Shown one piece after another: positions 1 through 64,000 of a DNA stretch of 64,000 nt. Below the pieces are notes generated by a model that was not told where the DNA came from, searched no databases, and worked only from the letters and a program-made list of their open reading frames with translations. The stretch is from NCBI GenBank assembly GCA_965153355.1, contig OZ231126.1, positions 30,380,001 to 30,444,000 of the forward strand, in the 5' to 3' direction. Every line of letters starts with the position of its first letter. Positions within the stretch are counted from its first letter, which is position 1. A program made the position numbers and the translations under genes. The stretch comes from Flaccisagitta enflata (Eukaryota).

Positions 1-627
1 GGCCCCGAAGGGGCCGATGACCTATGCTTTCACACAAGGGGAAATTTCTCCTCCTCCTTCTTCTTCTCCTCCTTCTCCTTCTTCTCCGTCCCCCCCCTCA
101 AGGCCCAAATCCTAGTCTCGAGACCCAAATCCTAGCTTCGAGGCTCAAATCCCTGCTTCAAAGCTCAAATCCCAGCCTTGAGGCTCAAATCTCAGTCTCC
201 AAGCTAAAATCCCAGTCTGAAGGCTCAAATCCCAGCCCTAAGACTCAAATCCCAGTCTCAAGGCACAAATCCCAGCCTTGAAGCTCAAATCCTAGCCTCG
301 AAGCTCAAATACCAGCTTCCAAGCTCAAATCCCTGCCCCGGAGCTCAAATCCCAACCTCAAAGCTCAAATCCCAGCCTCAAAGCTCAAATCTCAGCCTTG
401 AAGCTGAAATCCCAGCCTCAAAGCTCAAATCCCAGCCTCAAGGCCCTAATCCAAGCCTCAAGGCCCCAATTCCAGCCTCCAGGCCCTAATTCCATCCTTG
501 AGGCTCAAATAAAGACAGCATAGGTCATCGGCCCCTTCGGGGCCGCTGCCCCTCTTACCACCTCACTTCCACCTACAATCACATAGGGGCAACGGGTACC
601 GCTGACCATGTAACGCTTTTGCGACTA
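1..627 (+). mobile_element. Helentron/DINE-1-like HINE, subfamily A (5' end cut by window edge), carrying a 20-bp minisatellite
   Basis: GGCCCCGAAGGGGCCGATGACCTATGCT (1-28) has a perfect inverted copy at ~518-545. The 3' tail GGGTACCGCTGACCATG recurs at ~44517 and, reversed, at ~55220. Confidence 0.65.
100..510. repeat. ~20-bp minisatellite (AGGCTCAAATCCCAGCCTTG)n
   Basis: About 20 degenerate tandem copies; a related array lies at 55390-55690. Confidence 0.9.
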
Positions 628-660
628 TTCTCTCTCTCCTGACACCCCTGTCTGTCTCTA

Positions 661-1258
661 CTACTTAGGCCATGAAAAACGCAATTTACATGCACAAGGA
701 TAAGGGTACAATACTGGTCAAGGAGTGCTGCTCTCTTGAGTATTTTGGAAGTGTTTCGGTGTGAGGAGTTCGAAAAACTTGGTTCCAAAAGGCTATGATA
801 AACCGTCTTAGAGATATCAACCAATCTTTGAAAAAGTTCCATTCTGAAACTCACACAAAACTTGTCCATTTTTAGTTAAGATACCTCCAATTTGGTTTCT
901 GCAAAACAAATTCTGTCACCACTGCCACTTATCCTCTGCATTATTGCCCCTAGTAATAATAAAAGGTAAATCAGTAAAAGACTTGAGGTCCTGGTATCAT
1001 TAACTACCTCAAGGATGAAGGAGAAACCTTACAAGTTGTTGATTAAAACGCTTCAATTTGGGATCCAGCTTTGAGTGAACATTTGGGCAAAATCTTTTTA
1101 ATCCTTGCTCAAATACTGCGGAGGTACCTTCTTCAATTCAGGGGGGCATAATGGATACTAGTCCTAAACATACATGCACTCCTCCAAAGATTTGAAGACC
1201 TACATTATCAAAAATTCAAGTCTTTTTTGGTAAATTGCGTTTTTTATGGCCTAAGTAG
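661..1258. mobile_element. Tc1/mariner-type MITE
   Basis: ~29-bp TIR CTACTTAGGCCATRAAAAACGCAATTTAC at both ends; TA at 659-660 and 1259-1260. Confidence 0.85.
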
Positions 1259-1268
1259 TATCTCTATC

Positions 1269-1371
<103 letters not shown>

Positions 1372-1761
1372 CAATGTGCCTAGAATTAACATTACTGGGC
1401 AGTAAGAAAATCATGAGGTCATTCCTGTCGAGAAAATGTTGCTACTAATGGTTGTCATTACTGTTCTTACTTAACAACTGGGTTTGCCATTACGGTTGGA
1501 GCTGATACACTTCCAATTGATGATGTAAAGATCAACATTTTGTATGGACTGGTGTTGCCATTATAGCCCAAATCGTTTGTTCAAAGTTCACATTTGTTGG
1601 ATTACTTATGAAGTGGATTACTTGAAACAAAAACTCACCATTACCAAAACAAAAAACAAAACAAAAAAACACTGGAATGCTGAGATGCCCTTAGGATTAG
1701 GTCAATCCCGGCTATCAGTGTATATTACCAAGACAGTTTGTTCTTGTGCAAGTAAATGTAT

Positions 1762-1839
<78 letters not shown>

Positions 1840-2777
1840 GTGAAAAGAGCATCAATTAAAAAGCTTATTTGTTTTCTTACAATACAAAACCACCAAATAC
1901 TCTTTCTTCACAGAAAGATTAATGTGGTGAGGGTTAGCGTTGGGATAGCGTGGAGAAGGTATGGGGGCTCGGGAGCTCGCATGGGGCTCATGTGGAGGTG
2001 GTGTGGGTCATACGGTGATGTGGGGTTAAAAGGAAGGGGGAGAACCGAGCCAGCTAACTAATTGATGAGCGAGGTGGGATGATAAAAGAGGGAATATGAG
2101 ATGAAAGGGAGCAGGGTGACACGGGAAGTTCGGATCAGTAGAGGGGGCATGTGATGGAATGGGAGCAGGGTGGGATTAGAGAAGAGGGATAGTTAGATCC
2201 TAAGAGGACAGGAGGTGGGTGGTATGACGGGAAATCTAAGTGGCGGAGAGACGAAAGAGAGGGAAAAACAAATCTTTTTTTTTCACGGCAACTTTGTTGA
2301 GTGATTTCTGATGACTGATGGTTGATCGGGTGATGGAGGGAAAAAAGTAAGGAAGATTGAGCGACGAAAGACGAAAGATAAGGAATGAATTGCAGAGGAA
2401 GAAATATCACCAGATTATAGACAGCGGAACCCAAGCATAACTTTTGATGTCAGGATTTGCGTTTTAGAAGACAACAACTTTCAAGTCCCTGATTTGGGGA
2501 TTGTTATTGCATGGATTTGATCATTTGAGCTATTCAAAACTAGTTGGAATAAGGGCTCAGAGGTCGGGATTTTCTGTCAATTTTGCCAATTCTGCCAATT
2601 CCAACATGCCTTCTTTAAAGGCCGGTGCTCATAGAGAAAACGCATTAATTGATAATAATATGTGGAGGGGGACGGGGAAGGGTAATCTGTCAACGCAGGG
2701 AGAAGAAGAGCCACAAATATATATTGTCTACTCCACATTTCGATCAAAGCCGTGTTGCACTGGTGAGTTGGACACTG

Positions 2778-2803
2778 ACACACACACACGCACACGCACA
2801 CGC

Positions 2804-2871
<68 letters not shown>

Positions 2872-2902
2872 CCACACACAAACACAAACACAAACACAAA
2901 CA

Positions 2903-2995
<93 letters not shown>
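2778..2995. repeat. (CA)n microsatellite
   Basis: Direct reading. Confidence 0.95.
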
Positions 2996-2998
<3 letters not shown>

Positions 2999-4229
2999 AT
3001 TGCGGATATGCGGATATGCGGTTATGCGGATATTGTCATGTCGAAAGAACAAATGCCGTAAAGCGTGTGCACCGTGTGGAAGATCTGCAAAAGTGGAGTA
3101 GATGGTTTTGTCACGCCAGGAAGCAGGCCATGGCGTACTGGGATGCAGTCCTTAGTCCTGCTGGGAGTAGCCCAGAAGTCCTAAAAAAAGGAAGATCAAA
3201 AACGAAGAAAAGCGATAAACTTTAAAAAGACAGAGTTCTGCAGAGATGAGAGAGAGACCACCAGAAAAACTGGGAGGGGATTTCCTCTTAATGCCTTTGT
3301 TCCTTCTCTAACGACTTTCCCCCTTTTCTGGCCAAGATTATGGAGAGCAGATGACTATCTCTTTTTCCCATCGTCTTTCTTTCTGTACAGTACACTATGT
3401 CCGACTGTCTGTTATCAGGTGCGAGTTCTCTTCCCCTTTGTCTGTCATTTTGTACAGTATGGTCTGTCATAGTTGTTGACCGAAAGGAACAGCCCCTTTC
3501 CTTTCGTCTCTCTTTCTGTACAGTATAGTCTGCTTTAGTTGTTAAGTACATAAAGCCTCATTCTCATACCTATGTGTCATTTTCTGTCCGTCCCGCACTC
3601 TACCTCACTCGCTGTTTGTCTGTCTGTCTGTCTGTCCGTCTGTCTGTATTTGTAACTATATTTCACCTGCCAAACCATCTGTCTGTCCATTTCCTTATCT
3701 GTTGTCGTCTTCGACCTGTCTTTGCCAACTAGTCTGTCTGTCTGTCCATCTGTCTGACTATTTGTCCATGCGATCCTCCATCTGCCCTTTTGTTCCCTTT
3801 ACTAAAACTGGCTTTTCTTTATATCGAGATTTCTGTGGGTTTAAAAAGACGTGAAACTTGGACGACTTTGAAACACAAAGGAAACGAAAAGGCAGTTATT
3901 TTAGTGACTTTTTTTCTCTACTTTTTCCAAGTGTGTTCAAGACTTTGGATCTAAGATACAGACTCACCAACAACTAATTTGGGTGAAATGTATATCATAT
4001 TGGTTTATTTCAAACCTATAATCTTAGTTCCATAATTTGTAAAAAAAATCTAAGGGACATTTAAACAAACAAGGCCGGATACACGGCTACCGAAGACGCG
4101 TGCGGGTGGGCAGGGGCCATATTTGGGGTCCCCAGACGATTTGGGCAGAAGCAGTGAGGTCCAAAAATAAAAATCATAAAAAAAGTAAAGTGTGACCGAC
4201 CAACCGACCAACCAACCGACCGACCGACC

Positions 4230-5974
4230 CACAGTGGCAGTTGATCAAGCATTAATGATTTCGAGATTTCTTATTCATTGGGTAGGTGTATGCGTAACTT
4301 AGCTCTAGACATGATCTCAGACATGGCAGACGCATAGGTGAGATGGTATGCCACTAAAAAGCCAAAATTGACATTGCGCGTTACCGCCCCAAGGAGGCCT
4401 CCGTGTATCATATTAGGACGCCAAAATGTTTCAAATACCTTTGAATCATCATTGTACATGCTGTCGTGGTCGACCACGGGCACACGGCATGGCAGTGTCA
4501 ACTTTTCTGTTTTTGTCTTTAAGCGATTTCGTCGCGGTTCGTCGCAACAACACAATAAAACCAATATCATTTTTCGGTTGTCCAGAGGTTTAAGTTTCAT
4601 CATGGTGGTGGCAAACGGTGGCGATGCAGAAAAACGCGCGTATTTCACTTTAGAAAATTTACTTGGCTTCTAGATTTGCGAGAGGAGAATCTTATGGAGG
4701 CGGTAAAACCCGTATCCTATATCTCGATTGAATCAGTACTGAGATTTTGACGTCAGATTCACTATTGGGAGTACAGACTGACATGAACAATTAAGGATAT
4801 GATTTGACCGTTCAGTTGTTGAGCTCAAAATGTATGGATATTACCTTCAAAATTTATTCCTTATTCACCTAGTCTCTTTTGGAGTACACAGCAATGACAG
4901 ACCGACCGACCGATAGACCTTACAACGAGCATACCCGCTGCATGACGCATCAAAAAAAATGGAACAAACAAACGCGTAAAAGAAAGAAAAAAAAGGGTGA
5001 ACGTAATAAAGAAGAAAAGATCCAAAAAAAAAAAGAAAAAAGAAATGGGTGGAAAGGGTGAAATATGCTTCGTCGTTGCTCGATAACTACCACTGTGTAG
5101 CTGATTTGGGTGGTTTTAGGTGGTTGAGGTGGTCTGGGTGAAATATGCTTCGTCGTTGCTCGATAACTACCACTGTGTAGCTGATTTGGGTGGTTTTAGG
5201 TGGTTGAGGTGGTCTGGGTGAAATATGCTTCGTCGTTGCTCGATAACTACCACTGTGTAGCTGATTTGGGTGGTTTTAGGTGGTTGAGGTGGTCTGGGTG
5301 AAATATGCTTCGTCGTTGCTCGATAACTACCACTGTGTAGCTGATTTGGGTGGTTTTAGGTGGTTGAGGTTGTCTGGGTGAAATATGCTTCGTCGTTGCT
5401 CGATAACTACCACTGTGTAGCTGATTTGGGTGGTTTTAGGTGGTTGAGGTGGTCTGGGTGAAATATGCTTCGTCGTTGCTCGATAACTACCACTGTGTAG
5501 CTGATTTGGGTGGTTTTAGGTGGTTGAGGTGGTCTGGGTGAAATATGCTTCGTCGTTGCTCGATAACTACCACTGTGTAGCTGATTTGGGTGGTTTTAGG
5601 TGGTTGAGGTGGTCTGGGTGAAATATGCCTCGTTGCTCGATAACTACCACTGTGTAGCTGATTTGGGTGGTTTTAGGTGGTTGAGGTGGTCTGGGTGAAA
5701 TATGCTTCGTCGTTGCTCGATAACTACCACTGTGTAGCTGATTTGGGTGGTTTTAGGTGGTTGAGGTGGTCTGGGTGAAATATGCTTCGTCGTTGCTCGA
5801 TAACTACCACTGTGTAGCTGATTTGGGTGGTTTTAGGTGGTTGAGGTGGTCTGGGTGAAATATGCTTCGTCGTTGCTCGATAACTACCACTGTGTAGCTG
5901 ATTTGGGTGGTTTTAGGTGGTTGAGGTGGTCTGGGTGAAATATGCTTCGTCGTTGCTCGATAACTACCACTGTG
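4230..5974. mobile_element. Transib/RAG-like non-autonomous DNA transposon
   Basis: Left end CACAGTGGCAGTTGATCAAGCA; right end (reverse complement) CACAGTGGTAGTTATCGAGCA; 5-bp TSD CGACC at 4225-4229 and 5975-5979. No recognisable transposase. Confidence 0.75.
5056..5974. repeat. 80-bp tandem array, 12 copies of the transposon right terminus
   Basis: CACTGTG ends at 5097, 5177, 5257, 5337, 5417, 5497, 5577, 5654, 5734, 5814, 5894 and 5974. Units are near-identical; one is 77 bp. Confidence 0.95.
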
Positions 5975-6386
5975 CGACCGACGGACAAAGCGGGGTGTAG
6001 AGTCTCGTGCACGCGACTAGTAACAATCAGATTTCACCTGCCACGCTTATACCATGATGCATTTGTCCCAGCTTGGTTTTATATCATCCAAACATGTTGT
6101 CATGCCTTCTAAACTAAGCTTTGGTAAAGTACATAAGAAAATTGTTTTGAAATTTTTTCTGGTATAAAAATATCCTTTTAGGTATGAACACAGTTTTTGT
6201 CCGAGGTTAAAATATCTCAGCAAAGCGACCTCCAAGGGAGAGAAAGAGAGCAAAAGGAAGAAAGAAGAAACAAAACGCGTAAAACTGGAGAGAAATGGGT
6301 CATTAGGCTAAAGAACAATCTCCAGCTTCGCCACTGTTTTCTTTATCATACACATTTACAGCTATAGCTAGTGAAGGCTCAAGTTC

Positions 6387-7277
<891 letters not shown>

Positions 7278-8281
7278 TATGCGAATCCCAATCATCCCGC
7301 CACCTTTTTTTCATCAATTGGTCACTTTTATATCTTTGCATTGTGTTCTCATTTTGACATTGACGAATCATAACTTTTATATAATTATTTTAAAAAAGTA
7401 GTTCATCTCACCTATCATGGAAAAGGTTTATGCAATGTAATTGTCAGTCATTAATTTGACAGAGTTTAAATGCTGTCAACCAACAAATGTGCCGACAGAC
7501 AGACGGAAAACCCGATTTTAGATAGGACTTGAAAACATCGCTGACCAATTACCATATTGATTATAACATCCTTCTATCTCTCTCACACACTTTCACTTAC
7601 CTGGTAAAATATAATTTTTTTCGGAGAATAAGGGGGAACAGGCATGGGGGGGGGGAGGGAAAGATAAAAGGGAATAAGATTATTATTAGCATCGAGCGGA
7701 AGTTTTTAATCTCAAGAACTATTTCAAGTTTGAAAAGCAAATATTGTGTCTTGCGAGCTTTCAAGAAAAAAAAACCCTTTTGAAACATTGAATTCCGAGA
7801 TAAACTTCCAATCGTATCAAATGACGTTTAAGTAATAGGAGTATAACCCGTCACTAGCTAAGAGACTATTCAACTAACGACTTAATAGGCTGATTCCATA
7901 TTCATCTGTCAAATAAAGCGGATAGCTTTCATTCACTTTTAATAAGCTATCGTGTAAAGGAATGATCCAGTAGCCCAGCAATAATTCATGCAAAGTCGTA
8001 GGAAAGTTCTCTATCAGAAGGATATAACTCAAAATCATTTATACAGATGAACCACAACAAATAATTTAGTCCTTAAAGCTCTACAAATAATGGCCGCCAC
8101 CCCTCTCATATCCCGTAGAAAATGTACGGGAAACGTCCGGTTGCGGCTACGATTTATAAGGGCTCCAGGGCTAAATTGTTTTTTCATGGATCATATGTAA
8201 ACGTGATAAAGGGCCATATCCCTCTGACAGAGGACTATTGTATGTCATCGCATAAATCATTGTCATGCTATGATCCAGGCA

Positions 8282-8760
8282 CACAGTCGCCCAGAGCTTG
8301 ACCCCAGTTGACCGGAAATGATTGCCACCAACTTCAGTGGTTTCATGACCCTGATGGTGCATAGATTACATTTCAAGAAAAAATGAAATCTGTTTTGAGG
8401 CGCTCTTTAAGATATCTAAAAAAATAGTACTATATTACTATGTTTTTTACCATAAATCTTTGTGATGAATTTTTTTGATAATTCTGACTGCAGATTTGAT
8501 CTCGGATGACATATCAAACAAACCGGAAAATATCATCTGAGATCAAATATGCAGTCAAAATTATCAAAAAAATCTATCACAAAGAGTTATGGTAAAAAAT
8601 ATAGTAAAATAATACTACTTTTTTAGATATCTTAAAAAGCGCCCTAAAACAGATTTCATTTTTTCTAGAAATGTAATCTTTGCACTATCAGGGTCATGAA
8701 ACCATTGAAGTTGGTGGCGATCATTTCAGGTCAACTGGCGTCAAGCTCTGGGCGACTGTG
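8282..8760. mobile_element. Foldback MITE with CAC...GTG ends and 4-bp TSD (Chapaev-like)
   Basis: ~230-bp imperfect inverted arms starting CACAGTCGCCCAGAGCTTGAC; GGCA at 8278-8281 and 8761-8764. Confidence 0.85.
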
Positions 8761-9656
8761 GGCAAAGCTGAGACGTGCTGAGTATTGCGTGACATATTTC
8801 AGCCACGCTAAATTAGACTTCGTCTCATAGTCTCATACCCTTGATATTAAAGAGAAACAAACTTGAGGTCGCCTCATACCCTGAAGAAAATGAATGATGA
8901 GGCTGAGGTTGCGGCAAATGCTCATAAATTCGAGTATTATTTCAATTCTGCTTTGAGCCTCGGTAAATCATTCATTATGTCTTAATGAGGCCTAATATGA
9001 TAACTAAAACTCTCATCTTTCCTCAGCGGAATTTATGATTAACGTTGACATTGTTGTTTCATTTAATCTAATTTAATTTACATATTTTCAGGAAAACAAG
9101 GCCTGGCACTCGATCGTCAGCCACGTGCAGGTGAGTGTGGAGGCGAACATATCATTATATTTTACAACCGAATAAACATAGATAAATGTAATCGTACAAT
9201 TTAGGGCGGATACTATAATCACTCAAGGGTCTTGATAAGTCATAAGAATATGATAAATAGTTATCCATCATATCTGTGAATGTAAACTCGCAAGCACAGA
9301 CCAATCTCTGATCAAGGAACCCGCACGGCAACATTGAACAGTTTCGATGTAATAAAATATGTTTGCATATACTTCGCCATTGTCTGGTTTCCTCATTAAA
9401 GGCCGCTTGGTGTGTATATCAATTTGTACAACGAATTTCCAATTTTGACCCAATTGTACCCTTCAGAGTACCTCCTAACTGTACATGCCTGTTCATAGAA
9501 AATGCTCACGGCTCGGCAAATTGATCAACACACTAACAGACTGACAGTAACGAAATGTACATGTGCACGTGTTAAAAAATGTGCTTGTGTACAACATAAT
9601 TCGATTGTTGAAAAATGACAGGGCAATCAGAAATGTAAGTACGTATGTGTGTCTGT

Positions 9657-9763
<107 letters not shown>

Positions 9764-10188
9764 CGCGCGTGCGCACACCTAAGCTGATTTAGTAAGAAAT
9801 TGCGAATAGGGAAATAACCCAAACAACCAGGCCAATACATGTGCAGCGATAGATGGACGGACAAAAACTACCCCTTACAGAACTACTTTGGCGCTCATAA
9901 TACTTATTGAGAAAGAAAAAGACACGCTGTTACCACTTCTTCACCCCTCATGACAACCCCCCCCCTGAACCAGGCTCGAACAAATGACATTTAGATTAAA
10001 AATGAATCATGCCCTTTACTGGCTGAAGGGTGTCCTCATATCGGCTTTGTTATACCCTTAAGGATGTCCATATTTCGCCTCATTCCTGCCTGAGCAAAGC
10101 GCTTTGGACTGTGGCCAACTTGAGCTCAAATGAGTTACAGACAAAAGTGAATAAGAACGAGAGAAAAATCGGATAAAAAGCACAAGAA

Positions 10189-10310
10189 AACAAGGCCAAG
10201 TAGGTCAATAAGGTGCGACGTGTGGATCGAATGCATTACCCGACAGACCAACCGACCGACCAACCGACCGACACAGCCAGTTTTAGAGGTGCTTTGTCGC
10301 ACCTAAAAAA
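10189..10310 (-). mobile_element. Short HINE
   Basis: AACAAGGCC end, (GACC)n, and AGGTGCTTTGTCGCACCT hairpin followed by an A run. Confidence 0.65.
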
Positions 10311-10815
10311 CTCGATAACTGAATGGCGCAGCTAATCAAACAAAGTTCCATCGACGAACCGACAGAAAGTGACGGACTTTTTTTTCTTTTTTGAATGGAG
10401 GCTTTTGAACGCAAAGAGCCAACATTATCATCATCATCATCATCATCATCTTCTTCTCTTCTCGAAACTGGGAATAAATAGCCAAAAGCAGACACAGTGA
10501 CATACTCTTTCCTTTTTTGAATAGGCTTTTGGAACGCAATAGCCGCGAGAGTCATCCTCCTCGTCTTTTCGCGAAACCGGGACTCGGTATTGAAGTGGTT
10601 CTCGATCCGATTAAACCTTTTGGTATGAGCACGACTGAGCGGCTCATAAGTTCCGGCAGTCCGGCTCACTAGATCATCAGGAGATTCTCTCTATCCCCGT
10701 CAAAATTATATTATAACTCTTATGACCATCTCTTTGACGGATATTCTATCAGTCCATTTGTCTGTTTTTCTTCATGGTTCTCTCTTCTGTCTGTCTATCT
10801 GTTTTTGTCTCTGTC

Positions 10816-10870
<55 letters not shown>

Positions 10871-11375
10871 TTCATTTGTTAAGAGGAAGAAAGTGTATGA
10901 GAATGCTATGCCACGCTATTTATGAGAAGAGAGATGTCGTAGGAAAACAGTCTGGGAAGAGGGTGATGATAAGTGAGCACAAACCTGGGGTAATGCTGAG
11001 ATAATATATCCTGAGAGCCGGGTGATATCTGTATTACGAGGAAGAGTACCGGCAGGTAAATGGCAAGTCAATCAATCAATGACAATGGCGCAATGAAGAA
11101 TACAAGTGATGCAATATCGTGCCCTTAACACATTCTCTTTTCCTCTTGCTGTCAAATCACTCAAATGTGAACTTTTCAAGCGCTCCAGTCTTGTTATTTT
11201 CTACAATATGCAATTTTGATCGCCCCCCCCGTCATAGCCCCTGCCCCGAATGGCATCTATTGGAAAACGTGCTCCATGCTTTAGTCTTCCAGCAGCTCGC
11301 CTTCAAAAATTGAATTGAATGCAGGAAAGAAAGCAATGTAAGCTGGATATCGACAGACCAGATGGTGAAGGAGGA

Positions 11376-12470
<1,095 letters not shown>

Positions 12471-12473
12471 GTA

Positions 12474-13064
12474 CTATCTAGGAAATAGAAATCTTCCCGC
12501 ACGTTTCAGTCTATAACTCTTGTGAAAATCATCTGACTAAGAAAAAATTGGTGACTAAAATGAAGCTCTTCGAATTTGCAAGCCATCTACGCAAACCGCA
12601 TCCTGCTATCTCATTGGGTTTAGAAGTTATCTTAATTTGAATGAAATCATTCCATTTGAAGATTTCTTAATTTGAATTTTTTACAGTAAGTCTTATCCAT
12701 TCAAAGTTAAATATCTCCGTTGTTTTTTGATCAATTGACAAAAAATTGGTGGCCAAAATGAAGAGTTTTTCAAGGGGCATCTTTTTCCTTTTTTGCGCAA
12801 CAAATTCAGTCCAGCCGTTTAAAAGTTATGATCACTCAAAGATAAAAAGGAGGAAAAAATTTGTTTCATGGAAAAAGGCTGGAAGCCATCACTCCAAAGT
12901 ACCTCCTGATACTTTACAAATTGCTGAACCGGCCATTGGCGGTGATAATTGAGTCAGGGGGAGCCTACATCTATCATTGATCCATTTGCAATCAACAGAT
13001 ATACGTGATCATGTAGATAAATGACATGAATTCATAGGTGGGAAGATTTCTATTTCCTAGATAG
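12474..13064. mobile_element. Tc1/mariner-type MITE
   Basis: 25-bp perfect TIR CTATCTAGGAAATAGAAATCTTCCC; TA TSD. Confidence 0.85.
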
Positions 13065-14253
13065 TAAATTGTGAGTACAACCGAAGTAAATCAAAGGAAG
13101 AAAGGAAGAAAGAACTAAAGAGTTGAAATGCTAAAAAGTATGTTCGCTCAAGTATTTTATCGTGCATTGGCGTTCTCCGCTTATCTTGATGTTTCTATCA
13201 ATTTGTACTGAAAAGGCATTAAGCATTCAAGCAAGCGCCTCGCCGCCCCCAATCATAGTATGACCTTTTCAATTCAGACACTTGACATTTACAAGGAAAG
13301 AGAGCGAGAGAAGTAAAAAAATAGCGAGTTCAAAGAGTGAGGGAAATATTTCGGAGATCGTCTTGAAAAAGAAAGGCGCCTCGTTTACATTATTGATTGC
13401 ATTGACTTATGGGAACATGGTCCAATTGGAGCTAGCCACTGGAACCATGACGAGTGAAAAAATGCAGGGGTGTATAAAGTTGAGCGGCCTTTGATTTCCT
13501 TCCCCCCCCTGTCTTTGATTTCCCTCCCTGCCACTTTGGAAAATGGTTGGATTTTCTACCCCATAGAGTACAAATCTGATATAGATATAGTCAGAATAGT
13601 GTAAAATAGTGAAATAGTGTTGCAGTAATCAAATACTATCTTTTGGAACTGTCAAAAGTGTAAAATCTTCCAAAAATTTGTTTTTTCTTCTTTTCCCGTC
13701 TCAAAACCCTAACTTTATACACGTATGGAAAAACGTTATGGAAGCGAAAACTGAAGAAAATGCGAAAGTGGCATACAAGAAAATGCAAGCGCGGTGGTAG
13801 CTAGAGTTCGGCGATCTGGCTTATAAAAATCGGTTCAATTAGGTTCAATTGATAAATTAAAAATCGCGAATATAGGTTCGGTTCAGATACTGCTATAACC
13901 GACTTCCAGTTGCGGTTATTATCAATTTTTATTTGCATACTGACATTTTTTTTTTGCATGATGATTAAGTGTGGATCATTTAAGAATAGCACTGATTTTT
14001 TTTTAATCCTGCACTTTAGTAGCTATTTACTTTTACTCTTTTTATCATTTATTGTTTTTTAGATGTGTCACTTTTTATCTTTTTTTAATTTTATACGTTT
14101 TTTATTTTTTTAATTTCTATTCAGTTTTTTAATTTGGTTTAAGCTTTTCTTTTTTAACTTCTGCATTTTTTTCTATTTTTTTATGTTTGATAAACTTTTG
14201 TTTACTTTCAATTTATAGAAATTAAGCAAATGATCATCAAATGTGATGGATGC

Positions 14254-14339
<86 letters not shown>

Positions 14340-15063
14340 AGAGAGAGAGAAACCGAGTCACTTGATCGGTTTATTGTTGTATTCCGATTTCCGGTCATTG
14401 ATAAAATGGTAACCTAGTTTAGGTTATTAGCGGGTACCCTTCGACCTGTGGTGGTAGCTAAAGCAAATGTGGTGGAATGAGACGCGAAATTGAGGGAAGC
14501 AGATACGCAGGCGTAGCAGAAGCAGAAAAGCAAAAGCAGAAGCGGTGCGGGTAGTCCGAGGTAAATGATCGAAGCCGGATAGACGCTCAATAAGCAATCG
14601 CTTGCGGTTGGGCAGGGGCAGTTATGCTCTGAAATTTCTAGTTCAAACGATAACGCGTCATACGAAAATAGCATTTCTGACAGACCTACCAACAGACACA
14701 TCATCTTTAAGGATCGCACGGAGTAGCTTAGCGAGCTCAAGCGACTAATGAACAGTGGCAGCGGAGGAAGCAGATGCAAGAGCGTTGTGGGACTGCAAGT
14801 GGCGGAGTGAGTGGGCACGCAATAATAAAGACTATCGTGTTAAAGAAACTTAAAAGCTAACGGATTCTGCGCAAACAGACGCTTCATCGCTATAATACTT
14901 CATGAACAACGCTCTTGATTAGCTACGTCCGTTCCGTAACATGGTCCTGTGTTTTATGAAGTGTGCGATGGAGTGTGCTTGTATCGAATCAAAACATTAA
15001 CATTTCCATACTTTGTACCTTTACTGTCATCTATCTCGAAACCGCAGATTTCATTACGAAAAC

Positions 15064-15149
15064 ATGAAATTGATAATTTTTTTGTTCTTCGTTTACTCGG
15101 CTTACGGACTCAAGTGCTATCAAACAAAGAGAGAAGTCTCACAAGTGGG
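15064..15149 (+). CDS. Ly6/three-finger (quiver/sleepless-like) protein, coding exon 1 (signal peptide + LKCY)
   Basis: ATG at 15064 gives MKLIIFLFFVYSAYG-LKCYQTKREVSQV. GTGAGT donor at 15150 (phase 2). An upstream acceptor CCGCAG ending at 15047 suggests a 5' UTR intron. Confidence 0.8.
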
Positions 15150-15374
15150 GTGAGTTTTTCATGCGCAATTTCTCTAGAATTGGCAAAAACTGCATCTTGA
15201 AATAGCACATTAAATGTTGTAATTGGCATAGCCGATCAAAGTCTTTCCATGGCAAAGGGCAGCAATGAAATTTTTCTCGACTTTGAAAAACCATAACATT
15301 GGTGTACAATGAAATAATACCATGTAATTTGGTGACAGCATCCCTTTAGACCATGACTCCCTTTTTTTGCGCAG

Positions 15375-15502
15375 ATTGACTAATATGGGCGCGGGGCTTG
15401 ATATGGGCGACCCTTTTGAGTGTTCTTGTGACAAAGCGTCAGACTACAAACCGAAATGCGCTTTAAAGGAATGCGACTCCAAAAAGTGCAGCAGGATTGC
15501 AG
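15375..15502 (+). CDS. Ly6/three-finger protein, coding exon 2
   Basis: TTTTTTTGCGCAG acceptor, phase-compatible with exon 1. Reads (G)LTNMGAGLDMGDPFECSCDKASDYKPKCALKECDSKKCSRIA. GTAAG donor at 15503. Confidence 0.8.
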
Positions 15503-15659
15503 GTAAGTTGATTGTTTAGAATCGCCTTTAAAACCGAAGTAGTAAGGTCCACTCTATAAGAGTTGTCACTGCTCTAAAAAAACCGTCGCTGAACCAACAT
15601 TTAGCATTTAATATCATCTTTTTAGATTCTTGAAACGAATATGATTATGCCTTTTTAAG

Positions 15660-15978
15660 GTAAATCGGAAGGAAATTCTACACATTTTCTTGCGCTGGCG
15701 CTAGTGACACAATTGGATGCAACCCATACAAGAAAACGGTGCCCCCCATAAAAGGCACCAAATGCGTCTGCGATGACAAGGACGGTTGCAACACGGGATC
15801 AACCAAAGAACCAAATTGCAACTTGCTGCTCACACAAGTTTTTGTTGTGTTGCTTTTCGGAAGTAAGTTGTCATCGTCATTACTACGTATCTCTGTCGTG
15901 ATAATAATGTTTTGGAATTTTGGTGTGCTATCACATTTAGGTGCTACATGTGTACTGCATAGTTTTCTAACGAGTTGA
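15660..15978 (+). CDS. Ly6/three-finger protein, coding exon 3 (CxCxxxxxCN motif + hydrophobic GPI-signal-like tail); apparent 1-nt deletion at the exon start
   Basis: TTTTTAAG acceptor. Reads IGRKFYTFSCAGASDTIGCNPYKKTVPPIKGTKCVCDDKDGCNTGSTKEPNCNLLLTQVFVVLLFG. Joins exon 2 in frame only if one extra base is added near 15662. Stop at 15976-15978, or an alternative GTAAGT donor at 15863. Confidence 0.7.
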
Positions 15979-15982
15979 TATC

Positions 15983-16023
<41 letters not shown>

Positions 16024-16054
16024 GTCTCTCTGTCTCTCTCTGTCTCTCTCTGTC

Positions 16055-16181
<127 letters not shown>

Positions 16182-16414
16182 AACAGGATTGAATGGAACC
16201 GAATGACGAAATAACTAATGAACTGAGAGACTGATTTCATAACGCCTCTAAAAAGGAAAAGGGACTCGGTCTTCATTGCGTTTGATTCTATCACCTAAAA
16301 TTCACATACGCATAGTTGAATACTTTGATCATTTGATTGTAAATCGGAATGAGTCGATACGCGGAATTTTGATCATTTTAACAGCTTAAGACAGTATGCC
16401 GGATGCCCAGATCC

Positions 16415-17037
16415 TACTATGTCGTGGTGCAGAACAGCGCCAAATTTGACAAATCGTTCTGAACTGTGATAGAATACGCCACTATGCAGCGGAAATGTGG
16501 CAAAAACTAAAGTGTTATGCATGCTTTATACTCCCTAAATTAATTAAAAACCGGTTAAGTGACCAATGGTATTGATCTCGCGTCGGTAAAGTCGCAGCAT
16601 ACTCAGTGAAACAACAGAATTCTTGGAAAAAAATTGCACGGAAAACTTTAGATGTTGCCACGTAAAAAACCGAATCTGTCTCTGAATGCAACATTTTGCA
16701 TTTCTAAACACATGGCCTGTTTCTTAAAAGTTTTCAGACTGATGCCATGTTTTTCAAAATGCAAAATTTTGAATTAAGAGACAGATTCGGTTTTTTACGC
16801 GAGACATGTCAATGCACAAGAATCCATTTTTGGTAAAAATACATCAATTTCGCATGCTTTTTTCTCTAATTTCCTAAGCATATGGTACAGAAAAACGTTT
16901 TTCTATGCAAAAAATTGATGATTACCAACCATAAATCCTTTATCTACATAAAAATTCTTTGAATAGATAAGATAAAAAATATCATATAAATCGTTTTGAC
17001 TTGTCAAATTGCGCACTCGTTTGCACTATGACCTATA
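16415..17037. mobile_element. Degenerate MITE with internal inverted repeat
   Basis: Diverged ends (GTGCA..AATTTGACAA versus TTGTCAAATT..TGCAC) and an internal inverted repeat at 16661-16799. Confidence 0.45.
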
Positions 17038-17050
17038 TAGGAAACAGATA

Positions 17051-18180
17051 CAGTACCTTCCGAGCAAACCCGGCTAAAACTGGAGGATTAATTTTTGTTA
17101 TTTCAATTTCATTTCCCAAATTTTATTTTTTGTATTTAACTTAATAAAAAGATACTTAATTCCTTGAACATATTTTGCTGTTAAAAAAAATAACTCGTGA
17201 AATCAAAGTGCATGAAGACATCAATTTGAAGTCTTCTAACCCAGACCATTGGATTCAGCAGAAAATTTTACCTTCCCTTGACAACAAGAACAGCTCAATT
17301 AGATAATTATTCCAGGTTTTATGGTCATTTAAAGTTTTTAAGAGCAATTGTCCTAAATCATTTTAAGACAATTGTCCTTAGAAAATTAAAATAGCTGTAA
17401 AACCTGTACATAAGACTTAAAAACAACTGAGTAAATCTAGGCTATAAAGTGTTTACCGCGTCATACCAAGTCAGCCGGAAAAAGACGCAAGATTAGATTT
17501 AAATGAAAAAAGGAATAAAGCTAAAAAGAAAAAGAACGATTACAATCAGGAACTATGACCAAGTTATCGACGCATTGAAATTAATTTGTCGCGGATTTTT
17601 TTTGAGAAGAATCAACTTGAAAAAGGTTGTTAACTAATTTGCCACGCGTAAGACTGTCATCGGGTTGTCAGCAAGCGTCATGTAACAATAGACACTGTAT
17701 CAATGCATAATTATCTGCAGACAGATCGAACCTAATTATTGAGCTTAATGTCTGTGACCATAAGTCATTGGTTCTCCTCAAATCAATGATTTTCAGGGCA
17801 TTTAACCTTGCCGGAGAAGATGTTTTTTTATTCATTTTTTCTAGCCCATTGCCTCTTCCCTAGGCCAAAAACAGTGCTAAAATACCGCCAGTTAAAAACC
17901 GGTAATGATTAACCGAGATGAATAGTCATCTGATTGAGATGTTCTTGTTGTCTAGGTTTGATAAAATTTTTTGCTGAATCCAATGGTTTGGGCTAGAACA
18001 CTCCAAATTGATGTCTTCATGCACTTTGATTTAACGAGTTATTTCTTTTTATAGCAAAATATGTTCAAGGAATTAAATATCCTTTAATTAGATCAAATAC
18101 AAAAACAAAAATAAGGAAATAAGATTAAGGTTCCAAAAATTAATCCTCCAGTTTTAGCCGGGTTTGCTCGGAAGGTACTG
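17051..18180. mobile_element. Tc1/mariner-type MITE with long TIRs
   Basis: CAGTACCTTCCGAGCAAACCCGGCTAAAACTGGAGGATTAATTTT at both ends, imperfect arms ~200 bp; TA TSD. Confidence 0.9.
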
Positions 18181-18230
18181 TATACGGACACCTAACCATG
18201 ATTTTAACCGCTAAACTTTATCAACCAATA

Positions 18231-18349
18231 AACAAGGCCGGATACACGAATGGGCAGGGGCCGGAAGCGAAAACCGCTCGAAATTTAACAATAATTGTTA
18301 TCTACCGACCGACAGGGCAAAGTGTAGAGTCGCGTGTCCGCGACTAAAG
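18231..18349 (-). mobile_element. Short HINE subfamily B
   Basis: AACAAGGCCGGATACAC ... AGTCGCGTGTCCGCGACTAAA. Confidence 0.7.
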
Positions 18350-18753
18350 ATTGAACGCACTTCAACAAACTATGACAACAAATTTTTGATTCAAGACTAA
18401 GCAGACTCCAGAGCTCAGTAGCTCAATCCGTTTCCAAATGAGCACATGATCGGTCAAAATACCATATGATGACTGAAGATTGATACTTTTGTATATCGAT
18501 TTCATTCAGTGAGTGAAAAGGCTGACTTTCCTCCAGCTGTCCGTATACAGTAGTTGTCGTCTAGACTTGGAAATACGGAGGAATTCATCACAGGATGACA
18601 AATATATTTAATTCTAAGAGACTAATATTTGGAATATATATTAAAGGATGCTTTATTGCCCATGGGTGTCGGTTGCCATGGAAACCTATTTCCATTTATT
18701 CACGCTTTTTAAAATTCTCTCTAGGGAACATTTTTTAAAATACAATTTTCTAG

Positions 18754-18850
<97 letters not shown>
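18754..18850. repeat. (CAA)n microsatellite
   Basis: Direct reading. Confidence 0.95.
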
Positions 18851-19100
18851 TGCACGACGCCCTTTTCAGGAGGTGGAGAGTACAAGTGTTTGGAGATAAC
18901 GACAGTCTGATATTCACAACTGAATTAACCAATTAGTAGTCGCTTGCGGGTGGGCAAGGGCAGTGAAGAGGTTGGGCAGGGGCCTCAATATGACTGGACG
19001 GGGATCGTAATGAAGATGGAAAATGGCAAAAATACTCGGAAATCACCAACTTTAGTCACCATTTAAAATACAATTCATAAACAAAGATTTGAATTCATAC

Positions 19101-21516
<2,416 letters not shown>

Positions 21517-22317
21517 TTCCACTTCATTTCCGGTTTCAATAAATGTCCAAATTTACGTCATTTTGGGTTCATTTTCAATTTTGTTTCATTCCCATATTCA
21601 CTGCCTCATTTTTATGTCTTTTTTTCGGGTTTGCTTCATTTTTTTTATTTCAATTTACTTTCTTCTTTTTACTTCAGTCCGGTTTTGTTTCATTTCCAGA
21701 TTTCCTTCATTTTCTGTTTTTTTTTTTCTTTCCGATTCATTTTCAGTTTTCCTTCATTTTCGGTTTTGTATCATCTCCGACTTCAATTTGTTCTCGATTT
21801 TGCCATTTTGATTTGAAATACTCTCATCATCGATAAAGTTTTCGAATTTGATCTCATTTGTTCACAAATCCACACGACGTATTCCAAGACAGTTCATGAT
21901 AATGTACCGACGATTCAACACGACAACCGACATTTTGATCAATTTTCAACATTTTTTGCGCAGTTTTCAGTTGGTAAACAAACCTGCAATAAATCTGCGG
22001 TAAAAACTTTGTTTGCTGATATTAAAAACAAATTGATTATACATATATAGATCAACACTGGTTTTGATAACTAACATTGGTTTGTCAAAATACTGTCTGT
22101 CTCCAATCCATCTTTAGTTATGGATGATTTTTTATGTCTATGATTCTTCTTCCCCCCCCCCCCAAAAAAAAATCTAAAAATAATGTAGAAACCGCGCGAG
22201 TAGAAATGAGGCGTTCGGCGGTCGTTGCCCTTTTTGTTTTCCCTCTGCCGTATTTTATTAGTGTTGCGCAGACACTTGATCAATGTTGCCCGTACGCGCA
22301 TGCTATGTTGTCTGGAC

Positions 22318-22332
22318 GCTGATTGGCTATTG
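22318..22332 (-). promoter_or_regulatory. Possible CCAAT box of the minus-strand gene
   Basis: AGCCAATCAG on the minus strand in a CpG-rich patch (22190-22330), upstream of a TTTATTGCAG acceptor at ~21986. Confidence 0.3.
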
Positions 22333-22576
22333 ACGCTCTCTCACCTTATCGAATCATAACAAGACTACCGGTCCAGTATTTGCTTACTTTTAACTTTGGT
22401 TTTTCTCTGTCATTGGTCGCCTACCTCTTGAACAATTAAGACGTCTCTTCTTATAATTTTATGACATTTTTATGTGACATTTTATCGATCCAGCGAACAT
22501 CCATGGAATGGAAGGACGTGAATAAATAAGTGAAATAAAAGGAAATAAAACACTCGGAAATGAAATAAAAACAATA

Positions 22577-23000
22577 CACTCTTTTTTTTTTATAAGAACC
22601 TAGTTTATAAGAACATCAAGGCTTCAAATGGCCTCAAAATTAAGAACATCTTAAGAACATATGAAGGCTTCATTTTGAGAGAAAAAAATTTTGTTAATTG
22701 TGATACTTAAGAAATATCAATAAAATACTAAAATTTTAGTACATTTACCATAAAATCTTACTACCTTAATGATAAATTCCTTGAAAATACCCTTTGATTT
22801 TGTTGTTTAGTATCTATTTTAGTAAATATTGATTAACATGTATTAATTATCATTGAATAACAGTAAATCATAAGGTTTCTTTTAATTTATACAGTATTTG
22901 AAATTAAGAACATGTTAAGAACAGTGAAGGCTTAAATTGGCCTTCAAAATAAGAACATGAAGCCTTCGAAAAAAATGACGTTCTCATAAAAAAAAGAGTG
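22577..23000. mobile_element. Tc1/mariner-type MITE
   Basis: TIR CACTCTTTTTTTT(T)ATRAGAAC, internal TAAGAACA repeats, TA TSD. Confidence 0.8.
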
Positions 23001-24053
23001 TACTACAAACAGTGAAAAGACTCCAGAAATACAAACATTTAGCCAGAGGAGGCTTGAAGGATACAGCGGTTTGTGTCTCTTTTTGGTGTCTCTTTTGGAC
23101 GTCCACGGCGCTAAGAGGAGACATTTTGGCAGATATTTGGCGTCATTCTTGCAGGTTGAGTTTGTGGGCTGTTGATCTGCTACTGAGTCCGATGCATTGT
23201 CAGGTCAGGTTTGGGGGTTTGTTTGTTGGTCTTTGGAGGCTTTTAGGGGCCTCATTAATAAATCGGTAAAAAGCCAAAAAAAAAAAAAAAAAAAAAAAGC
23301 CGCATTTTAAAGGTGACTGCGATTGCATTTTGCTGAGCCAAAGACCAGACGGAATTCTTTGTTTTTATCATTCATGATCCCCTTTTTTTGTTCCTCTCTT
23401 CTGCTTCGTCTTTTCATTTACTTTTTTTATAATTTCTTGTTTTTGTTATTCAAATCATTTGTCTTTCATTTCATGTGTGTGTGGAGGTGGAAGCAGCTCT
23501 CTCTCTCGATCTATGTTCTTTTTTGTTTTTCATTCTTTTTTCGGTATCGAAAGGAAGAGGAAAGGAGGGAAGAATGGAAGATGATTTGCTCTACTAGTCC
23601 ACCTGCCGGTATGCAAGAAAAGTATTTTCATCATCTAGAAATGAACGTGTTCATGATGCGACCATATTTTGTCTTGTTTAGATTGATATTCGCCCATTCA
23701 TGTTCTCTCATGTACAATCATCACCGCATGGGCGTTGCCTACTATCCAGGAAATATGTTTGGAAGCACCTTAAAAGAGGAATATCTTAACTCCCCGTTGA
23801 GATAAATAAGAAAAATCTATGAGCATTTTAATCTACATCGAAAAATCTACAATATGAGTGCGATCTCGTCTCTTTGCGTCAAACCGTTAAAAAATGCCAT
23901 TAGTTTGAAGTTAATCATGCACTTTTAAAAATGGCAAAAAAAGAAGAATTTATTTTTTCTCCTACCCTTCCATCTTTGAATTACTCTCAAATTTTACATA
24001 AAAAAATGATAAAAACATGCGGATTGCTCCGCTGGTTAGCTCTCGAGCTTTAG

Positions 24054-26054
24054 TTATCTACAATTGCGGATGTGGCAGTTGAAAAGGACATTCGCTTCTG
24101 GATCACTGATGATCTGTCTTTGTCTACTCATGTGAGTAAAGCACGATGCAAAGCACTTGCAGAAATTGCTCGTATCAGAAGGAACTTCACGCACATTGAT
24201 AAGAGGGCCTTTTGTGTTCTGTAAAACCAGCGCATAAGGCCCCACCATGACTATGGCATGACAGTCTGCCCGCCGGGAACATCAGCAGAGTCCAAGCAGT
24301 TGGAGGCTGTGCAATTCAAGCGACAGCGCTGGTCATGGGACTCAAGAAGCTGAATTCGGAAGAAAGGCGGAAAAAGTTGGGACTGATGACACTTAAACAG
24401 AGGAGGGAGAGAGGTGACCTGATTGAGGTGTTCAAAATCCTCCATGGCCTGAAAAGGATAGACCCTGGGCACTTCTGGGAAGTCAGAAATGCAAGGGGTG
24501 GTCCAAGGTTGGTAAAGGCTATAGCTGAGAATGGACGGAAACTGGCCATCTTACTTCTCATAAAGCGTGATTCAAAAATGGAATTTCTTGGGAGCGGAAC
24601 TACAGTATGATTTTTTTCAAATGACATAAAAGATGACGACATAAATCCTAAACGAATCAACATAATCAAATTCTGAAAAAAAAAACGCCTGAAAGAGTAG
24701 GTTAATGCATTTATTCATGCCAAATTTCAGCATTCCGACTCAAGTAGTTTAGCCTCAATCGCTTTTTGAAGTCAAACTATAAATCATCCAAAATAACTTT
24801 TTTTAAACTATAACAAAAGAAAAAAAGTGAACTACTTGTTTGTCAGTGTTTAACATCCAAGCAATGAGAAAAACATAGCAAAATCTATGACCATTTTGAA
24901 GCTCTGCGAAAGATCTTTCAAATGAGACCTTGCTGGATATCCTAGCTCTATCCGTTTAGAAATGGCATTAGAATGAAGACTAGGTAGTCAAGAATGCGGA
25001 ATTTCACAACGTGATTTTCATGGGTTATCTTTATTCTAACTTAAAAATCAAATGCAATGAGTCAGAAATTTGTCCTTGGTCCCATTTTAAAGAAAATTTG
25101 AAGCTCTTTAATTTGCTCATGGATAACAAGTAGCTAAGACAATCCTGACCTGCATCATTGAAAAAAACGAAATGACAAAAATTACTCATTGGAAAAAAAT
25201 TGAAATGATCATTTTTTTTCAATCAGTGATTTTTTTCTTCAAACCTTTGCCATTTCTAAACAAATTAAGCTACAATTACCAGCAACGTCGCGTTTGGAAG
25301 AATTTTTGCAGAGCTTTCAAACGGTCATGGATTTTCCATGGTTCAGGTCCTTGGTTAAGCCAAAATTAGCAAAACATAGTGTTTGCCTTTTTTCTTTGCC
25401 ATAGGAGTAGGAAGAAATTGATATCTTCACTTTAAATGTAAATAGAAGCTAAATTACTTGAGTCGGAATGCTGAAATTTAGCATGAATAAATGCATTAAC
25501 CTACTCTTTCAGGCGTTTTTTTGCAGAATTTGATTATGTTGATTCGTTCAGGATTTATGTTGTCATCTTTTATGTCATTTGAAAAAAATCATACTGTAAA
25601 AACCGCACCCTGGCTGGAATGTTTCAAGTGCTGGTTGGATGAAAATCTGCTTGGTAGCAATTAGCTGATGATTAAATTGGACCGTGTTTAGTGACAGGCC
25701 GCACGTTTTGGCCCTCATAGAACAGATGGTCACTTGAAATCAGCCAATATTGGTTCTGGTGAATAGTGAGAGAGCCGCACACTCTGGCCCTCACAGATGG
25801 TTTAGGTAGAATTGCTGGTGTTATCATAATGCTACCTCTCGCTTTGGACTCTGTTGGATTTTGGGGACACATCTTTTTGTACGGGACATCAATGGAGCTC
25901 TTTAGAGGTTTTGCGCGTTGGTATTGTATCGGTAACATCACCTTTGTGATTTGATGGGTGTGTTTTGAACGGGTGAATGTTTGACTTATTGATGCTAGGT
26001 CAACAGGCAGTGTTGCCTTCCTTTACTAGCTAAATGAATTTGAATTTGAATTTG
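24054..26054 (+). mobile_element. 5'-truncated, decayed CR1/L2-type LINE (RT C-terminal region + 3' UTR)
   Basis: Translates to EKDIRFWITDDLSLSTHVSK...IRRNF...RPH.DYG...LEAVQ...LGLMTLKQRRERGDLIEVFKILHG, with a stop and a frameshift. Resumes after the MITE as KTAPWLECFKCWLDE. (TGAATT)n tail at 26035-26054. Confidence 0.8.
24603..25596. mobile_element. Tc1/mariner-type foldback MITE inserted in the LINE
   Basis: Long TIR CAGTATGATTTTTTTCAAATGACATAAAAGATGAC...; TA TSD. Removing it restores the reading GCG GAA CTA AAA ACC GCA. Confidence 0.9.
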
Positions 26055-26555
26055 TATAATCTCATGGATTTTTTGTCAGTTTTCAAAAGGGTAGTAGCCC
26101 AATTATGCAGCCAAAATGACCAGAATATACCATTTTTACCACAACCACTTCTTAGTTGTGATAAACGAGTCAAACTTGCGGTTCCTTAATTGGATTGAAG
26201 ATAGTTTTTCTCTTTTGTTCTAGTTGGTATGAATATAGAGATAACCAAAAACAATCAGGTATATGAGTCTTAAGTGCATAAGGGGGAAAACATACTACAA
26301 ACCCTATGTGCTTCCAATTTTTTTTTCGTAGACAGTAACATACGCATTCAATATTGTTCAATGCATATTTAAGAACGAGAGCACGATGTGCACATTTTTC
26401 ATTTAGTATGAACACTTTTTTATTTTTATTTTTTTGCTAACAATTTTCATTGTTCCTGGGCTAAAATGGAAGTTCCGGTACGAAATCTGAAATCGCTCTG
26501 AGATTTATATTATAAGTGTTTTTTTTCGGAATTCCGCGGCTTCCGTCATGGAAAA

Positions 26556-26661
<106 letters not shown>

Positions 26662-26667
26662 CAGATC

Positions 26668-26705
<38 letters not shown>

Positions 26706-26831
26706 CACAGAGATTGGGACAAAGAGTCACGGATAGAGACGGACAGATAGAAAATAGAACAAGACAGAGAAGAAGAAAAATAAATCCAGCGACAAAGAGG
26801 AACATGCAACAGTTAAGGATTGTATGGTAGT

Positions 26832-27140
26832 AAACAAACCCGACCGGGCAACGATGCGTCCGGACTGTGTCTTCGCTTATACTGAATTTGGCGCTAAACA
26901 TGTAACAAATATAGAGAGACAGATGGAAGAACAGACAGATGAAACGACAGAATAGCAAAAGAGGCTCTCAAGACACGTTTGTCGACCATTTGATTCAGTA
27001 TGGGATCTCAAAAATAGTCGAGAAACGCGGTTTTTGCACAGGCGTAACAGACATACCAATGAAGAAACTGACGGATGGACTGACAGACGGACGGACGGAC
27101 CCTCTAATAGAGATGCGTTCTTGACGGACGCATCTTAAAA
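26832..27140 (-). mobile_element. HINE, AGATGCG-hairpin subfamily
   Basis: AACAAACCCGACCGGG end, (GACG)n, AGATGCGTTCTTGACGGACGCATCT hairpin + AAAA. Confidence 0.6.
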
Positions 27141-27661
27141 CATTGTCAGAAAGCGTGACAAGTATCAAAAGATAACAAGGAAGATCTCTCAATCTACACG
27201 TGAAGTTGAAAACTCAATGAATGAATTCGGGAGATGCATTCTGAAGTTATTTCTTCTTTCGTGAAAGCGTCAAAAAGAATTCACTTTCGATGCCACGTTT
27301 CCACACAAAATCGTCAATCGTCAACAAAGAAGTAAAAGAACCTATGTAAAACTTGAGTTGCTAAAAAAGTGAAAAGAAAATTCAAAAAACATGAAAAGGA
27401 ATAACAACCCTGTAGGAGGGCAGTAATTGTAAGTAAAGGTAATCTAGAACGACAATTAGTGAAACGAATAACGGTAACGCGTAAACGTGGACTATTTTCA
27501 AATGAAATAGAATTAAACCGGCAGAAAAGAACGTTTCTTATCGCGAAAAAATGCGAGAAAAAAATTAAGAAGAAAGATAGGTGACAAGAATTTGGCGCAC
27601 TTAAAAAACTAACATTAAATACTTATTTAGTTTATCTGATGCTGTCACGACCACAAAAATG

Positions 27662-27757
<96 letters not shown>

Positions 27758-28739
27758 CAGACAGTTGAGATAGACGGAACGGAGGATGATCACGATTGTT
27801 ACTAAAGTATTGCTTAGCATGTCTTTAATAATGCTTAATTGCTACTAATGCAATTTCTTAAGAGAAATTACAGATGAACATGAATTTTGTTACAGCACCC
27901 TCGGGCGCATGGGCGGCTTAAGAGGTAATTCTTAAGAATACAGGTAGTGTTCGTTACTTGGCCTTAGATTCTGTTTTAAAACGGGCCAAAGAGTGTCTGA
28001 CACAGACACAGAACAACTGAAGGTCAAACGTACTGACCGACACGTGGTTGCCGCCTCTTTGCTCTTTTTTCACCTCTTGTCCGACAAAGATGGCGCGTTC
28101 TAATGAAAGCCGAAAAACGTTTTCCAATGTTCATTTTGATTTTATCCGAGTTTTGACACTATGCAAAACGGATCTAAGGCCAGATTCATGCGGGTTTTTG
28201 ACGGTTTTATGTAATTCGTTGATAGGAATACAATCAAATACAATTTGGATTTTCGCACGTTCGAGAACTAACGTCGTAATTGACTTTTTTTTTCTCGCAA
28301 TTTAGATTTGACGATTTCGAGGATAGAATGGATGATCCGGTCCCATCAAATTGATACGCCGTTTAAATGCCACTGCAATCCGCATTTGAGTTTTTGTTAC
28401 TTTTTTTTTTATTGGGATTTTTTCGCACGTGCTCAAGGAGGTTATAAATTCATGATTCACTTGGTCTTGTTCTTTTTTTTTTCAGCGTAGCGTGCCTTTA
28501 AATAATAAAAGATGAATTCGGTGGATGTGAAATCTTATTTTCTCCATCAACAATGGAATTCAGAGGGAACTTCCCTCCCACTCCATTAGCACCCACCCTT
28601 CCATTTAGCTTACTCTCTTTCCATTGGCTGTTTGTCTGTCTGTCTATCTGTCTGGCTGTATGTCCGTCTCTCTTTGTGTGTGTCTATCTGTCTGTCTCTA
28701 TGTCTGTCTGTTTGTCTCTCTATCTGTCTCTCTATCTAA

Positions 28740-28948
<209 letters not shown>

Positions 28949-29087
28949 CCACCCCCTCTTCCTTTCAGTCCAGCGATTGCGGCAAATGCACAATACAAAC
29001 AAAAATGCATTGGATGAGGAAAGCAGAGGGCAGAGGGCGTCTGAGAAGGAAATGAAACAAAAACATGGGAACGGAAAAAACAAGGTC

Positions 29088-29604
29088 AACAAACCTTAGT
29101 CGCGTGGTAATAAGGGTAATAAAGGTAATAAAGGTTATAAAGGTAATTAAGGTAATTAAGGTAATTATAGTAATTAAGGTAATTAAGATAATGAAGATAA
29201 CTAAGTACCTATATCTTCCTATAATTACCCACACTTACCTACAACTACCTGTAACTACCTATAATTACCTACAATTACATTAAATTACCATGAATTATCT
29301 TTAATAACCTATAATTACCCATTATTTCCTATATTTTCTACAATTACCTCAATTTATAGTCCGAGACAACTTTTCTGACTTATATGATACAGATTACTAA
29401 AATACCTATATTTACCTATAATTACCTAAAATTACCTAATATTACCTATAATTACCAAAAATTACCTAAAATTACCATTAATAACCTTCAATAACCTTTA
29501 AAACGACAATAAAGCCTATATTTCAAAAAAGTTACCGACAGACCGACAGACCGACCGACCGACCGACATAGCGGCTTCTAGAGTCGCGTTCACGCGACTA
29601 AAAA
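29088..29604 (-). mobile_element. HINE carrying a 9-bp (TAATTACCT-like) minisatellite that flips orientation
   Basis: AACAAGGTC end; GGTAATTA repeats followed by TAATTACC repeats; (GACC)n; AGTCGCGTTCACGCGACTAAAA. Confidence 0.7.
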
Positions 29605-30319
29605 GGATTAACAGCGGTAGGGAAACGCAAAGGAGAAATATTGTAATCCGTCAGAAAGTGAACGTATGAGTGTGAGTGTGTGAAACGAGGAGGGCACTCA
29701 AGGCCGAATCCTCATCTGCAAATGCTCCCAAACTACTCAAGGCAGAATTGGACTAGAGTGGTTAAAATTTTCACTGCTCAGTATGATTAAAATGCTTAAT
29801 GAGCGAACTTCAAAAACAAAGTTTTCTTGGGCCCTGATTGATACTTCATATGCATCACTCTTAATCTTTTTTCATATTATCTTCTAACACAATCTATTAT
29901 TGTCAATTTTTGACAATCTTAAAATGAAAATTCCCAAAATTTATATTTTTGATTTTTTTCAAAAAAACATTTATTCTCAGTGGGTGGCATGCTAATGGTA
30001 GAAATCTTTTCCATAGCGAAATCACTTCCATTAACAAAACTTTTCTATCTAGAAAAGATTTCTATGGCCAAATCTCTTCACATCATGAATCTCTCAGCTG
30101 TAGGAGATAAAATGGCGTAGACTATGATTCGTTATCGCTGTTAGGCTATTGCTTGACTTGACTCAGTTGGAAGGGGGAGCTCACAGGATTATGTTATGGA
30201 AATGAAATGATCGTGTTTATAGGATGCAACAATAGGGCAGGTGGCATTCTAAGATTACGTAAAGGACGCTTTATATCTGCACGCTACTCATAAATGATTC
30301 GTTATGGCTGTCGGGTTGT

Positions 30320-33620
<3,301 letters not shown>

Positions 33621-34653
33621 TTCGTCTGTTCACTCCTGACTGTCGGTTAACTCCTGATTCCTTCTGTTAACTCCTGATTCTGTCTGTCAATTTATGATTC
33701 CGTCTGTTGACCCCCGATTCTGTTTGCTGTTTCTCTTTGCTTAATAACAATTTTGTCCGTTCAATCCCAATTTTGATGCTTTAATCCCATTTCTGTCTGT
33801 TCAATTGCATATCGCGATTCTATCTGTTCAATCTCGATGCCTGGGATTAACCGTAATTGTTGTCAATAGAGACACACCAAATGAGTCATTATTAGCAATA
33901 GCCCAACTGCCATAGCGAATCATCATCTACGTCATTTTATCTCCTATAGCTGAGAGATTCATGATAAGAAAAGATTCGGCTATAGAATTCTTTTCTAGAT
34001 AGAAAAGATTCCTTTATAGAAATGATTTCGTTATAGAAATGATTTCTACCATCAGCATGGCGCCCACTGTTCTGTTTAATTTCTAAAGATATCAATGCAG
34101 GAGATAAAAATGTAGAATTTTTTTATTTCTAGATTTTTTTTCATGATATATTTTTATATCCTTGAAAAAATTTCTTTAATTCTTTCTTTAGAATTGGTAA
34201 AAAATGGTGTTAAAATAAGGATAAAGCTAAAAAGTGAAAACAAATTATAAATCAACCTTTTTCAAAAATAAGATAAACCAGTTTTTAAGAATCCCCAAGA
34301 AGAAATAGTAGTAAACTGTAGTAAAAAATAAAAATAAGGGATGTTTTGCTTCATTCCACTCAAGTCCGAATTCTGACTGGTTTCAGTTTTAACTAGTCCA
34401 AAATTTGGCCTAAAATGGTTCCTCCTGTGAGACATGAGAGAGAGAGGGAGAGAGACTCTAACGCGATTGGTTCATCAAAAGACAAGGAAAAGGTGAAATT
34501 TTAAAGAGTAAGAAGAAGAAAGTTAAACAATGGAAATGAAAAAGGAATTTTTATGTTCTGAGAATTGACAATTTGTATTTCAATGTTTTAGGTGACATCC
34601 CTAGATAAAGGCGGCATGGGCCGTCGTAAATTTGGGAAAATTTTGTTATCATT

Positions 34654-34740
<87 letters not shown>

Positions 34741-35010
34741 GAGAGAGAGAAAGAGAGAGAGAGAGACAGAGACAGAGATTTCCATTACTCTTGGCTTTGT
34801 TGTAGCGGGGTGTGACTGTATTCTTTTAATTGTCTATGACATAAATCTACCTAAACAAAAACAAATTTGTCAGCCTATAGACATCCGTTATTTCGAGGTT
34901 CATTGGAGAAGTCCGATAGGCTCGAAGTGAATGGACTTTTTTTTGTATTCACGATGGACACTTCAATCAAACTTGAGGTATCGAGTAAAGAGTTATGGCA
35001 AATGTAAAAG

Positions 35011-35205
35011 AACAAGGCCAACACCTATAAGTCGCGTGCGAGACTTACAGATTGACTTAGAATGACTCCAAATGACTTAGTATACTCTAAAATGACTAAG
35101 AATGACTTAATGAAATAAAATTGATAAAAAAAGTAAAATGTGACCGACCGACCGACCGACCGACGGACAAAGCGGGGTGTAGAGTCGCGTGCAGGCGATT
35201 AAAAA
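35011..35205 (-). mobile_element. HINE subfamily B
   Basis: AACAAGGCC end, (GACC)n, GGGGTGTAGAGTCGCGTGCAGGCGATTAAAA. Confidence 0.7.
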
Positions 35206-36427
35206 TCAGTGCAGTTTCTCTTTCTCTTTATGATGGACACTTGAATCAAAGTTGCGGTGATCCATTAAAGTGACGCGGGATACTTCAACTTGAAGATGAT
35301 CATAGCCGAGTTTTTGACTGAAATTTCTACTCGGTCCGCCCTTTATCTGTATCTTATTGGTCTGGTACAGTGGGTCTGGACACTGGGTCGGATGATCGGT
35401 CAGTGACTCAATTGCGATAGAATTTTGAAGAAGAAAAAGTTGAAAAGATTCATGGCAAACTTAGTGACAAAAGGGGGGCTTCACAAGGCCCAAGGCCATT
35501 TCTGAATTGGTTCAATCATTGAAGGTAATTAAGAATGATCACCATGCATTTTGTGAGGGAAAAAAAGCCCAGACTCTTGAATTAGAGCTTAGATCTCGTT
35601 AGGTGGTGGCGATGATTTTGACGACAACGACATTATCGACGACGACACAACATCGACAACAACACAACATCGACAACAACACAACATCGATATCAACGTC
35701 GTTGTGCGGCGAAGATTAAGGCGGCAATCGTCGATCGATGAAGCCAAATGGGATTCCGAGTGGAAGACTGTTGGTGTCGTGGTTGTTGGGTGTCGACTAT
35801 CGGCACTATGCCCCGGCTATGAAGCCAAATACGATATTAGTTGCGAATCTAGGTTACCATGGTCCAATCTAGTTTACCAGGGTCCAATCTGGCTTACTAT
35901 GCTTTTGATTTTGTATTGTATTTCAAAATCCTAAGTGTAGTGAAAAATCAATCAGGGATCTTACCCCACAAAGTGGCTGTCTTGAGCCATGTGGAGTCAG
36001 TGATGTAATGCAATGTCATTATATCAAGCCTTTTATTTGGAGTCTAGTGGCTCTGAATGATATAAATTTGGTCATTTGATACACTGTTTTGAAAGCTTTG
36101 TTTTTAGTATTGATATGTCCTGGCAATTTTATAGATCATGCGATGGTTCATACAGTCTGAATTTTTGTTGATCCAAGTGATTCAGGTCCTTGCACTCTAA
36201 ATCGCGATGATCGTGCGTTGGAACAGCACATGAATTCTATCTGGGGAAATCGTGGTTCCAAGTCTTTCAGGTCCTGGATCTGCGAGCTGCACGGACGATC
36301 GTGCGATGGAAAACAATAATCCAATTTTCGAAAGATGCGCTTTAAAAATGGGAAGGTTGGGTAAAAGACAATGATATCCTTCAAACGTGTGTGACATATA
36401 AGAAGAATGGGCGGATAAATTGTTGGA

Positions 36428-36501
<74 letters not shown>

Positions 36502-37476
36502 AACAGTCAGACAGACGAACAAACGACGAAAACATTTTTTGTTCAAAAACAAAATTCATCCGACGCGGTATTCATGATTGAGTATGAAAGTTTTTTTTCT
36601 CAAAAAATGCCCGATGAAAAAAAATGTCATAAGACATGCTGCACAATCGTATCGAATTTCTTAATCATGCACTTTTGAATTATTTTTTGTAGTTTATAAT
36701 AAGTATTCTCTCAAATGCAACAAATAGTTATTGTCAGCAAACAAATGGTATGAACAGCAAACACATAGCCAAATCTTTTATCACTGGAACAATCGTAATC
36801 ATCCTCTGAAACATAATTCAGAGCAAAAATAGGGCATAGATGTGTAACAAAAAATGTGATAAGTCTATCTTGAAAATAACAAATCTGTGAAATGAGTCAA
36901 AATTTTGCATTTTCTAGAACATAGGACTTTAGATATACTAATTTACAAGAGTCGCACGTTCCTGGTTTTTGTAATTTTTGATACCCTATGCAAATTTGTT
37001 ATTTTCAGTGGACAAAAGTCTGGTGACAAAATTGAAAAATTCTGATCTCTGTATCTCTTTTTTTCAAAAGAATGTTACACTTTCATGAAAGCACTTGCAA
37101 ATTTCACCGATGGTTAGATCAATAGGTATATTTTTATTTTCTTATCAATTTTTAATGGATAACTGTAATTTGATATTTTTGAATTTATGTTTAACAATAG
37201 CTAATATATTCAAAAAATAAAAAATTCAGAAAAAATTATTTTCTAAAAAATGTAGGGGCAGTTGAGCTTACCAATATGCAAAATATGTCTTAACTTAATG
37301 TGTAGGAAGGCCCTTATCAAAAATTTTGAGAAAAAATCAGCAATCATGAAAAATTTCTAACTAATGCATGAATAAGAAATTCCGCCCTAAATTATTCCCT
37401 GTCATAATCGCTTTTTTGCCTCCTCTAGGTTTATTCAGGCATTAAGACTTGCGAGTGTCCGTCAAAAGAACGAAAG

Positions 37477-37477
<1 letters not shown>

Positions 37478-37513
<36 letters not shown>

Positions 37514-37714
37514 CGGAGAGAGACAGAGAGACAGAGACATAAAGAAAGAAAAGAAGAACAGAACAAAAGAAAGAAGTTAAGGATCAAAGAAAGACACTTA
37601 GATAGACTTGGAAAATATCACAAGAAAAATAGGAAACAGAGAAACAGGAATAGAAAAGAGAGAAAGAAAGAGTGAAAGAATTAAAAAAGAAAGAAAGAAA
37701 GAAAGAAAGAAAAA

Positions 37715-37762
<48 letters not shown>

Positions 37763-37768
37763 GAAGAA

Positions 37769-37820
<52 letters not shown>

Positions 37821-37900
37821 AACACAGACAGACAGACAGTAAGAAAAAAAGAAACAAAGTGAGAAAGAAAGAAACAAAGAAAGAAGGAAGCAAAGATGGA
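37478..37900. repeat. (AG)n/(GAAA)n microsatellites
   Basis: Direct reading. Confidence 0.9.
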
Positions 37901-37953
37901 ACAAAGGAAGAGAGAAAGAGGGAGAAAGGACGATTAGAAAGAAACAATGAAAA

Positions 37954-38363
37954 CTACTCGACTCAATAAAAAAGCCGCACTTTTAAAAAGCAGATTGCTA
38001 AACTAAATTTCAAAATGGATAACTAAAAAGTTAGAAAGCTCTAGAAAGCTCTAGAAAGCTCTTGAAAGCTCTTGGAAAGATCTTTTATTTGGCTCCTATC
38101 TGGCAATTTTAGCTTTATTCATTTAGAAATGGCATATAAAAAAGTAGAAACATTGCCATTTATCACTTTGTAATCCCATTGAAAAATAAGCATTTTTACA
38201 AATTAGATCACCTTGACAGGCTCTAGCTCCTAAACCGTTTGAGATACAGATCTGGGATTGGTCTAGAATGAAAGAAAACTTGAAAATCTTTAAATTCCAT
38301 TCAACAAAATGGTCTTTTTTATCAATGCAAAGTAGGGTGCGGCTTTTTTTTTTAGTCGAGTAG
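37954..38363. mobile_element. MITE
   Basis: TIR CTACTCGACT..AAAAAAGCCGCAC and GTGCGGCTTTTTT..AGTCGAGTAG. Confidence 0.75.
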
Positions 38364-38708
38364 TAAAAGAGATAAAAGAGGAGAAAAGAAAAAACGAGAC
38401 AAAGATGCATTGGAAAGATGAAAGTGGAAAAAAATTTACGTCAATTAAAAAAGGAGGAGTAAAAAGAGATTTGAAGTCCTTCTTGAAAGAAGATGAAATG
38501 ATAGCTGAGTTAATAGAAAAAATCTTTCTTCGTCGTATAACAGAAAGAAAAATACTAGAAATTAATAAATGAAAAAAGAATGTTTTTTGAAGATATAAAA
38601 GCCAGATTAAAGAAATTAAAAAAAAGAAAGAAATACTGTAAACGAGGGATTAAAACATTTAAAGAATGCTCGATTAGGCCAAGATGTGTTTTTACGGTGG
38701 TTAAAAGT

Positions 38709-38995
38709 AGACAAGAAATGGCAAAAAAATTTCCAATGGATGCGTCCTTTTTGGAAACAGGTTAGTAAACATATGGATACAATGTTATGGAGATCTGGAG
38801 AATTACTATCCCTACCACCTCTCCCCTCCCTTCAGACATTCATGAAGATGTGAGATATTCAATATAAAGCCATATCGTGAGATAAAGATGAAGAAATTGA
38901 AATGAAGAAAATTTCGCGTTACGGACATTCAGATCGGCAGATGTACGGAAAGACAAACACATCCTCCTATAGAGTTGCGAAGACGCATCCTTAAA
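38709..38995 (-). mobile_element. HINE related to 56403-57190
   Basis: Shares CCAAT.GATGCGTCCT and a terminal GCGAAGACGCATC hairpin with that element. Confidence 0.5.
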
Positions 38996-39308
38996 GTTTA
39001 GATTCATTCATCCAAATTACGTGAAGATGGATCAAGAGATCATCCTCAAAAAAAGATTTGCTTAAAGTAAGATCCATGATCTATTTGATCTCTGAGAGAG
39101 AATGTCATGTAGTTACAGTCATTGCCTTATAATTTTTTTGACGTCTAGGGCGTATACAGATTAGCTTAAAGTAAATGTTTAAGATTCAAGCTGGGCAAAA
39201 CATTACTGGCGTCCGTCACTGAAAATCATCGCAAGTGGTATTTTTAAATACGTTCTGACATGTTCTTATGAATGACGTCACCCTGATAGTACATTGCATG
39301 TATATAAA

Positions 39309-39673
39309 CAGGCCTGATTTTAGTGATTTTTTTTACTGAGCCAGTCGGGCTCGCTCCCCACCATTTGACAGAGCCCGAGAGGAAAACCATGAGCCCGGTA
39401 AAAATGTTATGCCAAGTTTTACAATCATATCAGCCTAGATTTGTAATAGCAGCTACAGATTATATGATGTAATGAAAAAATGATCACTATAAAGATGATT
39501 TAGTTTGTGAAAAAATAAAGAAAACGACTCAAAACATGATGATTTTTCAAATATTTCACTCAATCAGCTTGAGTGCTTTGGATCAATCCCAATGAGAGAG
39601 AGCCTGCCGGGCTCAGAGCTTGCAAAACATGAGAGCCCGAGAGCTAAATAGAGAGCATCGGGCATCAGGCCTG
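39309..39673. mobile_element. hAT-type MITE
   Basis: TIR CAGGCCTGAT; subterminal GAGCCCG repeats; near-matching 8-bp flanks TATATAAA and TATAATAA. Confidence 0.7.
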
Positions 39674-39679
39674 TATAAT

Positions 39680-40011
39680 AAACAAGGCCAAATAGACCAA
39701 TAAGTGCGCCGGGTGGATCGTCAAACGCTTGAGTGACCGACCGACGAACCGACCGACTAACAGACCAACCAACAGACCGATCAACAGACCAACTGTCAGA
39801 CCAACGGACGCTTTGGTGCACTTAAAGGATTCAGTGCGCAATTCCTGTTTAGTTGTCAACAAGGCGGGATACATGGCAGGACAGCCGCGGACGGTCGGGC
39901 AGGAGCAGTAATGCAAAAACCGCTGGCAATTCAATGATGTTACGGACAGATGGACCTATCGACCTAACGACTGACACGGCAAGGTGTTGAGTCGCGTGTC
40001 CGCGACTAAAA
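39680..40011 (-). mobile_element. Two adjacent short HINEs (39680-39826 and 39858-40011)
   Basis: Each has an AACAAGGC end and a GACC/GACA microsatellite; the second ends AGTCGCGTGTCCGCGACTAAAA. Confidence 0.6.
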
Positions 40012-40061
40012 GTGGCAAATGTCGCCCGTTCTTTACAGAGATGGCTTTCTCTATAATCTAC

Positions 40062-40257
<196 letters not shown>

Positions 40258-40750
40258 CTGGTGAAAAAGAAACTTATGATGATGATAGCAACGACGTTGA
40301 ATATGAAGTCTGATATATCAATCTTGTCATAACTAATGTCTCATGATCATGATCTCTAAGATGACTAATCAAAGAGCTCATCAGTCGTTCAGCCTTGAGA
40401 GCAGTGACCCGGAACCCCTAAAAACTGATGAGGGTCACATGGAAGGACAGATGGTTGACGAGAAAGACAAATGGTAGGACAAATGACAGTGTGGATAGGC
40501 GATGATGGGGACAAAGGGAAGGACAAACATGGGATGATGGCTGGAAAGTGGACAATGAGAGAGACAAATAGCGTGATTGATGGACAACCAGACATACAAT
40601 TTGCAGGACAGATGGACGAACAGACGATAAGAAAGACAAACTGTAGATTCAATGCAAGCGGTACAGACGGACGAAGAGAAAGAAATGCAGCAGAACAGGT
40701 TGATGACAAGAGAAGAGGACAGCAGGGCAGATGCACACATCGACACTGAT

Positions 40751-40857
<107 letters not shown>

Positions 40858-41102
40858 CAATCATATGAAACATGCGGATTTTATGCTTCAAGATCCGATA
40901 AAATCTTCGAATGACAAATTCACTTTCGTTTTCTTTTGTTTTCTTTTTTTTTACTTTTATCTTATATCTTTATATTATTGAAAATGCTGTCAGTTGAAAT
41001 GACGGTGGAGACATGGATTTCAAAATCGGGAGGAACACGGACTAAGAAAACACAACAAGAAAAACAGTTTTTTTTTACTATCAAATGAGGAAAAAAACGA
41101 GC

Positions 41103-41199
<97 letters not shown>

Positions 41200-41251
41200 T
41201 GTGTGTGTGTGTGTGTGTGTGAGTGAGTGAGAGTGAGCGAGCGAGCGAGCG

Positions 41252-41304
<53 letters not shown>

Positions 41305-41609
41305 TCCGAGGAGGAGAAATAAAAAAATCGAAGGAAAGAAAGAAAGAAAGAAAAAAAGAATGAAAGATAGGTAGATAGAAATAAAGATAGAAAGGCAAAG
41401 GAGAAAGTAACATGCAAAGAGTTCCAGAGAAGAACAAAGAAAAAAAAAGAAAAAAAAAAAAGAATGAGTTGGTTTCGTTGTGGAGAATTGAAGAGGATTT
41501 GATTGAGAATTGAATTTGTAAGCGGAAAAAAATTGGATTAATCCGGATCCTTCATTGGTCACACAGGTGGAGCTTGTTTAAGCCTGAGGTGGAGGAAGAA
41601 GCTGCAGTT

Positions 41610-41990
41610 GTGGGTATATGGATGGGCAATATGGTTTTAGTGACTGTGGTGTTGATGGTAATTGTGGTTGTTTTGATGGGCATTGTGGTTTTGGCGACTC
41701 TGGGGTTGTTGGTAATTGTGGTTGTGGGTATGTTGATGGGTAATGTGGTTTTGGTGACTGTGGTGTTTATACTTGGTAGTGGTTGTGGTTGAGGGTATTT
41801 TGATGGGTTTTGTAGTTTTGGCGACTCTGGAGTTGATTGTGGCTGTGGTTGAGTGTATTTTGATTTGTATTGTGGTTTTGGCGTCTATTGTGTTGATGGT
41901 GGTTGTGGTTAAGGGTATGTTGATGATTACTGTTGTTTTGGCGACTCTGGTGATGATGGTCATTGTGGTTGAGGGTATTTTGATGCAGGG
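41610..41990. repeat. Degenerate ~60-bp GT-rich tandem repeat
   Basis: Recurring GGTTTTGGCGACTCTGG...TTGTGGTT..GGGTAT.TTGATG, about 6 copies. Confidence 0.75.
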
Positions 41991-42008
41991 ATGTGTAAAG
42001 TTGCATGG

Positions 42009-43115
42009 TTTTTGGGCAGCGGCCCCAAAGGGCCGATGTCCTGTAGGACACAGGGGTGAATTTTCTTATGTCTGTCCGTCCGTCCGTACGTATGTACGTC
42101 CCCCCTTGAACCTTCTCAATTCTCAAATTTCCATTGAATAACATGGGAAAATGACAAAATGCAAACTTCCCATTGAATAACATGGGAAAATGACAACTTG
42201 CAGACATCCCATTGAATAACATGGAAAATTTACAAACAATAGAAAAATGCACACTTTCTATCGAATAACATAGAAAATTTAAAAAATTTAAAAAAAAATG
42301 CCCTGCTCTCACTCCACCTCTTCAGTTGATCACTCCAAGCAGGGCATCCACAGACCACCAAATCCCACCCTGATGGGAAATAAGCCCCTAACGACACTTT
42401 ATCCTGCTCAAGCCACCTACACAGACCACCAAATCCTCCTAAGTGTTTGTGTGCCTCCTTCCCCTCCCACCTCCAATTTCAGTTTTTTTTTTGTTCATTT
42501 CCATAAAAGAATTCTATTTCTTCTCTTTATGGCAAAAAGAATGACAAAATCATAATCAAAAGAATTACATGGGTTGTCAAAAAAAATATTTGCTAAAGTT
42601 ACAATCGTGGAAAAGCTTACTTTTGTTTTCCTTAGTAATGCAGGCAGATCTGGTATCCTTTTTTTTGAAAACAGTTCAAACTGCCTTATGCAAATTTCTT
42701 TGCATAGGACTAGAAACACTAAACAAGTGATGCGGGGTTACAATATTGTGGGGGATGGGTGGGTAGGGGCAGCCAGCCACCATCCAAACTCAAGGACAAC
42801 CTTAGAAATGCTTGATAACCTAAGCTGGCCCGAGCGTGAAACCGGAAGTTTGTTCCGGTTGCGGAAAAAGGGCAGGGTCGCTCTAAAACGACAATCGGCT
42901 GCTTGGCCGTGACGGTAACGGTATTGAGAAGAAAAATAAGGAAGAAGAAGAAGAAAAAGAAAAAGAAGAAAAAAAAGAAGAAAAGAAAAAAAAAAAACGA
43001 TGAAAAGAAAAAAAGAAGAAAAGAAGCAAAGGAAAAATGAAGAAAAAATGAAGAAAAAAAGAAATAAAAAGAAGAAATAAAAGAAATAAAAGAGGGAAAA
43101 GAAGTAAAATGCGCT

Positions 43116-43173
<58 letters not shown>

Positions 43174-44556
43174 GCCCCTGCTTATATCTCCTTGTCTGTC
43201 TGTCCATCAGTCTGACAAGTGATATGTCCTCCTTCAAAATGTGAGGTTGTCTAGCGTATTTTTGAAGTTGTAATCACAGATGAGTAAATACAGATACTTA
43301 TGATAATTAGGACCCATCCCATACCGTACCGTCCCCGACACGATTGCAATGAATTGCATCATTACGCCAAGTGGCGGAAAATGGCGTTGTTGCAACGTCC
43401 ACGGGATAGAGGTTTACCGCAGTGTCACGCCCGGCCCAGAACCTAAGCAAAACATTAAAACTACTTTAGTACCTACTTACTTCAAGGCAACTCAGCCAAT
43501 GCAAAAACCATTGGAACATTTTTAGAAAAACTATAGGAATACTATAGGGCAAGTTGCACGACAACAGAACAACTCTTGGACAACTTGAGGATAACTTTAA
43601 GACAATTCTTGGACAAATCTAGGACAACCCCAGAACTAATAAGGCTACCTCTAGGACAACTGAAAAAAAACTTGAGGACAATTCTGACAACTTTAGGACG
43701 ACTTCTTGGACATTCCTAAGACAACTAGGACAACTCTAGGATAACTAAAACAACTCTAGTACAACTCTGAGAGAGCTATAGAACAACTTTTGGACAACTT
43801 TTGGACAACTTTAGGACACTTTTAAAACAACTTGAGGACAACTCTAGGACAAATCTAGGACATTTCTAGGACATCACAAGGACAATATAAGGACTCCTCA
43901 TTGGCAACTTTAAGACAAGTCTAAAACAAGTACTGTAGGATAACTTGATTAACCCAAGGAAATTCCAGGAAAACCCAAAGCTAATTTCCATATGAGTGAT
44001 CCTTCCATAATTCAGGCTAAAAAGGATGCGAAATTCCTCCCTAATCGCCATGAGCTTTGAAGAGACGCGCTCTTATTTCATTAAGCTCACCCAATAACAT
44101 CAGTTTATGCTTGGCAAAAAAATACTTGATGAAAGAGAGAAAATAACAAATATCTCTTAGGCTAATTTGTATGTTTGGGTAAAAAGAAATCAAGCTCGTT
44201 CTCAGCTTAAACTCAAAAGCGCAATTGCGCGCATTAGATCTAGCTCCGCATTCCGACTACGGAGGACTAGGAGCTACCGCCAATGCGCAAAACGTGCAAC
44301 TCTAGAAAACCGGTGAACTTTTGTGAATCTCTATATTTTCTATGTATTTTACATAATGTTTTTATCATTATTTATGTACTAAACACAATTTCGAAATGAT
44401 TTTTTTTGCAGATATGAACCAAACAGGGTTAGTAGAAGTGGAAAACAGCACTAATGTAGTAGCTTTTAAATAGTCGTGTCCATTACTTATTTCCCATCAT
44501 GGCGCTCTGTGGCATCGGGTACCGCTGACCATGTGCAATCCTTGGATGACTTGTTG
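42009..44556 (+). mobile_element. HINE subfamily A, split by a RAG/Transib-like insertion
   Basis: 5' GGGCAGCGGCCCCAAAGGGCCGATGTCCTGTAGG and 3' ..CACTCCAAGCAGGGCATC | GGGTACCGCTGACCATGTG..GATGACTTGTT match the uninterrupted copy at 55204-55882 (minus strand). Internal CCATTGAATAACAT repeats at 42131-42270. Confidence 0.75.
42349..44511. mobile_element. RAG/Transib-like non-autonomous transposon with asymmetric RSS-like termini
   Basis: Left CACAGAC-15nt-TGATGGGAAATAAG; right (reverse complement) CACAGAG-5nt-TGATGGGAAATAAG; 5-bp TSD GCATC at 42344-42348 and 44512-44516. Contains a GGACAACT minisatellite (43560-43950). No transposase ORF. Confidence 0.8.
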
Positions 44557-44702
44557 ATTTCTTTCCCCCCTCTCCTGCCTTTGATTTCTTTCCCCGCGAC
44601 GGATTGCAAAATCTATGATTTTCATCCCCATAAACCAATAGGGTACTGTTTTCAAATTCGGTGATGTCTTTTGTTTTACTGACTTTCTAAGCAAATTTTC
44701 AT

Positions 44703-44790
44703 TTAGGCTTAGGGGTAGGGTTAGGGTAAAGGTTGGGGTTGGGGGTGGTTTTAGGGTTAGGGTTAGGGTCAGGGCTAGCGTTAGGGCTAT
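44703..44790 (+). repeat. Degenerate TTAGGG-like repeat
   Basis: TTAGGGGTAGGGTTAGGG...TTAGGGTTAGGGTTAGGGTCAGGG. Confidence 0.75.
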
Positions 44791-45224
44791 GTGAGAGCTG
44801 GGTTAAATACATTTCAACCCGAATCAACTCGAATTAAAGCCTCGCCCAAACGGGGAAAACCCGATGAAAACAAAAGATCAGTATCGTCTTCGAAATTTCT
44901 TCTATGGTGGTTGTGTTGTTGATGGTAGTTCGGGGTACAGTGCTTGTGCAGTGCAAGACGAGGCGTGGTTGTCATTTCTGAAGTGGAAGATTGACCGACC
45001 GACCAGCTAACGGACCTACTTACCGACGAACTGACCGAGGGAGTAACAGACTTGACAGTAATGCACTCTTAAACAAATATGCGCAGACTAGCAAGGATTA
45101 AAAGAAATAAAAACAACATTTCGGGCTGAAATTGAAAAGCAAGCTTCTTTCACGCGGAATGTCGATCGAAGTAATTTAAGGATTTAAAATCATGTTTTTC
45201 GTTTTCGAGTTCCACTGACATACA

Positions 45225-45450
45225 TTCGAGGCTGTGAATGAGATCCACGAAGATTTAAGGCTGTGAATAAGATCCATACAAACGTATCGAGACTGTGAAT
45301 GAAGTCCGAGCGCAGATTCGAGGCTCTGAATAAAATCCACAAAGGTTTGGAGGCTATGAATGAAGTCGACGAATATTTCGACGTTTTGTGAATGGGAACT
45401 TGATAAATTCAAAGCTGTGAATGAGCTATGCGGAGATTTGAAGTCGGGTG
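45225..45450. repeat. Degenerate ~31-bp tandem repeat (TCGAGGCTGTGAATGA...)
   Basis: About 7 diverged copies. Confidence 0.6.
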
Positions 45451-46223
45451 AATAAATCTTGACAAGGAATGCTATTCACAGTCACAGAAGTGTTGGTCTG
45501 TTCGCTGGACGATGAACGCGTATGTTGTTTTGTATTAAACGACATCATGTTACCTTATTTTCGTCAACATCAGTCCATCACACATTCTTACTGGTATTTC
45601 AAGTCCTTTTACCACGTTCATGCTGATATTTTCGTCACAATCAAACGTAATTGTTTTCAATTCATGTACTTTATTCTTTTGTTGGCGTAGTTCTAAATCC
45701 CGCGATTCCAAAAGAATTAGAAAATGTATTCGTGGAAGAAAGCGGAGAAGAGGCGAGTTCCGACTTGAAGATAGATTGTAAGCAAAGAATGTTAGAAAAA
45801 AAAAAGGAATAAAAAAAAGAGAGAAAATTGGAAGAGGAATAGAAATCTACAATTCACTCTCAGTCGTACAAAGCGACCAAAACATGATTTGTTATGAGAA
45901 GACTTTTTTTTATGGTCAATCAGTCTAGTCTGAATGATTGGGGGAAGGACGACGGATATCCATTTCTAGCGGGGTTCAACTGTACTTTAAACAATTCTTT
46001 TCCTCGCCAAAATGAAGAGTTTTCGAGGACTCAATTTCTAGTTTCGTGGGTTTAATGAAATGACAAAGAACTTTTTCACACAATTGGTGATTGCGAAGAA
46101 ACACTTAAACTCCTTCCTTCGAAGATAAGAGCCGAAAAAAATAAAAATAAAAATTTGTTCCTGAGGTTAAAAACTGTACGACATCATACGGCTGACATGG
46201 AAAAGTTTTGTGTGGAGAGGAAA

Positions 46224-49200
46224 ACAACAAGGCCGGATACACAGCTACCGAAGTGGCGTGAGGGTGGGCAGCACCGTGCATCAAAATCACCAACGAACCA
46301 CCCAACCCACCTATAACACCTTCACCGTGCATCAAAATCACCAACGACCAGGAAGTAAACCAACCAACCACCCAACCCACCCATAACACCATCATTGTGC
46401 ATCAAAATCACCAACGACCAGGAAGTAAACCGACCAACCACCCAACCCACCTATAACACCATCACTGTGCATCAAAATCACCAACAACCAGGAAGTAAAC
46501 CAACCACCCACCCAACCCACCCATAAAACCATAACCGTGCATCAAAATCACCAACGACCAGGAAGTAAACCAACCAACCATCAAACCCATCCATAACACC
46601 ATCACCTTGCATCAAAATCACCAATGACCAGGAAGTAAACCAACCAACCACCCAACCCACCCATAACACCATCACTGTGCATCTAATAACCAATGACCAG
46701 GAAGTAAACCAACCAACCACCCAACTCACCCATAACACCATCACCGTGCATCAAAATCACCAACGACCAGGAAGTAAACCAACCAACCACCCAACCCACC
46801 CATAACACTATCACCGTGCATCAAAATCACCAACGACCAGGAAGTAAACCAACCAACCACCCAACCCACCCATAGCACATTCACCGTGCATCAAAATCAC
46901 CAACGACCAGGAAGTAAACCAACCAACCACCCAACCCACCCATAATACCATCACCGTGCATCAAAATCACCAATGACCAGGAAGTAAACCAACCAACCAC
47001 CCAACCCACCCATAGCACCATCACCTTGCATCAAAATCACCAACGACCAGGAAGTAAACCAACCAACCACCCAACACACCCATAACACTATCACCGTGCA
47101 TCAAAATCACTAACGACAAGGAAGTAAACCAACCAACCACCCAACCCACCGATAACACCATCACCGTGCATCAAAATCACCAACAACCAGAAAGTAAACC
47201 AACCAACCAACCAACCAACCAACCCACCCATAAAACCATCACCATGCATCAAAATCACCAACAACCAGGAAGTAAACCAACCAACCACCCAACCCACCCA
47301 AAGCACCATCACCGTGCATCAAAATCACCAACGACCAGGAAGTAAACCAACCAACCACCCAACCCACCCATAACACCATCACCGTGCATCAAAATCACCA
47401 ATGACCAGAAAGTAAACCAACCAACCACCCAACCCACCCATAACCCCATCACCGTGCATCAAAATCACCAACGACCAGGAAGTAAACCAACCAACCATCC
47501 AACTAATCCATAACACCATCACCTTGCATCAAATTCACTAACGACCAGGAAGTAAACAAACCAACCACCCAACCCACCCATAACACCATCACTGTGCATC
47601 TAATCACCAATGACCAGGAAGTAAACCAACCAACCACCCAACCAACCACCCAACCCACCCATAACACTATCACCGTGCATCAAAATCACCAACGACCAGG
47701 AAGTAAACCAACCAACCACCCAACCCACCCATAACACCATCACCGTGCATCAAATTCACCAACGACCAGGAAGTAAACCAACCAACCAACCAACCCACCC
47801 ATAAAACCATCACTGTGAATCAAAATCACCAACAACCAGGAAGTAAACCAACCAACCACCCAACCCACCCATAGCACCATCACCGTGCGTCAAAATCATT
47901 AACGACGAGGAAGTGAACCAACTAACCACCCAACCCACCCATAACACCATCACTGTGCATCAAAATCACCAAGGACCAGGAAATAAACCAACCAACCACC
48001 AAACCCACCCATAACACCATCACCGTGCATCAAAATCACCAACGACCAGGAAGTAAACCAACCAACCAACCCACCCATAACACTATCACCGTGCATCAAA
48101 ATCACCAACGGCCAGAAAGTAAACCAACCAACCACCCAACCCACCCTTAGCACCATCACCGTGCATCAAAATCACCAACGACCAGGAAGTAAACCAACCA
48201 ACCACCCAACCCACCCATAACACCATCACCGTGCATCAAAATTACCAATGACCAGGAATCAAACCAACCAGCCACCCAACCCACCCATAACACCATCACC
48301 GTGCATCAAAATCACCAACGACCAGGAAGTAAACCAACCAACCATCCAACCCATCCATAACACTATCACCTTGCATCAAAATCACCAACGACCAGGAAGT
48401 AAACAAACCAACCACCCAACCCACCCATAACACCATCACCGTCCATCTAATCACCATTGACCAGGAAGTAAACCAACCAACCACCCAACTCACCCATGAC
48501 ACCATCACCGTGCATCAAAATCACCAACGACCAGGAAGTAAACCAACCAACCACCCAACCCACCCATAACACTATCACCGTGCATCAAAATCACCAACGA
48601 CCAGGAAGTAAACCAACCAACCACCCAACCCACCCATAACACCATCACCATGCATCAAAATCACCAACGACCAGAAAGTAAACCAACCAACCAACCCACC
48701 CATAACACCATCACTGTGCATCAAAATCACCAAGGACCAGGAAGTAAACCAACCAACCACCCAACCCACCCATAACACCATCACCGTGCATCAAAATCAC
48801 CAGCGACCAGGAAGTAAACCAACCAACCAACCTACCCATAACACCATCACCGTGCATCAAAATCACCAACGACCAGGAAGTAAACCAACCAACCACCCAT
48901 CCCACCCATAGCACCATCACCGTGCATCAAAATCACCAAGGACCAGGGAGTAAACCAACCAACCACCCAACCCACCCATAACACCATCACCGTGCATCAA
49001 AATCACCAACGACCAGAAAGTAAACCAACCAACCATCCAACCCACCCATAACACCATCACCGTGCATCAAAATCACCAACGACCAGGAAGTAAATCAACC
49101 AACCACCCAACCCCCCCATAGCACCATAACCCATAACCCATAACCCATTACCCATAACACCGGCAGGGGCAGTGATAAAAAAGGTTATCCCAAGCATTTT

Positions 49201-49283
49201 GGCAGGAGCAAAAATGCAAAAACCACCCATAACGCCAACCGACGGACATTGCGGGTTATAGAGTCGCGTGCACGCGACTAAAG
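46224..49283 (-). mobile_element. HINE subfamily B, split by a 70-bp array insertion
   Basis: AACAAGGCCGGATACACAGC end at ~46227; AGTCGCGTGCACGCGACTAAA end at 49262-49282. Confidence 0.75.
46272..49161. repeat. ~70-bp tandem array (~40 copies) starting with CACCGTG, flanked by 5-bp duplication GGCAG
   Basis: Unit CACCGTGCATCAAAATCACCAACGACCAGGAAGTAAACCAACCAACCACCCAACCCACCCATAACACCAT; GGCAG at 46267-46271 and 49162-49166. Confidence 0.95.
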
Positions 49284-50009
49284 ACTTCGCCGGATCCACT
49301 GACTTGAAACGCATTTGGAAAGTGTGCTGGGCTCCCATACATGTGGTTAGGCAGAGAAGATATCTGACATGAAAGTCGGACAAAATCGATAATAAACCCA
49401 AATCTTACTGAAGGATGAAAACCTTTAGCGTTCTCAATGGTGATTTATTCCGACCCATCACAACTAGTTCACAAGTATAGTAGTTACTCAACGACTAAAC
49501 CCTGCTGAGGAATATCATGAAATCGTTCAACAGAAAAATCACACCCATAGAATTTTTTTCTTGTATGTTTGTTCTAGATAATTAAGTTACAAGTGACAAG
49601 AAAAAAGCAACCGATTATTTTGTCCAATGTCCCTCACATTCAGAGAGTCAGCAACCGATTGACTGAGGGAAGGAAAGAATGATATGCACACGGAACGAGA
49701 AACGTATCAAGCGCATATTTTGAATTTTAGTGACCTAAAGCCCAAAAATCCCGTACACACAAAAGTGAAAAAAGGTCGAAAAAGAGAAAGAATATCTAAT
49801 CGGACGAAACTGTCTAACACTCGCAACTGCAAACGTTGTACGACTGTGCGTGAGGCTCGGAATCAGCTGATTTATTTCTTCTTTTTTTTGTTATTGAATT
49901 TTGTTTTCGAAATGCACTGATTGCACAATAGGAACAGGGTTTTTTGCGAGTGAATCAATTAATGAAATGACTTACAGCACAATACACGATCAAAAGAGTG
50001 TGTTGCGAG

Positions 50010-50128
50010 TGAATGAATGAATGAATGAATGAATGAATGAATGAATGAATGAATGAATGAATGAATGAATGAATGAATGAATGAATGAATGAATGAATGA
50101 ATGAATGAATGAATAAATGAATGAATGA
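50010..50128. repeat. (GAAT)n microsatellite
   Basis: Direct reading. Confidence 0.95.
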
Positions 50129-50479
50129 CTTTATACACAATCGAAGGGATGTTTTGCGGGTGATGACAATAAATATTATTCCTATTCCTTATTTCTATAG
50201 AAATAAGGATAAAGACAGAAGCATGTCAAAATAAGAATTCATAAAAGAATAAAGAGAGTATTAAAGATTTAGTGGGGACATAGCAAGAAGGTCAATCGGT
50301 GAGGAGGGCTCAGTTTAACCATGAAAGGGGAAAACATGGGAGCGAGACAGATGTTGGATAAGAAGGAGAAGAGAGAGGAGGAGGGGAAGAATGTGGAGGG
50401 CGAGAGGGAAGATGAAGGGAGTAAGGAGGGAAGGTCAGAGGTCAACCCAAAAGAAGCTTTCAACAAAATACAGAGATAA

Positions 50480-51215
50480 GCGGCTCAAAAGAAAGAAAGA
50501 AAAAACGGAGGATGATGGACAGAAAAGTTGAGGATGAAAAATGAAGATGAAGGATAGAGAGATCATGGACAACAGACGTACAGATATACGGATTGAAGTC
50601 CAGGGATGGACGAGTGAAGATAAGGGATAGAGGGATAATGGACATAGGTCAATGAAAGAGGATAGGACATTGGACATAGGACATTGGACAAGGATATTGA
50701 GATAATGGCCATCAGACATACGCATGTACAGATTGAAGTCTAGGGATTGATGGGTGAAGATGAAGGATAGAGAGATAATGGACATAGGTCAAGGAAAGAG
50801 GATAGGACATAGGACATAGGACAAGGATAGTGAGATAATGGACATCAGACGTACGCATGTACAGATTGAAGTCTAGGGGTTGACGAGTGAAGATAAAGGA
50901 TAGAGGGATAATGGACATAGGTCAAGGTAAGAGGACAGGATATAGGACATAGGATATAGGACAAGAATAGAGAGATCATGGACATCAGGCGTACAGATGT
51001 TCGGATTGAAGTCAAGGGGTTGAAAAATGAAGATGAAGGATAGAGGGATAACGGACATAGGAAAAGGATTGTCGACAGGATATAGGACATAGGACATAGG
51101 ACAAGGATAGAGAGATCATGGACTACAGACGTACGCATCTACAGATGAAGTCCAGATTCCAGAGGTTGAAGAATGAAGATGCAGGAGAGGAAGATAATGG
51201 ACATGAGACGTATAC
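50480..51215. repeat. Degenerate ~130-145-bp tandem repeat with GGACATA subrepeats
   Basis: About 5 copies of GAGAT(C/A)ATGGAC..CAGACGTAC..GATTGAAGTC..GAAGATGAAGGATAGAG. Confidence 0.75.
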
Positions 51216-51318
51216 ATAAACGAATTGAAGTTGTCTTTGGCAAATAGAGATGAAAGGTGGAATGATATTTGACCATACATACCATACATGACATACATGA
51301 CATACATGACCATACATA

Positions 51319-51860
51319 CACCGTCTTCGGATCGAAATGTAAAATGCAAAACCTTTATAGCTCCTAAACCACTAGGAAAAAATTTATGAAATTTTCAGTG
51401 AATATTAATGATATGTGACGGTTTTTGCATGTCAGATCATAGTATAGAATAGGTGAGGGGAAAACAAGACATTAAAAGAAAATCCATTTTTTAAGCAAAA
51501 TTGATTTTTTTGCCTGTTTTTTTTTTTTTTTTTAGAAGGTGCTTTTTTTTTTCACAAAATTTGCAGCAAACGGATAAAAGATAAGTTAACATCTGTCATC
51601 AAAAATAAATCCTTGTTGAAATACTAAGCAGATAAAGACAACTCCTTCTTAAGGAAATGGGGAAAAATTGATCTAAATTAAAAAATGGGTTTTCTTTCAA
51701 TGTTTTTTTGCCCTCACCTTTTTTATGTACTATGATCTGAGCTTTGACATACAAAAACCGTCATATGCTACCATCAATCACTGAAAATTTCATGATTTTT
51801 TTCCTGGTAATTTAGGAGCTATAAAGGTTTTGCATTTTACAGTCCAATCCGAAGGCGGTA
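51319..51860. mobile_element. Tc1/mariner-type foldback MITE
   Basis: Arms YACCGYCTTCGGAT..TGTAAAATGCAAAACCTTTATAGCTCCTAAA.. are inverted over most of the length; TA TSD. Confidence 0.85.
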
Positions 51861-52707
51861 TACAAAGCAGAGGTTTTGGTGAGTGTTTGGATCAAAGAAT
51901 GGAAATGACATCAGCTTTACTCATAGACTGATTGATGTCGGGGTTGGGGAATAAAGGATGAAGAAGAGAAGGATCATGGACATCAGAACCGCGGACAAAT
52001 TGAAGAACGGAATAAAGACTGAAAACGAAGTGTTAAAAAAAATGATGGACTAAAGACAAAAGGACGGATTGATAAAAGTAGGAATGAAGAATGAAAACGA
52101 CGATGACGAGGAATGAATGAATGAGGTTGAGGAGGAAGATAAAGATGACGTCGTGAATGAGGAAAATGAGGAAAATGAAGAAAATGATGACGTCAACAAA
52201 CATGAAAAAAGTCGAGAATGAGAACAAGGACGTGAATAAGGCGGAGGCGAAGGAGGTCAGGGACAACTATGAAGTTGAGGAATATACAGGTGAAGGATGA
52301 GGAAATTGTTGAGGACCTAAAAAATTCAAAATTCCTAGTAAATCATGTCCATCTGAAAACGATTGAAAAAAATAGATTCCTGACGTCAAAAATGACGACT
52401 TTTTTGTGAGAGAAAAAAAAAGTTCCGAAAAACATGAATGGCTGAATGGGCGTCTTAGGGCGTAAACCTTTTTAAGAAGTAAAGCCGCGTTATTGTGAAG
52501 ATTTTAGGGGTGGGGCAAATATCAAAATCCTTTTAGAAACACGTATGAAAGGGGAGGGGGTTTGAGGAAGGGGTGAGGGGGAAATATAAAAACCCTTTCA
52601 GAAACACGTATGAAGAGCTACTAAAACCATTTCAGGAGGCAGCTTGTCATATCTTTTTTTACTTTAAACAAAAAATGGAGAAAAAAAATCTCTACTGAAT
52701 GCTCGCC

Positions 52708-52858
52708 TTTTTAGTCGCGTGCACGCGACTCTACAACCAGCTTTGTCCGTCGGTCGGTCGTCGGTTGTCGGTCACGTTTCTTTCTCATCTTTATTTTTGG
52801 CACTGCTCCACCCATATTATTATACAACAACTTTGTATGGCCCCTGCCCACTCCACAT

Positions 52859-52860
<2 letters not shown>
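52708..52860 (+). mobile_element. HINE subfamily B (partial)
   Basis: TTTTTAGTCGCGTGCACGCGACTCT, (GTCG)n, GCCCCTGCCCAC. Confidence 0.65.
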
Positions 52861-52896
<36 letters not shown>

Positions 52897-52901
52897 TCTC
52901 T

Positions 52902-52970
<69 letters not shown>

Positions 52971-53154
52971 TCTTTCTTTTTTCGTCTTTTTTTTGCCATC
53001 CCACGCATTGATAGAAGAAAATATCCCACTCGTCTCATTTGGATTATTCAAACAGGAATTTCAAAATCTTACTTTTTTTCTTACTTAGAAAAAATTCTTT
53101 TATTTTTCCAATATTTTCCCGTTTTTTTAATTGTCTCCGACTTTTTTTTTTATT

Positions 53155-53295
53155 GAATTATCATTGATGATGTCATTGATGATATCATTGATGATGTCAT
53201 TGATGATGTCTTTGATGTCATTGATGATGTCATTGATGATGTCATTGATGATGTCATTGATGATGTCATTGATGTCATTGATGTCATTGATGATT
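53155..53295. repeat. 12-bp repeat (TCATTGATGATG)n
   Basis: Direct reading. Confidence 0.9.
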
Positions 53296-53317
53296 GATCT
53301 CGTAAGTTCCACTATGT

Positions 53318-53566
53318 GGGCGTGTTTTTAGTAAAGACAAAAAACGCGCTTGTTCCCATTGAATGTGTTTACAGCATAAACACATTTTCTTAAATTCAAT
53401 TGTCCCTCGAGGGAGTGGGCGAAGTGAGTGAGCGAGCCCAGGAATGGAGCAAGCAAGGCAGAGCACTACAGAGCGAGTGAGCGGTGTGAGCAGGGCGAGC
53501 AAACGAACGTAGCGAGTGACCAAGTGGACCGTTAAAACGCGATTGTCTGTGACTTGAAACGCGCCC
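53318..53566. mobile_element. PIF/Harbinger-like MITE
   Basis: TIR GGGCGYGTTT; 3-bp TSD TGT; internal GAGCGAGT repeats. Confidence 0.6.
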
Positions 53567-53959
53567 TGTGCCTATCTGTTGATAGGCAACAGTAAATCAT
53601 TTCTTTTTTGTCAGCTCTAACCACAGTAGGGCACAATCAGTAAGTTGTCGCTGGCGGGTGGCCAGGGGCAGAAATGTGGTGGGCAGGGGCGGTACGTGAG
53701 TAGGCGGGGTTGTTATGTGGCTGAGCAGGGGTCGTAATGCTCTGATATCATTATTTCGGCCGAATTAGCGTCATCCAAAATTTTGCGTTACCAACAGACC
53801 TTCATACGGACTCAGCCTTTTATAGAGTCGCTTAGAAAAAAATGGATTCATGGATAGCTAATGACGGAATTGCGACACGAACGATGATAAATGCACAGAA
53901 CTACTCCAGTTCACTGCTATTAATAACTCACAAACTGAGTAACCGATGGAAAAATCTGG

Positions 53960-54135
53960 ACTCTACAACGCGCTATGTCGCGTCGGTTTGGTGGTCAATC
54001 TGCGACACTTAGTCTTTTCGGCTTTTATGGGCGTTTTTTTCCATTACTGCTCCTGTCCAAATACTTGGTCAGCCTTTTTTTCACTGCCCTGCTCACTTGC
54101 ACGCGACTTCGGTAGCCGTGTATTCGGCCTTGTTT
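53960..54135 (+). mobile_element. HINE subfamily B (5' decayed)
   Basis: Ends GCACGCGACTTCGGTAGCCGTGTATTCGGCCTTGTT. Confidence 0.65.
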
Positions 54136-54716
54136 AGTTAGCGAGATGCCACCCACAACCTGTGGGAAAACCAACCTATGCTATTTTCATCTTTGTAAGT
54201 GGAATCTGTATCGTTTGGTCGTGTTTGAATGTGAGCTTTGTTAGTGTTGGCCCCGTGTTGGTTTGTGTTGTGAGCATTGTTAGCGTTGGCCTTGGTCCGG
54301 ACTGATCTGATTTCGTATCCATTCCGCTTACGTAAACGCATAAAGGCTTCACCTTGCCAAAAAATATCGAGTGCCCCACAAAATTCCCGCAATACAATTT
54401 TCCCAGAAAAAGGCCCAATCGGGCAACGATGCGCCCTTTTCTCGGCTCCGTGGAAAGAAAATCTCATGGTGAAAATGCGCCACTGATGTTACAATGAATT
54501 TGTTATGTATATTGAATATTGCAATGCATATTGCAAATATTATGATCAACTTCCAATCGCACATCTTGTTATCAAGGTCTGTTTCTATTTTCAAAGCAAT
54601 TATTTTTCTGTACAGTAACCCACCCCACGCAATAATCTGTACTCAACAAGAGAGATTCTGTTTCCTTTTGCTCATCCATGTTCCAATCCCTTATGCAATC
54701 TCCTTCCTCAGTTGCT

Positions 54717-54972
54717 TTTTAGGTGCGCCATAGCACCTCTATATGAGGCTCTGTCGGTCTGTCGGTCGGTCTGTCTGTCACGCTCGAGTTGAAGATTTCT
54801 AAAAGAAGCAAAAATCACTGGGAACGATTCAGAAATAAGCTAGTGTGACTTTTAGATCCGTCATAGCACCTCTCGGGATAGCACCGCTCGGGATAGGTCT
54901 GATAGAGCTAGGGATAGGACTACGAATAATAACGCCCGGCGCACCGTCTTGACCCGTGTATCCGGCCTTGTT
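54717..54972 (+). mobile_element. HINE, AGGTGCGCCATAGCACCT subfamily
   Basis: Homologous to 59649-60241 but with fewer 21-bp units. Confidence 0.7.
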
Positions 54973-55203
54973 ATAAACAGAACCCCCCCTCATCTCTCGT
55001 TTTGATAGTTAGACTATATATATAGATCTACTTGAAGTGAATGAAGTGAGGAATGAGAATCTTTGGTCAGCGATACCGTTGCTCCGCCCTGTGAATGTGA
55101 GTTAGAAGAAGCAAGGCAGGCAAACTTGAAAAAGCTGGTTTGAGGCGTGAAAGGGGATTATTTTGGAGCTGATTAAAGGCATTGGAGGCATGATTTGAAG
55201 GCT

Positions 55204-55882
55204 AACTAGTCATCCAAGGATCGCACATGGTCAGCGGTACCCGATGCCCTGCTTGGAGTGATCAGGTGAAGTAGTGAAGTGAGAGCAGGGCAGCGGCCCC
55301 AAAGGGCCGATGTCCAGTAGGCCACAGGGGGGAATTTCCAGACGTCCTGAGGGGTAATGAATGAGGCCCAAGAGGTAATTGAAGCGGGATTTGAGGTCTG
55401 GGGGAAAGATTTAAGGCCTGAAGATTAGATTTGAGGCCTGGGGGCAGGCCTGAGGCCTGAGGGGCAGATTTGAGGCCTGGAACACAGATTTGAGGTCTGG
55501 AGAGCTGATTTGAGGCCTGGAACACAGATTTGAGGCCTGTAGAGCTGATTTGAGGCCTGGGGCAGATTTGAGGCCTGGAACACAGATTTGAGGCCTGGAG
55601 AGCTGATTTGAGGCCTTGAGAGCTGATTTGAGTCCTGAAGAGATGGTTTGAGGCCTGGAGAGCTGATTTGAGGCCTGGAGAGCTGATTTTAGGGCTTAGA
55701 GGGCCTAAATCAGGCCTGAGAGGATTTGAGGCCTCAACCGCCAACAAGGGGGGGGACGGACGGACAGACGGACGGACGGACGGAAGGACAGACGGAAGGA
55801 CAGACGGAAGGACGGACGGACGTCTGGAAATTCCCCCCTGTGTCCTACAGGACATCGGCCCTTTGGGGCCGCTGCCCAAAAA
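55204..55882 (-). mobile_element. Complete HINE subfamily A with a 20-bp minisatellite between long inverted repeats
   Basis: ~58-bp inverted repeat (55288-55346 and 55820-55877), (GACG)n, (AGGCCTGGAGAGCTGATTTG)n; 3' tail shared with 1-627 and 44517-44556. Confidence 0.75.
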
Positions 55883-56123
55883 CTGCTGATTAGATGCTAA
55901 GGCCCAGTGGCAAATGTAAGGTTTGAAAGGGCCCCTGAAGGGATAGGGGGGGGGAACTGTTGAACAAATGACAGTTCCTCTGTGTTCTACAGGACTACGC
56001 TCCCTCACAGACCGCTACCCCCCCCCCCCCCAAAAAAAAAGAATCAATGTAAAAGGTATTGACCTTTATTCTGCACAATCCCGATTAAGACAGTCACGTT
56101 CCTATGAAGTCTTTCAAAAACGT

Positions 56124-56260
<137 letters not shown>

Positions 56261-56402
56261 GAAGATGGGTGAGACAGAGATAGAGACATAGAGAGTAGAA
56301 GTCACGTCTTTTCAAAGTCTTTGATATTCCGGCATGGATTTGAATGATTCTAATTCCGTCACGGAAACAGAATCCCGCTGAAATCTTCAGGCGAAATATC
56401 AT

Positions 56403-57190
56403 AAAACAAGGCCAAGAGATGTCCAATAGATGCGTCCTCTTTAGATGTAGGATATTATTATATAGATTATTAAGATACTATCTTCACAAAAAAAATCTTT
56501 CCACCTGAAAACTACCACCAGCTTTGGAAGAGAGCTGCTCTTAAACGGATAATGCTATAACAACCAGATTGGTCCCATTTGAAAGATTTGTTTAAACTCA
56601 TCAATATGAAACCAATCTGTGGTCAGTAGCTTTGTTAGTTAAGGAGCAGCACATTTTCAAAGTTGATGCTTGTTTTGAGGTGGAAAGATTTTATTTGTGA
56701 AGATAGTATAAAGATATGAAGATATGATGATATAAAAATATAAAGATGCAGAGATAAAGAGAAAATATAAACTGATTCCTCTCTCAACCCCCCTACGCCT
56801 CCCCATCCCTCCCCCACGCCTCCCCACCCCTCCCCCCCACGAGACATAAGAGACATATAGGAGACAAAAGAGACAAAAGAGACAAAAGAGACATAAGAGA
56901 CATAAGAGACCTAAGATACATAAGAGAAGTAAGAGCCATAAGAGATATAAGAGACATATAGGAGACATAAGAGACATGTAGGAGACAAAAGGGACAAAAG
57001 AGACAAAAGAGACGAAAGAGATGAAAGAGACATAAGAAATATAAGAGACATGAAGAGACATGAAGAGAAATGAAGAGAAATCGTGTTTTGAGATTTTTGC
57101 GTGACGGACAGACATTCAGACATTCAGACATTTGGACATTCAGACCAAGGGACACACCCTCTTATCGAGATGCAAGGACGCATCTAAAAA
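56403..57190 (-). mobile_element. HINE carrying a 9-bp (AGACATAAG)n minisatellite
   Basis: AACAAGGCC end, sub-TIR AGATGCGTCCT, terminal AGATGCAAGGACGCATCTAAAA. Confidence 0.65.
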
Positions 57191-57225
57191 AAGAAAAAAA
57201 AATGTTATCTTTTGACTCGCACGTA

Positions 57226-57664
57226 CAGTACCATAGGAGCAATGAGATCTTCAGATGGAGGGTCATTTCCTGCTTCACTATTCCAATGAAGTAGCTTCAA
57301 TTATGGTTTTTCTGAAAGCTGATGAGCAAGAGTTTTGAGTGAATATAGTTCTATTCCTCTAGCTCTAACTGTTGACCAAAAAGAAAAAAAGTGCAGCACC
57401 ACTCAAGATTTTAACCTGTGACACTGGAGAGAGAGAAATTTACTTTCTCAAGTTCATCACTCTATCAACAGAGCTATAGCGCCACATGCAATTTTGAGAT
57501 ATCAATTGGCGGTTTTGTTACAAATCACTTGGTTTGGAATTTTGTGTTCACTCAATACCTTGGACCATCAGCTTTCAGAAAAACCAAAGCTTTAGGTTCT
57601 TCCTTTAAACAGTGAGAATATAGAGGGCCCTCTTTCTACTGCTCTTATTGCTCCCATCGTACTG
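57226..57664. mobile_element. Tc1/mariner-type MITE (diverged)
   Basis: Left CAGTACCATAGGAGCAATGAG versus right (reverse complement) CAGTACGATGGGAGCAATAAG; flanks TA and CA. Confidence 0.65.
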
Positions 57665-57779
57665 CACGCTAATCTAAAAGTCGCTTTGTCTGTTCATCGC
57701 TCCATCCAACTGACCGTATTATTTCGCTTTTTTTTTTGAATTTAGGAATACTGTGAGCAATGCTCACTGAGCATCATTC

Positions 57780-58933
57780 AGTCGCGGAGACGCAACTCTA
57801 AAAGCTACTTTGTCCGTTTGTCGGTCCGTCGATCCATTAGTCCGTCGGTTAATGATGCGTGAGTTGATGAGTGAAAAAAAACCGACGTTTCCGTCCCTGT
57901 CCCTAGCCCTAGGATGGACAAAAGAATCATGGATGAAGTAAAACAAGGCCGGATCCACGGCTACTATAGTTGCGCACGGATGCAGGAGCCGTATTTGAGG
58001 TCACTAGAGCATTTAGGCAGGGGCAGTGAGATCAAAGAATAAAAAACATAAAAAAAAAAATGAAATGTGACGGATGGATGTATGGACAGATGGACAGACG
58101 GACAGACGGATGGACGAATGGACGGACAAAGATGGGCGTAGAGTCGCGTAGCACGAAAACTATCCAATAGATTTCATAGAATGGGTGATCCGGCAAAATG
58201 ATCAGAAGCCACCAAATTAAATGGCAGTCGGTTTAAATTGATAGGCGAAATAAAAGTGGTTGTAAAAGAGTTTGACTTGACGATGTTTCCAATTGATTAA
58301 TCATGATTTTTTTCTAAGTGAACGTTGTTTTTATTTTGCTACTTAGAAATAGCGGTTCTGTGAGATTTAGGGTATCAAAATGGGTCAAAATAGAAAAGAT
58401 ACATGAATGAAAATAGAAAAACAAGTGAATAAAAATGATTAAGATATGTTATACATGAAATTTGAAAGCAAAATGTGCATTACGCTTAGAAGCCATGGAC
58501 CAAAGTCAAAGCACCACACATCGCAGTATGCTAGAATGTGTATATGCGTGGCAGAGGCCCAGGGAAAAAATTTCATAAGCAACAGAGACCTCAAACCATC
58601 GGCAGCGAGCATATTTAAGATAAAAATTAAATTGAATACTAACTTGTTTACATTCAATTGACTCTTTTTGCATTTTTTTATCTTTTAATTATTCTTCACG
58701 TTTCAGCTAAGTATTTTTAGACGTGTGCTACTCGACTCTTTACCCTGCTTTGTCCGTCGGTTGGTCAGTTGGTAGGTTGGTCGGTCGGTTGGTTGTTTGG
58801 TGCCCTTATAACTTTTTCAGCATTATTTAGCATTTTGAGCTAACTGCTCCTGCCCAAATGCCCCAGTAACCTTATCTATCAATGCCCCTGCCCACCTGCA
58901 CGCAACTAGGGTAGCCGTGTGTCCGGCCTTGTT
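57780..58933. mobile_element. Cluster of HINEs (57780-57940 +, 57940-58160 -, 58715-58933 +)
   Basis: The latter two show AACAAGGCC/GGCCTTGTT ends; all have GACG/GTCG microsatellites and AGTCGCG-type hairpin ends. Confidence 0.6.
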
Positions 58934-59417
58934 ACGTCTTTAATTGCACCAACATAAGAGGCTCTGTCGGTGCATCCGTCTGTTTGACCTTTGGTTTGTT
59001 AAGCTCAAGTGAAAAAATCAATAAAATTGACCAAAATCACTTGAAATTTCTCATGCAGGAAATTCAAATCATTCTTCATCTCATCTCATTCATTCATTCA
59101 TTCATTCATTCATTCATTCATTCATTCATTCATTCATTCATTCATTTTTTCATTCTTCATTCATTTGACAACATTCATCATTCATTGCATTCATACATTC
59201 ATCATGCTGATTGATTCATAACATTCACACTTATTCATTATTAATTCATTATTCATAAATTCTCATTCATTGTTGATTGATTCATGCATTCATTCCATGT
59301 GTACTCCATCAATGCAGTTTTCCACTGACATGTGATACACTGTTTGATCAACATTTTCTCTCTCGAAAAACATAACTTACTTTCCCGATCCTCCTTCAAT
59401 CATTTTATTCCTCGTCC

Positions 59418-59588
59418 TTGTTTTGCGTGGTGGTTGGGTATATAAAGCCACTACTATGCCAAAACCACCCATAGTGTTGGTGATTTAGGCGTTTGGGTGG
59501 TTTTTGGGGAGTCTGTGATGGTGATTTGGGGGTTTTGGGTGGTGGTTGGCTATGTAATGTCTCTAGTATGCCAAAACCACCCATAGTG
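59418..59588. mobile_element. Orphan Transib-like terminus, duplicated (112-bp period)
   Basis: TATGCCAAAACCACCCATAGTG (reverse complement CACTATGGG...) ends at 59476 and 59588. No partner end found. Confidence 0.45.
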
Positions 59589-59648
59589 CGGACTGAACGA
59601 CAGACAGCGACTAAAAAGTAACGACTGCATTTGGCCGTTCACAGATCA

Positions 59649-60886
59649 TTTTTAGGTGCGCCATAGCACCTCTATAACTAGCTCTGTCTGTTTGTTGGTC
59701 CGTCGGTCGGTTGGTTGGTTGGTCTGTAACGCTCGAGTTGAAAATCTCGAAAAGAAGCAAAAATGACTGGAAATGATTCAGAAATATGATAGGATGATTC
59801 CCAGATGCGCCATAGCACCTCTACAAGAGGTTCTGTCCGTCTGTCAATCTGTCAGTCACGCTTGAATAAAAAATTGCTGAAAATGTTTGAAATCATTTGA
59901 AAACTCATTTCATTCATCATTGATGATACTCGCAATTTCATTCATTAAAATAATCAGCTACGGTTAGGTCTGATCAAGCTGGGGATAGGTCGGATAGGTG
60001 TGGTGATAGGATGGATATTGGATAGGTGTGGAGATAGGTCTGATAGAGCTCGGGATGGGTCTGATAGAGCTCGGAATAGGTCTGATAGAGCTAGGGATAG
60101 GCCTGATAGAGCTCGGGATAGGTCTGATCGAGCTCGGGATAGGTTTGAAAGAGCCAGGAATAGGTCTGATGGAGCTAGGGATAGGTCTAAGAATAAATAA
60201 CGCCCGGCGCACCTTCTTGGCCCGTGTATCCGGCCTTGTTTCTTTGCTAAACCCAGATACATGTTAATCTATGCACCTTTGAGATTTTTCCAGGATTAAA
60301 CCCGATGTCGGTTGTCGGTTGTTTCATTTCTCAGTTTCTCCATCTGCCCATTCCATCCATCCGTCCGTCCATCTGTTTAGCCGGCCGGCCGTCCATCCAT
60401 CCATCTGTCCATCAGTCTGTCTCTGTCTGTCCTTCCATCCATCACCATCAGTTTTCTCGGCGTTTAGGAGCGGTTTTTAAGTGCGTCCTCGCACTTCTAT
60501 AAGAGGTCATGTCCGTTGGTTGGTCGGTTGGTTGGTCGGTCTGTCACGCAAACGTTTGAAATGCGCAAAACGGCTGATTCTGACGTATTTCTTCATTCCT
60601 ATCACCTTTCATGCCTCACCACATTCATATTCATTCATTCAATCATTCATTTATTCATTCATTCATTCATTCATTCATTCATTCATTCATTCATTCATTC
60701 ATTCATATATTCATTCATTCATCAAAAACGTTCATTCACAAAAACTTAATCAAGCGAGGCGCACTTATTGGCCTTCACTTGGCCTTGTTGCAGTACTACT
60801 CCTGCCCAATAGCTCGGGTTAGCCTTTTCATCACTGCCCCTGCCCCACTCACTCGCGACTTCGGTAGCCGTGTATACGGCCTAGTT
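59649..60886 (+). mobile_element. HINE cluster (59649-60241 with a 21-bp GATAGGTCTGATAGAGCTCGG minisatellite; 60474-60789; 60790-60886)
   Basis: Hairpin 5' ends, GTCG microsatellites, GGCCTTGTT-type 3' ends. Confidence 0.7.
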
Positions 60887-61730
60887 AGTTGCGGACATGC
60901 AATTGTATAAGAGACGTTGTCCGTCCAATGGTCTGTCAGTCCGTAACGCACAAGTCAAAAAGTTGGAAAATAAATGTTTCAGAGGCTCCTTGGGTGTGTG
61001 TACCAGGTATTAGCAAAAGGGAGTAGGCGCGGGGTGTTGATAGGGGTTGGGTGCCCCGATAATGTGACCCCACGTCACTTGTTTACTGCTTTGAAGAACT
61101 TCATGATTGTAATTAGAAAGAAATGACAAGGGAAAAAGATGTTCTGCACGTTTTTGACCTAAATAGCCCGCTGCCGATGGTTTTTGGTCACTGAGGGTCA
61201 TGAAACTTCGCTTTTTGTTTTAATTCACATATTTCAACATGCGCTCATACTGCGATTGGGGGTCTGACAACTTTGGTCGATTCCTGCTAAGCGTAATGTG
61301 CATCAATTCAGCAAGAGACTTTCTACAAAATTCGTTTTGTCACTGACAAGGGGTTGGTCGAAATTATAAGTTTGCATGGAAAATGAAAAAATGAAAAAAC
61401 AAAGAACATAGTTCTCTTCCCAAATCGTTTTTAGAGAGAACTATGTTTTTGATAATTCCAAATTTTTCTGGGTGTGGCTTTCTTATAATTTCGACCTCTG
61501 AAATAGAAAAAAATGTCCACAAAATTTCACTAAAACTCTTCATTTTCATGCCATTTTCCGCGAGAATTGCTTATCAAAAGGCAATTTAAAGGGTGAAATA
61601 TGAAACAGATGAACAAATCAAGTAAATCCAGTGACAAATGAAAACATTTGTGGATGGATAATTAGTCCATTATTGATGCAAAAGTGGGGTGAAGCACTTC
61701 ATTTTTCCCTGGCAGATTTGACGTCTTATG

Positions 61731-62463
<733 letters not shown>

Positions 62464-62699
62464 GCTTTCTCCCTTTTTTGCGTCATCTTTTTTCACCGTC
62501 GTAATCATCGCCTTCATTCCTTCCTCCCCTCCTGCCCCCCCCCCCCCCCACACACACACACACATAAATAAAAGTGATGAGACGTTTGATTTTAGTTGGC
62601 TCCAGACGGAAGAATGAATTGCACAAAGAAGTCAGTGTGAGTTTGTGTGTAAGTTTGAATGTCAAATTCCGCGTCGGTTCCAGTTTGATGCTATAGATT

Positions 62700-63220
62700 T
62701 ACTGATCAAGTGAGCTCATCATTGATGTTATTTACCGCTCAAAAGAGTTTTTCATTGATGGTATCTACCGCTCAAGTGAGATCATCATTGATGGTATTTA
62801 CCGCTCAAGTGAGCTCATCATTGATGATATTTGTCGCTCAATTGAGCTCTTCATTGATGTTATTTACCACTCAAGTGATCTCATCATTGATGGTATTTAC
62901 CGCACATTTGAGCTCTTCATTGATATAATTTACCACTCAAGTGAGCTCTTCATTGATGTTATTTATCGCTCAATTGAGCTCTTCATTTATATCATTTACC
63001 GTTCAATTAAGCTTACCGCGCAAGTGAGCTCATGATTGATGTTATCTTCTGCTCAAGTGACCTCTTCATTGATATAAGTTAACGATCAATTGAGCTCCTC
63101 ATTGATATCATTTACCGTTCAAGTGGGCTTACCACGAAAATGTGCACACAATTGATGATATGTACGCTCAAGTGAGCTCGTCATTGGTGTTATTTTCCGC
63201 TCAGGTAAGCTCTTAATTGA
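62700..63220. repeat. 33-bp minisatellite (CAAGTGAGCTCATCATTGATGTTATTTACCGCT)n
   Basis: About 14 diverged copies. Confidence 0.9.
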
Positions 63221-64000
63221 TTTAACCTTGGCATCATAAAAAATGGCGGATTTTTAAAACCTATTTAGACCAACTTATTTGAAAGAAACTAAGGAAAATC
63301 AGTGATGGTTGGAAAGATCTTTGAAAGATCTTTCATTTGAGTTGTGTCGCGATATTGTCGCTCAAATGGTTTAGAAGCTGCAGTAATTTGAAAAACACTA
63401 TACTTTTTTCCACCCTTACGGTGTATCATAAAAAGCAGTTTGCTAGTAATTTCATTACTACTAAAATGATAGAAGACTTTGTCCGATTGCCTTGAAATTT
63501 TAGATGATGTCTAACTTGTATCTCTTTGGTTACCGGTTCAATTTTTGTGAGAATCGGAAATTGTATTCTATGATTTTTGCATGATCTTTTACTATGCCTT
63601 GTCGAAATTCCTGAAAAATGATGCAATTTTTAAAAAAAGTTACATTAATTTCTGAATGGTTTGAGCTGATACTCGGATTATTCCTTTGAAAGAGGGCCCA
63701 AAATATAGATCATTGAAAGGGCCCAAAGAGAGTCTTAGATTTTTCTTTTTTTCCACCATATCTTCATAAACAGAATACTTAATGAATCCTAATCACTAAT
63801 TCCTCCAAACCACAGTTTTGCAAACCAACATTAAAATCTTTTGCACGGTAAAAATGATAGTAAAATTTGTCCGATTTTGATGAAATTCTAAGAGCTGTTA
63901 GAGGAAAGTATACTGTACCTCCATGTCAATTTTTGTATCAATCGGATGAAATTAAGTGTGGTTTTTAAGAGATTGTTTTCATGTTATGATCGCTTACACA

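Follow-up and report, generated by a model that had tools for sequence, protein, structure and literature searches.

An insertion in a dispersed host repeat

The 64-kb stretch of DNA that was analysed (hereafter the window) contains a 2.2-kb insert without recognisable genes that sits in a dispersed host repeat. Read directly and re-derived by script, the insert spans positions 42349-44511 (2163 bp), opens with CACAGAC and closes, in reverse complement, with CACAGAG. The sequence GCATC flanks it on both sides, and another copy of the host repeat retains the site in uninterrupted form:

42344-42348, no strand: left target-site duplication (TSD), GCATC; a 6-nt repeat, GGCATC, begins at 42343
44512-44516, no strand: right TSD, GCATC
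55204-55292, minus strand: uninterrupted paralogous (empty) site in the other host-repeat copy, with a single GCATC at 55243-55247

The left flank (42299-42348) matches 55292-55243 on the opposite strand at 90% of positions and the right flank (44511-44555) matches 55248-55204, also on the opposite strand, at 95.6%. At this paralogous site both flanks abut and only one GCATC is present, which fixes the exact boundaries of the insert and of its TSD. A first-pass annotation of the same DNA had proposed an empty site at about 55235-55250 and a GC-rich 5-bp TSD. The single GCATC was indeed found at the proposed empty site, and GC content is 60% in the 35-bp target site but 40.6% in the window as a whole, a comparison that concerns one site only. 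The GCATC duplication is likewise present on both sides; note however that the direct repeat around the insert is 6 nt long (GGCATC at 42343 and 44511). A 6-bp TSD, with the element then ending in ...CTCTGT, is the alternative to the 5-bp reading, which we prefer because it yields symmetric CACAGA...TCTGTG tips.

Microhomology-mediated deletions are likewise flanked by short direct repeats and, with a single filled and a single clearly empty site available, the empty site might be explained by deletion between the GGCATC microhomologies, or the filled site by an unrelated 2.2-kb segmental insertion, with no transposon involved in either case. We regard such an origin as highly improbable, given that inverted repeats of 12 and 14 nt begin exactly at both boundaries, that the segment does not resemble the host repeat, and that the other copy of this repeat runs through the site without interruption.

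Coding capacity and interior of the element

The element is without recognisable coding capacity. Fourteen open reading frames (ORFs) of at least 50 aa overlap it, 10 of which were scanned against Pfam; nine of these remained without a family at E<=10 and the tenth matched only at 9.9 bits (E=1), a result in line with the earlier description of the element as non-autonomous. At the level of the window, no RAG1/Transib or other transposase domain was detected in the 132 ORFs scanned against Pfam (55 + 77, entropy- or hand-filtered subsets of 88 ORFs of at least 110 aa and 281 ORFs of at least 70 aa), which returned low-complexity or weak matches only. Rfam and tRNA scans of the window gave 0 and 0 matches, with no captured RNA gene. 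Repeats occupy part of the interior:

42825-43439, no strand: nested MITE-like insertion of 615 bp with ends CTGGCCCGAGCGTGA and TCACGCCCGGCCCAG
43569-43885, no strand: degenerate tandem array with an 11-bp unit (consensus ACAACTCTAGG), about 29 copies with 64% matches

The two ends of the nested MITE are complementary at 13/15 positions, and its TSD, the 8-bp sequence AACCTAAG (42817-42824 and 43440-43447), occurs nowhere else in the window. A polypurine tract and a (CT)27 run lie within these 615 bp. The MITE would have arrived later, inside the element, leaving about 1.54 kb as the element's own DNA. The 11-bp tandem array sits in the element body.

Terminal sequences and spacing

Both ends of the element share a terminal block and an internal 14-bp box, and part of the left end recurs a short distance inside:

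42349-42360, plus strand: left terminal block CACAGACCACCA, heptamer-like CACAGAC plus 5 nt
42361-42370, plus strand: 10 nt unique to the left end in the pairwise alignment of the ends, AATCCCACCC
42371-42384, plus strand: left 14-bp box TGATGGGAAATAAG, whose tail begins the nonamer-like AAATAAGCC
42420-42436, plus strand: exact copy of the element's first 17 nt, CACAGACCACCAAATCC, 71 bp inside the left tip
44484-44499, minus strand: right box (44486-44499) with the nonamer-like AAATAAGTA
44500-44511, minus strand: right terminal block CACAGAGCGCCA, with heptamer-like CACAGAG at 44505-44511

At the left end CACAGAC (42349-42355) is followed by 15 nt and then by the box, and at the right end, in reverse complement, CACAGAG is followed by 5 nt (CGCCA) and an identical box, so that the tips and the 15/5-nt placement of the box read as the first-pass annotation had described them. 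The left and right terminal blocks match at 10/12 positions, the right and left ends align with 24/26 identical nucleotides and one 10-nt gap, and the block common to both ends extends to 17 nt (CCMTGATGGGAAATAAG, a 94% inverted pair). The placement of the gap is ambiguous, since the extra 10 nt could equally be CACCAAATCC (42356-42365). Beyond the box the arms differ by further indels of 4, 1 and 5 nt, which makes the 10-nt gap one among several. As a separate observation, the nonamer-side block is unusually well conserved.

A search of the 64-kb window for the box with at most two mismatches gave two matches, both exact and both at the ends of the element, a count that is not significant alone because 22/100 shuffles also reached at least two matches. 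The expectation for an exact 14-mer in the window is about 0.0005, and both exact boxes are inverted and lie at most 36 nt from the insertion boundaries. The terminal 12-mer had four matches in the window, three of them within the element; the fourth, at 56006, is without a nearby box.

The "5/15" spacing of the ends depends on how the box is delimited. When the A-rich tail of the box is taken as a nonamer-like block, the ends read heptamer-22-AAATAAGCC and heptamer-12-AAATAAGTA: the former block, at 42378-42386, lies 22 nt past the left heptamer, the latter, on the minus strand at 44484-44492, lies 12 nt past the right heptamer, and both ends have AA at nonamer positions 5-6. This fit is supportive, not decisive, because the start of the nonamer was picked after viewing the sequence. 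The proposal of a "5/15 rule" as a new geometry was not supported, the same ends being readable as heptamer-22/12-nonamer-like, which is the published 12/23-like asymmetry. The companion remark, that the box differs from the canonical nonamer, proved only half right, in that the last 7 nt of the box plus two more nucleotides occupy the place of the nonamer, with A at positions 5-6. Heptamer positions 6-7 are AC on the left and AG on the right, not the TG of CACAGTG or CACAATG.

Alternatively, in a TIR transposon of the same kind, the length difference between the ends could have arisen by accident in this copy or lineage alone, without being a rule that the enzyme reads. Such an accident might have been an indel, or else repair or duplication associated with the 17-nt internal copy that starts at 42420. 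The left tip took part in a local duplication, since the opening 17 nt of the element (the heptamer and 10 nt more) have an exact second copy at 42420-42436; the search for this 17-mer in the window gave two matches, both exact, a number reached by 1/100 shuffles, and no box follows the internal copy. The recurrence of the heptamer and most of the extra segment 71 bp inside the tip hints that the long left end may have arisen from local duplication or repair. The small indels that separate the arms past the box, an element old enough to have taken a nested insertion, and the single copy examined are all compatible with an accident. A random indel, however, would rarely produce the 12/22 placement observed, in which the 10-nt gap puts the A-rich block at two distances that are each within one base of the documented 12/23 geometry, and both copies of the TSD are intact in an element whose arms are otherwise nearly identical. 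On balance we consider the accident rather unlikely.

Search for further copies

No second copy of the element was found within the 64-kb window. Exact-pattern scans for the end pattern gave 0 matches in metagenome contigs and 0 in viral contigs. The one match in prokaryotic genome contigs, to an unrelated sequence in a groundwater Bacteroidetes MAG, was rejected as chance-level, the number of chance matches expected for this pattern in 596 Gb of prokaryotic contigs being estimated at about 2-3.

The 17-mer was present at 114 loci in metagenome contigs, and their kinship to the element was rejected in favor of chance matching, as a blastn comparison of the element with all 114 yielded no match at E<=1e-3. 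Sixteen of the 114 loci are members of a single repeat family whose conserved sequence (...AAFDTTDHQILLS...) contains the 17-mer; we take this sequence to resemble a reverse-transcriptase motif. When compared with the window by blastn, these 16 loci gave two matches, each of 21 exact nucleotides at 42420-42440, and the window ORF that contains TDHQILLS had no Pfam family even at E<=10. Some part of the element region is present in 20 of 24 listed sequencing runs; the highest word shares among these listed runs were 0.41 and 0.38, several marine metagenomes had about 0.33, and none reached half. Our guess is that the part present in these runs is the nested MITE and the host repeat.

Proposed superfamily and mechanism

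Judged from the sequence of one copy, the length of the TSD, the CAC termini, the geometry of the ends and the GC-rich target point to a non-autonomous cut-and-paste DNA transposon of Transib/RAG-like type with short and long ends, a reading whose chances we put at about even. CAC at heptamer positions 1-3 is invariant in Transib/RAGL ends (excerpts of PMC1131882; PMC7204232), and these three positions together with nonamer positions 5-6 are the universally conserved ones in the excerpted text of Kapitonov & Jurka 2005 (PMC1131882). The same excerpts describe several Transib families whose 5' and 3' termini resemble RSS12 and RSS23, and present Transib as the only superfamily, as of 2005, with 5-bp TSDs, and as having GC-rich targets. 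The element has the 5-bp TSD of Transib/RAGL elements on the preferred reading (the repeat itself is 6 nt), CAC...GTG termini with CACAGAC on the left and CACAGAG on the right, an A-rich block with A at nonamer positions 5-6 at spacers of 22 and 12, within one base of 23 and 12, and a GC-rich target, the latter at a single site. What stands of the original Transib/RAG proposal is a gene-less, transposon-type insertion with a TSD and TIRs; its CAC...GTG tips and preferred 5-bp TSD, along with the GC-rich target, agree with a Transib/RAG-like element. The 5/15 rule attached to the proposal does not stand.

Another superfamily that makes 5- or 6-bp duplications could have produced the element, the RSS-like geometry then being coincidental. 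Candidates are Ginger2 (4-5 bp), a short-TSD hAT-like lineage, and 6-bp Polinton-, IS3EU- or Dada-like elements. The deviation of heptamer positions 6-7 from the Transib/RSS consensus and the scanned window ORFs, in which no transposase was seen, would agree with such an origin. Bipartite asymmetric ends and a GC-rich target, however, match Transib/RAGL, and the CA...TG ends of the element are the reverse of LTR-type and Ginger-type ends, both of which start with TG and finish with CA. The length of the TSD, ambiguous between 5 and 6, leaves room for Ginger2, with TSDs of 4 or 5 bp, and for Polinton, with 6 bp (both in the excerpted portion of PMC10045372), but the CAC...GTG tips carry C at position 3, which in hAT termini is always G according to the legend of Fig. 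S7 of Kapitonov & Jurka 2005 (part of PMC1131882). Overall, we judge an origin in another superfamily to be unlikely.

Membership in hAT proper, with its 8-bp TSD and G at position 3 (PMC1131882, in part), was rejected for an element with a TSD of 5 (or 6) bp and C at that position. An LTR retrotransposon or solo LTR, for which the excerpted PMC10045372 gives TSDs of 3-6 bp, was also rejected, the element starting with CA and ending with TG on either strand.

Under the Transib/RAG-like reading, insertion of the transposon into a GC-rich site of the dispersed host repeat would have generated the 5-bp GCATC duplication. Both ends would be bipartite, with a terminal CAC heptamer-like block (CACAGAS CRCCA) followed by a second block (TGATGGG AAATAAG); the A-rich tail of this second block would be separated from the heptamer by 12 nt at the short end and by 22 nt at the long one. 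If the enzyme works as RAG does, a trans-acting transposase encoded elsewhere would bring a short end together with a long one in one synaptic complex, cleave at the CAC tips and insert the element with a 5-bp stagger, and the asymmetry of the ends would then be functional. A more specific version, which we hold to be improbable, invokes an undescribed Transib/RAGL lineage whose transposase would read the heptamer and the AAATAAG block, would need one 12-type and one 22-type end, and would use the heptamer-adjacent CAAA as a TR2-like extra contact. This CAAA stretch is found in the long end only, plus one repeat inside, in the internal 17-nt copy. If it were such a contact, nonamer-type and TR2-type recognition would be split between the two ends.

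Comparison with known systems

The 12/23 rule of V(D)J recombination is presumed to descend from asymmetric transposon ends of short and long type, and each new lineage with asymmetric ends helps to date and place the origin of this feature. The asymmetric ends of Transib, RAGL-A and AanRAGL are already published, and the element is plausibly one more example of the known short/long layout, not a new rule. By itself it changes nothing, because asymmetric ends are already in print and it is a single gene-less copy; its value would rise only with the discovery, in the genome, of a family of copies that retain the 12/22 pairing and of a matching RAG1-like transposase.

RSS12/RSS23-like termini are found in Transib5 of Drosophila melanogaster and in Transib2, N1, N2 and N3 of Anopheles gambiae (excerpts of PMC1131882; Yakovenko et al. 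2021), and all Subgroup I Transibs are asymmetric according to the excerpted PMC9435367. Like these Transib families, in which non-autonomous copies exist, the element has CAC tips, a 5-bp TSD, a GC-rich target, and a heptamer-like and an A-rich block that lie about 12 nt apart in the short end and about 22-23 nt apart in the long one. Unlike in Transib, its heptamer ends in AC or AG and not in TG, and its nonamer-like block is AAATAAG and not AAAAAAATC. Furthermore, the 7-10 nt of "spacer" beside this block are identical at both ends, whereas RSS and Transib spacers are described as variable.

AanRAGL from Aureococcus anophagefferens has TIR elements of 13 and 10 bp that are 4 or 13 bp apart, and 5-bp TSDs (Tao et al. 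2022, excerpts of PMC9435367). The element shares with it bipartite TIRs in which a terminal CAC-block is paired with another conserved block, a short/long spacer, a 5-bp TSD and a marine host. The spacers of 4/13 bp in AanRAGL compare with 0/10 or 5/15 here, depending on the limits of the blocks; the blocks themselves (CACACCCAAACCT and CCTCAAYAYG in AanRAGL) differ, and AanRAGL is autonomous with RAG1L and RAG2L, whereas the element is without genes. PflRAGL-A from Ptychodera flava has a 10-bp spacer asymmetry (Martin et al. 2023, in the excerpted portions of PMC10462144 and PMC10629977), and resembles the element in its heptamer, AT-rich nonamer-like block, 10-bp asymmetry of TIR length and 5-bp TSDs. 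However, in PflRAGL-A a conserved A-rich TR2 follows right after the heptamer at both ends, whereas in the element a CAAA-containing stretch is confined to the long (left) end and the internal 17-nt copy.

As in the 12RSS and 23RSS of V(D)J recombination, the heptamer starts with CAC, the A-rich block has AA at positions 5-6, and the spacers differ by about one helical turn. When compared with the V(D)J consensus, the heptamers of the element match CACAGTG at 5/7 and 6/7 positions and its left end matches ACAAAAACC at 6/9. Unlike V(D)J RSSs, which flank gene segments, these ends belong to a mobile element with a TSD.

Structure of the element ends

The ends of the 2163-bp element (42349-44511) were read directly from the window, and the coordinates proposed for them in the first-pass annotation proved exact, as did the heptamer-like tips, the 15- and 5-nt spacings and the common box described there. 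The features are:

42349-42355, forward strand: heptamer-like CACAGAC of the left end, followed by 15 nt
42371-42384, forward strand: box TGATGGGAAATAAG of the left end
44505-44511, other strand: heptamer-like CACAGAG of the right end, followed by CGCCA
44486-44499, other strand: box TGATGGGAAATAAG of the right end

The 14-bp box occurs only twice in the window, even when up to 2 mismatches are allowed, and the block common to both ends is actually 17 nt long (inverted-repeat pair I6). When the first 60 nt were aligned pairwise to the reverse-complemented last 60 nt, three components emerged: a terminal 12-nt block with 10 matching positions (CACAGACCACCA versus CACAGAGCGCCA), a 10-nt stretch present in the left end only, and the box, matching at 14/14; the right and left ends therefore agree at 24 of 26 positions, given one 10-nt gap. 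Beyond the box, a weaker similarity interrupted by additional small indels extends to about position 50 of the ends.

The 5- and 15-nt spacings run from the heptamer to the start of the box. If the box's A-rich tail is taken as the end point, the left end reads CACAGAC, 22 nt and AAATAAGCC, and the right end CACAGAG, 12 nt and AAATAAGTA, so that each spacer departs by at most one base from the 12/23 geometry. Positions 5 and 6 are A in each nonamer-like block; Kapitonov & Jurka (PMC1131882) name CAC at heptamer positions 1-3 and nonamer positions 5-6 as universally conserved. The fit to the 12/23 layout supports putative RSS-like ends but is not a blind test, because the start of the 'nonamer' was picked after the sequence was seen.

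The 10-nt difference may also be an accident that reflects no rule. An exact second copy of the element's first 17 nt, which comprise the heptamer and 10 nt more, lies at 42420-42436 and lacks a following box; two matches of this word were reached in only 1 of 100 shuffles. This internal copy and the other indels between the ends favor an accidental origin, while a spacing of exactly 12/22 and the published asymmetric ends speak for a rule. On the sequence of one copy, the 12/22 asymmetry is a candidate rule.

Insertion and target site

The element interrupts a dispersed host repeat, called HINE in the first reading, that is present in at least three diverged copies:

42299-42348 and 44512-44585: the interrupted copy
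55172-55292: the copy holding the uninterrupted site
588-611: a more diverged copy that aligns to the right flank only, left out as empty-site evidence

The left flank (42299-42348) is 90% identical, and the right flank (44511-44555) 95.6% identical, to the opposite strand within 55292-55204. In this uninterrupted copy the flanks adjoin at a single GCATC (55243-55247), in line with the empty site that the first reading placed at about 55235-55250. Consequently, 2163 bp were inserted into one host-repeat copy and GCATC was duplicated on insertion. A microhomology deletion is a very improbable origin of the 'empty' paralogue, given that the inverted repeats of the element begin exactly at both boundaries.

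The direct repeat flanking the element is 6 nt long, though (GGCATC at 42343 and 44511), and the duplication may thus be 6 bp, with an element shorter by one base. We prefer the 5-bp TSD, since the tips are then symmetric (CACAGA...TCTGTG). The 35-bp target site has 60% GC versus 40.6% in the window, and the insertion lies directly after an 8-nt inverted pair of the host repeat (GCCCTGCT...AGCAGGGC).

LTR-type elements end in TG...CA, unlike the CA...TG of this element, and were rejected. The length of the TSD and a C in position 3 rule out a hAT origin, by a criterion taken from a passage of PMC1131882. The element may alternatively belong to a superfamily with 6-bp TSDs or to Ginger2, for which a passage of PMC10045372 gives TSDs of 4-5 bp.

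Internal organization and surroundings

Two features occupy the body of the element:

42825-43439, 615 bp: nested MITE-like element with inverted ends and an 8-bp TSD (42817-43447 with TSDs)
43569-43885: degenerate 11-bp tandem array

The nested element has a perfect TSD, AACCTAAG, a word absent elsewhere in the window, and 15-nt inverted ends (CTGGCCCGAGCGTGA and TCACGCCCGGCCCAG, 13/15 complementary); it holds a polypurine tract and a (CT)27 repeat, and resembles hAT-type elements in its 8-bp TSD and in G at terminal position 3. Without these 615 bp the outer element measures about 1.54 kb. Ten of its 14 ORFs of at least 50 aa were scanned against Pfam and gave no meaningful match (nine had no family at E<=10, one a meaningless 9.9-bit match).

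The window looks eukaryotic and very rich in repeats, with about 40.6% GC, roughly one microsatellite per kb and TTAGGG-like arrays, one of which, an interstitial degenerate array of 14 units (44703-44786, 73% matches), lies about 190 bp right of the element. A 2.8-kb satellite (46289-49131; 70-bp unit, about 40 copies, 90% matches) shows marked C/A strand bias. An 825-codon open frame (19075-21552, reverse strand) is built nearly throughout from runs of His, Asn, Ser and Pro and has low-complexity Pfam matches only (Atrophin-1 type); it could represent either a disordered protein's exon or a translated microsatellite.

Search for further copies and a partner enzyme

Scans of the 64 kb revealed no tRNA genes and no Rfam families. 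There was no convincing Pfam domain, and no partner enzyme was identified, among 132 window ORFs, a set that combined 55 ORFs chosen by hand from 88 of at least 110 aa with 77 drawn from the 109 that passed an entropy filter among 281 of at least 70 aa (leaving out those scanned before and one dropped ORF).

No second copy of the element occurs in the window. The terminal 12-mer, at up to one mismatch, has four matches there, three within the element and a fourth (56006) with no box nearby. Contig collections were searched for the end pattern, defined as CACAG, 2-20 nt and the 17-nt box. Metagenome and viral contigs had no matches; prokaryotic genome contigs had one, which lies in unrelated sequence of a Bacteroidetes MAG, against the 2-3 that we estimate by chance. 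The 17-mer by itself occurs at 114 metagenome loci, none of which matched the element by blastn at E<=1e-3. Sixteen of them (L004, L017, L020, L034, L054, L064, L065, L073, L077, L081, L082, L086, L087, L103, L111 and L112) form one repeat family with the 17-mer internal, in a conserved stretch translating to a AFDTTDHQILLS-like motif that we take to resemble retroelement reverse transcriptase; no Pfam family matched the ORF of the window that corresponds to it. Blastn of these loci against the window gave two exact 21-nt matches, and the family was set aside as unrelated, its 17-mer being taken as a chance match. Words sampled from the element stretch were found in public sequencing runs at a share of at most 0.41.

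Comparison with published asymmetric ends

Several papers describe comparable layouts. According to Kapitonov & Jurka 2005 (PMC1131882), Transib elements have TSDs of 5 bp and GC-rich targets, and in their 38-bp termini about 22-23 bp separate the CAC heptamer from an A-rich nonamer; the 5' and 3' termini of several families resemble RSS12 and RSS23. Yakovenko et al. 2021 name these families as Transib5 of Drosophila and Transib2, N1, N2 and N3 of Anopheles, and give 27/31 for ProtoRAG. TIRs are asymmetric in all Subgroup I Transibs, and in the marine alga Aureococcus, AanRAGL carries 5-bp TSDs and two conserved TIR elements 4 or 13 bp apart (Tao et al. 2022, PMC9435367). Furthermore, a 12/23-like length asymmetry is possible in both RAGL families (Martin et al. 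2023, PMC10462144), and both non-autonomous RAGL elements and TSDs of invariably 5 bp are reported from protostomes (Martin et al. 2020, PMC7204232). The end layout has therefore already been published, and the putative '5/15 rule', put forward as new, restates a known geometry.

The most probable reading, to which we give about an even chance, is a non-autonomous element of Transib/RAGL type whose ends show the 12/22-type asymmetry and of which one copy is known. This upholds part of the first-pass interpretation, a transposon insertion with a TSD, and drops the novelty of the geometry. As judged from text descriptions, the heptamers end in AC and AG, whereas published Transib/RAGL examples end in TG; the two ends share an identical stretch of 7-10 nt beside the nonamer-like block, a region described as variable in published examples; and a CAAA-containing stretch follows the heptamer in the long end only, unlike the published descriptions. 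The element would add one plausible case to a published type of asymmetric-ended transposon.
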